Shown one piece after another: positions 1 through 64,000 of a stretch of 64,000 nucleotides of DNA (position 1 is its first letter; every line of letters begins with the position of its first letter). This DNA comes from Gammaproteobacteria bacterium (GTDB taxonomy: Bacteria; Pseudomonadota; Gammaproteobacteria; UBA4575), in assembly GCA_965242685.1 (NCBI GenBank), contig OZ251487.1, positions 865,199 to 929,198 on the forward strand. Direction: 5' to 3'. Under the pieces are notes generated by a model, which did no database searches, was not told the DNA's origin, and saw only the letters and a program-made list of their open reading frames with translations. Made by a program: the position numbers and the translations under genes.

Positions 1-197
1 AAAAATCATGCAGTATTCTTAAAAATATGGGCCCGCAAATTCAGTGGATAGAGAGCTTTGTAACGGATGACAAGGTCTATTGCACGTATATTGCTCCCAA
101 TGAGGAAGAAATACTGAAGCATGCCAAAGAAGGTGAATTCCCGGCAAACAAAGTGGCGCAGATCAAGGGTGTGATTGACCCCACGACCGCAGAGTAA
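1..197 (+). CDS. DUF4242-family small protein, 5'-truncated by the window edge (ORF is open to position 1; stop TAA at 195-197)
   Basis: Translation ...KSCSILKNMGPQIQWIESFVTDDKVYCTYIAPNEEEILKHAKEGEFPANKVAQIKGVIDPTTAE matches the remembered C-terminal consensus of DUF4242 proteins (GPEIQW...YVTDDKIYC.YIAPNEE...GFPAN...IDPTTAE). Not in the ORF track because it is shorter than 60 aa after the first ATG. Confidence 0.55.
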   Translation, partial: KSCSILKNMGPQIQWIESFVTDDKVYCTYIAPNEEEILKHAKEGEFPANKVAQIKGVIDPTTAE

Positions 198-250
198 CAC
201 CTTCCCGTAGCCGTGCATGGCTCATCGTCGGTCCATGCAAAGAACCGGTT

Positions 251-541
251 TCAGGGTGACCCAAAGATACAGCCGTTCCTGGTAACTACCGTAGGAAAGT
301 CTCCTATGTCACGCATCACCTGCGCGACGTTGTAACCCTCCAGCATTGGTTTCACCTCATCTCCCCGAAGACCATTGAGGCATTCGTCCATGACGCGCAG
401 GATATACATGCCGCTATCTTCAACGACGCGAAACTGTATGCTTTCCAAGCCTTCATGCCGCCAACGTTCAATGGCCGCACCCGGGAAATGTTCTCCAAGA
501 TATTCCTCCACAAGTACTACTATATTTTCTTCATGCAACAT
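251..541 (-). CDS. hypothetical small protein (96 aa), possibly distal member of the mtoX operon
   Basis: Intact ORF; its start lies 19 bp downstream of the tlpA-like stop on the same strand. No recognisable motif. The alternating hydrophobic pattern suggests a ferredoxin-like alpha/beta fold. Confidence 0.35.
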   Translation of the reverse strand: MLHEENIVVLVEEYLGEHFPGAAIERWRHEGLESIQFRVVEDSGMYILRVMDECLNGLRGDEVKPMLEGYNVAQVMRDIGDFPTVVTRNGCIFGSP

Positions 542-560
542 CTAAATGAATACCCGCTAC

Positions 561-1160
561 TCAACGAAGGCTACTCCACCCCATGAATTCCTTAAAAATG
601 CCGAACAATGTGCGGTCTTGCATGGCGGCAGGTGATTCGTCGGCCATCAAGTGTCCGTGAGAAACCATCACCCCGGTCAGAAACTCTACTATCTCGGGCG
701 AATCCCATTGGCGCTCACCTGTAACCTTGTAGACTAGCCTGCCGTCCGGGTTGATTAAAAATGTGGTCGGTAACCCAAGAACCCCCCAACTTGCAAGGCT
801 CATGTCTTTGTCAATTAGCACTGTAAAATTAACCGGTACCTTATCCAAAAAGTTTCTGACATCCGCCAAGCTAGGGCCGACATGCACTCCCACTACTTCC
901 AGCCCCTTGCCGGTAAACTGGTCATGTATATTACTCAATGACGGCATTTCCCTCCGGCACGGCGCGCACCACGCCGCCCAGAAGTTCAGCAGTACAAACT
1001 TGCCGGCATAGTCATCCAGGCTGATTACCGCACCATCAACTGTACTTAAACTAAACCCATCAGCTTGCGGCTCGGCAGTGATGGGGTACATGATCTTACC
1101 CGCCCATGCAGTGTTCATAGCTGATAACACCAAGATAAAAAGTACTATTCCTTTCCACAT
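561..1160 (-). CDS. TlpA/ResA-like periplasmic thiol:disulfide oxidoreductase (thioredoxin fold, WCAPC active site)
   Basis: Signal-peptide-like N-terminus (MWKGIVLFILVLSAMNTAWA) followed by FWAAWCAPCRREMP, the CxxC motif typical of TlpA/ResA. Start moved to the internal Met that precedes the signal peptide. Confidence 0.8.
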   Translation of the reverse strand: MWKGIVLFILVLSAMNTAWAGKIMYPITAEPQADGFSLSTVDGAVISLDDYAGKFVLLNFWAAWCAPCRREMPSLSNIHDQFTGKGLEVVGVHVGPSLADVRNFLDKVPVNFTVLIDKDMSLASWGVLGLPTTFLINPDGRLVYKVTGERQWDSPEIVEFLTGVMVSHGHLMADESPAAMQDRTLFGIFKEFMGWSSLR

Positions 1161-1222
1161 CTTTATAAATCTTTTCCACGCACAGCGCTCATCTAAAGCA
1201 ACTCGTTGCCTGGCCTGATACA

Positions 1223-2560
1223 TCAGTATTCCCATTTGTTTTCATGTACCCAATTCGGGTCATCAGTGCCCAAGTCCCCTATGGGTGCCGCGAAGGCGTC
1301 CGCTACCAAAGTCGCAATGTTGTTCCCCGTCAGTGACTTTAGAAAAGCAGCCAGGTCATCCATTTCCGTATCAGTCAGGTTAAGTGGTGTGATCAAGGGA
1401 CTGAGCAGCTCATTGGGAATCCCGCCCCGATTGTAGAATTCAATAACTTCGCGCAGGGTGTGTAGGGAGCCATTATGCATGTAAGGGGCCGTCAGTGCCA
1501 CGTTACGTAAGGAAGGGGTACGAAACTTCCATCGGTCATGGGGGTTTTCAGTTACTTCGTACAAACCCAGGTCATTTTCTCTTGTCCCGAAGGCCTTGCG
1601 AATCGCTTTGGCGTCAAACTCCGTGAATATCCCGGGCGCCAGCTGTACTTTTGCCTTCTCAGGCTCAATGCCCATAGATGCCTGATAACCAAGCCCGGTA
1701 TTGTGCAGACGGTTGTCCGTGAACAATGCATAGTCATCGTGTATAAGGTGACAAGTACTGCAAGCACCTTTGCCGGTAAAAATGCTGAATCCCCGTTTTG
1801 TTTGTGCATCTACCGCTTTGTCCTGTGCACCAAAGTACCAGCGATCAAATGGTGAGCCGGCAGCATTGAGAGTACGTTGGTAACTGGCAAGTGCCATACC
1901 AATCGTTTCCATGGTCGGCCCGCGACCATCAAATGCGCTTTCAAACAGATTATCATACTCAGGAATGGCCTTTATCTTGTTTATTACATAGCCGATTGAA
2001 GGATTTGCCATTTCATTACGCGCCAGTAATGGCGACCAAACCTGTTGCTCCAACGTTGATTCACGACCGTCGTGAAAGATCTTTTGCAGATACGCTGCAT
2101 TGTATATCGTCGGTGCATTGCGCTTGCCGGTGCGCCCTTCCACCCCTATCGGAATTTCCAACTCATTGTTGGTAAAGCCCTGCTCAGGTATATGGCAGAT
2201 CGCGCAAGAAAATGTGTCATTGATCGACAAGCGTCGGTCAAAGAACAGTCTTCTCCCCAGTGCTACTTTTTCAGCGGTAACCAGATTGTCGGCGGGAACC
2301 GGTACCTCAGGCAACCCCAGAACAGGATGGGTAATAAACTCCAATAAGTCGGCTTCCCGACCGATGCGTTTTTGCAGGTCAAGTGAGTTTGTTCTGTAGT
2401 CTACAGATTCATAGCCTTGTTTATTGTCGCCGGGGCCGAATGTCGCCTGTCGTTGCGGGGAATCCGCCAAGCTTGCCGACAAACAGATCGACACCAGGGT
2501 AGCAAACGCTGCATGCCTGGACACACTGATGACACGCACAAAGCTATCAATAGGTTGCAC
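1223..2560 (-). CDS. di-haem cytochrome c peroxidase family protein (MauG/CcpA-like)
   Basis: Two CxxCH haem-binding motifs (CAICH and CSTCH). N-terminal signal peptide. Length ~445 aa and conserved blocks of bacterial CCP/MauG (GKRNAPTIYNAAY, FHDGR). Confidence 0.85.
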   Translation of the reverse strand: MQPIDSFVRVISVSRHAAFATLVSICLSASLADSPQRQATFGPGDNKQGYESVDYRTNSLDLQKRIGREADLLEFITHPVLGLPEVPVPADNLVTAEKVALGRRLFFDRRLSINDTFSCAICHIPEQGFTNNELEIPIGVEGRTGKRNAPTIYNAAYLQKIFHDGRESTLEQQVWSPLLARNEMANPSIGYVINKIKAIPEYDNLFESAFDGRGPTMETIGMALASYQRTLNAAGSPFDRWYFGAQDKAVDAQTKRGFSIFTGKGACSTCHLIHDDYALFTDNRLHNTGLGYQASMGIEPEKAKVQLAPGIFTEFDAKAIRKAFGTRENDLGLYEVTENPHDRWKFRTPSLRNVALTAPYMHNGSLHTLREVIEFYNRGGIPNELLSPLITPLNLTDTEMDDLAAFLKSLTGNNIATLVADAFAAPIGDLGTDDPNWVHENKWEY

Positions 2561-2573
2561 AATTAATCTGTAC

Positions 2574-3311
2574 TCACTCGAGAGGGGGTGTCACCTCAAG
2601 AAGAAGTGTCTTGATGTCAGCAGTAATAAGCTGGTCATGCAGAAAAGAAACGCTGTACTGCTGTCGAATATTTTTTGATCGGTCAATCAGAAACGCTCGC
2701 AGTATATGTGACATTGAGTTCGTGTAATTTCCATCTTCGTCATATTCCCTTATCACCATCTGTCCATATCGGTCAAGAATGGGCCGTAACCGCTCTTCGG
2801 AGGCGGTAGTTAAAAATAACCATCGCGGCGGTTCATCTTCTCCAAATCCTGCACCGTATCGTCGCATCACTTCAGGCGTATCGCGCTGAGGATCAAAACT
2901 GATACTGATGAGGCGAAGCCGGTCAGCAAAAGCGGGAGTATTTTTGAACCGTTCCTTGATTTTATAGAATACTGCGGTGGATAAAGGACACCCGTTTAAG
3001 TCGGTGCAATTACTGTACATGAAAGTAAGCAGTACGATTTTATCGCCAAAAAGATCTTCTAGTTCAAGTTCCTCACCATTGACGTCAAGAATCGTACCGC
3101 CACCTGCCGTACCTAAGCCGGGCAAGGCATAGGTACCGGGCTGGGGAACTTCAAAAGGCAGGTCGGGCGCCCATCCGTTGGCAATCACTTGAATTTCGGC
3201 CCTTGCCGCATGAGAACCAGGCAAAAAGGTATCGTCGTCACTCCTCCGGTCGAGACATGCCGTCAACATAAACAACGATACCAGTAGTAAAAGTCTCGCA
3301 CTGTTTTTCAT
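2574..3311 (-). CDS. SCO1/SenC-domain copper chaperone-like lipoprotein (atypical Cx5C instead of CxxxC)
   Basis: Lipoprotein signal (LLLLVSLFMLTAC). Thioredoxin-like SCO block FMYSNCTDLNGCP...ISISFDPQRDTPEVMRRYG resembles SCO1/SenC (FGFTHCPDVCP...SVDPERDTPEVL), but the Cys spacing differs. Confidence 0.75.
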   Translation of the reverse strand: MKNSARLLLLVSLFMLTACLDRRSDDDTFLPGSHAARAEIQVIANGWAPDLPFEVPQPGTYALPGLGTAGGGTILDVNGEELELEDLFGDKIVLLTFMYSNCTDLNGCPLSTAVFYKIKERFKNTPAFADRLRLISISFDPQRDTPEVMRRYGAGFGEDEPPRWLFLTTASEERLRPILDRYGQMVIREYDEDGNYTNSMSHILRAFLIDRSKNIRQQYSVSFLHDQLITADIKTLLLEVTPPLE

Positions 3312-3325
3312 TTGCGGATACAGCC

Positions 3326-3362
3326 TTTCAAAAGCAACAAGGCCACCTCGAAGGCGGCCTTG
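3326..3362 (-). terminator. putative intrinsic terminator/attenuator between mtoX and the SCO1-like gene
   Basis: Minus-strand RNA caaggccgccuucgagguggccuug forms a ~10-bp GC-rich hairpin followed by uugcuuuug. Sits in the 102-bp spacer downstream of the mtoX stop. Confidence 0.45.
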
Positions 3363-3413
3363 TTCAAGTTGTTCAAGCTGTCTGGTTGCATAACTTGCAA
3401 CAAGGCTACTCCT

Positions 3414-4799
3414 TTATTCCGTTTGGGACAGCAGCACTTCAGCTTGAGGTTTTTGTGAATACAGTGAGTAGGCACCAAACCTCATCTGGTGTGCGCGCCC
3501 CAGCTTGAGTTCATAAAAATCTACCGTGAACTCGTGCGTAAGTTTCTCGCCGTCCCAACTGAACAGCTTGAAAAACTGTTCGTCCTTCTCGCCGGTATTA
3601 TCCCAATTACCCAACAAGGAAGACGTAAAGTAAGTGCGCTTGCCGTCCCAGCTTTGCGAAATCATGTTGACCTGAGAACCGATTACATGCTCATAAACCT
3701 GCTCGGGTTTAAAGGGGTCTTCAATATTAAAAAAGCGGGTTTTGCCATCCAAGAAAGTCTGTACCCAAAGCCCTTTGTCATCCGCAGTGATGGAAATATC
3801 AACCGGTAGCCAAGTTCCCAAGGGACTGCCTTCGGTGCTGATGCCGCCCACGTCCTTCGCCTGCCATTCGCCCGCCTCATCTTCATAGATCAACCAGATT
3901 CTCGAGGTCAATGCGGTAGTGGTCAAGCAATAGTTATTTCGTGAACCCCACGCGCAGCGGATTTCCAGTGGCGCGCCGGGCACCTCAAAAACTTTCTTGG
4001 GTTTGCGTGTGTGCAGGTCCCAAACCACGACAGTATTACCGAAGCGTTTCATGGCCTCCTCGTCACTTATCATCTCCCCTACATTCATCATGTAGTTGGA
4101 CCAACCGGTAAACGAAGAAGTAACCATTATGTTTCGCCTGGGCAAAACACGTACGTCATAGCCGTATCCATCGGCAACGTTGCCTACCTTTTTCGCACCA
4201 CGCAAGTCTTCATCGGTTGGCATCCAATGGGCGGCGATAAAGTCGCCCTCATTGGAGTATTCCGCAAGACCGGTGCGTCCGCCATGGTCAACGTTGTTGG
4301 ACAAGGCACTGACCATGATACGGCCCGGTAGTGCATACATGGTGTGCGGCCCTACCATACCGCCAGTCTTCTCAACAAAATCGGTAATAACCTTGTGTAA
4401 CCTGGGTTTGGATGGATTGGAATGAACATCAAAGATAAATATCTTGTTGCTGTCCAATCCTCCTGCAAACAGATAACGACGGTCATCAGTGAGGCCGGAA
4501 TGGTGGGCCTCGTTGCGTCCCCCCACGGAAAGCACGTTGACTACCTTCCCATAGTGCTCTGAAGCCGGATTGACGGAAACGGTAACCAATTTGTCCTGTT
4601 CATCTCCCAAACCTTCTACCCCCAACGTCCATATATATACATAGTCTTCTTGACCAACAATTTTTGCCATGTAGGGAGACATGCACGTCTCATCTGCAAC
4701 GGCAGCAGAGTGAAAACCAAGCAAAGACACCAGCACGGTACATATAAATGTAAGCGTGCCCCATGCCCATCTGAATTTTAATTTTGTCACTTTCTTCAT
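3414..4799 (-). CDS. mtoX: selenium-binding protein 56 (SBP56) family protein, methanethiol oxidase MtoX homologue, periplasmic
   Basis: Signal peptide. Blocks NEAHHSGL and KPRLHKVI align with ELHHSGWN and PKLHKVIEP of human SELENBP1. Length 461 aa matches bacterial MtoX. Sits with SCO1/SenC and MauG-like genes, as described for Hyphomicrobium mtoX clusters. Confidence 0.85.
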   Translation of the reverse strand: MKKVTKLKFRWAWGTLTFICTVLVSLLGFHSAAVADETCMSPYMAKIVGQEDYVYIWTLGVEGLGDEQDKLVTVSVNPASEHYGKVVNVLSVGGRNEAHHSGLTDDRRYLFAGGLDSNKIFIFDVHSNPSKPRLHKVITDFVEKTGGMVGPHTMYALPGRIMVSALSNNVDHGGRTGLAEYSNEGDFIAAHWMPTDEDLRGAKKVGNVADGYGYDVRVLPRRNIMVTSSFTGWSNYMMNVGEMISDEEAMKRFGNTVVVWDLHTRKPKKVFEVPGAPLEIRCAWGSRNNYCLTTTALTSRIWLIYEDEAGEWQAKDVGGISTEGSPLGTWLPVDISITADDKGLWVQTFLDGKTRFFNIEDPFKPEQVYEHVIGSQVNMISQSWDGKRTYFTSSLLGNWDNTGEKDEQFFKLFSWDGEKLTHEFTVDFYELKLGRAHQMRFGAYSLYSQKPQAEVLLSQTE

Positions 4800-5109
4800 C
4801 TCTTATGACTCCGTCTATGGTTTATTTTTCAAGGCCACGGGCCTGAATTTTCTCAAGATTAAAATAACTCCACTAAATCAAAAGGCCACAAACTCTCAAT
4901 AAGCTACTTTTACATTATGCCATATCCGTTTTGCTCAATCAAAAGCATGATGTATAAATTTTGGCTTGTAAAGGCAATACCATCGCCAGACAAAAGGTCT
5001 ATAGCCGGCATCCCGCCATATGGACTACCTCCAAAGCCGTTACTGACACAGTAGAAAAATTACCGTCCGACTCGTCTTCGTGAAAAATTCGCTATACTTT
5101 AACGAAAAA

Positions 5110-5496
5110 CTACTTGTACTGGATATAAGCGAAACGTGGGTCGTCGGGCGGGCCTTCCAAGTCCCCTTCTTCCCGGCCTGGCTGCCACATCAGCACGTCT
5201 TCAATCTTACCCGCCAGCTCAAAATCCTTGTTTGTGACTCCTTTTGCAGCATGATTCATCAGCTTGCACACTACAAAGGCATAGGATACCGTTAAGTCGG
5301 GATGATGAAATGCCGCCTCTGCCAAATGACCAATAGTATTGACCACCATCAATGTACCCTTCCAACCATGCGTCCTGTATTTTCGACGTATCCACCCGTT
5401 TTCATAAAACCAGGTGGGCAGTTCCTCTGCCAGTCGTTCTTTGATTTGCTCTTCTGAATAGGTCTGTTCTGATTTTATCTCGCGCCACTTTGACAT
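5110..5496 (-). CDS. pterin-4a-carbinolamine dehydratase (PCD/DCoH) family protein with a ~25-aa C-terminal extension
   Basis: Motif EAAFHHPDLTVSYAFVVCKLMNHAAKGVTNKDFELAGKIED matches the PCD signature (E..HHPD....Y..V.V.L.TH...G.T..D..LA..I). Start placed at the MMSKW Met pair preceded by GGGGGTG; the ORF could extend to 5526. Confidence 0.6.
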   Translation of the reverse strand: MSKWREIKSEQTYSEEQIKERLAEELPTWFYENGWIRRKYRTHGWKGTLMVVNTIGHLAEAAFHHPDLTVSYAFVVCKLMNHAAKGVTNKDFELAGKIEDVLMWQPGREEGDLEGPPDDPRFAYIQYK

Positions 5497-5636
5497 CATC
5501 ACACCCCCGTCAATCCGTTCATCCAACTTTAAAAGTGAAACCTACTCTTCAACAAGATAAAAGTATCAGTTTTGCATTCAGTTTGCAGCTTTTTGATAAC
5601 ATTCCAGAACACGAAAAGAAATAAACTAAGGTCACC

Positions 5637-6179
5637 ATGTACAAGGAACCGATGACCGTTGCCGGAATGATGGCCGCAAGCTGGGGAATCATCGGATTTT
5701 CTCTGCTACTGGGTTTTTCTACGTGGCGACTCACTCTGAATTCAATTGAAGCGTTACAAATGCCGTTGAATCGGACACACTGGTTAGTATTCGCCATTTT
5801 TTTGGTCTTCATGGTTTACAGCGAAGGCTATAAAGGCTTCCAAAAAAGCTTCTCGCCACGATTTGCCGCGCGATTCAGACATCTCCTGTACAGTGCCACG
5901 CCTATTCAATCCCTGCTGGCACCCCTGTTCTGCATGAGTTATTTCCATGCCACTAAAAGGCGTATTATCGCCACATTTACATTGACTGCGGCGATCATCG
6001 CTTTTATTTTACTATTCAGACTCCTCCCACAGCCATGGCGAGGATTGCTGGATGCGGGCGTTGTGGCCGGATTGATCTGGGGAATGATCACCACCGCCTT
6101 ATTCTGTGTCAAAGTCTTTACTGACAGGACGTTTTGCTACGACGCTGAAATGCCGATAAACTCTAACGGCAACAAGTAG
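5637..6179 (+). CDS. hypothetical integral membrane protein (about 4-5 TM helices)
   Basis: Hydrophobic segments throughout. No recognisable motif. Its stop abuts the ABM monooxygenase ORF by 1 nt. Confidence 0.45.
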   Translation: MYKEPMTVAGMMAASWGIIGFSLLLGFSTWRLTLNSIEALQMPLNRTHWLVFAIFLVFMVYSEGYKGFQKSFSPRFAARFRHLLYSATPIQSLLAPLFCMSYFHATKRRIIATFTLTAAIIAFILLFRLLPQPWRGLLDAGVVAGLIWGMITTALFCVKVFTDRTFCYDAEMPINSNGNK

Positions 6180-6205
6180 TGCCAAATATCTACCGGGAGG
6201 ACGTT

Positions 6206-6508
6206 ATGTTTGTTGCTATGAATCGTTTCAAGATCATCCCCGGACGTGAAGAGAAGTTTGCTGAAATATGGAAAAATCGTGAGTCTTTTCTGGATGGAGT
6301 CCCCGGATTCAAGGAATTTCACTTGCTGAGAGGGCTATCCAACGATGAATACACCCTGTTCGCCTCTCATTCAATTTGGGAATCCGAGCAAGCATTCATA
6401 AACTGGACAAAATCGGAGGCATTTCGCAAAGCCCATGCAAGCGCCGGGAAGGCGCGCTCGGTCTACCTTGATAAACCAGAGTTTGAAGGCTTCAATGCAG
6501 TGCTTTAA
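6206..6508 (+). CDS. antibiotic-biosynthesis-monooxygenase (ABM) domain protein
   Basis: MFVAMNRFKIIPGREEKFAEIWKNRESFLDGVPGFKEFHLLRG...SHSIWESEQAFINW is the ABM ferredoxin-like pattern. Start set at the internal Met. Confidence 0.7.
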   Translation: MFVAMNRFKIIPGREEKFAEIWKNRESFLDGVPGFKEFHLLRGLSNDEYTLFASHSIWESEQAFINWTKSEAFRKAHASAGKARSVYLDKPEFEGFNAVL

Positions 6509-6524
6509 GGCAGGGCTATTTCCT

Positions 6525-7337
6525 TCAGCAAGTGCGTATATTCCATGCGATATCAACGGCCTGACGATTTTGCCAAATGTCGTGTACCCGAAATATTCTA
6601 ACCCCTGCCATCACACCAAGCGCGGAGGTGGCACAGGTTGACGGTATTCTTTTACGCGGGTGGTTGCCTGCGCCCATAAAACGCTTGCGACTGGCACCAA
6701 GCAAAACAGGGTAGCCCAATCCAGTTAGCTTGTCTAAATCCTGTAACAGCTTCAGATTATGCACGGTGCGCTTGCCAAAACCAATGCCCGGATCCAGGAT
6801 GATATTTTCTTTCTTTATACCCACGGCGCGCGCCTCATTCGCTCGTTCGCATAAAAAATCCGCGACTTCTCCGGTAACGTCCTCGTAACTGGGATTATCC
6901 TGCATGGTTGCAGGGGTCCCCTGCATGTGCATCAAACAAATCGGCAAATCCCGGCCGGCTGCAAGTTTTAACATCTCTTTATCCTCTTGACCCGCACTGA
7001 TGTCATTGAGTAGGTAGGCCCCTGCATCGACAGCGGCCTTGGCGACCGCGGATAAAGTCGTATCAATACTGATATGTACACGCTCGTGCAGTTCTTTACG
7101 CAACCCTGCAATCACGTCAATGACCCTGCGCTTCTGTTCAGTGGCATCAATACGCTGCGCACCAGGGCGCGTGGACTCTCCACCCACGTCAATAATATCT
7201 GCGCCCTGCTCGGCCATTTCAATACCGCGATGAATCGCATCCTTGGAGGAAGGGTATACACCCCCATCAGAAAAACTGTCGGGCGTGACATTGAGTATGC
7301 CCATGAGCAAAGGTTTGGAATAGTCAAGCCTCATCAT
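6525..7337 (-). CDS. folP: dihydropteroate synthase
   Basis: N-terminal MMRLDYSKPLLMGILNVTPDSFSDGG, DVGGESTRPG and DISIDT blocks are canonical FolP. Start trimmed to the Met giving ~270 aa. Confidence 0.85.
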   Translation of the reverse strand: MMRLDYSKPLLMGILNVTPDSFSDGGVYPSSKDAIHRGIEMAEQGADIIDVGGESTRPGAQRIDATEQKRRVIDVIAGLRKELHERVHISIDTTLSAVAKAAVDAGAYLLNDISAGQEDKEMLKLAAGRDLPICLMHMQGTPATMQDNPSYEDVTGEVADFLCERANEARAVGIKKENIILDPGIGFGKRTVHNLKLLQDLDKLTGLGYPVLLGASRKRFMGAGNHPRKRIPSTCATSALGVMAGVRIFRVHDIWQNRQAVDIAWNIRTC

Positions 7338-7385
7338 GACATTGCCGCGCAAATTACAGCCAATTGGATTGGAAACTTGCAACCA

Positions 7386-8306
7386 TCATTTTTCAAATCG
7401 TATCACTTTTATGTTACTCCCCACTACTATCCTCATCAGATCTTCCCCCATGTAAAGCTCTCCTTCATAGTTGTTCTTTAGTTCCTCAAGCAAGGTGTCC
7501 TCGCGGACGCCAATTAGAATGATATGCGTGAGGACTGCGACTCGAGGCTTGGCTTTATGCAGTACGCGTAGCATCTGCGATGAATCGGTATGATAGCGTT
7601 TTACTTTTTGTAATCGAGGGTTTCTTGCCAGGATGTTGGGTTCGGCAGCAAAGATCTCATGGATCAATACGTCAACGTCGCGGGCGTGTTCGATCAACTC
7701 GTTTGAGTACGTGGTATCGCCGGATATGACTACCGAACGGTCGCCAAAGTCAATTCTGTATCCGTAGGCAGGTTTTACCGGTTCATGCTCAACGTGGAAC
7801 GCCGTTACTTTAACGCCGCGTGCCGAATAAACCACACCGGACACAATATCGTCGGCAATCAGCTTGGCTGCATCCTTACTCAGTCCCGTGTTCTGATGCC
7901 TGATTGAGATATCGTAGGCGTAGGCTTGTTGCAGTTTTTGCACAAAATCCCGTGTGCCTTCCGGGCCGTAAACTCGTAGTGGCTGTTGACGTTGATACAA
8001 CCGGCTGGTAAGCCATACATCATCCAATGCCGAAATATGGTCGGCATGCAAATGGGTGATAAAGACTTTGTTGATTTCGGACAAGGGGATATCCAGCTGA
8101 TGCAATCTCTGAACAATTCCCCGGCCCGCATCAAATATCAGAAACTCCCCTCCCGCTTCAACGAGTACGGCAGGGCCGGAACGATGCACGTCGGGCCTTG
8201 GGCTACCCGTGCCAAGCAAGGTAACGCGCATGTAGTCGGCATAGGCGATGACGGGATAAAGAAACAACCAACAAAATATAAGTGAGCGTCCCGACACGGT
8301 TTTCAT
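7386..8306 (-). CDS. MBL-fold metallo-hydrolase with signal peptide
   Basis: HxHxDH motif (ITHLHADHISAL). N-terminal signal sequence. Confidence 0.7.
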   Translation of the reverse strand: MKTVSGRSLIFCWLFLYPVIAYADYMRVTLLGTGSPRPDVHRSGPAVLVEAGGEFLIFDAGRGIVQRLHQLDIPLSEINKVFITHLHADHISALDDVWLTSRLYQRQQPLRVYGPEGTRDFVQKLQQAYAYDISIRHQNTGLSKDAAKLIADDIVSGVVYSARGVKVTAFHVEHEPVKPAYGYRIDFGDRSVVISGDTTYSNELIEHARDVDVLIHEIFAAEPNILARNPRLQKVKRYHTDSSQMLRVLHKAKPRVAVLTHIILIGVREDTLLEELKNNYEGELYMGEDLMRIVVGSNIKVIRFEK

Positions 8307-8321
8307 GGTGTTTGATGAAAG

Positions 8322-10124
8322 CTATTTGTCTACACGTAAAATAGCCAGAAATGCTTCTTGTGGAATTCCCACTTTACCGATTTTTTTCATGCGTTTTTTA
8401 CCTGCCTTCTGCTTTTCCAGCAGTTTCTTTTTGCGCGTTACATCTCCGCCATAGCACTTTGCAGTAACGTTTTTCCGCAACGCCTTGGTTGTCGTCCTGG
8501 CAATGATTTTCGATCCGACTACAGCTTGAATGGCAACATCATACATCTGTCTGGGAATAATCTCCTTCATCTTAACGGCAAGCTCTCTACCGTAAGATTG
8601 TGCCCGATCTTTGTGTACAACGACCGACAGCGCATCTACTCTTTCGCCATTGATCAGTATGTCTAGTTTAACCAAGGGTACCGCCGAAAAATGTGAAAGA
8701 TGGTAATCAAATGAAGCGTAGCCGCGACTCAGCGATTTCAGTTTGTCAAAAAAGTCCAGGACGATCTCGCTCAAAGGCAACTGAAAGATGACCAATACTT
8801 GATTGCCGTAATAGTGCAAGTTTTTTTGTGTGCCGCGCTTTTCAATACACAAGGTTATCACGCTGCCTACGTATTTATGTGGAACTAGGATTGAGGCAGA
8901 GATAATCGGCTCTCGAATTTCCTTCACCTTGTTTGCCGCCGGCAAAGCGGACGGATTATGTATGTGTTGAATTTCGCCATCCGTAGTGTGTATTTCATAA
9001 ACTACCGTTGGCGCCGTGGTTATCAACGCCAGTGCATATTCACGCTCAAGACGTTCTTGAACGATCTCCATGTGCAACATACCAAGAAACCCGCATCGAA
9101 AACCAAACCCCAGCGCGTCGGACGTTTCAGGTTCATACGTAAACGCGGAGTCATTGAGCCGAAGCTTTTCCAGTGCACTTCGAAATGCCGCGTAATCGTC
9201 CGCGTTGACTGGGAATACGCCGGCAAAAACGTTGGGGCGAACTTCTTTGAAACCTTGCAACGGCCGTTTGGCAGGCGCAACAACCGACGTGAACGTGTCC
9301 CCCACTTTTGCTGCGGAAATATCTTTTATCCCGCAAATCACGTAACCGACCTGCCCCGACTTTAGGGTTTTGGACTCGGTACGCTTAGGTGTAAATATAC
9401 CTACCTTTTCAACCTGGTAGTCTCTCCCCGAAGACATCGCCACAACTTTTCCCCCACACTTGATTTCACCCTGCACCACGCGCACCAATGATATGACCCC
9501 GACGTAACTGTCAAACCACGAGTCAATGATAAGTGCCTTGAGAACGCCGCTTGCCGAACCTTTCCGCGAACTCACAGGGGCGGGAAGTCGTTTTACTATC
9601 GCCTCCAACACATCTTCCACACCTTGTCCAGTTTTGGCGCTCACCAACAAAGGTCGGGAGGCATCGATACCGATAACATCTTCGATCTCAGCTGCAACCT
9701 TTTCTGTATCGGCGGAAGGCAGGTCGATCTTATTTAATACCGGAACGATCTCCAGGCCGAGATCGAGCGCGGTGTAGCAATTTGCGACACTTTGCGCTTC
9801 TACACCTTGAGACGCATCAACGATAAGCAGTGCCCCTTCACAGGCCGCCAAAGAACGAGAAACTTCGTAAGAGAAATCAACGTGCCCGGGGGTATCGATG
9901 AAATTAAGTTGATAGATATACCCGTCGTTTGCCCGATAACGCAGTGACACACTTTGGGCTTTTATAGTGATACCACGCTCACGTTCCAGCTCCATGGAAT
10001 CCAGCACTTGTTCGCTCATCTCACGTTCGGACAAGCCACCGCAATGCTGAATAAAACGATCCGCTAAAGTGGTCTTGCCATGATCGATGTGTGCGATGAT
10101 GGAAAAGTTTCGGATACGCTCCAT
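8322..10124 (-). CDS. lepA: elongation factor 4 (translational GTPase LepA)
   Basis: [24 protein letters not shown]1 motif, [14 protein letters not shown], about 600 aa. Confidence 0.95.
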
Positions 10125-10204
10125 AAAACTTTGGAGTTAAGCGGAAAATCCTTCAGTCATGGTAAGCAAGGGGCCAGATTATCGTTCATTTTTAATAGCT
10201 TTCA

Positions 10205-11644
10205 CTACTCTTTTTCCGGTACACGCATTGCCAAAAATTCCGGCCCGTGCGGACGTTGAACTAGTAGAGAAAAAAACTTGCCCGGCATCAGGGCCTCGAC
10301 GCGCCGTTTGAAATCATCAACGTCATCAATGCGGGTGCCGTCAATCATTTGAATGACGTCACCTTGGCGGACGCCGGCCCGCTTGCCTACATTACTTTTT
10401 ACCTCCAACACGACAAGCCCGCCCTGCTCCAGTTCCATCGTTTTCTTTTCTTCTTCTGTAAGTGCCCGTAGAGATATACCTAAAACGGTGCTTTCAGTCC
10501 CTTCATCGACCTGCTTCCCGCCGGCAAGTAGCGGATCTTTTTCCGGCAGCTGACCAACTTTCAGTCTGAGGGTTTTCATCTTGTCGTCACGCATTACCTT
10601 GATCGTGACCATTGCGCCAACCTTGGTTTTGCCTACCATCGCCGGCAGGGCGGCAGAGTTTCTTACTTCTTTGCCGTCGTAAGCAAGAATAATGTCTCCC
10701 ACTTTAATTCCTGAGGTTTCGGCCGGGCTATCCGGTAAAATTTTCGCCACCAATGCACCGATGGGCTTTTCCATGCCGAACGATTCAGCCAATTCGCGCG
10801 TCACTTCCTGGATGTAAACACCCAGCCACCCTCTTGACACATAGCCATTTCTCTTGAGCTGATCCACCACGTCCATTGCATCTTCAATAGGAATTGCAAA
10901 AGATAGCCCCATGAATCCGCCGGAACGAGTATAGATTTGAGAATTGATCCCCACAACGTTACCTTCCAGGTCAAACAAAGGGCCTCCCGAGTTGCCAGGA
11001 TTGATGGCCACGTCAGTCTGAATGAAAGGTACATAGTTTTCGCTTGGCAGACTACGCCCCTTGGCACTTACAATGCCCGTGGTAACGGATGCATCAAAGC
11101 CGAAGGGAGAACCAATCGCCAACACCCACTGGCCAACTTTTACATCATCGGAAGAACCAAGTTTTACAACAGGCAACCCTGTCGCTTCGAGTTTCAGTAA
11201 AGCAATGTCGCTACGCGGGTCACTGCCGACCAATTCGGCGGGCAGCTGCCGGCGGTCGCTCAGCTTTACAATAATCTCATCGGCACCTTTGACGACATGG
11301 TGGTTGGTAATCACGTAACCGTCCGTCGAGAGGATAAAACCGGAACCGAGTGAACGTGAATTGAAAAACTCTTCGCCGTTACCGCCCCGTTCACCAAAAA
11401 ATCTACGTAACAAATCACCAAAAGGCCCTTCTTCAGGAAATTCGGGCATATCCAGCTGCGGAGGGATTGCCTGACTAAGCTTTTTCTGCTTGCTTGTACT
11501 GATGTTCACTACCGCATCGGCGTTTTCCTCAATTAACTTGGTAAAATCTGGCAGGCTGTAATGGGCATGTGCGTGGATGGTCATTGCAACCAACAACGTT
11601 CCAACGACAAAAGCATTAGCGATAAAAATACTCCATCTCTTCAT
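10205..11644 (-). CDS. degP: Do/HtrA-family periplasmic serine endoprotease (DegP/MucD) with two PDZ domains
   Basis: Signal peptide. Catalytic-triad blocks TNHHVV, D..ALLK, GNSGGPL. Position directly after rseB as in sigma-E operons. Confidence 0.9.
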   Translation of the reverse strand: MKRWSIFIANAFVVGTLLVAMTIHAHAHYSLPDFTKLIEENADAVVNISTSKQKKLSQAIPPQLDMPEFPEEGPFGDLLRRFFGERGGNGEEFFNSRSLGSGFILSTDGYVITNHHVVKGADEIIVKLSDRRQLPAELVGSDPRSDIALLKLEATGLPVVKLGSSDDVKVGQWVLAIGSPFGFDASVTTGIVSAKGRSLPSENYVPFIQTDVAINPGNSGGPLFDLEGNVVGINSQIYTRSGGFMGLSFAIPIEDAMDVVDQLKRNGYVSRGWLGVYIQEVTRELAESFGMEKPIGALVAKILPDSPAETSGIKVGDIILAYDGKEVRNSAALPAMVGKTKVGAMVTIKVMRDDKMKTLRLKVGQLPEKDPLLAGGKQVDEGTESTVLGISLRALTEEEKKTMELEQGGLVVLEVKSNVGKRAGVRQGDVIQMIDGTRIDDVDDFKRRVEALMPGKFFSLLVQRPHGPEFLAMRVPEKE

Positions 11645-11813
11645 TATTTATACTCCGTTTTGATCCTGCATTTACTTACAATGTATAATGGTTATCTACC
11701 TTTGGAATTCCGGACTGAGGTAAGGTAAGCCAACCACACCAGTCTGTAAACTTCATCAAAAGTGAATAAGGCTCTATGTAGAAGCTGCCGTAATTTGCGG
11801 TTCGTATCGTACG

Positions 11814-12827
11814 TTATGGACGCGCATAAAAAACCGATGAACCAATCATTTCTACTACTTTCCCCGGAACTTCGCCCACGACCGTTATTCGATGTTGGTT
11901 AAAATTACGGATATAGGCGTTGATAACGCCTTTACTGTGTGCACCCTGATAGACGTATTGCGGGAGATCGACCTTACTTATAAATACAGAAACAGAGGCT
12001 AGCCCATCACTAAGTGCGATATGCTGCACCGGTCTTTTACTGGCACTCATCAAACGTCTTGTGACGCTATTCAGAGAAAATCCGGGAGGTAAATTTTTTA
12101 TTTCCCATGCCGGGTCGGGTTGCAGTTTCTCGGTGAGTCCCGTACCCGCCGTCTTCCAAGTATAATCATCCAATTTCACGCCAGGCTCAAACCATACATC
12201 AGGTACCGACTGAAGGGCTCGAAAACTTGTAAACATCATCTTCTCAATCACTTTTCCATTTGTGTCAAATGTTTTGGACTCCAGTAGCATACCTGATCCC
12301 GTGCCGATACATAGTTCGTGCCCGTAGCGAAGCTTATCCAGCGGTTCAAATCTTATTATTTTACAACGAAGCCCGGCAACACGTGCGTGACCCATTTCGA
12401 CAATTTCGTAATGGCTCAGCCGGCTTGCGGCCGCCGATACAAAGGAAGGCGGGAAACGATGTTTTGTATGGGCGGCTTCAATAACAACCAGTTTGTGTTT
12501 TGGCCAGATACACGTAAGTACACCCCGATCACGAATGATTTTGCGTGCATCTCCGGTCAACGAAATTAGCTTCTCCCTAACACCGGCAGATGAATACTCA
12601 CGAACAACTTGCATGGTCTCAATACTTTCACCGTACATCAATACAAATGTACCCTGGTAACTGCCTACTTCCAAGGCGTGGTTCATTCTATCAAGGAGTG
12701 CCTGCACGCCGTCTTCCGAATAGGCGGCAGATACACTGCCGACCAAAAACACCACAAACAATATGCGTATCAGAAACACGCGATGACTACTCGTTATTTT
12801 CAGACTGAATCTGGTCATAACCAACAA
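11814..12827 (-). CDS. rseB: sigma-E regulatory protein RseB/MucB
   Basis: About 337 aa periplasmic protein downstream of the rseA-like gene. Blocks NLPPGF, SDGLASVSVF and ITVVGEVP parallel E. coli RseB (WLPQGF, SDGLFSFSV, ITIVGELP). Confidence 0.8.
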   Translation of the reverse strand: MLVMTRFSLKITSSHRVFLIRILFVVFLVGSVSAAYSEDGVQALLDRMNHALEVGSYQGTFVLMYGESIETMQVVREYSSAGVREKLISLTGDARKIIRDRGVLTCIWPKHKLVVIEAAHTKHRFPPSFVSAAASRLSHYEIVEMGHARVAGLRCKIIRFEPLDKLRYGHELCIGTGSGMLLESKTFDTNGKVIEKMMFTSFRALQSVPDVWFEPGVKLDDYTWKTAGTGLTEKLQPDPAWEIKNLPPGFSLNSVTRRLMSASKRPVQHIALSDGLASVSVFISKVDLPQYVYQGAHSKGVINAYIRNFNQHRITVVGEVPGKVVEMIGSSVFYARP

Positions 12828-13368
12828 TTCTTACATGAGGCATGGAGGCACGAAGAGAAGCATATTCTGCATGATTGACAACATAACTATTAAACTCCGC
12901 CAGTGCATCGAGACTCAAAACAAAATTGTGCAATTCTTGCTCGCCGATACGTTGCGCGTCACCATCTTCAACAACTTGCCCGGCCACGATCCGGGCACCG
13001 GCACCATCGGTATCCACGACTGGTGGCGTCAAGCTTTGAAAGGCAACCAACAAAAACACGGCCAGCGATGCGGCAAGGGCCAAGCCTGTCACAGCTTTCA
13101 TCTTTGCACGCCCTCGTCCCGACTCATTTGAACTTGAATCCGATTTCACCATGCAGGCCACCCTATCCACCACGTCATCGGAAAGGTGACCCTGTAATCG
13201 AGACGGCAACTGTCCGCGCATGGCATGACCGATGATATTGTAACGCTGAAATTTGGCGCGCAATTCACGGCTGGACTGCATTTTTCTCAAAATACGCCGC
13301 ATCTCAAACTCAGAGATGTCCTCATCATCAAACAACCTCGACAAGAGTTCTTGGTCGGTTGCCCTCAT
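12787..13368 (-). CDS. rseA: anti-sigma-E factor RseA/MucA
   Basis: N-terminal anti-sigma domain pattern (LSRLFDDEDISEFEMRRILRKMQSSRELRAKFQRYNIIGHAMRG), a single TM segment, and position between rpoE and rseB. Confidence 0.75.
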   Translation of the reverse strand: MRATDQELLSRLFDDEDISEFEMRRILRKMQSSRELRAKFQRYNIIGHAMRGQLPSRLQGHLSDDVVDRVACMVKSDSSSNESGRGRAKMKAVTGLALAASLAVFLLVAFQSLTPPVVDTDGAGARIVAGQVVEDGDAQRIGEQELHNFVLSLDALAEFNSYVVNHAEYASLRASMPHVRIVGYDQIQSENNE

Positions 13369-13388
13369 GGTAAATTTACCCCGTGTAG

Positions 13389-13973
13389 TTAGCTCAGCAA
13401 GGGTTTAAGACGTTTGTCAATGGCTTCACGTGCCCGAAAAATTCTTGATCGTACAGTACCTATAGGGCATTCCACTACCGCCGCAATTTCATCGTAGGAC
13501 AATCCCCCAATCTCGCGTAGCGTAATCACTGTCCTCAGGTCATCTGATAGTCCCTTGATAGCTTGATAGATCGTTTTTTCAATTTCATTCGTAAGCGTAT
13601 CTCTCTCGGGCGTGCCGCATTCTTTCATGGCAGCCACACACTCCATGTTCTCCGCACTTTCCACATCTACGGTATAAGCAGGAACTTTTCGGTTCCGTAG
13701 CATTATATAATTTTTAGCGGAATTTATTGCAATCCTATACAACCACGTGTAAAAAGCACTGTCTCCTCGAAATTTTGCAAGGCCTTGATAAGCCTTTATA
13801 AAAGTCTCCTGTACGATGTCTTGGGCCTCATCTTCGTCCTTTACATAATGAATAGCCAGATTAGCAATCTTATATTGGTACTTTACAACCAGTGCATCGA
13901 AAGCCGCCGAATCGCCCTGTTGAGCCTTCTTGACTAGCTCCGAGTCATTACTATCTCTGCCCACTTCGGCCAA
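13389..13973 (-). CDS. rpoE: ECF RNA polymerase sigma factor sigma-E (sigma-24)
   Basis: 194 aa. Sigma-70 region 2 and region 4 patterns (YKIANLAIHYVKDEDEAQDIVQETFIKAY; SYDEIAAVVECPIGTVRSRIFRARE). Divergent from nadB as in E. coli. Confidence 0.9.
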   Translation of the reverse strand: MAEVGRDSNDSELVKKAQQGDSAAFDALVVKYQYKIANLAIHYVKDEDEAQDIVQETFIKAYQGLAKFRGDSAFYTWLYRIAINSAKNYIMLRNRKVPAYTVDVESAENMECVAAMKECGTPERDTLTNEIEKTIYQAIKGLSDDLRTVITLREIGGLSYDEIAAVVECPIGTVRSRIFRAREAIDKRLKPLLS

Positions 13974-14148
13974 GCTTTCACGTTACAACTGCCTGCAAGC
14001 AGCCATGTCTGTAAGACAATTTTACAGTGCAAGAGTTCTCTATCATGCTTGCAGCACAGAATTCTATTGCCAAACGGTATTGTTTTGTTAATTTGGTTGC
14101 AGCGATCATAACCAAGTAAAATTACAGCATAAAAGCCCCACTATACCC

Positions 14149-15801
14149 ATGCACGATTTCGATGTCTTAATCATAGGTAGCGGTGCAGCAGGCCTGAGTC
14201 TTGCGCTGCACCTTAATCCGGCCTATCGAGTGGCTGTAATTTCCAAGGGTGCACTCGATGCAGGCAACACGGCCTGGGCACAAGGCGGCATTTCCGCGGT
14301 GATTGACGACGAAGATTCCGTTGAACAACATGTAACCGATACGATGGAGGTGGGTACCGGCCTCTGTGATGAATCCACGGTGTTACACACGGCTACGCAC
14401 GGCAAGAAAATGATCTCCTGGCTGACCGAGTTAGGCGTCAAGTTTACACGAGAAACGATAGCCGGTAAGTCCTATCTCCATTTAAACCGTGAAGGTGGGC
14501 ACACCAACCGCAGAATCGTCCATGCAGAAGATGCTACCGGTCGAGCCATAGAAAATGCCTTGATCAAAAACATATCTAAAAAAAAGCACATCAGCATTTT
14601 TGAATACCACATTGCCATCGACTTAATCACTACACGTAAAATTATCCCTGCTACAACACAGCATTCAAACAACTGTTGCATCGGTGCGTACATACTCGAC
14701 ACAAAGAAACAAACTGTAGAAACCTTCAAGGCCAGGCATACAGTGCTCGCAACCGGTGGGGCCGGCAAAGCCTACCTGTACACAAGCAACTCCGATGGTG
14801 CTTCAGGCGACGGCGTTGCCATGGCTTGGCGCGCAGGTTGTCGCGTCGCAAACATGGAATTCATTCAGTTCCATCCCACCTGTCTTTATCATTCCAGTGC
14901 CAAGACGTATCTGATCACGGAGGCCATTCGCGGGGAAGGCGGAAAACTGTTACTGCCCGACGGCTCGGAGTTTGCCCATGAGTTTGATGCGCGTGGCGCG
15001 CTGGCTCCCCGTGATATTGTTGCGCGCGCGATTGACTACAAAATGAAAAAACTGGGCATTGACTGCGTATATCTGGACATCAGCCACAAACCAAAGGCAT
15101 TTATTGAATCCCACTTTCCAAATGTATATGCAAACTGCTTGAAGTTGGGGTATGACATCTCAACGACCCTGCTACCGGTAGTGCCGGCGGCACACTATAC
15201 ATGCGGAGGCGTGATTACGGATCTGCATGGTCGGACCGATATCGACAGCTTATATGCTATCGGCGAAACGACCTGTACGGGATTGCACGGTGCAAACCGC
15301 ATGGCCAGTAATTCCTTGCTAGAATGCCTGGTGTTCGCCAAATCCGTTAGCGAAGACGTCAATTCACGCAAGCAAAAAGATATAACGGACATTGCTATCC
15401 CTGTTTGGGACGAAAGCCGTGTAACCGAGCCGGATGAAGAGATCGTAGTTGCCCATAACTGGGATGAAGTAAGGAGATTCATGTGGGATTACGTCGGCAT
15501 TGTACGCACCAATAAACGGCTGCAACGCGCCAAACACCGTGTCGATTTACTGCTCTCGGAAATTGATGAGTATTACAGAAACTTTCGTGTCAGCAGCGAT
15601 CTGATCGAATTACGCAACTTGGTTTTAGTGGCCGATTTGATTATTCGAAGCGCCCTGTCAAGAAAAGAAAGTCGAGGCCTGCATTACACGCTGGACTATC
15701 CAGAGACAAACCCTGAAATGGCAAACATGGACACCGTCCTAGAACCGAGAGTTGAAACCGCGACCGCCAAACGTTTATTCCCACGCGCGCCTCCCTGCTG
15801 A
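14149..15801 (+). CDS. nadB: L-aspartate oxidase
   Basis: FAD-binding [20 protein letters not shown]. Full-length succinate-dehydrogenase-like flavoprotein of 550 aa. Confidence 0.9.
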
Positions 15802-16362
15802 CGCGTCGCTTGACGTTGCGGTTCGCAACAAGTGCCGGCGATAGTATTTCAGCTCTTCGATAGAGTCCCGTATGTCGCTAAGTGCCAGGTGCCTGGATTC
15901 CTTGACAAAACCTTTTGCAACATCGGGGCACCATCGCCGCGCCAATTCTTTCAAAGTGCTGACATCAAGGTTACGATAGTGAAAATATTTTTCTAGCGTA
16001 GGCATATAGTGTGCCAAAAACCTTCGATCCTGGCAGATGCTGTTACCACACATCGGCGAGCCGTTATCCGTCACGTGTTGCCGAAGAAACTCCAGGGTTT
16101 CCCGTTCAGCCTGTTGCTCATCGATGGTACTCCTTTTGACGCGCGCTATTAAACCGGATTTTGTATGTTGCCTGGTATTCCAGTCGTCCATTGCATCCAA
16201 TACGAAAGGCCGCTGGTAAATTGCCACTACCGGCCCTACCGCCAGTTCATCCAGACCCTTATCGGTCACGACGGTCGCTATTTCAATAATGCGGTCTACG
16301 GACGGATCCAAGCCCGTCATCTCCAGGTCTATCCAAATCAAGTTATCCGGACTCGCGGGCAT
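15775..16362 (-). CDS. orn: oligoribonuclease
   Basis: DEDDh exonuclease motif at the N-terminus ([27 protein letters not shown]). Confidence 0.85.
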
Positions 16363-16388
16363 AATGTAAGGGGTAATGACGGGCCGGT

Positions 16389-16976
16389 TTAATACTTCTT
16401 GCGGTCCGCAAAGGCTTGGGCAATGGTGTTTTGATCGACAAATTCCAACTCGCCACCAACCGGCACCCCTTGTGCAAGGCGCGTGGTCGGAATGTTGTGT
16501 TTTTTTGCCATCTCACTCAATACGTGGGCGGTGACTTCGCCTTCAACTGTTGAGTTCGTCGCCAATATGAGTTCTTCGACAGCCCCTTCAACCAGATGGT
16601 TTTCCAGCACCTCGAGACCCAGCTCTTTCGGCCCTACTCCTTCCAGTGGCGAAAGACGCCCCATTAAAACAAAATAGCGCCCCTTGTAACTCGTGCTTTT
16701 TTCGATAGTAAGCACGTCGGCGGGATTTTCAACTACACAGATTTGCGAGTCAATGCGCATTTGATTCGAACAAATTGAGCAGAGCTCATGTTCGGTGAAA
16801 ATGCGGCACTTGTTACAGTTACCGATTTTTTCAATTGCCTCATGTAGCGTGTCCGCAAGGTACTTCGCCCCTTCTCGGTCGCGTTGCAAAAGATGAAATG
16901 CCATCCTTTGGGCAGACTTGGGGCCGACTCCCGGCAAGCACTTCAGCGATTTGATCAATGCGTCCATAAGCCGCAT
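16389..16976 (-). CDS. recR: recombination protein RecR
   Basis: [20 protein letters not shown] HhH motif, C4 zinc finger (CNKC...CSIC), Toprim block. ybaB-recR order is conserved. Start could be either of two nearby Met codons. Confidence 0.9.
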
Positions 16977-17020
16977 CGGGTGCGCGTCATGGTTCATACG
17001 ACTTACGGACACGGTGCGAC

Positions 17021-17344
17021 TTAGAATGGTAACTTCATGCCGCCGGGCAGGTTCAGCCCACCTGCCAAGCCGGAAAGCTGATCTTTCATTATTTGTTCTA
17101 CCTTGTTGGAAGCATCATTAAAGGCGGCCGCTATCAGGTCTTCCAACATATCCTTGTCATCACGAAGCAGACCGTCTTCTACCGATACCTTCCGAACCTC
17201 GTGCTTGCCGGTCATCGTAATTTTAACCAAGCCTCCACCCGCCTGCCCCTCAACTTCGAGGGTGCTCAACCTCTGTTGCGCCTTCTGCATCTCTTCCTGC
17301 ATCTTCTGCGTTTGCTTCATCAGGTTTCCTATTCCGCCTTTCAT
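17021..17344 (-). CDS. ybaB: nucleoid-associated protein YbaB/EbfC
   Basis: [23 protein letters not shown]...[19 protein letters not shown] is the YbaB signature. Sits between dnaX and recR. Confidence 0.9.
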
Positions 17345-17368
17345 GTCGTGCTCCAATTCTCCAATGCT

Positions 17369-18961
17369 TTATTCTTCGATGGCTCTTACTGAACCCTGGA
17401 TCACCTTTGCCCCAAACGTTGATTTGCAAGCCTGCACGATCTGATCTTCCTCTACGCGTTGTTCTGCCAACGACTGCTGCCTTGCCACTTTGCGCTCCTT
17501 TTCTTCAGCGGGGGTCTCTACTTCATGCGAAGAAATGTCGATGATCAGTGACAAATCTGTACCAAAATACACTTGCAGGGCCTCTTTCAATTGTCGTTTT
17601 GCATGCTCTGTTGCAACCCCTTCATGCTGTTCGGCAAGATTCAAAACCATGGTGTCGTGCGTGATATTCTTCACGCTACAGTTCGAGGCAAGGAAAGAAG
17701 ATACGCCCTGCAAACCTAGGCCGGCTGTAACCACTGACCAAAGTCCCTTGTTTTCATTCAATCCGCGCAGGCTTTCAACCTTGGTCTGTTGGTAGGCCTG
17801 CTCGCTTTGAATACCAGTTTCTTTTTCAGGTTTGACAGGCTTTACCGAGGCTTTTCTAACCGTGGCACCGCCCTCGCCGGCAGGCACAAATGAAAGCATG
17901 CGCAACAGTGTCATCTCCAGTGCTCCGTGAGGGGATGCCGCAAGGCCCAGATCGCACCTCCCAATCAGTGCAATCTGGTAAAAGAGTTGTACATCTTCGG
18001 GGGAAAGTTGCTTACTCAAACTTGCAATCATCTCCGTATCGTAATTCATATCGTCCCGCGTGCCCGGCACAAGTTGTAACAAGGCAACCTGATGTAGTAT
18101 ACAAATGATATCTCCAAACAAGCCTTCGAAATCGACAGAGAGTTGTGCAAGTTCATGGGTACATTGCATGACCATTGCAGCATCCTTATCCGCCAGCGCA
18201 AGCATTAACCTGTGCAGGTATTCCTTGGGTACGGTGCCCAGCATTTCACGTACCGTTGTGTCCGTAACGTTCCTGTCACCGTGCGCGATGGCCTGGTCCA
18301 GCAAGCTCAAGGCATCACGCATACTGCCGCCTGCCGCATCGGCAAGCGCACGTAAAGCAATCTGCTCAAATACAACGTCTTCAGCCTGTGTGATTTTTTC
18401 CAGTTGCCGAGTAATGACTTCATCCGGCAGCCTTTTTAAATGAAACGACAAACAACGAGACAGTACCGTCATAGGTATCCTTTGCGGTTCCGTCGTGGCT
18501 AAAAAAAACTTAACGTGTGGAGGCGGCTCTTCCAATGTCTTTAACAAGGCGTTGAAGCTGTGCTTTGACAGCATGTGCACCTCATCAATCAAATACACTT
18601 TATACTTACCGCTCGTCGGGTTGTATTGAACGTTGTCAAGCAATCCGCGGGTATCTTCTACTTGGGTATGGGAGGCGGCATCTACCTCGATTAGATCAAT
18701 AGAACGACCTTCATCAATTTCCCGGCATGTGCCACATGTACCACAGGGATCGGAACGAGTTCCCTGCTCACAATTCAAACATTTGGCAAACACCCGCGCT
18801 AGGGTAGTCTTACCAACGCCGCGCGTGCCCACAAATAAATAGGCGTGATGCAGGCGATCTTGATCCAGCGCATTGGTCAACGCCTTCACCACGTGGTGCT
18901 GACCTACGACCTCGGTAAAGCTCTTGGGCCGCCACTTTCGTGCTAATGCCTGATAACTCAT
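17369..18961 (-). CDS. dnaX: DNA polymerase III subunits gamma/tau
   Basis: MSYQALARKWRPKSFTEVVGQHHV...GTRGVGKTTLARVFAKCLNCE Walker A and Zn-binding cysteines. Confidence 0.9.
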   Translation of the reverse strand: MSYQALARKWRPKSFTEVVGQHHVVKALTNALDQDRLHHAYLFVGTRGVGKTTLARVFAKCLNCEQGTRSDPCGTCGTCREIDEGRSIDLIEVDAASHTQVEDTRGLLDNVQYNPTSGKYKVYLIDEVHMLSKHSFNALLKTLEEPPPHVKFFLATTEPQRIPMTVLSRCLSFHLKRLPDEVITRQLEKITQAEDVVFEQIALRALADAAGGSMRDALSLLDQAIAHGDRNVTDTTVREMLGTVPKEYLHRLMLALADKDAAMVMQCTHELAQLSVDFEGLFGDIICILHQVALLQLVPGTRDDMNYDTEMIASLSKQLSPEDVQLFYQIALIGRCDLGLAASPHGALEMTLLRMLSFVPAGEGGATVRKASVKPVKPEKETGIQSEQAYQQTKVESLRGLNENKGLWSVVTAGLGLQGVSSFLASNCSVKNITHDTMVLNLAEQHEGVATEHAKRQLKEALQVYFGTDLSLIIDISSHEVETPAEEKERKVARQQSLAEQRVEEDQIVQACKSTFGAKVIQGSVRAIEE

Positions 18962-18997
18962 GTTATGGAGCTGCAATCACAAGTATTACGACCTGCG

Positions 18998-19108
<111 letters not shown>

Positions 19109-19215
19109 GCCTATCACTCGTTTTACTAAAAGCCTTTAATCCAATACCCGTTGCAGAAATCGGCAAACTACCTTATAGCGGGAAATGCCCGAACTCTCTT
19201 TGCCCTGCTGTTCAG

Positions 19216-20913
19216 TTATTTGACGTACATGTCAACAATGGTCTTTTCAACGACTTCGGCAGACAGGCCTACGGTTTCCGAAAGCGTCGGGTGTGGATGA
19301 ATTAACGCACCCATCTCACTGGCGGTACAACCCACTTTGATTGCCAGGGCCGCCTCCGATATCAAGTCGCCGGCATGGGTACCGACGATGCCCGCACCGA
19401 TTATTTTTTTGGTTTTTGCATCGTAAAGGGTTTTGGTCAGCCCTTCCTTCCTTCCCAAGCTCAACGCCCGTCCACTCGCCGCCCATGGAAACGTGCCTTT
19501 TTCATATTTGATATTCAATTCCCTAGCCTGATTTTCAGTGACTCCAACCCAGGCGACTTCGGGGTCGGTATATGCCACGGACGGGATTAGATTACCGTCA
19601 AACCGGCTCTCCATACCGGCTATAACCTCCGCAGCCACCTTGCCTTCATGGGCGGCCTTATGGGCAAGCATGGGTGGGCCAACCACGTCACCCACGGCAA
19701 ATATATGATCAACGTTTGTTCTCATCCGGTCATCCGTCGAAATAAATCCCCGTTCGTCAACATGAACGCCGGCCTTTCCGGCATTAATTAGCTTGCCGTT
19801 GGGCACCCTGCCGACGGCAACAAGCACTTGATCGAACACGTCTTTTTTCTGAGGTACGTCACCGTCAAAGGTTACAAATATACCGTTTAACGTTGACTCC
19901 ATGCGAGTGACCTTACTGCTTAGGTATATATTTTCGTATAGACCCGCAATGCGCTGATGCAACGGTTTGACCAGGTCTACATCTCCCCCGGGAATCAATG
20001 AATCTGCAAATTCAACGACGGTTACTTTCGCTCCCATCTCGTGGTACACCATCGCCATTTCTAGACCGATAATTCCTCCACCTACAATGAGTATACGCCC
20101 AGAAACATTATGTATTTCCAGTGCTTCGGTAGAGGTAAGTACACGGGGGTCATCATACGGAAACCCGGGTATTTTGATCGGCTCGGACCCCGCGGCAATT
20201 ACTGCCTGCTCAAATTCGACGGTCAAACTTCTACCTTCTACAACGTCAACCTTCAGGCAATGCGATGATGCAAACGTACCGGTTCCTTTGACGATTTTTA
20301 TGTTTCTTTTTTTGGCAAGGGTAGCCAAGCCACCAACGAGTTGGTGAATGACTTTGTTCTTCCAGGCACACAGCACGTCGTTATCAAGATGAAAAGACGA
20401 GAAATTCAATCCCATGCCAGACATCTCTCTCGCCTCGCTTATCACTTTTGCGGCATGGAGCAAAGACTTGGAAGGAATACAGCCGACGTTCAAACACACG
20501 CCACCCAGGCTGTCTTGGCGCTCTATTAACACTACTTCTTTACCCAGATCAGCGGCCCGGAATGCCGCGGAATAGCCGCCTGGCCCCGACCCTAGCACCA
20601 TGACCTGTGTCACTAAATCTCGGTAATCTTCAGACGGTGATATTTTATCCTTTACGGTGGTCTCGGCCCCATCTGCTCTTATCTTGAGTAACAGTGTCTC
20701 TACCGTTACAACGTCACCAACCTCCACGAAAACTTCACTCACCGCACCATTGCACGGCGACGCGACTTCTATGATTGCTTTTTCAGTTTCAATGGCAATT
20801 AATACATCGCCCGCCTTTACCTCATCACTGTCGGCGACCAGAATTTCCTTAATTACCGCGTTGTCAACGCCCTCTATATCATCCGGGGCCGTAATTTCAG
20901 AAATCCCATTCAT
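19216..20913 (-). CDS. lpd: dihydrolipoyl dehydrogenase (E3) with a fused N-terminal lipoyl domain
   Basis: N-terminal lipoyl-attachment context (IAIETEKAIIEVASP). Then FAD motif VMVLGSGPGGYSAAFRAADLG and redox-active disulfide GGVCLNVGCIPSK. Confidence 0.85.
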   Translation of the reverse strand: MNGISEITAPDDIEGVDNAVIKEILVADSDEVKAGDVLIAIETEKAIIEVASPCNGAVSEVFVEVGDVVTVETLLLKIRADGAETTVKDKISPSEDYRDLVTQVMVLGSGPGGYSAAFRAADLGKEVVLIERQDSLGGVCLNVGCIPSKSLLHAAKVISEAREMSGMGLNFSSFHLDNDVLCAWKNKVIHQLVGGLATLAKKRNIKIVKGTGTFASSHCLKVDVVEGRSLTVEFEQAVIAAGSEPIKIPGFPYDDPRVLTSTEALEIHNVSGRILIVGGGIIGLEMAMVYHEMGAKVTVVEFADSLIPGGDVDLVKPLHQRIAGLYENIYLSSKVTRMESTLNGIFVTFDGDVPQKKDVFDQVLVAVGRVPNGKLINAGKAGVHVDERGFISTDDRMRTNVDHIFAVGDVVGPPMLAHKAAHEGKVAAEVIAGMESRFDGNLIPSVAYTDPEVAWVGVTENQARELNIKYEKGTFPWAASGRALSLGRKEGLTKTLYDAKTKKIIGAGIVGTHAGDLISEAALAIKVGCTASEMGALIHPHPTLSETVGLSAEVVEKTIVDMYVK

Positions 20914-21168
20914 GCCACAGCATTAGCCTACAGTTATGATCGTGCCGGCGTGTATGATTGTAGTTCAAGACGACTGGCCAAGCTCATGACACAAAAATAA
21001 ACTCAACCATTAAAGAACAGACTCAGTGATCGTAGCCTTCACCATTGATGTAAGACGGATATACATTATTCAACACTTATCAAGCATCCAGTTTACGGCA
21101 TCTTTCTTTCTCTGGGCTTTCTCAAAATCGGGAGTTGTTCGAGCAGGCCAGCGCAATGACAAGGTTCT

Positions 21169-21726
21169 TTATTTTATATCCAGCTTACGACCATTGATTG
21201 ACGTAGAGCCTGCAACTTTTACATTCCTAGTCAACATATCCATTACCGGACATTGATTTTCGACGGCATCAACAAGCGCTTCTAATTTTTTCCTTGATGC
21301 CGAGCTTTTTATGTTGGTTTCATATTCAATTTCGGAAAAACCAGGATACGCCATACTATCACCTTCAATTCCCAACAAACCTCTGACGTCCAGATTTGCG
21401 GTCAGCTTTACGTCACATTCCTCCAAGGGTATGCCTCTGATTGATGCCAAGGCCGAGAACATAATTTGCTGACACGTTCCCAAGGCCACCAGCACCAACT
21501 CGACCGGGCTTGCCCCTAAATCCGTACCCCCAAATGCCGGAGGCTCATCAACTAACAGTTTGTGCCCTTCCTTACGAATTTGGGCCTTGCATAAAACACC
21601 ACCTTCCCAGTGCGAATGAACGCGGTATTTGAACTTTCCAAAGTCTGCATCTCCATTGGCTCTTTCGATAATATTGTTGATAGAGGCCCTTATATGCTCC
21701 AGGCTTTCGACATTTTCTTCACTCAT
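21169..21726 (-). CDS. OsmC/Ohr-family peroxiredoxin-like protein
   Basis: DEPPAFGGTDLGASPVELVLVALGTCQQI block characteristic of OsmC. Confidence 0.7.
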   Translation of the reverse strand: MSEENVESLEHIRASINNIIERANGDADFGKFKYRVHSHWEGGVLCKAQIRKEGHKLLVDEPPAFGGTDLGASPVELVLVALGTCQQIMFSALASIRGIPLEECDVKLTANLDVRGLLGIEGDSMAYPGFSEIEYETNIKSSASRKKLEALVDAVENQCPVMDMLTRNVKVAGSTSINGRKLDIK

Positions 21727-21976
21727 ATAACAATCACCTAACCGAACAATTCACGCGTGTACGCCCCCCGAATAGGCTCCATAAAAGTCTTAACTTCTGC
21801 ACTTCAATTATGCTATCTGCGACGAAAAGTATTTAGGTACTCGGAGTATATCGTTCTACATCGTGCACAGGCACTGCAAACTATCCTATCACCCTTTGCA
21901 GCAACCTATTGCGCACCTTGCACCATTTCACGCGAGGGATGGATGGGTACCACAGAAAGTTATAGTCTAATCACCC

Positions 21977-22285
21977 CTAATCGTCATAAAGATTGGTGTA
22001 AGTGTCCATACCGACTCCCCCGTGATACTTGGGAAATGCGGCCACATTATTAGTGATATGCTTTCTCGGCATGGTTTCCCAAAGCTTTTCTGCATCATCC
22101 ATTTCCAGAACTTCTATACTCTCGTTGTCGTCATCCTGAACAAAGTAATTTGAGTTCAATGCTCGAAACAGATACTTCTTGTTATCTTCGTCATACGCCA
22201 ATAACGTTGACGTATCTGTACGATACGTCTCTGTATCAACTACTATTTGTAGCGCCTTATACTTAGGAGTGCTTTCTTCCGTCAC
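21977..22285 (-). CDS. hypothetical acidic protein (102 aa), GTG start with a good SD (GGAGGTG)
   Basis: Intact ORF with SD. Highly acidic, no known motif. Confidence 0.4.
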   Translation of the reverse strand: MTEESTPKYKALQIVVDTETYRTDTSTLLAYDEDNKKYLFRALNSNYFVQDDDNESIEVLEMDDAEKLWETMPRKHITNNVAAFPKYHGGVGMDTYTNLYDD

Positions 22286-22342
22286 TTTTCACCTCCATTA
22301 AACACACTTCTAATCATACATTTGTGAAACAGTCTTGGGTCG

Positions 22343-22939
22343 CTAGCTGTTCTTCTTCAGCGATTTGCGATAAATTGTAGGCCCCAGCGCACCGACTATA
22401 CTGAGCCTGTCCGCCGGAATTATCCTGGCAAAATTAACAATTGATTTGGCCAGTTGGTCCAACCGTTCAAGGACATCTTCATTTATCAGGTCATAGTTCG
22501 AGTAGTGCTCATTGTTGGCATAAACGCCACCCGGTAATACATGGGCAAGAAAAAATCCCATTATAGGCTTCAGTTCATGCTCTATGGCCAGGTAGTGATG
22601 ATCACTGCCACCCGTCGCAATCAAACCGACAGGCTTACCCAAAAGCGCATCATTTGGAATAAGATCAAACATGTTTTTCAGCAAACCAGTATAGGCCCCC
22701 CTGTACATGGGTGTGCCGATTAAAAGAGCATCCGCTTCTACTATCTTATCAATGACTACTTTTGAGTCCCCTTCATACTTTGCGGGGTCCCTACCATCAC
22801 AAAACTGCACATCATATTCACTGATATTAAGGGCCTCTACGTCAATGGTATCGTCATATCGTTTAGCAAACTCCAATGCCTTCTCAATCGCAATTAAAGT
22901 CTTACGGCTCAACCCTCCCGATAAACCAAGTAATTTCAT
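22343..22939 (-). CDS. NAD(P)H-dependent FMN reductase (SsuE/MsuE/SfnF family)
   Basis: MKLLGLSGGLSRKTL...ADALLIGTPMYRGAYTGLLKNMFDL...LIATGGSDHHYLAIEH follows the SsuE-type flavodoxin-like reductase pattern. Confidence 0.8.
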   Translation of the reverse strand: MKLLGLSGGLSRKTLIAIEKALEFAKRYDDTIDVEALNISEYDVQFCDGRDPAKYEGDSKVVIDKIVEADALLIGTPMYRGAYTGLLKNMFDLIPNDALLGKPVGLIATGGSDHHYLAIEHELKPIMGFFLAHVLPGGVYANNEHYSNYDLINEDVLERLDQLAKSIVNFARIIPADRLSIVGALGPTIYRKSLKKNS

Positions 22940-23043
22940 TTTCTACCTCCTTAAACGATTGTAATTGTTATGAGATAAATCAATGAAAAAAAGAGCTATG
23001 GTAATAAAGACAGCCCATAACGGTTATATATAGCTATACTACC

Positions 23044-23082
23044 AAAAAACGCGACTGTCACCAAACGAGACAATCGCGTTCC
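23044..23082 (-). terminator. rho-independent terminator downstream of the LLM monooxygenase gene
   Basis: Minus-strand RNA aacgcgauugucucguuuggugacagucgcguuuuuu: a 10-bp stem followed by a U6 tract. Confidence 0.55.
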
Positions 23083-23179
23083 TTTGGTAAACGCTCAAGA
23101 GCGTATCCTTAACGTAACCTAGTAGGCTAAAAGAACAAGGCCTTATTCTACTTAGGCGTAAGGATCTCTTGCGTTATAC

Positions 23180-24352
23180 TTACGCCGACTTCTTCTTACC
23201 GACTACTCGGCCCTTGCGAAGGTCTTCCTCCTTCTCGCGAACTAACGGAATGACCTTTTCACCAAACTGCTTAAGTTCCCAGTTATAGTGCAGGTATCCA
23301 GTCAGAACAACCTTTATGCCGAGTTGCTTAAGCTCAATGATACGATCGGCGACAGACTCTGGCGTCCCGATAAGACCCGTTTTGAACCCATCGTTATATT
23401 GTACCAAATCCTCAAACGATGAATTCGCCCACATGCCTTCACCTTCTTTCGATGAACGACCGGCTTGTTTGACTGCTTCACCAAAGCCTTTTACGGCTTC
23501 AACGTCCGCATTCACGATAATATCTCGCAAAGTTTCCGTCGCTTCTTCCATCGTATCACGAACGATACAAAAGCCATTACAACCGAACTGAAGCTCGCCG
23601 GGGTCTCGTCCAGACTCTACGGCCGCTGCCCTGGAGTCGTCCATAATTTCCTTGAAACCTTTGTTGGTATTGCCGTTCATGAACAGTACGTCGGTAACAC
23701 GCCCGGCCATTCTCCTTGCATCTTTGGAATTTCCGCCTTGGAACACCACGATTCTATGCAGAGGCTTCGGCAGCATTGGCGCCCCGTCAATCTGGTAGAA
23801 ATCGCCATAGAACGTGAACTCATCTTCTGTCCACATACCTTTCATGATACGGATAAATTCCTCAGACCTGCGGTAGCGCTCCGTATGCTCAAGCCAAGGT
23901 AGCCCATAGCCCGTGTATTCGCCCTTGAACCAGCCACTTACAATATTGATGGAAGTTCGGCCCTGCGTGCAGCAGTCAAGAGAAGCCTGCATCTTCGCAA
24001 CGATTGCGGGATGCCACAAACCTGGATGGCACGCCGTAATGACTTCAATCTTCTTAGTGTGCTGGAGAATTACATTCGCAATCGTAAATGCCTCATGCTG
24101 ATGGTCTGCACCATAGCTGGCAAACCAACGGGTTTGAGCCAGTGCGGTTGCAAATCCGGAATCTTCGGCATCCTGTGCATATTTGATATTTGCCTCTGGC
24201 GTCCAATCAGTATCCATAGGCAAGGTCGTAATGACCAAGCCACCAGAGATATTGGGCACCCAATATGCAAATTCTATTTGATCTGAGTCTACCCAAGCCG
24301 ACGGCTTTAACGAGTTCTCAGAGTTTGGTAATAATCTTGGATATTTTGCCAT
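23180..24352 (-). CDS. LLM-class FMNH2-dependent monooxygenase, SfnG (dimethylsulfone monooxygenase)-like
   Basis: Luciferase-like TIM-barrel blocks (FAYWVPNISGGLV, SGWFKGEYTGYGLPWLEHTERYRRSEEFIR, FEDLVQYNDGFKTGLIGTP) resemble the remembered SfnG/SsuD subgroup. Adjacent SsuE-like reductase. Confidence 0.75.
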   Translation of the reverse strand: MAKYPRLLPNSENSLKPSAWVDSDQIEFAYWVPNISGGLVITTLPMDTDWTPEANIKYAQDAEDSGFATALAQTRWFASYGADHQHEAFTIANVILQHTKKIEVITACHPGLWHPAIVAKMQASLDCCTQGRTSINIVSGWFKGEYTGYGLPWLEHTERYRRSEEFIRIMKGMWTEDEFTFYGDFYQIDGAPMLPKPLHRIVVFQGGNSKDARRMAGRVTDVLFMNGNTNKGFKEIMDDSRAAAVESGRDPGELQFGCNGFCIVRDTMEEATETLRDIIVNADVEAVKGFGEAVKQAGRSSKEGEGMWANSSFEDLVQYNDGFKTGLIGTPESVADRIIELKQLGIKVVLTGYLHYNWELKQFGEKVIPLVREKEEDLRKGRVVGKKKSA

Positions 24353-24403
24353 ACATCACCTCAATATTATTTATTACGCTAATTATACAAATGTTTTTTT
24401 AAT

Positions 24404-24592
24404 TTATACCCATACCTTCTTTGGAGTCCCTATCCCTTTTTCCTGCAAAATCTCAATTGCCTTGTCAGTATCTCCATGGGCTTCAATAAGAGCGTCTCGG
24501 CAATCAATGGTGCCCGCGCGCGTCGCATTTCTAACCGTTTTGATCATTTGTGCCGTTACGTCCTTAAGCCCAAACTCATTATCTGTGCTCAT
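24404..24592 (-). CDS. 62-aa protein with an EF-Ts N-terminal-like (UBA-like) domain
   Basis: ITAQMIKTVRNATRAGTIDCRDALIEAHGDTDKAIEILQEKG resembles the EF-Ts N-terminal segment ([42 protein letters not shown]). Strong SD AAGGAGGAG 8 nt upstream of the ATG. Confidence 0.5.
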   Translation of the reverse strand: MSTDNEFGLKDVTAQMIKTVRNATRAGTIDCRDALIEAHGDTDKAIEILQEKGIGTPKKVWV

Positions 24593-24710
24593 CTAAAATA
24601 CTCCTCCTTAAATACACAACTATCATAAAGGTGTTTATTGTAAATACTCTCTCATCAAATTTCTAATACGGTTGCGACATATTTATCGTCGGTTGCCGTA
24701 CAGCATCGCA

Positions 24711-25949
24711 TCATTGCTTTTTAATCGGTATCACGTGACCCATCTTTTCCGCCTTCGTATGAAGATATCTTTGACGAAATTCATGGCCATGATCATGGCT
24801 CCCCGACGTCAACATAGGTATCCGCTTGACCAGCTTGATGCCGTAATTTTCCAACCAATTACACTTATTCGGATTATTGGTCATAAGCTGGACACGCTCA
24901 ATGTTGAGTGCATGCACAATATGTGCGGCAATGGCATAATCCCTATGATCGGCATCAAAACCTAATGCCCTGTTTGCCTGCACGGTATCAAACCCAGATT
25001 CCTGTAGGGAATATGCCTTGAGTTTACCGGATAAACCGATACCTCTACCTTCCTCTCTCATGTAAAGCACGACTCCCGTACCATGTTGCTCAATCATTTG
25101 CATTGCCACGTGTATCTGATCACCGCAATCACACCGTAGCGAGCCAAATACATCACCGGTAAGGCACTCAGAGTGAATCCTGAGTAGTACGTTGTCGGTT
25201 TGGCTCCATGAGCCTTTCACCAAGGCCAAGTGTTCTTCTTCAGTAAAGGTATCCCGAAATGCAATCAATTCAAACTCTCCCCAGTGAGTGGGTAGCTGGA
25301 CGGTTACAATGCGCTCCACCCTGGATTCATAACGAAGTTTATATTTGATCAAGTCTTGGATAGATATTATTTTCAGTAAAAACCGTTTCGACAGCTTGAA
25401 TAAGTCCGGGACCCTAGCCATAGAGCCGTCCAGCTTCATAATTTCGCACAAAACGCCTGCTTTTCGTAAACCTGCCAAGTCCATCAAGTCAACGGCTGCT
25501 TCGGTATGCCCATTTCTCTTAAAAATGCCGCCATCTGATGCCTTGAGAGGGAAAATATGACCGGGACGTGAAAAGTTACTTGCATCCACTTTTGAATCTG
25601 CCAATGCCTTTACCGTTTTGGCTCGGTCGGCGGCAGAAATGCCCGTTGTCGTCCCATGCTTGAAGTCTACCGAAACAGTAAAGGGGGTCGCATGCAAGGC
25701 ATTATTTTCATCTGGTGGCACCATCGGCTTCAAACCCAATTCATCCGCCCGTTGCTGATCAATTGCCGTACAAATCAAACCACGGCCATGCGTAGCCATA
25801 AAATTGATCATCTCAGGCGTACATTTATCCGCCGAACCGACGAAGTCACCCTCATTTTCACGGCTTTCGTCATCGACAACAATTACCAGCTTGCCCCGCC
25901 GTATATCTACCAAGGCCTCTGGAATTGAATTAAAGCGAGCCGTTTTCAT
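24711..25949 (-). CDS. ribBA: bifunctional 3,4-dihydroxy-2-butanone-4-phosphate synthase / GTP cyclohydrolase II
   Basis: N-terminal DHBP synthase blocks (VVVDDESRENEGDFVGSADKCTPEMINFMA). C-terminal GCH-II zinc site (CDCGDQ) and RALGFDADHRDY. Confidence 0.9.
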   Translation of the reverse strand: MKTARFNSIPEALVDIRRGKLVIVVDDESRENEGDFVGSADKCTPEMINFMATHGRGLICTAIDQQRADELGLKPMVPPDENNALHATPFTVSVDFKHGTTTGISAADRAKTVKALADSKVDASNFSRPGHIFPLKASDGGIFKRNGHTEAAVDLMDLAGLRKAGVLCEIMKLDGSMARVPDLFKLSKRFLLKIISIQDLIKYKLRYESRVERIVTVQLPTHWGEFELIAFRDTFTEEEHLALVKGSWSQTDNVLLRIHSECLTGDVFGSLRCDCGDQIHVAMQMIEQHGTGVVLYMREEGRGIGLSGKLKAYSLQESGFDTVQANRALGFDADHRDYAIAAHIVHALNIERVQLMTNNPNKCNWLENYGIKLVKRIPMLTSGSHDHGHEFRQRYLHTKAEKMGHVIPIKKQ

Positions 25950-25987
25950 AAACTACATGACATCAAATACTTTTATATAACAGTTAT

Positions 25988-26075
25988 AGCATTTTTTGTG
26001 CCAAGTTACAGAATACCCTATATCTTATTTTTCGAAAGACTCTGCTAAAGTTAAAGTTACTTTCAGCATAAAAGC
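25988..26075 (-). promoter_or_regulatory. sigma-54 (-24/-12) promoter module, copy 1, driving ribBA (minus strand)
   Basis: Minus strand reads TTGGCACAAAAAATGCT (GG-N10-GC with the correct -24/-12 spacing) about 40 bp upstream of the ribBA ATG. The ~88 bp block is ~85% identical to copy 2. Confidence 0.5.
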
Positions 26076-26119
26076 TGTTTCTAATCGAAACAAATATCCT
26101 TTCAGTGTAATAAAATTGT

Positions 26120-26181
26120 GAATCGTAAAAAGTAAGGCAGAAACAAAATAGCCAGACTCACTTCCCTGCTTATCTGGCTAC
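26120..26181 (-). terminator. putative intrinsic terminator downstream of the binding-protein gene
   Basis: Minus-strand hairpin agccagauaagcagggaagugagucuggcu (7-bp stem) followed by the U-rich auuuuguuucugccuuacuuuuu. Confidence 0.4.
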
Positions 26182-26251
26182 ATAATATCCTCTATTTATT
26201 TAGAGGAGCACATTCTTCGACTGAAACTTCAGTCATCTAATTTTCCTACGG

Positions 26252-27694
26252 TTACATCATCTCCCATGTACTTACGCCCTCGGGAACCGGCGGCTGATCG
26301 CCCATAAGCGTCCAATTATCGCGGTCATTCGGGTCGTTACAATCACGCTTTTCGATCTTGTTTTCTGTACGATAGATCTCAGCAAGGCTATACAACATCT
26401 CTGGAAGTGCCTGACTTCTGATCCAAGGCGTCACGATTTCCCATTGTCTCTTCTCAACGTCATACTTTTGAAACTTCGAGTTGTGACCACCAACGTGATC
26501 TTTACAAGTCACTTTCATGGGTGCAAGCAAGCCCGTAGCACCCAACTCTGCAATGCGTTCTTCATCAAAGTAGATATTTTCGAAGCCCCATCGCACCTGT
26601 TTGGCATTCAAAACCTTATTGCCCCAGCGCTTCTGTGCATTGATGATCGCTTCTACATGCATGATACCTGCCGTAATGCCTAAATTATGGTAGACGCTAC
26701 CCAGGCGACTTTTATCCTGCAAGTCCCCTTCACCTGCACCATAAACGACTTCAATGATTTCATTCTGAACATCCGTAAAAATTCCGGCCGGGTGAGTTGT
26801 AATGGCCTGATATCCATGCGCAGCCTTGCCGGCCGGCCTTACATCCTCATCCGAATTGCTCCAGATATTTCCAATCAGATGGTTAACCGGAAAACCGATG
26901 CGTGCCGCATTCTGAATCGCCACTGGATTCATCACGCCCCAACCTCGTAGAAACACGAAGTCCGGCTTGATCTTACGAATGTTAATCCACTGCGACCCTT
27001 GCTCGTTTCCTGGGTGGGGAATTTCAATCTTGTGGTGTTCAAAACCATATTCTCCCCCCATCGCATCCATGTACTCCAGTGCATTTCTCCCATACGGCGA
27101 GCCATGAAACAAAGTCACGACTTTTTTGCCAGACATTGCCTTTGCCAAGTCTTCATTACTCATGTTTGGATCTTCTCCCGTCACCAAATGAGCCATGAAC
27201 CTTACCGTTGCATTGTACTCGTCAGGCACTCCCATCCCTAGAGGAAACACGTATGGAAACACTTCGCCATCTATGGTTTCACTCTTTCCATGGTTGACTG
27301 TAATCATGGGGATTTTATCTATGCGCACCACTTCATTTAGTGCTTCGGCAATCCCCACACTCAAGGGGTCAAAGAAAAGTGCGCCGCCTTCCCTGTCCTT
27401 CATGCGCTTATAACACTCTACGCCTCTCTCAACCGCGTATTCTGTTTCGCATTCAGACCAGATCAGCTTTACACCGCCTACTCCGCCATCGCGCATATTC
27501 TTCAGCTTATAATAGTCTAGAATTCCGCCATAGTAGCCCGTACCACCAGCGGCATATGGGCCGACGCGATAACTAGGGATGGGAATGTACATTTCCCCCT
27601 CAGCGGAAAAACCGGGCAATGAGGTAAGCAGCAACGCAGCGGATGAAACCACCAGCACTACCGCCTTTTTCAGGTTGTTAAATTTAAGTTCCAT
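26252..27694 (-). CDS. periplasmic substrate-binding protein, type I PBP fold (LivK/amide-urea binding family), orphan
   Basis: Signal peptide. 480-aa protein with Leu/Ile/Val-binding-protein-like architecture. No permease or ATPase genes adjacent. Confidence 0.7.
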   Translation of the reverse strand: MELKFNNLKKAVVLVVSSAALLLTSLPGFSAEGEMYIPIPSYRVGPYAAGGTGYYGGILDYYKLKNMRDGGVGGVKLIWSECETEYAVERGVECYKRMKDREGGALFFDPLSVGIAEALNEVVRIDKIPMITVNHGKSETIDGEVFPYVFPLGMGVPDEYNATVRFMAHLVTGEDPNMSNEDLAKAMSGKKVVTLFHGSPYGRNALEYMDAMGGEYGFEHHKIEIPHPGNEQGSQWINIRKIKPDFVFLRGWGVMNPVAIQNAARIGFPVNHLIGNIWSNSDEDVRPAGKAAHGYQAITTHPAGIFTDVQNEIIEVVYGAGEGDLQDKSRLGSVYHNLGITAGIMHVEAIINAQKRWGNKVLNAKQVRWGFENIYFDEERIAELGATGLLAPMKVTCKDHVGGHNSKFQKYDVEKRQWEIVTPWIRSQALPEMLYSLAEIYRTENKIEKRDCNDPNDRDNWTLMGDQPPVPEGVSTWEMM

Positions 27695-27848
27695 TATCTA
27701 TCGCCTCCTCGAAAATTATTTTTATAAAGCTACTTCAGATAAACCACACATGCATATTTTCGTTTTAATAATGAAAGAAATGCAGACCGAACAAAATAAA
27801 GCACTCCATTCGGTTTCGCAACTATACACCATGTACAAATCCAAGGTA

Positions 27849-27933
27849 AGCATTTTTTGTGCCAAGTTACAGAATGCACAATATCTTGTTTTTCGGAAGA
27901 TTCTGCTAAAGTAAAGTTGCTTTGTAAAAACTG
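27849..27933 (-). promoter_or_regulatory. sigma-54 (-24/-12) promoter module, copy 2, driving the binding-protein gene
   Basis: Same TTGGCACAAAAAATGCT element and conserved upstream block as copy 1. About 155-nt leader to the binding-protein ATG. Confidence 0.5.
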
Positions 27934-28145
27934 AAGATATCCAGCATGATTCGTTTCAGCCGTTACAAATTGGCGAAGTAATCAAGCAAGTACCTTGATA
28001 AATGTAATGATGTTATGTTTCCAATTGATACACCGCATGCCCTGTTTAGAAACACCCTAACTAGGGCGGCGTTGGCTTTATCACTTTAAGCATAGTCCCT
28101 TTGCCGCAGCAACAACCTCGAAGCACGGTACTCAAACGGCTTTCT

Positions 28146-29546
28146 TTACCGACTCTCCATATGATGCCTGCCACGATGCAGCCCCCAGCGATTACGGCGC
28201 ATCCATAGTGTTTTTCTTCCTATTCCAAGTATTTTGGCAAGCTCGGTTTCACTGTACTGGTCCTGATATTGTTGAATCGTGCTTTTTGTATACTCATCAA
28301 TTGACATCGGCCGCTCATCCCCATGTCTGCCGTTATCATTTCTCAAGAGACTGTTGACATCATTGTTTTTTATATGCTTAAAGTCCTCAGTTTTCAGTTC
28401 ATCTCCCTTCGCCAATATGATTGCCCGCTCCACCGAATTTTTCAGTTCTCGAACGTTTCCGGGCCAGTCGTGTTCATTCAAAAAAGCAAGTAGTTCATCA
28501 TTGACTGGTTTAACCTTTCGCCCTAAATTGAGGTTATAGTGCTGTATAAAATAGTTTACAAGCAGTTCAATGTCACGGCTCCGTTGGCGTAAGGGGGGTA
28601 CTGAAATCTGAATGACATTCAGCCGATAAAACAGATCTTCCCGCATCCGACCAGCCGCCACTTCTTTATGCAAATCCCTGTTACAGGCAGCAACGATACG
28701 AACGTCTACCTCATAGGATTGCACGTCGCCGATTGGACGGACATGCCGGTCTTGAATAAATCTGAGCAACTTTACCTGCAACATCGGGGCCAGCTCGGAA
28801 ATTTCGTCGAGAAACAGCGTCCCGCCACTCGCCTCACGAATCAAGCCCTCTTTCCCCGCAACGGCACCGGTATATGCACCCCGGACGTGACCAAAGAACT
28901 CGGATTCTATCAGTTCCGCCGGAATCGCCCCGCAGTTGACCGGCACAAACGGCCCTCTACTCCGCGCACTCATTTTATGAATCTCAAGTGCCACCAATTC
29001 TTTACCTGTTCCGCTTTCCCCCTGAATCAACACCGTTGCATCACTCGGCCCTACTCTATGGAGAAGATTTTTCAATTCTTTTACGGAGTGGCTCTCACCA
29101 ATAATTTCCTGTTTCCGTTTGTTGTTAAGTGCGCTACGCAAATTACGCTTCAACAAGCGATTTTCCTTTTGAATACTCCTTTCATTAATTGCCCGCGTGA
29201 CGGCGTGGACAAGATATTTATCGGAAAAAGGCTTGAGTATGTAATCGGCGGCACCCAAACGTAATGCCTGCACCGCACATTTTATTGACGTATAGTGCGT
29301 CATGATGATGCGCGGACATCCCAATCCCTCCATTCTTATTTTTCTGAGAAGATCAAGCCCGGTAGACCCCCGTAGCTTAAGATCGCTAAGCACCAGATCA
29401 AAATGCTCGGACAACAGTTTCGGCATGGCTTCGGATACCCTGCGCACGTGGGTTACACTCATCCCTTCATGCTCAAGGAGCCGTCTGACCGATTCGCCAA
29501 ACTCAACGTCGTGCTCTACGACCAAAACTCTATGCGTACCTTGCAT
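28146..29546 (-). CDS. sigma-54-dependent NtrC-family response regulator (receiver + AAA+ + HTH), no cognate kinase adjacent
   Basis: Receiver domain with a DLVLSDLKL phospho-acceptor context. AAA+ sigma-54 interaction domain (GESGTGKE, GAFTGA-like GAYTGA). C-terminal Fis-type HTH. Confidence 0.85.
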   Translation of the reverse strand: MQGTHRVLVVEHDVEFGESVRRLLEHEGMSVTHVRRVSEAMPKLLSEHFDLVLSDLKLRGSTGLDLLRKIRMEGLGCPRIIMTHYTSIKCAVQALRLGAADYILKPFSDKYLVHAVTRAINERSIQKENRLLKRNLRSALNNKRKQEIIGESHSVKELKNLLHRVGPSDATVLIQGESGTGKELVALEIHKMSARSRGPFVPVNCGAIPAELIESEFFGHVRGAYTGAVAGKEGLIREASGGTLFLDEISELAPMLQVKLLRFIQDRHVRPIGDVQSYEVDVRIVAACNRDLHKEVAAGRMREDLFYRLNVIQISVPPLRQRSRDIELLVNYFIQHYNLNLGRKVKPVNDELLAFLNEHDWPGNVRELKNSVERAIILAKGDELKTEDFKHIKNNDVNSLLRNDNGRHGDERPMSIDEYTKSTIQQYQDQYSETELAKILGIGRKTLWMRRNRWGLHRGRHHMESR

Positions 29547-29767
29547 TCTGTCCCCCGCAAACCTGTCAGTAGTTCCAGTGTTTGATGATATCCGATAGGT
29601 ATCGTGACCAAAAGTAAGTATAATAGAGAATGATATAATAGCTTACTTGTATCAAATTGACCAGAGTGTTTTATTCTTATTGTATCCAAATGAAACGTAT
29701 AGTAAATTATTTGGACAAGGTAGCTGTAAAACATAAAAGAACAACAAACAAGTAAAGGGCATAACCG

Positions 29768-30247
29768 ATGAATTCCAATCAAATAAGCAATGATGAATTC
29801 AAACGCGCCATGGGCTGTTTCCCTAGTGGCGTCACAATTGTGACAACGATCGGCAAAGACAATCAGAAGTACGGATTTACGGCCTCTGCATTTTCATCCC
29901 TTTCTCTCTCGCCTCCCTTGGTACTGGTTTGCTTGGCGAATAATGCCGAATGCTTTGAGTCTTTCAACCGCGGCAAGCAATTTGCCGTCAATATTATCGG
30001 TTCAAAGCATGAAGAACTGGCCTTCAAGTTTGCCACCAAAGGCTGCGATAAGTTTGGGGGGGATGAGTTCGTAGCCGGTGAAAATGGCCTGCCAGTGCTT
30101 GAGGATGCCCCGGTATCCATGGAGTGTGCAACCCGATACACTTACCCTGGCGGCGACCACGTTATCCTCGTGGGCGAAGTCAAGTGCATAAAAGTCAACG
30201 ATACCCTCCCAACCATTTGGCATCAGGGAAAATTCCACCACCTTTAG
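29768..30247 (+). CDS. flavin reductase-domain protein (HpaC/NADH:FMN oxidoreductase family)
   Basis: FKRAMGCFPSGVTIVTT...GFTASAFSSLSLSPPLVLVCL is the flavin-reductase-like FMN-binding split-barrel signature. Confidence 0.8.
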   Translation: MNSNQISNDEFKRAMGCFPSGVTIVTTIGKDNQKYGFTASAFSSLSLSPPLVLVCLANNAECFESFNRGKQFAVNIIGSKHEELAFKFATKGCDKFGGDEFVAGENGLPVLEDAPVSMECATRYTYPGGDHVILVGEVKCIKVNDTLPTIWHQGKFHHL

Positions 30248-30298
30248 CGAAACCCCAAGAAGCAGGAGACGCAATCGATCAGCTTGACTCTTTTTCCT

Positions 30299-30547
30299 TT
30301 ACCTCGGTTTTTCTTTCACCTCGGAGATAAAATTCATGAATGCGGGTTCCAACAACTCATGGTCCCTCATCCTAGACTTCTTCCTCAACAAATCCTGAAC
30401 GTCTATTTCCAACGTATCATTGTGCCGATAAACCTTGATCTCACCCGAATGAACAAAGCGATAAATTTTCGTTATCGGAATACCGGATATCTTGGCAGCC
30501 TTTGCAATACTTACAAACTGTATCAACGCCATTTTACCGCCCTTCAA
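30299..30547 (-). CDS. small excisionase/MerR-like HTH DNA-binding protein
   Basis: MALIQFVSIAKAAKISGIPITKIYRFVHSGEIKVYRHN resembles HTH_17/excisionase-family DNA-binding domains. Confidence 0.45.
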   Translation of the reverse strand: MKGGKMALIQFVSIAKAAKISGIPITKIYRFVHSGEIKVYRHNDTLEIDVQDLLRKKSRMRDHELLEPAFMNFISEVKEKPR

Positions 30548-30759
30548 ACTAATTTCCCGCCGCCATCCGTGACTGACTGTGACCGCTGACAGTTATTATA
30601 CTGTAGAGAAATACGAATGTCCTATGCAAACCGTTTCTCGTATTTTTCATCGGTTTTTTCGCCTACCCGCCACCTTGCCGGCCTTTTTCCCACAAAAGGT
30701 TTATAGATCTTCTACACAGGGCGTTGTACCTGCCGGCCGTTGATCGCATCAAACAACCG

Positions 30760-31344
30760 TTACCTTTTCCTACGCACTGCAAACGCCTGCCGATAAAACT
30801 GACTTGCACCGTTTACGCCGATATGCCTGACATCGTCCGCGATCTTCTCGAGTACCGGTAAAGCCTTCGCATATACACTTGACTCGCCACCCACGAGTAT
30901 CATTTGTACGCCCTCTGATTCCCCTTTACCTTCGTTGATGACTACCGCGTCCAGAAAAGAGATTTCCCTCTCCGCCAACTGCTCGGACAATTCCTGCAAA
31001 AATTCCGGCGACACCGTGCTCATATCCATCATCACGCCGTCCGTCCGAATGAATCGGGCCATGCCCTCCTCGCCAAAAAACACATTTTCCAACTGCGGGG
31101 CGTCGGACATGACGGTAATAACGATTGAACAGGCCCTGACAAGAGACGCGGCAGAGTGATGGAAACGTGCACCGAGGCATACAGGGTTGTCGCGTTGCCG
31201 TTGCGGGACATTTACGGAAAATCCGGCGTTCAAAAGCTGTCCTACCATCAAATTTGCCAAACTCCCTTCTCCCAGAACCCCTATCTCCACGTCCTTCGTA
31301 TCGGGGCTTGCGTCTCTATCCACCCAATGCCTCAACCATCCCAA
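30760..31344 (-). CDS. truncated HIBADH/6PGDH-type Rossmann-domain protein with a degenerate GxGxxG (GEGSLA): pseudoenzyme or gene remnant
   Basis: Aligns to the N-terminal NAD-binding domain of 3-hydroxyisobutyrate-dehydrogenase-like enzymes (VMSDAPQLENVFFGEEG; DMSTVSPE...FLDAVV...GESEG; ILVGGE). It is only 194 aa, lacking the C-terminal helical domain, and the glycine motif is mutated. Confidence 0.4.
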   Translation of the reverse strand: MGWLRHWVDRDASPDTKDVEIGVLGEGSLANLMVGQLLNAGFSVNVPQRQRDNPVCLGARFHHSAASLVRACSIVITVMSDAPQLENVFFGEEGMARFIRTDGVMMDMSTVSPEFLQELSEQLAEREISFLDAVVINEGKGESEGVQMILVGGESSVYAKALPVLEKIADDVRHIGVNGASQFYRQAFAVRRKR

Positions 31345-31586
31345 ACGACCTCGATAATCCCTGCGTGCATGTCGACGACCCTCGACAGTGTCTCGGCCGC
31401 CTTGTCACTAATATCCTTTTCATGTACGTACTCCACCTTCCAGTTCACAATCTCTCCAGCCGCCGGTTTTATATCTTCGGGCGCCAGCCGTAGCCCGTCG
31501 CATTCCTTATACATGGACATCGTATAATTGATAAACTCCGCTAAGTGAGCGGGCCTTGCCTTTAACTTTTTATCCATCTCATACAA
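31332..31586 (-). CDS. hypothetical 84-aa protein overlapping the following gene by 13 bp
   Basis: ORF only. No motif recognised. Confidence 0.25.
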   Translation of the reverse strand: MYEMDKKLKARPAHLAEFINYTMSMYKECDGLRLAPEDIKPAAGEIVNWKVEYVHEKDISDKAAETLSRVVDMHAGIIEVVWDG

Positions 31587-31701
31587 ACGTCAAAGATCCG
31601 ATGCCGACAACCAGCGTTGCATCCCTCTCATATTACGAATCATCCCGTTACCGTCATATTTTTTTCGACACAGGGAGCAAAGAGACCGGACGGAAAAATC
31701 C

Positions 31702-32940
31702 CTAAAACGGAACCCGTACCGAAAGGGTTCCGAAAACCCCGAACGCATCCGCATAGCTCAGCTCGGCCGGGAAATGCGTAACGTTGTCTCCGTAACGCTG
31801 TCCGGCTCTCGCATAGCGTACCTTTGGTACGTGCGACAAATATTCGATCCCCACGCCAAGACGAAAGACCACGTCGTCAAAATACACAGCCCGCAACGAC
31901 GTTTTCAAGCGAAGCGTAGCGGCGGCACGCGAATCATCGACTTTCAGATCGGTCGGCAAGTCTATCATTGCCGACGACAGTACGGTTCTTTGATGCCCCT
32001 TGTATTCGGCATCAAGATAGTAGACACCGATGTCACCTTCGGCGGCAAACGCCCAACGTCGTTTGAACGGAACATCAAGGTTGGCGCCGACAAGCAACCC
32101 ATAATACGAGGCTCGCAGGCGCTCATTCAACGTCATGTAATTTTCATCTGGCGTCCTATTCGTTGCCTCATACGAGAAAATATCGGTACGCTGATACAAG
32201 CGTTTAAAACTCGGCCCGGCGAAAAACGACATCTTGCGCGCCGTCCCCCGCCAGTCGCCCCGAACGCCACCAATGACGTCAACACCTCCGAAGTCCACCT
32301 CCCTTCTCGTATGTATACGGATCGTGTCTCCCCAGGCAAAATTGGGCGTATGTGCAAGGGGTCTTCCGTCTATGGCGCCGATCCAGCCGGAAAACTTGAG
32401 GCCCCGAGTCGTTCTGATCGCCTCAAGCAAGCCGCTCAACCTATCCGCATCGCCGAATATTTCAGCCCTTCGCGCCTCTCTCTGTGCCGCCGTTAAGGCC
32501 ATCAATTCCGTCAGCGCGATCCCGAACTGCTCCGCTTCCAGCCTATCCCATAACTCACTCGTTCGTTGATATTCGTTGAAATGCCTGGCGTCGTGCGAAG
32601 TAAAAAAACCGCGCGCCTCGGTGAACACGTTGCGCCCGAAGGCGTCGTACGTACCACCCACCGCCAGTTTGAGTAGCGGGCCGCCGCGAGAAGAGTCATA
32701 GTGGTCGAGCAAATCTGTCAGCTTCTCATCGGAATCCGTCTCGATAAACGGGCTTGATTCTGGCAGGTCAAGAAAAAAGGCGCCGACTTCGGCGCGCAGG
32801 TAAGTGCCGCTAGTTTCGTTCATCGTCGCCCCCCGCATCTGAGAATAGGCGGGTAACGCCACCACCAAAACGAGACATGCGACCAGCTTCCCGGAAATCG
32901 TGCTCAAGTTCAAACCGTTCATCGGATCCTCATGCGACAA
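31702..32940 (-). CDS. putative outer-membrane protein (signal peptide, C-terminal ...LSVRVPF)
   Basis: N-terminal signal sequence and a terminal aromatic residue typical of OM beta-barrels. The middle region looks helical, so the assignment is tentative. Confidence 0.4.
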   Translation of the reverse strand: MSHEDPMNGLNLSTISGKLVACLVLVVALPAYSQMRGATMNETSGTYLRAEVGAFFLDLPESSPFIETDSDEKLTDLLDHYDSSRGGPLLKLAVGGTYDAFGRNVFTEARGFFTSHDARHFNEYQRTSELWDRLEAEQFGIALTELMALTAAQREARRAEIFGDADRLSGLLEAIRTTRGLKFSGWIGAIDGRPLAHTPNFAWGDTIRIHTRREVDFGGVDVIGGVRGDWRGTARKMSFFAGPSFKRLYQRTDIFSYEATNRTPDENYMTLNERLRASYYGLLVGANLDVPFKRRWAFAAEGDIGVYYLDAEYKGHQRTVLSSAMIDLPTDLKVDDSRAAATLRLKTSLRAVYFDDVVFRLGVGIEYLSHVPKVRYARAGQRYGDNVTHFPAELSYADAFGVFGTLSVRVPF

Positions 32941-33154
32941 TCTTTACAAGGGTGCCCTATTCTACAATGAACGTCATATCTAACGAACCGGAATATCGCT
33001 TTGAATCAGAATAAGCGCCGCAGAAAAATCTCGCCGCGAGTGCGCTTGAACTCAAAGATAGGAACATTGGACTTTCGCTGTTCGTGCGCGACGGATATTA
33101 CCGGGGCAAAACCGAACATTTGTGGGCGGTGGAAGGCAAGAAGAATATTTCTAA

Positions 33155-33628
33155 TCAGTCACTCTCGCTCCCTCGTTGGTGATAGCTGAAATAAACGGTG
33201 GTCTTTCCATCTTCCTCAAAGGTCAAAACGTCATAAGGGTCTTTTCTCGCGCCTTCCATGCCGGGCGCACCCACGGGCATACCGGGTACGGCAAGGCCTT
33301 TCACCTGAGGCCGCTCTTTCAGGAGGCGGAGGATGTCATCGGCCGGGACGTGCCCTTCTATGATATAGCCGTCTACCGTGGCGGTGTGGCAGGAATGCAG
33401 GCTGGGAGGTACACCCAATTCGGCCTTGATCGGATTCACGTCACGCCGGTCGCGGGCTTCCACCGAAAAGCCGTACCGTTCAAGATGACTCACCCACTTC
33501 TTGCAACAACCGCAGGTCGGACTTTTGTAGACCACTATTTCGGCCGCTTGACCGGGCGGCTGGAAGAAAAAGATGCCGCCGGCAACGAGAGTAACCGCTG
33601 CCAGACTTAGCCATTTTGTTTTTGCCAT
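33155..33628 (-). CDS. DUF411 (CopG-like) periplasmic metal-binding protein
   Basis: Signal peptide then YKSPTCGCCKKW, the hallmark cysteine cluster of DUF411/CopG copper-resistance proteins. Start trimmed to avoid overlap with the tRNA. Confidence 0.7.
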   Translation of the reverse strand: MAKTKWLSLAAVTLVAGGIFFFQPPGQAAEIVVYKSPTCGCCKKWVSHLERYGFSVEARDRRDVNPIKAELGVPPSLHSCHTATVDGYIIEGHVPADDILRLLKERPQVKGLAVPGMPVGAPGMEGARKDPYDVLTFEEDGKTTVYFSYHQRGSESD

Positions 33629-33663
33629 AGCCACTCCAAAATTGTATTCGGTAAGGTTGTATC

Positions 33664-33755
33664 TGGCGGAGAGAGAGGGATTCGAACCCTCGGTGCCCCG
33701 TTGAGGACACACTCACTTTCCAGGCGAGCCCGTTTAACCACTCCGGCATCTCTCC
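33664..33755 (-). tRNA. tRNA-Ser (anticodon GGA), 92 nt with long variable arm, CCA encoded
   Basis: Minus strand GGAGAGAUGCCGGAGUGGUUAAACGGGCUCGCCUGGAAAGUGAGUGUGUCCUCAACGGGGCACCGAGGGUUCGAAUCCCUCUCUCUCCGCCA. D-loop, anticodon loop CUGGAAA, long extra arm, T-loop GGUUCGAAUCC, acceptor pairing 5' GGAGAGA with 3' UCUCUCC. Confidence 0.85.
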
Positions 33756-33770
33756 CGATTCAAAAGTATA

Positions 33771-34115
33771 TCACGATTTCTTGCCGCTGCCCGGATTGTA
33801 GACGGGGGCGGGAAAATGGGCGACGTTTTCGCCGGCCTCCGAAATTTTCGCGACGCCCTGTTTGTCGACTTCATCCACTCTGATCACGGCGTGCACGGGC
33901 ACAAAAAAACGCTTCACCCGGTCAAATTCGGTTTTGAGCTTTTCTTCGCCCGGATCAATGACGACGCTGTTGCGCTCGTTGAAGGTCAGGCTCTCGATGG
34001 TAACAAAGCCGTACAGATCGGATTGGTATACCTGTCGCGCATACACTTCGTATACTTTGTCTTGGTTGTAAAAGGTCACTTTGTAAAGGCTTTTCTGCAC
34101 GGTACGTTCAGACAT
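33771..34115 (-). CDS. DUF1820-family protein
   Basis: [38 protein letters not shown] matches the DUF1820 N-terminus as remembered. Confidence 0.5.
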
Positions 34116-35460
34116 CGGAGGCACCCATGTTTTTGATGATTTCTTCGCCGAATCCAGAAGTGCTTACCAGCGTTGCCCCGGGCAGCAGGCGTTCGAGGTC
34201 TTCCTGCACTTCTTTTGAGGTGCCGGGCCGCCGCCCCTTGGCACGAAACCCCGCCCGGGCGCGGGCCAGGTCATAGGTAACGGTCTTCGAGGCAATGGCG
34301 CCCGATATGCCGGTAATGATCAGGTCCGCCGCTTCGCACCAACCCAGGTGACGCAGCATCATTTCCGCCGACAAGATGATGGAGCCGGGATTGACACGGT
34401 TTTTCCCGGCATGCGCCGGCGCGGTGCCGTGCGTGGCCTCAAAACAAGCGACGTCGTCCGAGACGTTCGCCCCCGGGGCGATACCGATTCCACCCACTTG
34501 CGCGGCCAGAGCATCGGAAATGTAGTCGCCATTCAGGTTCAACGTTGCAATGACGTCGTAGTCTTCGGGTTTGAGCAGGATCTGTTGTAAAAAGTTGTCG
34601 GCCAACACGTCCTTGATCAGGATTTCCCTGCCATTGCCGGGATGGATGATCCTACACCACGGGCCTTCGCCGATAATTTCGGCGTTAAACTCCTGTACGG
34701 CCAGATCATAGCCCCAGTTGCGGAACGCGCCTTCGGTAAATTTCATAATGTTTCCCTTGTGTACCAGGGATACCGAACGACGATCATTGTCTATGGCGTA
34801 TTGAATGGCCTTGCGTATCAGGCGCACCGAACCTTCCTTCGAAACCGGTTTAATGCCGATCCCCGAGGTCTCCGGAAAGCGTATCTTGGTGATGCGCATG
34901 TCATCGCGTAAAAATTTGATGACTTTTTTGGCGCCTTCACTCTGGGCCTCCCATTCAATACCCGCGTAAATGTCTTCGGTGTTTTCACGAAAGATCACCA
35001 TGTCGGTCGTTGCGGAATCTTTCAGTGGCGTGAGCGTTCCCGAAAAATAGCGAATCGGACGCACACAGGCAAACAGATCCAGCTTCTGCCGAATGGCCAC
35101 GTTCAATGAACGCATCCCCTCGCCTATCGGCGTTGCCAGCGGCCCCTTGATGGACACCACGTATTTTTTCATCACGTCAAGCGTTTCTTCGGGCAAAAAG
35201 TCCGTCTGGCCATATAAACGGGAGGCCTTCACGCCGGCGTAAATCTCCATCCAACTGATACGCCGTTCTTTGTTGTAAGCCTTCTTGACAGCCGCGGTCA
35301 CGACGCGCCTCATCACCGGCGTAACGTCTATGCCGATGCCATCGCCTTCTATGAACGGAATGACGGGAACGTCGGGGACGTCCAGGGTCTTGTCCTGATT
35401 CAGCCTGATCGCCTCTCCTTCCGCAGGGACTTGAACGTGTTCATAGGGTTGGTTTGCCAT
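34108..35460 (-). CDS. icd: NADP-dependent isocitrate dehydrogenase (homodimeric type, with a ~20-aa C-terminal insertion)
   Basis: Near-colinear with E. coli Icd ([41 protein letters not shown]). Confidence 0.9.
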
Positions 35461-35582
35461 GTGTACCTCAAATGTATTCGAACTTTAGGGAATCATAATG
35501 GATGCACGGCCGGGGGCACACTAGTAAGTATTCGCTTGCCGGACGTTACACGTCAAGAGTTGATCAGCCAAAAATGACTCGT

Positions 35583-36887
35583 CTATCCGGTAGCGGTCTT
35601 GGAATCGAACTGCTGTTCTTCGGTTGACCCCGACAGTGCCGTAACGGATGATTGTCCACCCTGAATTGTGGTCGTCACTTCATCAAAATAGCCGGCGCCC
35701 ACTTCTTGTTGGTGGCTGACAAAGGTGTACCCTCGCTTGCGCGCATCGAACTCCCGCTCCTGTACCATATCCACGTAAGCCGTCATCCCTTCCTCTATAT
35801 ATTTCTTGCCCAAACTAAACATGTTGTACCACATGCTGTGAATACCCGCCAAAGTAATGAATTGGTACTTATATCCCATGGCACCCAGCTCACGCTGGAA
35901 CTTGGCAATCGTGGCGTCGTCCAGGTTTTTCTTCCAATTAAAGGAAGGTGAACAGTTATAAGCAAGGAGCTGTTCAGGGTGTTCCTTGCGCACACCTTCG
36001 GCAAACTTCTTAGCAAAATCCAGGTCCGGCGTGCCCGTTTCGCACCAAATCAAATCGGCGTATTCGGCATAGGCAACGCCACGCGAGATCGCTTGTTCCA
36101 ATCCGTTTCTGACGCGAAAAAAGCCCTCGGAAGTACGCTCTCCCATCAGAAACGGTTTATCGCGTTCATCATGGTCGGAGGTGATCAAGTTGGCGGCCTC
36201 GGCGTCGGTTCGCCCCAGCACCACGGTCGGCACCCCCATGACGTCGGCGGCAAGACGGGCGGCATTCAGTTTTTGACAGGCTTCCTGCGTGGGAACAAGC
36301 ACCTTGCCCCCCATGTGGCCGCACTTTTTTACGGCGGCCAGCTGATCTTCAAAGTGTACGCCCGCAGCCCCCGCAACAATCATGTTCTTCATCAGCTCGA
36401 AGGCATTGAGAACGCCGCCAAAACCGGCTTCCGCATCGGCGACTATGGGTACAAAGTAATCCCTGTCGCCTTCGCCGTGCAGCCACTGAATTTCATCGGC
36501 GCGTTTGAAGGCGTTATTGATTCTGCGCACCACGGTGGGTACGGAATCATACGCATAGAGCGACTGATCCGGATACATGGTTTCACTGGTGTTGGCATCC
36601 GCCGCAACTTGCCAACCGGACAGGTATATGGCCTTGATGCCGGCCTTTACCTGCTGAACGGCTTGACCGCCCGTGAGCGTACCCAAACAGTTGATATAGT
36701 CTTCTTCATTGACAAGTTGCCAAAGCTTCTCCGCACCGCGTTTCGCAAGGGTGTGCTCTATCTGCAACGAGCCGCGAAGACGCACCACGTCTTCAGCCGT
36801 ATAGTCACGCCGGACATCTTTCCAGCGAGGATTATTCTTCCATTCCTCATCAAGTTCCTTTATCTGTTCAGTTCTGCTCTTGCTCAC
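35583..36887 (-). CDS. aceA: isocitrate lyase
   Basis: ICL signature KKCGHMGGK and the SGWQ block. 434 aa. Confidence 0.9.
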
Positions 36888-37125
36888 GATCTTCTCCTTA
36901 AAAAAATTCGGAACAACGGTTCGTTTTTAACCCTGCGTTTTATTCAAACTACGACAGGGAGGTATATTAACAGATACTAATTTATGATGACCATAAAATT
37001 CTGAGACACTGCAAACGAGTTATCATGAATGCGTTTTTCGCCAATCCATTCACCCGACTCACCGCGATGGAGTATAATTCGGGTACGTTGCTACTATATC
37101 CCTATCAACGCCGGAATGCAGCAGG

Positions 37126-37623
37126 ATGACGATGCAGTTCAAGACCGCCGACCTTTGCGATGCGCACGAGTCTGTCATTTCGGTCGCTCAACCGCTGTTT
37201 CGCAACTATGGCGGTAATATATCTTTTTACGGCACGATCCGCACCGTCAAATGCTTTGAAGATAACTCGTTGGTTCGAGAAATGCTTCAGGGCCCCGGTA
37301 CGGGGCAGGTGCTGGTAGTAGACGGCGGCGGATCGACTCGCCGGGCACTGGTTGGAGATTTACTGGCACAAGCGGGGGCGGACAACGGCTGGGTGGGTAT
37401 CGTTGTGTATGGGTGTATCCGTGATGCCGGCGTGATTGCAACGATTAAAATTGGCTGTAAGGCCCTTGCAACCATGCCACTCAAGACTGAAAAGAAAGGG
37501 GTGGGGGAAAAGAATGTTCCAGTGCGGTTTGCGGAGATCGAGTTGATTCCCGACCAGTTCCTATATGCCGATGAAGACGGGATCATCGTCAGTCCGAAAG
37601 ATTTGTTGAGCAAATCGCTGTAA
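37126..37623 (+). CDS. rraA: RraA-family protein (RNase E inhibitor / 4-hydroxy-4-methyl-2-oxoglutarate aldolase fold)
   Basis: MTMQFKTADLCDAHESV...GTGQVLVVDGGGSTRRALVGDLLA...GWVGIVVYGCIRD is the RraA/MenG signature. Confidence 0.8.
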   Translation: MTMQFKTADLCDAHESVISVAQPLFRNYGGNISFYGTIRTVKCFEDNSLVREMLQGPGTGQVLVVDGGGSTRRALVGDLLAQAGADNGWVGIVVYGCIRDAGVIATIKIGCKALATMPLKTEKKGVGEKNVPVRFAEIELIPDQFLYADEDGIIVSPKDLLSKSL

Positions 37624-37919
37624 AGTTGCGGTTAATTTTTTCGCCCAAAATATGGCATAAAAGGGCGGGAATAATGGGATATAACGATTTTTTTCGGGAA
37701 ATATCGGGATGGACGGAAAAAAAGTTAGAAATTACTTTAAGTTTGTGCCGTAGCGGGGTTTTGGCGGTGGGCGGGATGAGACAGAAAATAGTGTGGGGTT
37801 GCGTCTAATTTTTAATGTGTAAAATTGGTGAAATGGGTAGAGAAAAGTTGAGATGGTGTGGGATAAGCGAGATACCGTGAGATCGTGGGGCAGAAATATA
37901 GGCTTCGGCACAAGGGGGG

Positions 37920-38927
37920 TTGCGTAACATCGTGTACAACTCTCCCACTTTTTGTGACTACGACTTCGGTATCACTTGTATCGATACCGGCTACGGCGGT
38001 ACCGGGCACACGGCCTGTTATCTGATCGTTCAGGATCATCGTGCCGCCTTTATCGACACGGGAACGGGAAATTCCGTTCCCCGCCTGCTGGAAGTCTTGA
38101 AGATAAAAGGGATACAGGCCTCTGCCGTAAAGTACGTCATCCCTACCCACGTGCACCTCGATCACGCCGGCGGGGCCGGCGCGCTGATGGATAAATTACC
38201 CGATGCCAGTCTGGTCGTGCATCCTCGCGGGGCGCGACACATGATCGATCCAAGCGCACTCGTCGCCAGTGCAACGACGGTCTACGGCGAAAAGCAATTC
38301 AAACGAAAATTCGGTGAGATCGTTGCCGTTGATGAAAAACGCGTGATCGTTGCAGAGGATGACACGACCCTGACGTTGGCGGGCCGTACCTTGACCTTTT
38401 TGGATACCCCCGGTCACGCCCGTCATCATTTTTGCGTGTATGACGAAACGAGCGAGGGGGTTTTCAGCGGCGATACCTTCGGCCTTTCCTATCGTCGGCT
38501 GGATAATGAAGACGGTGCATTTATTCTGCCTACCACCACGCCGGTACAGTTCGATCCGGACGCCTGGCAACGATCACTCACGCGAATACTCGGTTACAAA
38601 CCCGGAAATATATATTTGACTCACTTCGGCAGAGTTACGGAAGTGGATCGCCTGGCCAAGGCACTGCGCGACGATATAAGCCACTACGCCGAAATTGCGC
38701 GAAACCACGCCAATGCCGAAAATCGTAAGGAAAAAATCCGAGTTGCGCTCGAGAAATACCTGAACAAGAGATTGACTGAACGGTATGGCTCAACAGAGGG
38801 TTCAACAGAGGGCTCAACAGAGGGCTCAACAGAAATAGAGGCACAGATAGACTTTCTGAAGCCCGACCTGGATTTAAATGCGGCGGGCTTGGACGTGTGG
38901 CTAAGCCGTGCGCAAAAAACCGCCTAA
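37920..38927 (+). CDS. MBL-fold metallo-hydrolase with a C-terminal (GSTE)4 repeat
   Basis: HVHLDHAGG metal-binding motif. TTG or GTG start. C-terminal low-complexity repeat GSTEGSTEGSTEGSTE. Confidence 0.65.
   Translation: MRNIVYNSPTFCDYDFGITCIDTGYGGTGHTACYLIVQDHRAAFIDTGTGNSVPRLLEVLKIKGIQASAVKYVIPTHVHLDHAGGAGALMDKLPDASLVVHPRGARHMIDPSALVASATTVYGEKQFKRKFGEIVAVDEKRVIVAEDDTTLTLAGRTLTFLDTPGHARHHFCVYDETSEGVFSGDTFGLSYRRLDNEDGAFILPTTTPVQFDPDAWQRSLTRILGYKPGNIYLTHFGRVTEVDRLAKALRDDISHYAEIARNHANAENRKEKIRVALEKYLNKRLTERYGSTEGSTEGSTEGSTEIEAQIDFLKPDLDLNAAGLDVWLSRAQKTA
38786..38833 (+). repeat. four tandem copies of a 12-bp repeat (ggytcaacagag) inside the MBL hydrolase ORF
   Basis: Directly visible: ggctcaacagagggttcaacagagggctcaacagagggctcaacagaa. 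Confidence 0.7.
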
Positions 38928-38950
38928 GATCGCCGGGCGTACCGACTCAC

Positions 38951-39787
38951 TCAGACAAAGCAGGGACGGCGGCGATGATAGTATTTGACGCCATTAAATG
39001 AGATGTCTTTGTCCGATGTGCCGCCTAAATACATCTCGGCCACCAAGTCGGTGGACTCCAGCAGTTCTTTCGCCGACCCTTTTTTCACTACGCGCCCATT
39101 TTCAATGACGTAGCCAACCGTGGCGTAGCGTAGTGCAATCCTGGCATTTTGCTCCGAAACCAGAAAGCTTACCCCTTCCTCTTCATTGAGTTGTTTGACA
39201 ATCTCGAATATTTGTTCGACAAATTGCGGGGCAAGTCCCATTGACGGCTCGTCAAGCAAAATCAGACTGGGTTTCGACATCAGCGCCCGGCCGACGGCAA
39301 TCATCTGCTGCTCACCCCCCGAACACAGCCCGCCGGGGTTCTTGCGGCGGTCCGCTATGCGAGGAAACAGCCCATAAACATGATCCAGATTTCTTCGCTG
39401 TTCCGCCTTGTTCATATTCTGAATAAAAGAGCCGGTCAGCAGGTTCTCTTCAACGCTCAAGTGGGCAAATATATGACGCCCTTCCAGCACTTGTACCACA
39501 CCTTTTTTCACCATGTCATAAGCGGAATAGGAGGCGATGTCATGGCCGCTCAACTCTATGGCACCTTTTGTTACTTCACCGCGTTCCGCCTCTAGCAAAC
39601 GTGAACACGCCTTCAGCGTGGTCGTTTTCCCTGCGCCATTGGCGCCGAGTAAGGAGACGACTTCGCCTTGATTGATGGCCAGAGAAACCCCGCGCAACGC
39701 GAGAATGACGCCGCCGTAAACGGCTTCAATGTTATTGATCGCCAACAATGGGTCATCGTTGCTCATAGTTTTACTCCCGTCCGTCAT
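38951..39787 (-). CDS. branched-chain-amino-acid-type ABC transporter ATP-binding protein (LivF-like)
   Basis: Walker A GANGAGKTT, signature LSGGEQQ, Walker B LILLDEP. The true start may be the internal MSNDD Met (39766). Confidence 0.85.
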   Translation of the reverse strand: MTDGSKTMSNDDPLLAINNIEAVYGGVILALRGVSLAINQGEVVSLLGANGAGKTTTLKACSRLLEAERGEVTKGAIELSGHDIASYSAYDMVKKGVVQVLEGRHIFAHLSVEENLLTGSFIQNMNKAEQRRNLDHVYGLFPRIADRRKNPGGLCSGGEQQMIAVGRALMSKPSLILLDEPSMGLAPQFVEQIFEIVKQLNEEEGVSFLVSEQNARIALRYATVGYVIENGRVVKKGSAKELLESTDLVAEMYLGGTSDKDISFNGVKYYHRRRPCFV

Positions 39788-39848
39788 ACCGTTCTTATGC
39801 CCGCTATTTATTTGCCTACACCCGCCGGATGGTCAAACAGAAATGACC

Positions 39849-40985
39849 TTACGTAGTGGAAAACGGCCAGATGCGCAACCGATGTTTAGTGGCGTCCCAC
39901 AACCCCGCAAAGCCGTTCGGATGATAGATCAACAGCAAGATAATGATGGTGCCGACCACGATCTTTGAGTTATTTTCCACAAACGCGGTATCTAACGTGC
40001 CGCCACCAAATACCGCATCACCGAACCGCGTGATCAGTATCGGCCAACCATAGACAAAAATGGCGCCCAAGAAGGAACCTAAAATCGATCCCAACCCTCC
40101 CAAGATAATCATGAACATAACCAGAAACGACCTTCGCAGGTCATAGATCATGAAGTCGAGATTGCCGATGTAGCAGTATGAGTACATGGCGCCCGCAACC
40201 CCACAGTAAAAACAGCTCACAAAAAACGCATTCAATTTGGTCTTGCCCACGGGAATACCGATAACGCTCGCCGCAATGTCCATATCCCGTACCGCCATCC
40301 AGTTCCTTCCGGTTGAGCTACGCACCATGTTTTTGGCCGCAAGCGCCAACACCACCGTTACAACCAAGGCGATCAAATACCGCCAAACATAGGCATTGGC
40401 GTAGGCATAGGAAGGACGATCTTCGCGGTTGGCCCCTAAAAGATTAAAAATTTGCTCTTGAAAAGGCAGGAAGCGGTAGTGGAATTCCGGCAAGTGCACA
40501 ACCCCCGAACTCGCATAGTTCAAAAACCATGGGTAGGCATTGAACAGCCATTCATGGAAAAATTGCGCGCACAACGTCGATACAAGAAGATAAAACCCCT
40601 TAATGCGCAAACTGGGAAGGCCGAATACAATCCCCACCAAGCCCGCCACAATACCGGCACACAAAAAAGCCAACCAGACGTTCATCCATTCCACGCGAAA
40701 CAGCAGGTTAAACGCCGTAAACGCACCAAAGGACATGAACCCCGCCGTGCCCAAAGAAAGTTGTCCGGTATACCCCGAGGCGATATTCAACCCCAAACTG
40801 GCAACGCTCAATACCATTATCGGAATCAGAATGGCACTGAACCAGTAGTCATTACCTATAAATGGAACGACCAAAAACATAAACGCCAGAAACATCCACA
40901 TGATCCAGCGGTCTTCGCGTATCGGCACCATGCGCCGATCTTCGGCGTAACTTTCAACAATCTGACCTGTTTCACGGTAAAACAT
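39849..40985 (-). CDS. ABC transporter permease (LivM-like)
   Basis: Multi-TM, 378 aa, adjacent to LivH/LivG/LivF-like genes. Confidence 0.8.
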   Translation of the reverse strand: MFYRETGQIVESYAEDRRMVPIREDRWIMWMFLAFMFLVVPFIGNDYWFSAILIPIMVLSVASLGLNIASGYTGQLSLGTAGFMSFGAFTAFNLLFRVEWMNVWLAFLCAGIVAGLVGIVFGLPSLRIKGFYLLVSTLCAQFFHEWLFNAYPWFLNYASSGVVHLPEFHYRFLPFQEQIFNLLGANREDRPSYAYANAYVWRYLIALVVTVVLALAAKNMVRSSTGRNWMAVRDMDIAASVIGIPVGKTKLNAFFVSCFYCGVAGAMYSYCYIGNLDFMIYDLRRSFLVMFMIILGGLGSILGSFLGAIFVYGWPILITRFGDAVFGGGTLDTAFVENNSKIVVGTIIILLLIYHPNGFAGLWDATKHRLRIWPFSTT

Positions 40986-40987
40986 GT

Positions 40988-41935
40988 TTATATTCTCTCA
41001 ATGTCACGTTCACCAAAGATCCCCGTTGGGCGTATCAGTATGAATACCAGAGCGGTCAAATATGCCCACCAGTGCTCAATACCCTGCCCTCCGAAGGCAT
41101 CCGCAAAGAAGATCTCACCAAGTTTTTCACTCGAACCGATGATCAACCCACCTACGATACAACCGGGGATAGATGTCAGTCCACCGATGAGGATTACCGG
41201 CAAGCCTTTCAGTACCGCCCAGGTCAGTGTAAAAGACACACTCAAGCGGTCTGCCCAAGCCATGCCCGCCACGAACACAATTACACCGGTCACCGCCCAT
41301 ACGATTGCCCAAATCCTTGCCAACGGAATACCTACCGCCTGCGCGGCCATGTGGTCATCGGATACCGCACGCAACGACAAGCCGGTACGGGTGTACTGGA
41401 AAAAGAGATAGAGTGCCACCACCAACAGGATGGCGACCCCGGCAACAAAGCCGTCAAATTGGCTTACGATTATATCGAGCCACGGGATGTAGTCGGCGAC
41501 CATAAGAGGCTCGGTTGGAATACCCAGTTCAAGGCCATGCACCGCAGAGTCCCAAGTGCCCTGAGCCAGGCCCTCCAGAAAGTAGTTCAGCCCGACAGTG
41601 GCCATAAACAAAGACAGCAATGACTGGTTTGCAAGGGGGCGCATCATCACGCGTTCTATGACGACACCCATAATGACCATGACAAACGTAGTGATGGTGA
41701 ACGCCACCCAAAAATTCACTTGTCTTTCCAACAGACTCACAAACGTCAGGGCCGCAAACAGTAGCATTGTCCCCTGTGCAAAATTGAACACGCCGGAAGA
41801 TTTATAGACAAGAACGAATCCAATGGCTACCAACGTATACATGATCCCCGACAGCATGCCTCCGATGAGCACCTCCAGCCCAAACAAGGTGAACATCTCA
41901 ACAAACGCATTACCGAACCCCGCTAGAATTTCCAC
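40988..41935 (-). CDS. ABC transporter permease (LivH-like)
   Basis: Multi-TM, 315 aa. 3-bp spacing to the LivM-like gene. Confidence 0.8.
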   Translation of the reverse strand: MEILAGFGNAFVEMFTLFGLEVLIGGMLSGIMYTLVAIGFVLVYKSSGVFNFAQGTMLLFAALTFVSLLERQVNFWVAFTITTFVMVIMGVVIERVMMRPLANQSLLSLFMATVGLNYFLEGLAQGTWDSAVHGLELGIPTEPLMVADYIPWLDIIVSQFDGFVAGVAILLVVALYLFFQYTRTGLSLRAVSDDHMAAQAVGIPLARIWAIVWAVTGVIVFVAGMAWADRLSVSFTLTWAVLKGLPVILIGGLTSIPGCIVGGLIIGSSEKLGEIFFADAFGGQGIEHWWAYLTALVFILIRPTGIFGERDIERI

Positions 41936-41976
41936 TTGTCTGCTCTCCTCTTCACGCTTTGTCCGAGTTGCATGGC

Positions 41977-42765
41977 TTAATGGCTGACGCCCAGATAGGC
42001 GTCAATGACGGCCTGGTTGTTTTTGACCTCTTCGGGAGTACCGTCGCCGATCTTGGCACCGTAGTCCATCACCACTACGTGGTTGGAAATATCCATTACC
42101 ACGCTCATATCATGCTCGATCAAGACTATCGTCGTGCCGCGGTTGTAATTAATCTCTTGTATGAAACAGGCCATATCCAATTTTTCATCCAGATTCATGC
42201 CCGTCATCGGCTCATCAAGCAACAGTATCTTAGGCTCCGCCGCCAGCGCACGCCCAAGCTCAACCCGCTTTTGCAGTCCATACGACAAGGCCGAAACCTG
42301 CGTTTTGCGTATGGATTGCAACCCCAAAAATTCAATAATGTTCTCCACCTCTTCACGATGCTCAAGCTCTTCTCTTTTACTCCGCCCAATTCCCAGGGCA
42401 TGTTCTATAAACGTAGCCTTCATCATCAAATTGCGACCGGTCATAATGTTTTCGACCGCAGTCATCCCCGAAAACAGGGCGATGTTCTGGAAGGTGCGAC
42501 CGATACCCATTACCGCCGCAGAATGGGGCTTCATCCTGGAGAATTTTTTCCCTTCAAAGGTAATGGCCCCTTTTTGTGGTGTATATACGCCATTGATCAC
42601 GTTCAACATGGAGCTTTTGCCGGCACCATTGGGGCCGATTACGGCACAAATCTCACCCTTATACACCGTAAAGCTGATGTTCGTTATCGCGTTGGTGCCC
42701 CCAAACGCCAAGTCAATATTCTCAACTGTTAAGTGTGGCTCTTTTTTATTTTCTCCGCTATCCAT
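41977..42765 (-). CDS. ABC transporter ATP-binding protein (LivG-like)
   Basis: GPNGAGKSS Walker A, LSYGLQKRVELGRAL signature, LLLDEP. Confidence 0.85.
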   Translation of the reverse strand: MDSGENKKEPHLTVENIDLAFGGTNAITNISFTVYKGEICAVIGPNGAGKSSMLNVINGVYTPQKGAITFEGKKFSRMKPHSAAVMGIGRTFQNIALFSGMTAVENIMTGRNLMMKATFIEHALGIGRSKREELEHREEVENIIEFLGLQSIRKTQVSALSYGLQKRVELGRALAAEPKILLLDEPMTGMNLDEKLDMACFIQEINYNRGTTIVLIEHDMSVVMDISNHVVVMDYGAKIGDGTPEEVKNNQAVIDAYLGVSH

Positions 42766-42779
42766 CCGGTTTCGTCAAC

Positions 42780-44666
42780 TTATATAGATTGTAGTTTCAG
42801 TTCCGCCAACGTCTCGTCATTGGCGGCATCTTTTACTTCGTAGGTCTGTTTTGATGAGTACAAGGCATCCACCAGCGCCTTGTGTTTGTCCATGATCACA
42901 TCGCGCTTGATCTTACGCGACCTGGTCACCTCTCCCAAGTCAATATTGAACTCGCGATGCATGATCAGAAATCGTTTGATCGGCGGTGAGCCTTTGCCTT
43001 CAATCTTTTCTATATCGGCATTTACGGCGTCTACCGTCTTCTTTACCAGTTCGTACACTTCATCCTTAGTCGCCAAATCCCGATAGCCGGTAAAACGAAT
43101 TCTATTCGCTTCCGCCCAACTTCCCACCGTGTCGCTGTCCACCACAATCAGTGCGGCAATCGCTTCCTTGTTATCACCCACGGCGACGGCTTCTTTTATA
43201 TAGGGCGAAGATTTTAGTGCATTCTCCACCAGAAGCGGGGCAAACACGTCACCATTGCTGAACTTGCCCATAGAATCAACACGTTCGGTAATTCTCAGCG
43301 CACCCCGATCATCAATTTCACCCATGTCTCCGGTTCTGACCCAGTTGTCCGAGTCGCTTGTTTCGGCCGTGGCATCGGGGTTTCGATAATACTCTTTAAA
43401 GGCATTGATTCCTCTGAATGCAATTTCACCATTATCGAGCTTTTTAAGCTCCACACCCGGCAGCGGTACGCCCATACTGTATTCACCGGCCAGGCTGTCA
43501 ACCTGTTCATCGCCCTGTACGCAAACAAGGCCGCCAGACTCGGTAGTTCCATAGGATTTTCTGAGGTCAACGCCAATGCTGCGGAAAAAATCAAACACTT
43601 CGCTGCTCATAATATCACCACCGGTAAAGGCCCTGCGCAACCTCGTCAATCCATATACGTTTTTCAGGGGCGCATACACAAGCAAGCTGCCGAGTTTGCG
43701 TTTCAAACCGCCACCGTCGGCGGCGGCATTGCCGTTCACAACCCTGTTTCGGTGACGTTTGGCAACGTTCAGCCATTTATAGAACGTCTTGGATTTCGAA
43801 CGCTGCGCACGCGCAATAATATCGGAATACAGCTGCTTATAGAAATGAGGCGGCGCATAAAGGACGGTGGGGCCGATCTCCCGCAAATTGGCCATGACGG
43901 TCTCATTGTTCTCGGGGCAATTAACGGTAAACCCTCTAAGCAACCAAAGCGTGTAGGTGAATAATATGTTCGCCACGTAGGAGAGCGGTAAAAATGCAAG
44001 TAATTGCTCGTCCCGGGTTATTTTTTCCTGAGCGGCCAATGCGGTGCCGGTGTCGATAAAGCCGCCATGCGTGTGAACGACCCCGCGCGGTTCACCGGAA
44101 GTGCCCGAGGTATAGAGGATGAAGGCATCGGTATCTTTGGTGACTTTTTGAACGGACTCCGCAAAAAAATCGGGGTGATCCGCAATAAATTTTCTTCCCG
44201 CTTCCCGTAGCTGTAAAAAACTGTGCAAGCGAGAAGAGGTATATTCCTGCATCCCGCGACTGTCGCTATAGGCCATCTCCTCAAAATTCGGACACTGTGG
44301 CTTTACGGCATACATGCCGTCAACCTGTTGCTGGTCCTGCACCACGACAAACCTGGCTTCGCAGTTATTCAAAGCCAAAACCAACTCTTCGGAATTTGAA
44401 TCGGGATGGAGAGGAACGGCAACCGCCCCCAAGCTCTGTGTGGCGATCATCGCAAAGTAAAGCTCGGGGATATTGCTGCCCATGATGGCAATTTTATCGC
44501 CCGGCTTGACCCCTCTATGCGCCAGTCCACCGGCAAATTCACGCACGAATGAATCCGCGTCTCCCCACGTCCAAGTCTTCCACAACCCGTAGCGTTTGTA
44601 ACGGATTGCCGGTGCCAATTTGTGCGTTTTTACCTGTTCTAAAAAAAGACCGGGAAAAGTTTCCAT
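42780..44666 (-). CDS. AMP-dependent acyl-CoA synthetase/ligase (long-chain-fatty-acid--CoA ligase-like), ABC-transporter-associated type
   Basis: AMP-binding motif ILYTSGTSGEPRGV. 628 aa. Immediately upstream of the liv-type ABC genes on the same strand. Confidence 0.8.
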   Translation of the reverse strand: METFPGLFLEQVKTHKLAPAIRYKRYGLWKTWTWGDADSFVREFAGGLAHRGVKPGDKIAIMGSNIPELYFAMIATQSLGAVAVPLHPDSNSEELVLALNNCEARFVVVQDQQQVDGMYAVKPQCPNFEEMAYSDSRGMQEYTSSRLHSFLQLREAGRKFIADHPDFFAESVQKVTKDTDAFILYTSGTSGEPRGVVHTHGGFIDTGTALAAQEKITRDEQLLAFLPLSYVANILFTYTLWLLRGFTVNCPENNETVMANLREIGPTVLYAPPHFYKQLYSDIIARAQRSKSKTFYKWLNVAKRHRNRVVNGNAAADGGGLKRKLGSLLVYAPLKNVYGLTRLRRAFTGGDIMSSEVFDFFRSIGVDLRKSYGTTESGGLVCVQGDEQVDSLAGEYSMGVPLPGVELKKLDNGEIAFRGINAFKEYYRNPDATAETSDSDNWVRTGDMGEIDDRGALRITERVDSMGKFSNGDVFAPLLVENALKSSPYIKEAVAVGDNKEAIAALIVVDSDTVGSWAEANRIRFTGYRDLATKDEVYELVKKTVDAVNADIEKIEGKGSPPIKRFLIMHREFNIDLGEVTRSRKIKRDVIMDKHKALVDALYSSKQTYEVKDAANDETLAELKLQSI

Positions 44667-44957
44667 GCTATAAACTCAAACCCCTTATCGTCCTGCCTGT
44701 AAGCTCGACAGCAACCGTACAAGCCAGAAACGCCGATGTTACCTTATTCGCACTATATCACGCTATCTATTACTCTCCGGTAGGGCAAGGCCCGACCGTA
44801 GTGAACCAAGACAAGCGGTTACGTTACACCAGCCAAGTACCATTTGGCAAGCCTTTGCGTAAAAAGTTGCCCTCTATGCTCGATTCAGGTAAACGCAAAG
44901 CCGATTTTTTCCCGTCAGCACCCGAATTGAAGAAGGCCACCCGCCCCGCCAACGCCG

Positions 44958-45467
44958 TCATCGGCGGTGTTGAAAAAATTCTTTTAACAACTGGCCGCAC
45001 TGTTGTTCCAAAACGCCTTTTGTCACTTCGATGGAATGATTGTGTCGGGTATCCGTGAGTAGGTCAAATACCGAACCCGCCGCGCCCGTTTTAGGATCAC
45101 GGGCACCGAACACCAATCTCTTGATCCTCGCATGCAGCATAGCCCCCACACACATGACACACGGCTCCAACGTCACGTATAGCGTTGCGCCCGGCAGCCG
45201 ATAGTTGTTCATCAACTTTGCCGCCGCCCGCAATGCGATGACTTCCGCATGGGCGGAAGGGTCACGCCGAGAAACCGACTGGTTCCAGCCCTCGCCTACC
45301 CGATCGCCCGCAGCGACGATCACCGCACCCACCGGCACTTCTTGGCTTGCTCCCGCATGTTCCGCCAACCGAAGGGCTTCATGCATCCAATAGTCATCGT
45401 CGGGCAAGGTATTTACGACTTTATAACCTGCCGATGATAGGCTCTTATTTTCATTCAATGACAACAT
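44958..45467 (-). CDS. tadA: tRNA adenosine(34) deaminase
   Basis: YWMHEALRLAEHA...VPVGAVIV...HAEVIAL...LYVTLEPCVMCVGAM zinc-binding CDA motifs, near-colinear with E. coli TadA. Confidence 0.85.
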   Translation of the reverse strand: MLSLNENKSLSSAGYKVVNTLPDDDYWMHEALRLAEHAGASQEVPVGAVIVAAGDRVGEGWNQSVSRRDPSAHAEVIALRAAAKLMNNYRLPGATLYVTLEPCVMCVGAMLHARIKRLVFGARDPKTGAAGSVFDLLTDTRHNHSIEVTKGVLEQQCGQLLKEFFQHRR

Positions 45468-45510
45468 CGTTTATGGTTTTTTTTCCAAGACGCGCTCCAG
45501 TGGCTGAACT

Positions 45511-47832
45511 TCAACCAACAGCCTGTTTATAGAGGTGCCGTTGAAAATCAATAAAAACGCTTCGTATTTGCTTAATCTCGCCAAGTTTTTGCTGTGCATC
45601 ATTCATACTTCCATATTTCGTACGGAGCACTGTACCAAGCTTGGTATCATCTAACTCGTCTATGCCTTCCTGCACGTAGTTACGCAGCACGAATGCAATG
45701 AATTCACGTTGGTCTTTATTAAGGAAGGCATATATATTTTCTCGCGCCCTCTCTACCCTAGTAGCACGGCTGATTGGAGTTCGCGCATAGCTGATGTATT
45801 CAAGCACATCAAACAAGTCACTTTTCTCAGCATCGATTATTTTTTGCAGTTGCGCCAAGTCGTCCCTGCCGCACCCTTCCTTTTCCAACTCAGCAAGCAA
45901 CTCCTTACGTGTAGTGGGGTTTGCCCAAATCTCGCGTAGTTTTTCTTCACTTTCAAAAAACTTTGGCAAATGAAGAATATCGAATAAGTGCTTTATAAAG
46001 TCCTCTGCACTGATAGTTTTTCCATCTAGAAAAAAATAAGTAGACGACCAGGTTTGCAGCTCGCGTTCTTTGCCGTCTGCCAACCTTATTTTTACTTTGG
46101 TTGGTTTGTCTTCGTCTCCGTTACCCCCTTCATCGTTGTCAGGCTCGCCATCTTCCCATCTGATTTTCCCATCATTTTCACCTTCATCAACCGGCTGCAA
46201 GGGTTCGCCATCCCATTCAGCATCGTTAAACAAACGATAAGCACCAAAGAAATCAAAGATAGTGAAGTAATACTTGCCTTCAAAGAGACGCGTGCCACGT
46301 CCAATTATCTGCTTGAATTCAATCATGTTGTTTACGCGACGCAGCAAAACAATATTTCTTACATTGCGTGCATCAACGCCGGTGGTTAGTTTTCGACTCG
46401 TAGTAAGGATTGTCGGGATCAGTTTTTCGTTATCTCGAAACCGTTTGAGAAATGTATCGCCGATCTCACCCTCATCCGCTGTTACACGCACGCAATAATC
46501 ATTTGACGGGCTATCCGATTCTTCATTAATTAGCTCGCGCACCTTTGCCGCATGTTCTTGGTTCGCACAAAAAACAAGTGTCTTTTCATCTTTGTTAATG
46601 CCTGCAAGCATCTCTTTCACAAGCTTACGCTCGCGGGCTGGAATATAAATTTTTGTATTAAATTCTCCCCCTGTATAAACATGTCCTTCTTCAACTCTGC
46701 CCTCAACAACTTCGTCATCCGGTGTACGCATATACTCATCAATCGTGCTTTGTATGCGTTTTATTCTAAACGGTGTGAGAAAGCCGTCTTGTATGCCTTC
46801 CTTTAAGCTGTATTTGTAAACCGGTTCGCCAAAATACTCATACGTGTCCACGTTGTCGTCCCGCTTCGGTGTGGCCGTTAAGCCCAAGTGCACAGCAGCA
46901 TGAAAATGGTTAAGGATGTCGCGCCAAGAGCTTTCATCACTGGCCCCGCCTCGGTGGCATTCATCAATGATTACAAAGTCGAAAAAATCGGATTCATATT
47001 CACCAAAGTATGGTTTGTCTTCGGCACCGGACATAAAGGTTTGGAAGATGGTAAAGAACACACTGCCGTTTTTCGGCACTTCACCTTTCCTGCCAATTTC
47101 TCTTGGATTTATACGTACCCGCGCATCGTCACTAAATGCGACAAAGTCTGAGTACGCCTGATCTGCCAGGATATTTCTGTCGGCGAGAAACAGGATCCGC
47201 GGGGTACGTCTTCGATCTTTTTGTATCGTCCAACGGCTCTTAAAAAGTTTCCAGGCAATTTGAAAAGCTATGAAGGTCTTGCCGGTGCCCGTGGCAAGCG
47301 TAAGAAGCACACGTTGTTGATCATTTGCGATGGCCTCCATCGCTTTGTTAATCGCAATTTCCTGGTAGTAGCGCGTCTCTTTAGCGCCGCCGATATTTTC
47401 TTCGAAAGAAACTTTATTGAATTCGTCAATCCATTCGTTCTTTTTCGGGAATGTTTTTTCCCACAACTGTTGCGGGGTTGGAAATTTTGTTACTAGACTT
47501 TCTTTGCCACTCCTCAAGCAGATTTCGTAGATCTCTTTGCCGTTAGCGGCGTAAGCGGTTTCCAGCCCCAACTTCTGGGCGTATCGCTTTGCCTGTGCCA
47601 CGCCTTCGCCAACGTATGATCTATCGCTCTTTGCCTCAATCACGGCAAGTTTTCTATTCCTGTAGCTCAGCACGTAATCCGCCTTAAGCTTGCCGGGGCG
47701 AATTCTGCCAGCACGTATTTCGCCTTTAGTAATACTGTATTCACGTTGAACACGGACATCGCCGCCATTCACCCATCCGGCCTCCCTAAGCTGTGGCTCT
47801 ATTTGTTCCGCTCGTGTGTCGGCCTCGTTCAT
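45511..47832 (-). CDS. hsdR: Type I restriction endonuclease R subunit (compact HsdR with EcoEI-type C-terminal domain)
   Basis: N-terminal nuclease domain (MNEADTRAEQIEPQL...AVIEAK), SF2 helicase motifs I TGTGKT, II DECHR, III LTATP, VI GRGTRL, and an EcoEI_R_C-like tail. 4-bp overlap with hsdS. Confidence 0.75.
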   Translation of the reverse strand: MNEADTRAEQIEPQLREAGWVNGGDVRVQREYSITKGEIRAGRIRPGKLKADYVLSYRNRKLAVIEAKSDRSYVGEGVAQAKRYAQKLGLETAYAANGKEIYEICLRSGKESLVTKFPTPQQLWEKTFPKKNEWIDEFNKVSFEENIGGAKETRYYQEIAINKAMEAIANDQQRVLLTLATGTGKTFIAFQIAWKLFKSRWTIQKDRRRTPRILFLADRNILADQAYSDFVAFSDDARVRINPREIGRKGEVPKNGSVFFTIFQTFMSGAEDKPYFGEYESDFFDFVIIDECHRGGASDESSWRDILNHFHAAVHLGLTATPKRDDNVDTYEYFGEPVYKYSLKEGIQDGFLTPFRIKRIQSTIDEYMRTPDDEVVEGRVEEGHVYTGGEFNTKIYIPARERKLVKEMLAGINKDEKTLVFCANQEHAAKVRELINEESDSPSNDYCVRVTADEGEIGDTFLKRFRDNEKLIPTILTTSRKLTTGVDARNVRNIVLLRRVNNMIEFKQIIGRGTRLFEGKYYFTIFDFFGAYRLFNDAEWDGEPLQPVDEGENDGKIRWEDGEPDNDEGGNGDEDKPTKVKIRLADGKERELQTWSSTYFFLDGKTISAEDFIKHLFDILHLPKFFESEEKLREIWANPTTRKELLAELEKEGCGRDDLAQLQKIIDAEKSDLFDVLEYISYARTPISRATRVERARENIYAFLNKDQREFIAFVLRNYVQEGIDELDDTKLGTVLRTKYGSMNDAQQKLGEIKQIRSVFIDFQRHLYKQAVG

Positions 47833-49004
47833 ACCGCCCGGCCTTGCAGTTCTTGTGAGAGGATCGAGGATTTTAGGGCACTATGATTTTCGGTTTGGGC
47901 TTTTGACACAGCCATCGCCTTGTCAATCTCGGCAAACATCGTATCAATCTCGGCGACGAGAGTTTGCTGAGTTTCAAGGGGCGGGAGGGGAAATTGAAAT
48001 GACGAGTATTGCTTGGCATTGATGTTTGTAAGTGTGACGGTTTTAGAATTGCTGAGTATCCATTCGCCCCAAGATTTGGACTTAGTGATATAGTAAATAT
48101 ACTCGGGAATAGCCTTGTCGGGATTGATACGAAAGCGAATCAGGTATCCTGCATATTGGTAAATACCTGGCAAGTCTTTGTGAATATACGTGCGCCCAAC
48201 TGATCCAGAACGGGCAACGAGAAAGTTACCTGGCTTAAGAAATAAATCTGGCTCAACAACCGAAGGTGACACCACGCCATTGGGTTTGAGTTCACCGTTG
48301 TCCGTGATGTCGGTAATGCGCACGTAACGTACTTTCCCATCGTATAAAACTTTGCGTGCCCCAGAACCGTATTGCGGTTTACCTAACGTAATGTCCCCAA
48401 GAGCCACCGTCGGCCATTCGGCAGCAATTTGAGTTGAAAACTTTGAAGCAATAAAGCGACTTTTTAATGCTGAAAAATTATCGGCTTGGGCTTTTGACGC
48501 AGCCATCGCCTTGTCAATCTCGGCAAACACCGCCTCCAGCTTGGCGACGATGCGTCGCTGTTCTTCAAAGGATGGAAGGGGGATTTTTATATCTAAGAAC
48601 TTCCCTTTGGTAATATGGGTCATCGTGGTCCCATGAACCAACTGTTCAATGTTCTCTTTGATTGTTAATCCCAAAAAATACAAATACTTTTTGAGTATCT
48701 TGTCATTAGGTTTGACTAAGAAAATATGCTGATTGAGTAGTGCAGGCTCACCTTCCCAAAGAAAAACTCCAATGGTTGCAGACCATGAAATCAGTAGGTC
48801 TCCTCTTTCGACATGATATTTGGGGTCAACTTCGACAGTTGTTCTATTTATATTTTTCGATGATTTTGTAAGGTTTTGAATTCTAATTATTGGCTTGCCT
48901 TCTTCACCCCAATCAGATGGTTTGAACGCAAATCCGTTTTGAAAATCTGCTACCTCTCCAAGTTTGACCATCGGCCATTCAGCTTTACAACCCGTCACAG
49001 TCAT
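47829..49004 (-). CDS. hsdS: Type I R-M specificity subunit with two target-recognition domains
   Basis: Two-TRD architecture with duplicated conserved spacer helices (EIDKAMAASKAQADNFSALKSRFI and EIDKAMAVSKAQTENHSALKSSIL). AT-rich coding sequence. 4-bp overlaps on both sides. Confidence 0.8.
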   Translation of the reverse strand: MTVTGCKAEWPMVKLGEVADFQNGFAFKPSDWGEEGKPIIRIQNLTKSSKNINRTTVEVDPKYHVERGDLLISWSATIGVFLWEGEPALLNQHIFLVKPNDKILKKYLYFLGLTIKENIEQLVHGTTMTHITKGKFLDIKIPLPSFEEQRRIVAKLEAVFAEIDKAMAASKAQADNFSALKSRFIASKFSTQIAAEWPTVALGDITLGKPQYGSGARKVLYDGKVRYVRITDITDNGELKPNGVVSPSVVEPDLFLKPGNFLVARSGSVGRTYIHKDLPGIYQYAGYLIRFRINPDKAIPEYIYYITKSKSWGEWILSNSKTVTLTNINAKQYSSFQFPLPPLETQQTLVAEIDTMFAEIDKAMAVSKAQTENHSALKSSILSQELQGRAV

Positions 49005-50458
49005 AGCAGTCCCTTGATGGCTTTTACGGCTTCATCCTGTCTGGTATTCAGGTCTTCAATCTCGGCAAGGATTTGGTTTGGCGTGCGGGTATCGGTTTCG
49101 TCAACACGATTGGGGTTATTGACGGTTAAGGCCCAAGTGTCTCGGTTAATGTCGCTAACGTCTACACTCCAAGAGTGATCGCTGTCCGCCTTGGTTGCGG
49201 AAAGCGCGACAAAATCTTCCATGTCCTTTTCATTCAGTGGATTGTTCTTGCCAAGGTTTCTGCCGACATTAAGTTGGTAGTACCATACCCGTCGTGTGGG
49301 TTTGCCTTTCTCGAAAAACAGCACAACGGTCCTTACACCGGTGCCGGTGAATACACCGCCCGGCAGATCCAAAACGGCAAACAGGTTGCACTCTTCAAGC
49401 AACTGTTTACGCAAGGCTACGCTTGCGTTATCGGCGTTACTGAGGAACGTGTTTTTAATCACCACACCGCAGCGTCCGCCCGCCTTTAGCTTTTTTATGA
49501 AGTGTTGTAGGAACAGATAGGCGGTTTCCCCCGTGCAGATGGGAAAGTTTTGGTGTATCTCGGCACGTTCCTTGCCGCCAAAGGGCGGATTTGCAAGGAC
49601 GACATTTACTCTGTCGCGCTCTTGTATATCGGCTATATTTTCGTCAAGCGTATTGGTGTGCACGATATTTGGCGCATCAATGCCGTGCAAAATCATATTC
49701 ATTAAGCCTATTACATAGGCTAGTGATTTTTTCTCTTGGGCATAGAAGGTTTTGTGCTGTAGTTGCTCGAAGTCTTTAACTGACAGCTCTTTTTTTGCAC
49801 TTCGAATGTGTGCATAGGCTTCACACAAAAAACCGGCACTGCCCACGGCGCCGTCGTAAATGGTCTCGCCAATTCTTGGATCTATTACTTTTACTATCGC
49901 CTTGATAAGTGGGCGCGGCGTGTAGTACTCGCCACCGTTACGCCCGGCGTTTCCCATTTTTTTAATTTTGTCTTCATACAGACTGCTTAGCTCGTGCTTG
50001 TCGTCATTGCTAAGGAATCGCAACTCGTCAATTTTGTTAATGACTTCACGCAAGTTATAGCCACTTTGTAGTCTATTACGAATTTCGCCAAAAATTTCGC
50101 CTATTTTATATTCAAGCGTGTCGGCACTCTCGGCATTTTGTTTGAAACTTTTGAGATAAGGAAACAGCTTTTCGTTTACAAATTCGCGCAGGTCATCGCC
50201 AGACCGTGCCGCGTTGTGGTCCAACTTGCCGTCGGCTTTCTTCGGTGCCGCCCAGGTTTGCCAACTAAATTCTTTGCTTAGTATTCGGTCGTAGGTTTTA
50301 CCACTTGCTTCGCAAATATCCGCTTTTTCTGTTTCATGGTCGTCAAGGTACTTGAGAAAGAGTACCCACGATGTTTGCTCAATATAATCGAGTTCGCTGC
50401 TACAGCCGGCGTCCTTCCGTAAGGTGTCATCAATGCTTCTAAATGCGGCTTCGAACAT
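49001..50458 (-). CDS. hsdM: Type I R-M N6-adenine DNA methyltransferase subunit
   Basis: NPPFG catalytic motif, AdoMet motif (DGAVGSAGFL), HsdM N-terminal domain. Start could instead be the upstream Met at 50491, which would overlap the guaA stop. Confidence 0.85.
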   Translation of the reverse strand: MFEAAFRSIDDTLRKDAGCSSELDYIEQTSWVLFLKYLDDHETEKADICEASGKTYDRILSKEFSWQTWAAPKKADGKLDHNAARSGDDLREFVNEKLFPYLKSFKQNAESADTLEYKIGEIFGEIRNRLQSGYNLREVINKIDELRFLSNDDKHELSSLYEDKIKKMGNAGRNGGEYYTPRPLIKAIVKVIDPRIGETIYDGAVGSAGFLCEAYAHIRSAKKELSVKDFEQLQHKTFYAQEKKSLAYVIGLMNMILHGIDAPNIVHTNTLDENIADIQERDRVNVVLANPPFGGKERAEIHQNFPICTGETAYLFLQHFIKKLKAGGRCGVVIKNTFLSNADNASVALRKQLLEECNLFAVLDLPGGVFTGTGVRTVVLFFEKGKPTRRVWYYQLNVGRNLGKNNPLNEKDMEDFVALSATKADSDHSWSVDVSDINRDTWALTVNNPNRVDETDTRTPNQILAEIEDLNTRQDEAVKAIKGLL

Positions 50459-50481
50459 GATATTTAAGCAGGCGGAAAAGG

Positions 50482-52050
50482 CTACTCCCACTCAATCGTG
50501 GCGGGCGGTTTTCCCGAGATGTCGTAGGTGACCCTTGAGATGCCGTCTATCTCGTTGATGATGCGCCGCGAGACGTGGCCTAAAAAGTCATACGGCAGGC
50601 GCGCCCAGCGCGCCGTCATGAAGTCGACCGTCTCTACCGCACGTAGCGCGATCACGTAGTCATATTGCCTGTGGTCTCCCATCACGCCTACGGATTTTAT
50701 CGGTAAAAAAACCGCAAAGGCCTGCGAAGTTTTTTCATATAGCCCGTGCTTTTTGAGTTCGGAGATGAAGATGTCATCCGCCAAACGCAATAGATCCACG
50801 TATTTTTTTCTGACCGGCCCCAGCACCCGCACCCCCAAGCCCGGGCCCGGGAACGGATGCCTGTGAACGATGTCTTTGGATAACCCAAGCTCGAGGCCGA
50901 TGGTGCGTACCTCGTCTTTGAACAGGTCTCTTAACGGCTCTATCAGTTTAAGCCGCATTTTTTCCGGCAGGCCGGCGACGTTGTGATGGGTCTTGATCAG
51001 CTGCGCCTTGCCCGTGGCCGCGCCGGCGGATTCGATGACGTCGGGGTAGATGGTGCCCTGCCCCAGCCATTTGACGTTACCGAGTTCGCGCGCCTTTTCT
51101 TCGAATATCTCGATGAACAGGTTGCCGATGATCCGGCGTTTTTCTTCGGGGTCGGATTTGCCTTTTAGGGCGACAAAATAGCGCTTTTCCGCATTTACCC
51201 GTATTATTTTTATGCCGATGCGTGAGAAGGTCGCCATGACTTGATCGCCCTCGTCAAGGCGCAATAGGCCGGTGTCGACGAAGATGCAGGTCAGTTGTTC
51301 GCCGATGGCTTTGTGCAGCAGGGCCGCAACTACGGATGAATCCACCCCGCCGGAAAGTGCCAGCAGCACCCGCTCCGAACCCACCTGGTCTTTTATGTGT
51401 CTGATGGCCTTGTCGATGATGTTGGCCGGCGTCCAGTGGGGTTTGCAGCCACAGATGCCCCGCACAAAACCCGCCAGGATTTGTTTGCCGTGCCGGGTAT
51501 GCGTGACTTCGGGGTGAAATTGCAGGCCGAATAGTCTTCGGCGGTGGTCGGCAATCGCGGCGATGGGGGCGTTACGGGTGGCGGCGATGGTTTTGAAACC
51601 GCGAGGGAGTTTGGTGATGCGGTCGCCGTGCGACATCCAGACATCGAGGACATCGATGCTATTTTTTCGGTCCGCAAGGTTGGATAAGAGGTCGGATGTG
51701 CCTTTAAGTTTTATTTGCGCACCGCCAAACTCCCGTTTGTGCGAGGCCTCCACCTCGCCCCCCATCTGTTTGACCATCGTGTGCATGCCGTAGCAGATGC
51801 CCAGCACCGGAATTCCCATATCCAAGACGGGCGCGGCTACTTTGGGGGAGCTTGTCGAGGTTACGGACTCGGGGCCGCCGGACAATACGATGCCATCGGC
51901 GTGAAAGGCGGCGATCTTTTGGGGCGCGGCGTCCCAAGGGTAGATTTCGCAGTAGGTGCCCAGTTCTCGTATTCTACGGGCGATGAGTTGCGTGTATTGA
52001 GAGCCAAAATCGAGGATTAGGACTTTGTCCGCCTGAATGTCGTCCATCAC
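50482..52050 (-). CDS. guaA: GMP synthase (glutamine-hydrolysing)
   Basis: Class-I GATase N-terminus ([21 protein letters not shown]), PP-loop SGGVDSSV, C-terminal dimerisation domain ending ...TIEWE. Confidence 0.95.
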
Positions 52051-52087
52051 GGCAGGCCGTCAAGCGGACAGGGTTTTATGCGGGTTT

Positions 52088-53551
52088 TTATTCGACATGG
52101 TAGTTGGGGGCTTCTTTGGTAATGGTTACGTCGTGTACGTGGCTCTCTCTCATGCCGGCGGAAGAAATTTTTACGAATTCCGGCTTGATACGCATTTCGT
52201 TCACGTTCTTACAGCCTACATAGCCCATGCTGGAACGTAGCCCGCCCAACAGCTGCTGAATGATGTTCACCACGCTGCCTTTGTACGGTACGCGCCCTTC
52301 GATACCTTCCGGCGCATATTTTCCCGCACTCAGCCCGTCACTTTGAAAATAGCGGTCGCTTGAGCCTTGCTGCATGGCGGATAAGGAGCCCATACCGCGG
52401 TAGGTCTTGTATGATCTTCCCTGATACAATTCAACCTCGCCGGGGGCCTCTCTGGTGCCCGCAAACAAGCCGCCGATCATCACCGCGTCCGCGCCGGCGG
52501 CAATCGCTTTGGCGACATCGCCGGAATAACGAATGCCACCATCGGCAATCACGGGGACTTCGGATTGGATCGCCTGATTCACGGCGTCTATGGCACTGAT
52601 TTGCGGCACGCCAACGCCCGCAACAACCCTGGTGGTACAGATCGATCCCGGCCCGATGCCCACCTTGACGGCGTCCACGCCGGCTTTGATTAAGTCGGTG
52701 GCGGCATCGCCGGTTGCGATGTTGCCGCCGATGACTTGTATGTCGGAATAGGTCTTTTTGATCCAGCGCACGCGATCCAGTACGGCTTGCGAATGGGCAT
52801 GGGCGGTGTCGACGACGATCACGTCTACGTCGGCCGCTATCAGTTCTTCTACGCGCTGCTCGGTTTGCGGCCCGATCCCCACCGCGGCGCCAACCAGCAA
52901 GCGCCCTTCCGAGTCTTTACAGGCGTGAGGAAAGTCCGTCGATTTTTGAATGTCTTTAACCGTGATCAATCCACGCAATTCAAATGCGTCATTAACTATC
53001 AGTATTTTTTCAATGCGATGCTCGTGCAACAGCTCTTTTACTTCATCTTTGTCGGCGCCCTCTTTTACCGTGACCAAACGCCGGCGGGGCGTCATGATGT
53101 TTTCAACGGGTTCATCGGTGCGTGTCTCAAAACGTAAATCACGGCTGGTAACGATGCCCACCAAAAGCTCTCCGGAAACTACGGGCACGCCGGAGATGTT
53201 TTTTTCGCGGGTGAGTTCAAGCACCCGTCCAATGGTGGTAGAGGGGTCTACACAAATAGGGTCTTTAATGACGCCGCTTTCAAACTTTTTCACCAAGCGC
53301 ACCTCGTTGGCTTGAAGGGTGGTGGGGAGGTTTTTATGAATCACGCCAAAACCGCCTTCCTGCGCCATCGATATTGCCAAACGTCCCTCCGTTACGGTGT
53401 CCATAGCAGAGGAAAGCAACGGCATATTCAGGGTGATTTCGCGCGTCAAACGAGTTTGCAGGTCCACTTCGCGCGGCATGACGCCGGAACGAGCAGGCAC
53501 CAGTGAAACGTCATCAAAGGTCAGTGCATTTTGTATAATCCGCATAGACAT
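52088..53551 (-). CDS. guaB: IMP dehydrogenase
   Basis: [23 protein letters not shown] pair, catalytic [11 protein letters not shown]. Confidence 0.95.
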
Positions 53552-53649
53552 TCCCGTTACAATACTGTGTCATTATATAGTAACTACACGTTTTGCGGTA
53601 AACTTGCCCGCTCATTAATTGAATAGACCACCTGCCCCGAATAGATGAC

Positions 53650-54999
53650 ATGCAACTAGACCTCGACGTTGATGAGCGGCGGATCTACACGGTTCGGCAA
53701 CTCAACAGGGAAATAAAGGAATTATTGCAACAAAGCTTTCCCCTGCTTTGGGTCGAGGGTGAGATCTCGAATTTGGCGCAACCCGCCTCCGGACATATAT
53801 ATTTTTCACTGAAGGATAAAAAGGCTCAGGTGCGCTGCACGATGTTTCACAGTGCCAATCAGTTGCTGACTTTCCCGCTCGAGGAAGGTATGCACGTGTT
53901 GGTGAAGGCGCGCGCCGGATTATATGAGGCACGCGGGGAGTATCAGCTTAACGTCGAGTACCTGGAAAGGGTCGGGGTCGGGGTTTTGCAAAGTAGATAC
54001 GAGGAACTGAAAAGGAGATTAAATCGGGAAGGGTTGTTTGAAAAAACTCATAAGCAGGGCTTACCAAAGTTTCCACGACACCTGTGTATCATCACCTCGC
54101 CGACAGGGGCCGCGATCCGCGATATACTGAGCGTGCTTCGGCGCAGGTTTCCGGTGCTTGCCGTGCACGTCTATGCGGTGCCCGTGCAAGGGGAAAGATC
54201 CGCCGAGGCCATCGTCGATGCGATCCAAGCCGTCAATCGGCGCGAAGACTGCGAGGTCATCCTATTGGCGCGGGGCGGGGGGGCGATTGAGGATTTGTGG
54301 TCTTTTAACGAGGAGGCCGTCGCACGGGCGATATTTGATTCCAAGCTGCCCATCGTTACGGGTATCGGGCACGAGATAGATTTTACTATTGCGGATTTTG
54401 TGGCGGACGTGCGTGCCGCCACACCGTCCGCCGCCGCAGAGATCATTACCCCGCATCAACAAAAGCTGATCGAGGCACTTGAAAAATACAAGCGGTCATT
54501 ACGCGATCAAATGCTGTACGTTGTGAATAATTCTTACCAATCCATCGATCATTTCATGCAGCGACTTGAGTTCCTACACCCCAAACAAGCCCTGCACAGA
54601 AACAAGCGTCAACTTATTGAGTTGCAAAAGCGCATAGTCAGTGAAACGAGGCTCAAGCTCTCTCGACAACATGCCCGATTAAATACGCTGTTGCTTCGAA
54701 TTGAAAGCCGGTCACCCAAATACCGGTGGCAAACTATTAAGACCAGGACTATGAATTTGCACGCCAACCTCCATCGCCTGGCACGCATACCACTGGAAAA
54801 AAGAAAGCAAAGGCTTGAAACACTGACTCGTTCGCTCTATGCGGTCAGTCCGCAGGATACTTTGGGGCGCGGTTACGCCATCGTCACCCGGGCAACAGAT
54901 AAACTGGTTTTACGCAATGCCGACCAGGTATCCATAGATGAAAAAATATTGATCCGATTAGCCAAAGGGCAACTCGGCGCAAAAGTTGATAAAAAATAG
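53650..54999 (+). CDS. xseA: exodeoxyribonuclease VII large subunit
   Basis: OB-fold N-terminus (YTVRQLNREIKELLQQSFPLLWVEGEISN) and catalytic core. Divergent from guaBA as in E. coli. Confidence 0.9.
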   Translation: MQLDLDVDERRIYTVRQLNREIKELLQQSFPLLWVEGEISNLAQPASGHIYFSLKDKKAQVRCTMFHSANQLLTFPLEEGMHVLVKARAGLYEARGEYQLNVEYLERVGVGVLQSRYEELKRRLNREGLFEKTHKQGLPKFPRHLCIITSPTGAAIRDILSVLRRRFPVLAVHVYAVPVQGERSAEAIVDAIQAVNRREDCEVILLARGGGAIEDLWSFNEEAVARAIFDSKLPIVTGIGHEIDFTIADFVADVRAATPSAAAEIITPHQQKLIEALEKYKRSLRDQMLYVVNNSYQSIDHFMQRLEFLHPKQALHRNKRQLIELQKRIVSETRLKLSRQHARLNTLLLRIESRSPKYRWQTIKTRTMNLHANLHRLARIPLEKRKQRLETLTRSLYAVSPQDTLGRGYAIVTRATDKLVLRNADQVSIDEKILIRLAKGQLGAKVDKK

Positions 55000-55096
55000 C
55001 CCTTTACTATAAAGTTTTTTCATATATTTAGTATTGCTTGCCAGACAAATAATTATTTGGTATCAAAACGGGCATTTTTAAGAGAAGCTTCATTAC

Positions 55097-56137
55097 ATGG
55101 CAACTCAGAGGCAAACCGTGAAAAGGAAGGCCGCCGTCCGAAATAAGACCGCGGCACAAAGGAAGGCCGCGACTCCAAAGAAGGCCACGGCGCAAAGGAA
55201 GACCACGACTCCAAAGAAGGCCACGGCGCAAAAGAAAGCCACGGTGCAAAGGAAGGCCACAACTCCAAAGAAGGCCACGGCACAAAGGAAGGCCGCAACG
55301 CCAAAGAAGGCCGCGACGCAAAAGAAGGCCACGGCGCAAAGGAAGACCGCAACTCCAAAGAAAGCCGTGACGCAAAAGAAGACCGCGGTGCAAAAGAAGG
55401 CCGCGACGCAAAGGAAGGCCACAACTCCAAAGAAAGCCGCGGCGCAAAGGAAGGCCACGACGCAAAGGAAGACCGCAACTCCAAGGAAGACCGCGACTCC
55501 AAAGAAGACCGCAACTCCAAAGAAAGCCACGGTGCAAAGGAAGACCGCGACTCCAAAGAAGGCCGCAACGCCAAAGAAGGCCGCGACGCAAAGGAAGGCC
55601 GCAACTCCAAAGAAGGCCGTGACGCAAAAGAAGACCACGGTGCAAAGGAAAGCCGCGACTCCAAAGAAGGCCACGACTACAAGGAAGACCGTGGCGGAAA
55701 GGAAGGCCGCAGCAGAGAAAAGGAAAAGACGTACCGGCCCGCCGAAGAAACGCTCCGATCCGGATAAGGGCTATATGAACCCGGAACAATTAGCGCATTT
55801 TCGTGATGTTTTGCTGCGCCGAAAACAAGATATATTCGATGAAGTCAGCCGAACTGTGGATCACATGAAAAAAGAGGCGAGCCAGTTTGCAGACCCCGCC
55901 GACCGCGCCACACAAGAGGAAGGATTTAGCCTGGAGCTACGTACCCGCGACCGCGAAAGTAAATTGGTGAAAAAGATCAACCAAGCCCTGGCGTCCATTA
56001 AAGCGGACGAATACGGCTACTGTAAATCTTGCGGAGTAGAAATAGGTTTAAAAAGATTGGAGGCGCGCCCTACCGCTACACTGTGCATCGACTGCAAGAC
56101 GTTACAAGAAAGGAGGGAGAATCAAGTCTATACGTAG
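55097..56137 (+). CDS. dksA: DksA/TraR-family RNA-polymerase-binding factor with a ~215-aa N-terminal Lys/Ala/Thr/Pro-rich repeat tail (histone-H1/AlgP-like)
   Basis: C-terminal 130 aa contains the DksA coiled-coil acidic tip (ADPADRATQEE) and C4 zinc finger (CKSCGVEI...CIDCK). N-terminal region is ~18 imperfect repeats of TPKKATAQRKA. Confidence 0.8.
   Translation: MATQRQTVKRKAAVRNKTAAQRKAATPKKATAQRKTTTPKKATAQKKATVQRKATTPKKATAQRKAATPKKAATQKKATAQRKTATPKKAVTQKKTAVQKKAATQRKATTPKKAAAQRKATTQRKTATPRKTATPKKTATPKKATVQRKTATPKKAATPKKAATQRKAATPKKAVTQKKTTVQRKAATPKKATTTRKTVAERKAAAEKRKRRTGPPKKRSDPDKGYMNPEQLAHFRDVLLRRKQDIFDEVSRTVDHMKKEASQFADPADRATQEEGFSLELRTRDRESKLVKKINQALASIKADEYGYCKSCGVEIGLKRLEARPTATLCIDCKTLQERRENQVYT
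55112..55720 (+). repeat. about 18 tandem copies of a 33-bp (and 15/18-bp half-unit) coding repeat
   Basis: Visible periodicity actccaaagaaggccacggcgcaaaggaagrcc repeated head-to-tail. Produces mirror-image repetitive ORFs on all minus-strand frames. Confidence 0.85.
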
Positions 56138-56178
56138 CCCTCTCTCCTTCTCGTCGACCCGGGAAACGTTCAGCTATA

Positions 56179-56397
56179 TTACTCATCCTCACCGCTTTTT
56201 TCCCAATCCCAAGGTTCTTCCTTAGCAATGGCGAAAAAAAGCCAAAAATTTCCAACCAACATGACGATAAGCAACACCGCTCCACCCAGTGCCCAAAGTG
56301 GCTCACGAAAGTTGTCGTTAAAACCGAAAAAATTGAGAATCCCAACAAATACGGCCGTCCAAAGAGCCATCACTACCAATGCTTGAAATGTACGCAT
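56179..56397 (-). CDS. small two-TM membrane protein (72 aa)
   Basis: AGGAGA SD 6 nt upstream of the ATG. Two hydrophobic helices with an acidic C-terminus. Confidence 0.45.
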   Translation of the reverse strand: MRTFQALVVMALWTAVFVGILNFFGFNDNFREPLWALGGAVLLIVMLVGNFWLFFAIAKEEPWDWEKSGEDE

Positions 56398-56437
56398 ATT
56401 TTTCTCCTACACACCCTAAGCAATATTTTATATTACG

Positions 56438-57526
56438 TCATCGCCCACCGGGCATTGAGCTTGCATCCAGAAACTTGTCAAAAAAGATATTGTCCTTTTT
56501 CATGCCTTGTTCAACCATTACTTTAATGGCTGCATCAACCATAGGCGGCGGGCCACATAGGTAGCCCTGCGCCTCGCCCAATAATATTCGACCGGTATCC
56601 ACATAGGCGGTCTTCAAATGATCGGTTACCAGTCCCCTGGCGCCATCCCAATCGCTATCTTCCGGCTCCATGTTGAGGACCGGAATAAATTCAAATGAGT
56701 GGCTGTTATGCCACTGCGAGCCAATTTCGGCTATTTCTTCCAAACAGTACAGGTCTTTTTGTGTACGCGCACCAAATAAAAACAGGCAGTCTCGCTGCAC
56801 TCCCTCGTTTACGGCCGATTCCAAAACGGCCTTGATCGAACTGATGCCGCTGCCGCCGGCAATGCAGACGATGGGGGCGTTTTCCGGACGCAGCCAAAAA
56901 TGGCCATAGGGGCCCGCGACCGTCATTTTTTCGCCGGTGCGGTCTTCGGCAAACAGCCATTCCGTAAATTCGCCACCCGGCACCAGGCGCACGAAAAAGG
57001 TGACTTCGTCTTGGGCTTCATTTTCCGGTGCCTTCGCATAGGAGTAGGAACGCGGCGCACTGAGTCCGGTGTAGCCGATCTCTGCGTATTGGCCCGCAAT
57101 TCCGCTACGAGAGGGCAACGGGTAATCGGAGGTAATCACAATTTCCTTGATGTCGTGGGTCAAGTCCCTGATGCGGCTGAGGGTGCCTTCGTATGAGACG
57201 ATTTGGGAAGCATGCGAGGCATCATCGAGGGCGACTTCTATTTCAACGTCACTCTTTAGGTGGGTCTGACAGGCGAGGATCATCCCGGCCTTCAGCTGGT
57301 CCGGGTCCAAAACATAGGAGAAATCCGTCAGCGACTTGGTCTTGCCTTTTTTCAGGGTGCACTTGCAGGTGGTGCAGCTTCCTACACGACAGTCATGCGG
57401 CCACGGGATACCAAGCTCTAATGCCGCATTTAACAGATTATCGCCCGCCTTTACAGTGAATCCATGCTCACCGGAGTTGACACTTGCATGCCAGTCTTTT
57501 TTACCGCCGCCAAATAATCCGAACAT
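56438..57526 (-). CDS. 2Fe-2S ferredoxin / FNR-type FAD-NAD(P) oxidoreductase (monooxygenase/desaturase reductase-like)
   Basis: N-terminal plant-type ferredoxin cysteines (CRVGSCTTCKC ... C), FAD-binding RxYS-like block (RSYS), and NAD-binding GGSGISS. Confidence 0.75.
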   Translation of the reverse strand: MFGLFGGGKKDWHASVNSGEHGFTVKAGDNLLNAALELGIPWPHDCRVGSCTTCKCTLKKGKTKSLTDFSYVLDPDQLKAGMILACQTHLKSDVEIEVALDDASHASQIVSYEGTLSRIRDLTHDIKEIVITSDYPLPSRSGIAGQYAEIGYTGLSAPRSYSYAKAPENEAQDEVTFFVRLVPGGEFTEWLFAEDRTGEKMTVAGPYGHFWLRPENAPIVCIAGGSGISSIKAVLESAVNEGVQRDCLFLFGARTQKDLYCLEEIAEIGSQWHNSHSFEFIPVLNMEPEDSDWDGARGLVTDHLKTAYVDTGRILLGEAQGYLCGPPPMVDAAIKVMVEQGMKKDNIFFDKFLDASSMPGGR

Positions 57527-57603
57527 AACCGCCCTTTACCATGCACCCATCGTCCTTGCCAGTAGCAGAAAGTGTTTAAGATATGCCTAAAAAGAGAATA
57601 TTT

Positions 57604-58230
57604 TCAGACATTGATTGAAATATCTCGCAAGCTGCCCGAGTTGACGTCCTCCGCCGTAGGTAAGCAATTGTATGGCTCCAATTTTTCCTTGCTTGTAGAG
57701 GGATGGGACTTTACCTTTTCATACCAGGCACTTACATGCGAACGAGAGCTTATCAAGTCGCCCGCGCCACGTATTTCGAGCAAGTTACAACATGCCGACC
57801 AGTGGATGTCCGCCAATGAAAAATCCCCGCATATAAAATCACCCTTCTTCGGGCGATTTTGTAGCTGCTGATCCAATCCGTCAAAAAGTGTCGCCAGGCC
57901 GGCTTCGTCGATGTCGTCACCCAACAGCGGCTGGACTTTTTCCACGACAATGCCCGCCCATTGATACATTACTGCCCGAAGTACCCCATTGCGCGGCACC
58001 AAAGACGGACCAAATCCCTTGTCGTCCAAATATGACATCACCGCATAGGTGCCATACACTAAAAAATCAATGTCTTGTAATGCAGGGCCTATGCCGTAAG
58101 GGGATTTTTCCAGAAAACTGCTGTCATCCAATCCACTGATGATCTGCGCTTCAATATCTACCCCTTTCTCGCCTGCCGTCTGCAAACATTTTCCAGTATT
58201 GACACAACTTGGGTGTCCACTCAAAATCAT
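57604..58230 (-). CDS. glutathione S-transferase-like protein
   Basis: Thioredoxin-like N-domain and helical C-domain pattern (VMSYLDDKG, FICGDFSLADI). Start set at the MILSGHP Met. Confidence 0.55.
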   Translation of the reverse strand: MILSGHPSCVNTGKCLQTAGEKGVDIEAQIISGLDDSSFLEKSPYGIGPALQDIDFLVYGTYAVMSYLDDKGFGPSLVPRNGVLRAVMYQWAGIVVEKVQPLLGDDIDEAGLATLFDGLDQQLQNRPKKGDFICGDFSLADIHWSACCNLLEIRGAGDLISSRSHVSAWYEKVKSHPSTSKEKLEPYNCLPTAEDVNSGSLRDISINV

Positions 58231-58409
58231 TTTTGTTCTTAGCTGATCGCCAATCATATCTCCCCCTACTGATACAGTTCATCGGGCCGGCTCTTTACCG
58301 CCACCCCAAACATTAAAAATAAACAGCTCTCAACAAATGAACACAATTAAGACCCTACCCAACCAAAATTTAAGTCGGACAGGCCTTCAATGTATAAAAA
58401 GCCGAGGCT

Positions 58410-58592
58410 TTAGTCGTCCTGTATTTGCAGCGCCCCCGATGGACATTTTGCAACGGTTTTACGAATATCCTCTTCCGGTGCGGCACTCTGATCAATTACA
58501 AATTCTCCGTCTACAACCTTGAATACTTCCGGTGAACCTTTGACACATTCCCCGGCATGGCTACATACATTGGCATCATAAGTTACTTGCAT
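58410..58592 (-). CDS. divergent 4Fe-4S mono-cluster ferredoxin-like protein (60 aa)
   Basis: C-x5-C ... C-P pattern (CSHAGEC ... CPSGAL) typical of the small mono-cluster ferredoxin family. Confidence 0.55.
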   Translation of the reverse strand: MQVTYDANVCSHAGECVKGSPEVFKVVDGEFVIDQSAAPEEDIRKTVAKCPSGALQIQDD

Positions 58593-58899
58593 GGTCGTCT
58601 CCTCATTTATAAAGACTTATTAATGATTGCTGCCGTGTTTAGTAGACTCTCCACAGTCATTTCTCCACGGGTTACTTCTCTACGGCTACTTATTATAGAT
58701 TATATCTATTTTTATTATAGCAAAAAAATTTCTTTATCTGTATCACTAAAAACCGGTAATGGTAAATAAAAATGTGGGCGGATAGCTCTGGCTATGCGGG
58801 TAAATGCGGGGGGTGGGTTGGAGATCAACGGCTAAGAATTGCGTTGCGTCTTGATGACGGCGTTACGTGTAGTTTTCAAAAGGTATCTAGCAGTCCCTT

Positions 58900-59298
58900 T
58901 TAGGGGCCTCCTTTTGAATCAAATTCTAAGGATATGGAGTTGATACAATATCTCATATTGTTTGGGGGGATGCCATCTTCAAAGACATGTCCGAGATGTG
59001 CTCCACAGGCGGCACACAGTACTTCTGTTCTTTGCATTCCATGGCTCAAGTCGATCTCGGTCGTTACACTTTCGTCTTTATACGGTTGATAAAAGCTGGG
59101 CCAACCGGTACCGGAGTCAAACTTGTGTTGTGAATGAAAGAGGGGGTTTTTGCAGCAAACGCATCTGTAAAGGCCTTTTTCTTTGTGGTTGTGGTATTTG
59201 CCGCTAAAAGGTGGCTCCGTGCCCTTCTGCCTACAGATGTAGAATTGTTCCGGCGTTAGATCTTTACGCCACTGTTGCGTTGACTTTTTGATCTCCAC
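58900..59298 (-). CDS. msrB: peptide-methionine (R)-S-oxide reductase
   Basis: Zn site CVCC/CAAC and catalytic RYCINS (GTGWPSF). GTG start. Confidence 0.9.
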
Positions 59299-59355
59299 GT
59301 TACTTGGGTGTTAGATTTTACGCCACTGTTGTGCTGATTTTTTTATTTCCACACG
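59256..59355 (-). repeat. about 45-bp tandem duplication of the msrB 5' end
   Basis: ttagatctttacgccactgttgcgttgactttttgatctccac (59256-59300) versus ttagattttacgccactgttgtgctgatttttttatttccac (59311-59355). The second copy encodes VEIKKSAQQWRKI*, a decayed copy of the msrB start [12 protein letters not shown]. Confidence 0.7.
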
Positions 59356-59362
59356 GGTGCGG

Positions 59363-60646
59363 TCAACGGCTCGATGTTTTGTAGTTCTTAATCTCGTCAA
59401 TGATGTCTTGCAACGCTGCATGGACCCATTCATGTTTATTCTCAAACCTCTCATGGATGTGGGATTCCGTTTCCCTGAACCACGGCGTTTCAAACTTGAA
59501 TTCAAGTTTGTACTGCCGGTCGGGATCGGGCGTTTGATAGGAATTCAAACGAGATTTCCAATCTTTCGCAATGCCGACTTTATATTCGCCCGGATATTTC
59601 GGATTCGAGATGACATACACAAATTTCTGCTCTTGGTAGTCCGTACCCTGATCCGTCCGTTTCGGTGGATCCGTTCTCATGTGAATCTTGTTTTGAGATT
59701 TAAGTAAATGGCTGGGGTCGGCCACTTCTTTGGTCAATCGCTGCTTAACGAGTTCATACGCCTTTATTGTTATATCAACACCGATCCATTGCCTGTTCAG
59801 TTCCTCGGCCGCAACGCACGTGGTCGCACAACCGCAAAACGGGTCAAGCACTATATCCCCCTCGTTGCTGGAGGCCTGGATGATGCGCCTTAATAAGGCC
59901 AAAGGTTTCTGGGTGGGATAGCCGGTATAATTGCGCGCCGCCGGCTGTACGCAAGGGATGCGCCAAACCGCGTCAACCTTTTTGTCCGTCACTGTGCGAT
60001 ACATAATTTTGCCGTCTGGCCCACGCTTGTTTTTCAACACACCATCAACGTTCTTCCTGACTAATTGCCTTGTTGGGTTTTCCCGTAATTCTCGTTGCGG
60101 ATTGAACTTTGTTTGATGGCTGCAAGCATAAAAAAGCAGTTGGTCGTAGTTCCGACCAAAGAGACGCTTTCCAGCCGAATACTTATTATAATAGTGCCAG
60201 ATGATTTCATTCCGAAAATTCTTCTCTCCAAAGATACAATCCATCGTGGTCTTCAGATAATGGCTCATCGTGGGGTCGCAATGCAGATAGATGCTCCCCG
60301 TTGGCTTGAGCACCCGGCGGCATTCCAAGAGGCGAATCGCCATATACGCCAAGTAGGCGAAGTTGTGGGGCTTGCCTATCCCCCGTATGCCATCGAGATA
60401 ACTAAAAAGATCGCTCTGATTTTCCTCAAGGGTCTTTAGCCACTCTTCCTTCAGATCGTCTTGCGTGAAAATATCCTTAAAACTGGCGCCTTCGGCACTG
60501 GTGCCGATGGGGGCGGTAAATTTCTTATTCTTGTTGAAGGGCGGGTCCAGATAGATTAAGTCGATACACTCCGAGTTGATCCCCTGCAAAATATCCAGGT
60601 TGTCATCACAGAAAATGGTTCGGTTTTGTACATTGCATTCCGTCAT
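59363..60646 (-). CDS. orphan beta-class N6-adenine/N4-cytosine DNA methyltransferase fused to a C-terminal T5orf172 (GIY-YIG-like) domain
   Basis: N-terminal DPPF (motif IV) and MTase N-4/N-6 fold blocks. C-terminal FVYVISNPKYPGEYKVGIAKDWKSRLNSYQTPDP...HERFENKHEW matches the T5orf172 pattern. ATG lies 4 nt after the pnp stop. No restriction endonuclease gene nearby. Confidence 0.8.
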   Translation of the reverse strand: MTECNVQNRTIFCDDNLDILQGINSECIDLIYLDPPFNKNKKFTAPIGTSAEGASFKDIFTQDDLKEEWLKTLEENQSDLFSYLDGIRGIGKPHNFAYLAYMAIRLLECRRVLKPTGSIYLHCDPTMSHYLKTTMDCIFGEKNFRNEIIWHYYNKYSAGKRLFGRNYDQLLFYACSHQTKFNPQRELRENPTRQLVRKNVDGVLKNKRGPDGKIMYRTVTDKKVDAVWRIPCVQPAARNYTGYPTQKPLALLRRIIQASSNEGDIVLDPFCGCATTCVAAEELNRQWIGVDITIKAYELVKQRLTKEVADPSHLLKSQNKIHMRTDPPKRTDQGTDYQEQKFVYVISNPKYPGEYKVGIAKDWKSRLNSYQTPDPDRQYKLEFKFETPWFRETESHIHERFENKHEWVHAALQDIIDEIKNYKTSSR

Positions 60647-60650
60647 TTAT

Positions 60651-62741
60651 TTACAAGCGGTCGCTTTCTACGGCTTTCATGCTCAATCTGATGCGCCCCT
60701 GCTTGTCAATTTCAAGCACTTTTACCGTGATGATGTCGCCTTCGGTGAGTTCGTCGCTTACATTTTCTACGCGCTCATGTGAAATTTGTGAGATATGCAC
60801 CAATCCATCCTTGCCGGGTAACACGCTGACAAAGGCGCCAAAATCCATAATTTTCACGACTTTGCCTTCGTAGGTTTTACCTACTACTACGTCTTCGGTA
60901 ATTTGTTCGATGCGGCGTTTGGCAATATCACCGGCGGCTTTATCCACCGACGCAATGCGCACAACGCCTTCATCGTCAATGTCAATGGTGGTGCCGGTCT
61001 CCTCCGTCAATGCGCGAATGGTGGCGCCTCCCTTGCCGATCACGTCGCGTATTTTGTCGGGATGGATCCTTAGCACCGTAAAGCGAGGCGCATACTCGGA
61101 CATTTCTTGACGCGGCGCGGAAATCACGGCGTTCATTTTTTCAAGTATGTGTAAACGGCCTTCGCGCGCCTGTGTAAGTGCTATTTGCATGATCTCCCGC
61201 GTAATTCCTTCAACTTTGATGTCCATTTGTAATGCGGTCACCCCTTCCTGCGTCCCGGCAACCTTGAAGTCCATATCGCCAAGATGGTCTTCATCGCCTA
61301 AAATATCGGTCAGTACAACGAAGTCATCGCCTTCTTTAATCAGACCCATAGCTATACCCGCAACCGGCGCCTTGATGGGTACTCCGGCATCCATCAAGGA
61401 TAAGCTGGTGCCACAGACGCTGGCCATGGAACTGGAGCCGTTGGACTCGGTAATCTCCGAGACTACGCGTATTACATAAGGGAATTCATCTTCAGTGGGG
61501 ACCACGGCGCGAATCCCTCGTTTTGCGAGCTTTCCGTGACCCACTTCACGACGCTTGGGTGAACCTATAAACCCGGTTTCACCTACACTGAATGGCGGAA
61601 AGTTGTAGTGCAGTATGAAGTTGTCTTTGAATTCGCCTTCTATGGCATCGATGATCTGGGCGTCTCTGCCCGTGCCCAGCGTAGTAACCACCAGTGCTTG
61701 TGTTTCGCCGCGGGTGAATAGCGCGCTGCCATGGGTGCGAGGCAAAAGACCCGTGCGAACCGTAACCGGGCGAACCATGTTTTTATCTCGTCCGTCTATA
61801 CGCTTTTCACCGGATAAAACCCGCTCACGCACGGTTTTTTTCTCAAGCCTTTTAAGGGCGTCAAGCATATCGGCCTCACTGTGTCCTCCTTCTTCGTCTA
61901 TCAGCGACTCACACGCCTCCCTACAGATTTGGCCGACCCTTTCCTGACGCTCCAGTTTGCCCGCAATTTTATAGGCTTCCCCCAGCTCCCGACCACAAGT
62001 AGAGTCGACCTTTTCTTCCAGAGATTCGTCACGCTCGGGCGGCTGCCAATCCCATGCCGGTTTCCCCGCCTTATCCGCAAATTCCTGAATCGCGCTTATC
62101 GCCGCCTGTAGTTGTTCGTGACCAAACATCACCGCGCCAAGCATGATCTCTTCGGAAAGAACATCGGCCTCCGATTCCACCATCAAAACAACGTCCTTCG
62201 TTCCCGCAACAACGAGGTCAAGCCGGGATGTTTTAAGCAAGGAATAGCCGGGATTTAAGATATAGCCGCCGTTCTTGTAGCCAACTCGCGCCGCACCCAT
62301 CGGCCCGCTAAAAGGCATGCCGGATATCGATAAGGCGGCAGAGGCGCCGATCATCGCCGGTATGTCGGGGTCTACATCGGTATTCATGGAGATTACCGTG
62401 GCAATGACTTGGACTTCGTTGGTGAAGCTCTTGGGAAACATCGGGCGAAGGGGGCGATCAATGAGGCGAGAAGTTAAGGTCTCTTTTTCGGAAGGGCGTC
62501 CTTCTCGCTTGAAAAAACCGCCGGGTATTTTACCGGCGGCATAGGTCTTTTCCTGATAATTTACCGTAAGCGGAAAGAAATCCCGCCCCGACCCCGGGTC
62601 TTTCTGCCCAACTACAGTTACCAGCACCGTAGTGCCGCCCATATCAACCACAACCGCTCCATCCGCCTGACGCGCAACTTCTCCGGTTTCCAATGTGACT
62701 GAATGTTCTCCATACAAAAATGATTGCATTATTTTATTCAC
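60651..62741 (-). CDS. pnp: polyribonucleotide nucleotidyltransferase (PNPase)
   Basis: Two RNase PH domains, KH and S1 domains. N-terminus (M)[19 protein letters not shown] parallels E. coli. GTG start. Confidence 0.95.
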
Positions 62742-62883
62742 TGATTTTTTCCAACTTTGTTATCTATTCCAGAATTGCATAGTCCGTTAAAAGTGCCTGC
62801 ATCGTCTACACAGGCAGACATGTAAAACATTAACTACGCCCGCTATTAATTGCTGAATATCTTTCTAAAGGAGAGATGTTTAT

Positions 62884-63153
62884 TCAGCGCCTTAGTCCGA
62901 GTGAACCGATCAGTTCCCGATACCTTTTTTGGTCTCTATTTTGCAAGTAATTCAGAAGCTTTCGGCGATGGTTGACCATCTTCAACAACCCATGCCGAGA
63001 ATGATGGTCTTTCTTGTGTATTTTGAGGTGTTCGCTTAAATATGAGATTCGTGCCGATAAGAGTGCAACCTGCACTTCCGGCGACCCTGTATCGGTGTCA
63101 TTGCGCCGATATTTTTCAACAATTTCCGATTTGTCATCCGCTGTAGTCGCCAT
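62884..63153 (-). CDS. rpsO: 30S ribosomal protein S15
   Basis: 89 aa. [11 protein letters not shown]...[12 protein letters not shown]...LGLRR is near-identical in pattern to E. coli S15. Confidence 0.95.
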
Positions 63154-63335
63154 TTTTCAGTTTGCCTTTGTGCTCTTTTCGCATTAGCGAATCTATTCAA
63201 ACGTGGGATTTTACCATGCAAGCCATAGCAGACAAGAATAAATCATGGAAATTCCGCATTAATAATTTTTCTGGGCTATATTTTTTGATGATCTAAATCT
63301 GGTCTCGGGCGGCGAACCCGTGGCAGGTTCCCCAA

Positions 63336-64000
63336 TTAAACAACTTCCCGCAATCGATCCTCTGCGGCTAGGATGTCATCGGGTGAAATAAGGACTTCAT
63401 CAAGTGAAGACGGTGATCTTTGGGCGCGCTTCTCCAGTTCCGGCAGTGTATATTGAACGGGGTCAACAAACGGGCCGATACTCGTGCGCCGTAAATTTAC
63501 GACATGCGCACCACAGCCTAAGTATCGCCCCAAATCTTCGACCAGAACTCTAATATACGTACCTTTTGAACAATGGACATATATATGCAGGAGGTCTCCC
63601 TCACGTTTGGTCAAAACAAGTTTATAAATTTGAATTTTTCTTGGCTGTCGCTCAATTTCAATCCCTTTTCTCGCCAATTTGTATAGCCTCGTACCTCGGT
63701 ACTTCAAGGCTGAAAACATCGGTGGAATCTGCTCAATACTGCCAGCCAGGTGTTTTATGCCTTGACTCACGGCATAGTCCGTAATAAAGGATGCATCCTG
63801 CCGTGCGGTCACCTTGCCGTCTGTATCCCCCGTCTCCGTAGTAACGCCAAGCTTGAGCAGTACCTCGTAACGTTTATCCGCACTAAGTAAGTAGTTTGCT
63901 ATTTTTGTCGCACGACCAAAGCAAACGACCAATAACCCGGTTGCAAGGGGGTCCAAGCTCCCGGTGTGTCCGGCTTTTGCGGCATGAAATAATCTTTTTA
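63336..64000 (-). CDS. truB: tRNA pseudouridine(55) synthase, N-terminus beyond the window edge
   Basis: ...KAGHTGSLDPLATGLLVVCFGRATK catalytic Asp motif. The ORF stays open to position 64000. Confidence 0.9.
   Translation of the reverse strand, partial: KRLFHAAKAGHTGSLDPLATGLLVVCFGRATKIANYLLSADKRYEVLLKLGVTTETGDTDGKVTARQDASFITDYAVSQGIKHLAGSIEQIPPMFSALKYRGTRLYKLARKGIEIERQPRKIQIYKLVLTKREGDLLHIYVHCSKGTYIRVLVEDLGRYLGCGAHVVNLRRTSIGPFVDPVQYTLPELEKRAQRSPSSLDEVLISPDDILAAEDRLREVV

Follow-up and report, generated by a model that had tools for sequence, protein, structure and literature searches.

Type IIC/IIG enzymes such as MmeI carry a methylase and a nuclease in one polypeptide, in which one recognition module could serve both activities. 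To our knowledge, all characterized single-chain restriction-modification enzymes consist of a gamma-class methylase with an N-terminal PD-(D/E)XK nuclease, and natural Type IIG enzymes use an N6-adenine methylase of that class, an arrangement that was not found in the gene family described here. This family shows the beta-class order (motif IV, recognition region, motif I) followed by a C-terminal domain of the T5orf172, HNH, or Mrr type. Because the characterized single-chain enzymes are gamma-class with an N-terminal PD-(D/E)XK domain, this layout has no direct precedent. We likewise know of no characterized natural protein that joins a beta-class methylase to a GIY-YIG-type nuclease, and our literature searches found no publication specific to a beta-class methylase-T5orf172 fusion or to its arrays in sponges. 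An engineered counterpart involves Eco29kI, a GIY-YIG enzyme. Fusion of this endonuclease to its own methylase is reported to have given a functional single chain (PMC3039593). Swapping of the recognition region between alleles, which is seen in the present family, has been documented for Type IIG genes (PMC2853133).

The T5orf172 homing endonucleases of ICP1-like and T5-like phages and the Odn nuclease share with this family both the nuclease domain and the layout of a recognition part plus a nuclease. The phage T5orf172 genes stand alone beside conserved genes, and their domains recombine (PMC10448857). Their products differ in using zinc-finger (CapR, DUF723), RepA_N, or similar DNA-binding parts with no methylase, and they live in phage genomes, whereas the genes considered here are chromosomal and were not found in the viral contig collection that was searched. 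The methylase DnmA of Bacillus subtilis presumably belongs to another class than the methylase considered here. In the DnmA-YeeB-YeeC system, the genes of a methylase and a T5orf172 nuclease are coupled in defense-rich neighborhoods; however, the methylase, the helicase, and the T5orf172/GIY-YIG protein are encoded by three separate genes, for which neither fusion nor arrays are described (PMC9973331). Finally, the mobile restriction-modification complexes of Furuta et al. 2010 show long target duplications, linkage to insertion sequences (IS), and amplification, all of which also occur in the present family, although those cases have separate endonuclease and methylase genes instead of a fused one.

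The gene examined here lies between pnp and msrB in a 64,000-nucleotide stretch of the genome of a Gammaproteobacteria bacterium (contig OZ251487.1), which is hereafter called the window. The features of the locus are as follows, in the direction of transcription.

60651-62741, minus strand: pnp (polynucleotide phosphorylase), with Pfam matches to RNase_PH, PNPase, KH, and S1 and a TAA stop at 60653-60651.
60647-60650, minus strand: the 4 nt ATAA separating the pnp stop from the cassette ATG, native sequence since TAAATAA also occurs in the empty site.
59353-60646, minus strand: inserted cassette, i.e., the ORF plus a 10-nt tail CCGCACCCGT, delimited against the empty site of the sister strain.
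59363-60646, minus strand: methylase-nuclease ORF of 427 aa, with ATG at 60646 and TGA at 59365-59363.
60197-60646, minus strand: N-terminal part of the methylase, residues 1-150, with motif IV DPPF at 34-37.
59927-60196, minus strand: hypervariable target-recognition region, residues ~151-240, located by paralog comparison and from the tandem array of locus L010.
59702-59926, minus strand: C-terminal part of the methylase, residues 241-315, with YPTQKP and the AdoMet-binding motif I DPFCGCATT, from the alignment of 61 homologs.
59627-59701, minus strand: conserved linker containing TDPPKRTD, residues 316-340, from the same alignment.
59363-59626, minus strand: T5orf172 domain (GIY-YIG superfamily), residues 341-427 plus the stop codon, from Pfam T5orf172 and MUG113.
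59337-59366, minus strand: weak sigma-70-like match (TTGACC, 18 nt, AAAAAT), spanning the ORF end, the cassette tail, and copy B.
59310-59352, minus strand: copy B, a tandem repeat of the msrB start, now decayed, found by repeat search and encoding VEIKKSAQQWRKI and then a stop.
59255-59298, minus strand: copy A, the functional msrB start (repeat search, Pfam).
58900-59298, minus strand: msrB (SelR domain, Pfam E=3.4e-53), the downstream gene, with a GTG start and synteny with relatives.

The first-pass annotation had described the gene as set between pnp and msrB with zero spacer; in fact, the ORF is separated by 4 nt from pnp upstream, and on its other side copy B begins after 10 nt and the true start of msrB after 64 nt. 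It was right that the ATG follows tightly, 4 nt past the pnp stop, and that no Shine-Dalgarno-like purine run precedes it, as was seen by reading the sequence directly. A scan between pnp, the ORF, and msrB detected no promoter-like or terminator-like site except the weak sigma-70-like match at the 3' end of the cassette, so that no expression signal of its own was found for the gene. The same scan gave 3 sigma-70-like sites against 5.7 expected in shuffled sequence; that match might possibly be a new msrB promoter, though it does not rise above chance. The cassette is most likely driven by the upstream pnp operon, and the window copy is probably expressed through read-through and translational coupling from rpsO-pnp. 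The flanking genes are syntenic in relatives, whose precomputed Pfam matches mark the neighbors as housekeeping genes: Ribosomal_S15/rpsO, TruB, PNPase, SelR/msrB, a small ferredoxin, GST, and a ferredoxin reductase. No restriction endonuclease gene was found within ~5 kb of the gene, as had also been claimed before; its immediate neighbors are pnp and msrB, and the classical Type II layout with a separate endonuclease gene beside the methylase is absent.

The domain architecture proposed earlier, an N-terminal beta-class N6A/N4C methylase with DPPF and a C-terminal T5orf172 domain, was borne out on both sides. N6_N4_Mtase (PF01555) matched residues 28-301 with E=1.1e-48 (166.6 bits against a cut-off of 26.7), and the PADLOC model MTase_II matched the protein with E=1e-65. 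The motifs follow the beta-class order, that is, DPPF at 34-37, the variable region at ~151-240, and DPFCGCATT at 268-276. In an alignment of 61 homologs (60-93% identity), D34, P35, P36, and F37 were invariant, as were Y243, Q246, K247, P248, D268, P269, F270, G272, C273, A274, and T275; in the linker, R330 and D332 were invariant, and T325, P327, P328, and T331 nearly so. An AF2 model of the methylase (pLDDT 85) gave Foldseek matches to CcrM, M.MboIIA, M.BceJIV, M.RsrI, and an N4C methylase with E-values of 1e-16 to 1e-13. Both N6A and N4C enzymes are thus among the matches, and the NCBIfam adenine-methylase models scored under their cut-offs.

For the C-terminal domain, T5orf172 (PF10544) matched residues 342-408 with E=1.3e-9 (38.9 bits against a cut-off of 20), and MUG113 (PF13455) also exceeded its cut-off (E=1.1e-6, 29.6 bits against 22.3). 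The question raised earlier of whether GIY-YIG catalytic residues are conserved can be answered in the affirmative. In the 61 homologs, K356, G358, R366, E394, H398, E406, and W407 were invariant and Y344, Y355, Y370, and N403 at least 90% conserved, which includes the constellation Tyr...Tyr-x-x-Gly...Arg(+4 Tyr/His)...Glu...Asn. Presumed catalytic roles were assigned to these residues by motif order, following PMC10448857 in part. The model of the domain (pLDDT 83) had its best Foldseek matches in Slx1, At-HIGLE, and the UPF0213 proteins BH0048 and EF2693, all GIY-YIG proteins; these matches were weak (E 0.7-3), and a profile search of the PDB returned no match. T5orf172 is classified as a GIY-YIG subfamily whose nuclease activity depends on a glutamate (PMC10448857), and it appears on the list of nuclease domains of N6A restriction-modification systems (PMC4738411). 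The ratio dN/dS was 0.12 overall, 0.06 in the N-terminal part of the methylase, and 0.18 in T5orf172, which indicates purifying selection. With their invariant motifs and low dN/dS, both enzyme modules look functional.

The pnp-msrB junction was then compared among relatives. No methylase gene occurs there in a sister strain (L142, 94% nucleotide identity), nor in two relatives further removed, whose pnp is 91% and 86% identical; the site is thus polymorphic, filled in the window and empty in L142 and L137-L140. The window gene is, by this comparison of sequences, a recent insertion, as had been proposed; universal presence of the fusion gene at the pnp 3' end, the outcome that would have spoken against it, is refuted by the relatives that have pnp-msrB without the methylase. 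Against L142, the insert amounts to ~1.29 kb and comprises little beyond the ORF; it took the place of 19 nt (GTCAGTTGCCGAGTAACGA) in the ancestral spacer between the two genes. The junction shows microhomology of 3-6 nt only, AAATAA and GTG, which leaves the cassette boundaries uncertain by ~3 nt. As a clean filled/empty pair, the window and L142 locate the insertion with near single-nucleotide precision. Unlike the cases of Furuta et al. 2010, the window copy has no flanking target-site duplication: alignment of its upstream against its downstream flank scored 7.5, which is background. It also does not have the structure of an IS1595 passenger, as there is no transposase and the insert is ORF-only. 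A recombination breakpoint or co-conversion tract in pnp was rejected, since identity to L137 varied from 75% to 91% along the gene with no step. Foreign base composition was rejected as well, the GC content of the cassette (45-52%) matching that of its flanks, and phage origin was dismissed on the absence of any relative in 2.9 million viral contigs. When empty sites were sought in JGI metagenomes with msrB, only relatives at ≤65% identity were obtained, which were of no use here. The window pnp itself is 100% identical to that of an entry (P0121) on a 1,831,068-bp contig.

The same cassette (92% nucleotide identity) was found in an unrelated context at locus L056, where homology extends only from -6 to +8 of the ORF. 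Between the two copies, dS was 0.07 in the recognition region and 0.33-0.52 elsewhere, which indicates that the gene is a mosaic. The upstream flank of L056 is not the tail of another methylase copy; it contains the end of an unrelated reading frame, which overlaps the ATG. The C-termini of IS1595 transposases have no match in the L056 flank.

It had escaped the first-pass annotation that the window gene is one of at least five paralogs belonging to a large mobile family. The host genome carries at least five copies including the window gene, which differ almost only in the target-recognition region; compared with its four paralogs in the same genome, the window protein is 94-95% identical over residues 1-150 and 28-31% identical, with indels, over the recognition region. 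Locus L010 contains at least 13 tandem copies in which this region is again the hypervariable part, and tandem amplification was also seen in L014. At 60% identity, the recognition regions of 129 family proteins fall into 75 clusters. Copies with 50-65% identity occur across many phyla, and their carriers appear to be mostly sponge symbionts, judging by the names of the metagenome-assembled genomes (MAGs). Copies abut housekeeping genes, including pnp, uvrA, tsaE, cbiD, ribD, glnA, COX1, and a succinate dehydrogenase/fumarate reductase flavoprotein-type gene. Target duplications flank some of them, 72 nt long at L020 and 34 nt long at L019, with no other mobility gene, and at several loci an IS1595-type transposase gene lies directly upstream of a full fusion. 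Among the neighbors of 55 loci, the IS1595 transposase was the only recurrent gene, and no recurrent partner endonuclease was found. Loci L047 and L048 hold a 2386-bp IS1595 element with the inverted repeat GGGAATTATATACTTA and 8-bp target duplications TTTGCTTT and TTTAGAAA, which carries a related methylase without T5orf172. In their duplications, IS linkage, and amplification, these genes resemble what has been catalogued for restriction-modification systems (PMC2853133).

Other nuclease domains are found on this scaffold: HNH in L024, L025, L029, and L031, and Mrr_cat, a PD-(D/E)XK domain, in L037 and L038, with 53-62% identity to the window protein as far as its residues 304-343. As the tblastn alignments between HNH-carrying relatives and the window protein stop at ~residues 332-343, the domain swap follows the linker. 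The C-terminal position thus appears to be a nuclease slot that accepts T5orf172, HNH, or Mrr-type domains, and the family is large, uncharacterized, and mobile, with many specificity variants.

We tentatively favor the reading that the window gene is a recently inserted, promoterless copy of a mobile, selfish one-gene restriction-modification-like module, a reading that we hold to be a little short of probable. The beta-class methylase would mark the host genome, with N6-adenine or N4-cytosine methylation, at a motif read by the hypervariable recognition region. The tethered T5orf172 nuclease, predicted to be catalytically intact and joined by the conserved linker, would cut DNA that lacks the mark, namely incoming phage or plasmid DNA, or the host chromosome when the gene is lost. 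A single ORF could thereby constitute a complete defense and addiction unit, and such a self-contained ORF would explain the ORF-only mobility, the sites in housekeeping operons, the IS1595 adjacency, the arrays, and the swaps of the recognition region. The domain architecture, the insertion, the behavior of the family, and the purifying selection are read directly from the sequences; that the protein methylates DNA, cuts DNA lacking the mark, and is expressed with the pnp operon is inferred. Among the mechanisms that had been suggested for this gene, the single-chain restriction-modification enzyme seems the best supported, given that HNH or Mrr-type nucleases occupy the same scaffold elsewhere. 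Several points weigh against the module reading: the match of the modeled domain to the GIY-YIG fold is weak and the PDB profile search found none, the layout lacks a direct precedent, a lone GIY-YIG domain may just nick DNA, and at least 13 active restriction specificities in one operon would impose a heavy burden on the host.

The family could instead consist of methylase-guided homing endonucleases, purely selfish genes whose nuclease cuts a conserved chromosomal site (e.g., near pnp/msrB) in genomes without the gene. The methylase domain would then provide DNA recognition and protect the carrier, and the ORF would spread by break repair. That the cassette is essentially an ORF alone and polymorphic between close strains, that copies abut conserved housekeeping genes, and that HNH variants of the scaffold exist are all in line with this idea; the domain swap is compatible with it too, because HNH and GIY-YIG are also classic homing-endonuclease domains. 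Moreover, homing is an established role of T5orf172 proteins, which have modular DNA-binding domains and cluster beside essential genes (PMC10448857). Homing, however, would copy the gene into the same locus of other genomes, whereas closely related copies sit at unrelated loci; simple homing is argued against by the one closely related copy that was found (L056), which lies at a different locus. The arrays with dozens of recognition regions and the Mrr-type variant fit restriction better, no relative occurs in the viral contigs, and pnp bears no signal of flanking co-conversion. We therefore consider homing unlikely.

Another explanation, in our judgment quite unlikely, is a solitary methylase with an epigenetic or protective role, which would mark the genome at many motifs or pre-methylate it against the restriction systems of neighbors and phages, with T5orf172 serving DNA binding, nicking, or repair rather than restriction. 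In its favor, a preprint on a domesticated endonuclease tuning phage gene expression (10.1101/2020.11.28.402263) reportedly mentions T5orf172. No partner endonuclease accompanies the gene, and methylase gene families are reported to be enriched in sponge symbionts (PMC4453008). Nevertheless, the catalytic residues of the nuclease are invariant or nearly so and under purifying selection, and the presence of three unrelated nuclease folds in one position of the scaffold is hard to explain unless cleavage is selected. Regulatory orphan methylases such as CcrM and Dam are conserved at a fixed locus. The present gene has no such locus, being absent at this site from the closest relatives, and its family is multi-copy with a varying recognition region.

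Returning to the one-gene module, a broader proposal, possible but doubtful in our estimation, is that beta-class fusions with swappable T5orf172, HNH, or Mrr domains represent an uncharacterized class of one-gene restriction-modification systems. They would travel as an ORF-sized cassette across phyla in what the MAG names suggest are sponge microbiomes, and arrays of at least 13 variants on a recombination-homogenized scaffold would provide a combinatorial immune repertoire of a methylation barcode plus restriction. If active, the enzyme would rank among the smallest self-sufficient restriction-modification units, with ~420 aa in one ORF. It could also explain at the molecular level why sponge symbionts have long been seen to carry an excess of methylase genes, in view of at least five copies of differing specificity in a 1.8-Mb genome, arrays of at least 13 copies, cross-phylum copies, and ORF-only insertion into housekeeping operons. 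An active family would further be a natural system for swapping recognition domains on a fixed scaffold, and its wealth of recognition regions on nearly the same scaffold could be developed into a toolbox of new methylation or cleavage specificities.

The tandem duplication of the msrB start, which had been taken to flank the gene, adjoins it just downstream over 43-44 nt but is confined to this one side. The repeat search aligned 59263-59298 with 59317-59352 (36 nt, 86% identity, spacing 54), and with one 1-nt indel the repeat extends to 59255-59298 (44 nt) and 59310-59352 (43 nt); its score reached z=17.9 when compared with shuffled versions of the 300 nt that follow the methylase gene. L142, which has no methylase gene, holds both copies in tandem, and its copy B contains the same 1-nt deletion, frameshift, and stop codon. 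This indicates that the duplication predates the insertion and is not its scar, L142 being regarded as the ancestral state since its 19-nt spacer resembles, by eye, that of more distant relatives. The earlier suggestion of a scar left by the event that brought the methylase gene in is hence hardly credible, even though copy B begins 10 nt past the cassette stop codon and long target duplications do accompany insertions in this family (L020, L019), because the empty site already has both copies with the same lesion and because both lie on the same side of the insert, the upstream-downstream comparison being at background. The idea that the duplication is a remnant of a donor msrB allele was at first favored, since four of the five differences separating copy A from copy B are at the third position of a codon (P about 0.045), but the presence of both copies in L142 without the methylase led us to reject it as well.

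The fusion gene and its neighbours lie on the minus strand, and the identities of pnp and msrB were confirmed by Pfam:

60651–62741, minus strand: pnp, with a TAA stop
60646 (ATG) to 59365–59363 (TGA), minus strand: fusion ORF of 427 codons
58900–59298, minus strand: msrB, with a GTG start
59337–59366, minus strand: weak −35/−10-like pair upstream of msrB, formed by the ORF end, the tail of the inserted cassette (gtTGACCgcaccc) and copy B, the decayed copy of the msrB start (AAAAAT)

The gap between the pnp stop and the fusion-ORF ATG is 4 nt (ATAA). Pfam matched N6_N4_Mtase to residues 28–301 of the encoded protein (E = 1.1e-48) and T5orf172 to residues 342–408 (E = 1.3e-9; MUG113, 1.1e-6), which agrees with the first-pass annotation of a two-domain ORF after pnp, next to a repeat of the msrB start. 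A scan of the pnp, fusion-ORF and msrB junctions gave no promoter-like or terminator-like site, barring a weak TTGACC-18-AAAAAT match at the cassette end, and the count of such promoter-like matches was not above chance. The gene would probably be expressed from the rpsO–pnp transcript by termination–reinitiation across the 4-nt gap.

The methylase motifs DPPF (34–37), YPTQKP and DPFCGCATT (268–276) were invariant in 61 homologs, as were K356, G358, R366, E394, H398, E406 and W407 of the T5orf172 domain; Y344, Y355, Y370 and N403 were conserved in at least 90% of them. The Tyr/Arg/Glu positions singled out as catalytic in the first-pass annotation are thus retained. The dN/dS ratio was 0.12 for the whole gene and 0.18 for the T5orf172 part. 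A full-length model (pLDDT 85) was similar to the beta-class methylases CcrM, M.MboIIA, M.BceJIV and M.RsrI. The top PDB matches of the C-terminal domain model (pLDDT 83), weak at E 0.7–3, were the GIY-YIG proteins Slx1 and At-HIGLE together with BH0048 and EF2693, which we take to be GIY-YIG proteins as well. In relatives that share 53–62% identity with the window protein as far as residues 304–343, the T5orf172 slot is occupied by an HNH nuclease (loci L024:7977–9227, L025:7995–9239, L029:427–1758 and L031:8001–9251) or by Mrr_cat, an Mrr-type PD-(D/E)XK nuclease (L037:1038–2597 and L038:1893–3353). The occurrence of three unrelated nuclease folds at the same position implies that DNA cleavage is the function selected there, and this is our strongest functional clue.

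At least 8000 matches to the window protein were listed, and nearly all of the best 120 among them were two-domain proteins like it, with 51–93% identity. Genomic context was examined for 55 loci, nearly all from MAGs, which span Arenicellales, Ca. Poriferihabitans, other Gammaproteobacteria, Alphaproteobacteria, Dehalococcoidia, Spirochaetia, Flammeovirgaceae and Mycoplasmatales; Cyanobacteria MAGs also occurred among the NCBI-named matches. Many of the isolate names (CAR, RHO, COS and SB06 bins; Poriferihabitans) belong to what we take to be sponge-symbiont series. No relative was found in 2.9 million viral contigs. The window genome carries at least five copies, the window gene and the paralogs P0002–P0005, on the same contig (its pnp is 100% identical to the window pnp). 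Identity among these copies was 94–95% in residues 1–150, 88–93% in residues 241–315 and 81–91% in the T5orf172 domain, and merely 28–31%, with indels, in the recognition region (residues 151–240).

Arrays exhibited the same pattern. In a Dehalococcoidia MAG (CAXXBX010000034.1, 1144664–1161905; L010:1–17242), 13 complete methylase–T5orf172 genes are arranged head-to-tail with conserved 14-nt spacers (aggaatgataaagc or agaaaggtatgagc), and partial copies at both ends indicate that the array extends beyond the locus. These copies are 76–98% identical, with protein ends conserved at ~95–99% and nearly all variation in a hypervariable middle recognition region. Six fusion genes lie in tandem, ~55 nt apart, in an Alphaproteobacteria MAG (OZ254962.1; L014:6683–14412), whose genome has two further copies at L016, and tandem pairs were observed at several other loci. 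Clustering of the recognition region at 60% identity gave 75 clusters among 129 proteins, and some protein pairs shared 97% identity in this region against only 72% in their scaffolds. Between the window gene and that of L056, a metagenome contig encoding a protein 93% identical to the window protein, dS was 0.07 in the recognition region versus 0.33–0.52 elsewhere. This indicates that the family genes are evidently mosaics, in which either recognition regions move or resident paralogs homogenise the scaffolds.

Signatures of mobility were also detected. A ~315-aa protein of one homology cluster is encoded directly upstream of a family member at 8 loci, 5 of them with full fusions, and a fragment of it at a ninth; the distance between the two genes varies from an overlap of 4 nt up to a few hundred nt, and all three of the upstream proteins scanned were IS1595-family transposases. 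In a Gammaproteobacteria MAG (OZ244850.1), a 2386-bp IS1595-family element occupies two sites of one genome (L047:6994–9379 and L048:6994–9378; 99.96% identical). It pairs a transposase gene with a related methylase gene that lacks T5orf172, and has inverted repeats at its termini (GGGAATTATATACTTA) and 8-bp duplications of the target (TTTGCTTT, TTTAGAAA). Together these observations indicate recent transposition with a methylase passenger. At L020, a 72-nt direct repeat (71/72; 7932–8003 and 9301–9372) on either side of the fusion ORF equals the entire intergenic region between a small-molecule (SAM-) methyltransferase gene and ribD, an arrangement resembling insertion with long target duplication. 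An imperfect 34-nt repeat flanks the copy at L019, and L012 and L021 end in a further copy truncated to an N-terminal fragment. The fusion family thus shows linkage to IS elements, insertion with long target duplication, amplification and swapping of recognition domains, the patterns catalogued for restriction–modification genes (Furuta et al. 2010, PMC2853133). Other copies adjoin uvrA (2 nt), tsaE (0 nt), cbiD (29 nt) and glnA (146 nt). The copy after glnA, the 498-aa paralog P0006 of a relative genome (ENA ERZ25068320 contig_8; L141:4001–7476), is convergent with two separate genes, one for a HindIII-like endonuclease and one for an N6_N4 methylase, placing a one-gene system adjacent to a conventional two-gene system.

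Our preferred reading, held tentatively, is that the window gene encodes a one-gene restriction–modification-like enzyme. Its variable region would direct methylation of the host DNA and its tethered nuclease would attack DNA lacking the mark; a single ORF would then act as a unit of defence and, at the same time, as an addictive selfish unit. What the sequences establish is the domain architecture with its conservation, the insertion event and the behaviour of the family; both activities, the link between them and expression of the gene are predicted. In the literature T5orf172 is described as a GIY-YIG-type nuclease that is active (PMC10448857) and is among the nuclease domains listed for N6A restriction–modification systems (PMC4738411). 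In Bacillus it is encoded beside the methylase DnmA (PMC9973331), and an engineered Eco29kI endonuclease–methylase fusion is reported to be functional (PMC3039593). A literature search gave general reports of methylase enrichment only; none described the fusion family, the arrays it forms or how prevalent it is in sponge symbionts. Characterised Type IIC/IIG enzymes combine a gamma-class methylase with an N-terminal PD-(D/E)XK nuclease; the window protein shares their defining single-polypeptide feature but not this layout. It belongs to both the beta-class methylases and the T5orf172 proteins, and its gene is neither part of a classical two-gene Type II system nor an IS1595 passenger at this site. 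A methylase-guided homing endonuclease, for which T5orf172 and HNH provide precedents and which would suit the location of copies beside conserved genes, is unlikely, because related copies sit at unrelated loci and both the arrays and the Mrr variant argue against it. A solitary methylase whose accessory domain has a non-restriction role is distinctly improbable in view of the three nuclease folds found in its slot.

The arrival of the gene was examined by comparison with related genomes. The order rpsO–pnp–msrB–ferredoxin–GST–ferredoxin reductase is kept in L137/L138 (pnp 91% identical) and L139/L140 (86%), where the methylase is absent, the pnp–msrB gap is just 19 nt or 48–82 nt, and there is one msrB start only. 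The methylase is also absent from L142, a 6-kb sister-strain contig from run SRR17504027 with 94.2% identity to the window over 3354 nt, reaching window position 60647. Insertion between pnp and msrB, as initially proposed, is borne out by these junctions. L142 reads ...CGCTTG TAA ATAA GTCAGTTGCCGAGTAACGA GTGGAAATAAAAAAATCGGAACAACAGTGGCGCAAAATCTAAC GCCCAGGTAAC GTGGAGATTAAAAA, that is, the pnp stop followed by ATAA, 19 nt of spacer, copy B and then copy A (the functional msrB start), and the window reads ...TAA ATAA [ATG...TGA CCGCACCCGT] GTGGAAATAAAAAAATC.... The two layouts indicate that ~1.29 kb (59353–60646) evidently took the place of the 19-nt spacer. This spacer is similar, by eye, to the one found in more distantly related genomes (...TTTTGAGTAAT in L137), and L142 thus represents the ancestral junction.

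The repeat of the msrB start comprises 36 nt at 86% identity (59263–59298 and 59317–59352; z = 17.9 against shuffles) and, allowing one 1-nt indel, extends to copy A (59255–59298) and copy B (59310–59352; VEIKKSAQQWRKI*). Copy B of L142 shares its 1-nt deletion and its stop codon with that of the window. The first-pass annotation had placed this tandem duplication around the gene as a likely scar of its arrival. The tandem repeat is real, but it does not flank the gene since both copies lie downstream; moreover, L142 has both copies, with the same deletion, and no methylase, so that the duplication is evidently older than the insertion and cannot have arisen as its scar, a reading we regard as extremely improbable. 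In two lineages 94% identical, copy B (L142:5958–6000 in the sister strain) persists as an ORF of 13 codons that stops 11–12 nt short of the true msrB start. Two of the three differences between the lineages are synonymous, and copy B may serve msrB as a leader peptide or coupling ORF rather than being inert. Two contigs of one sample (L139:7092–7173 and L140:7092–7140) have identical pnp and differ by a 34-nt indel in the pnp–msrB spacer, which seems prone to rearrangement; msrB was not called in L137 or L140, possibly through an unusual start codon.

The nucleotide homology of L056 to the window (92.2% over 1298 nt) is limited to the stretch from 6 nt before the ATG (AAATAA) through 8 nt past the stop (CCGCACCC), and the flanks are unrelated. 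The empty site likewise contains AAATAA, and GTG follows the cassette tail in both contexts, indicating 3–6 nt of microhomology at the window and L056 junctions. Judged from these two sites, the joining appears to have been illegitimate or guided by a sequence preference, and not to have used a recombinase site. L027 and L028 form a second ORF-only pair, and the mobile unit is, judging from these alignments, essentially the ORF itself.

Elsewhere in the window, 55097–56137 (plus strand) encodes a protein of 346 aa. Its N-terminal two-thirds consists of a lysine/alanine/threonine-rich, histone H1-like repeat (KKATAQRKAATP...), and its C-terminus resembles a DksA/TraR zinc finger; the repeat also gives rise to artefactual long ORFs on the opposite strand and in the other frames. 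The syntenic position holds a 121-aa DksA in L137 and a 331-aa gene without a Pfam match in L139 and L140.
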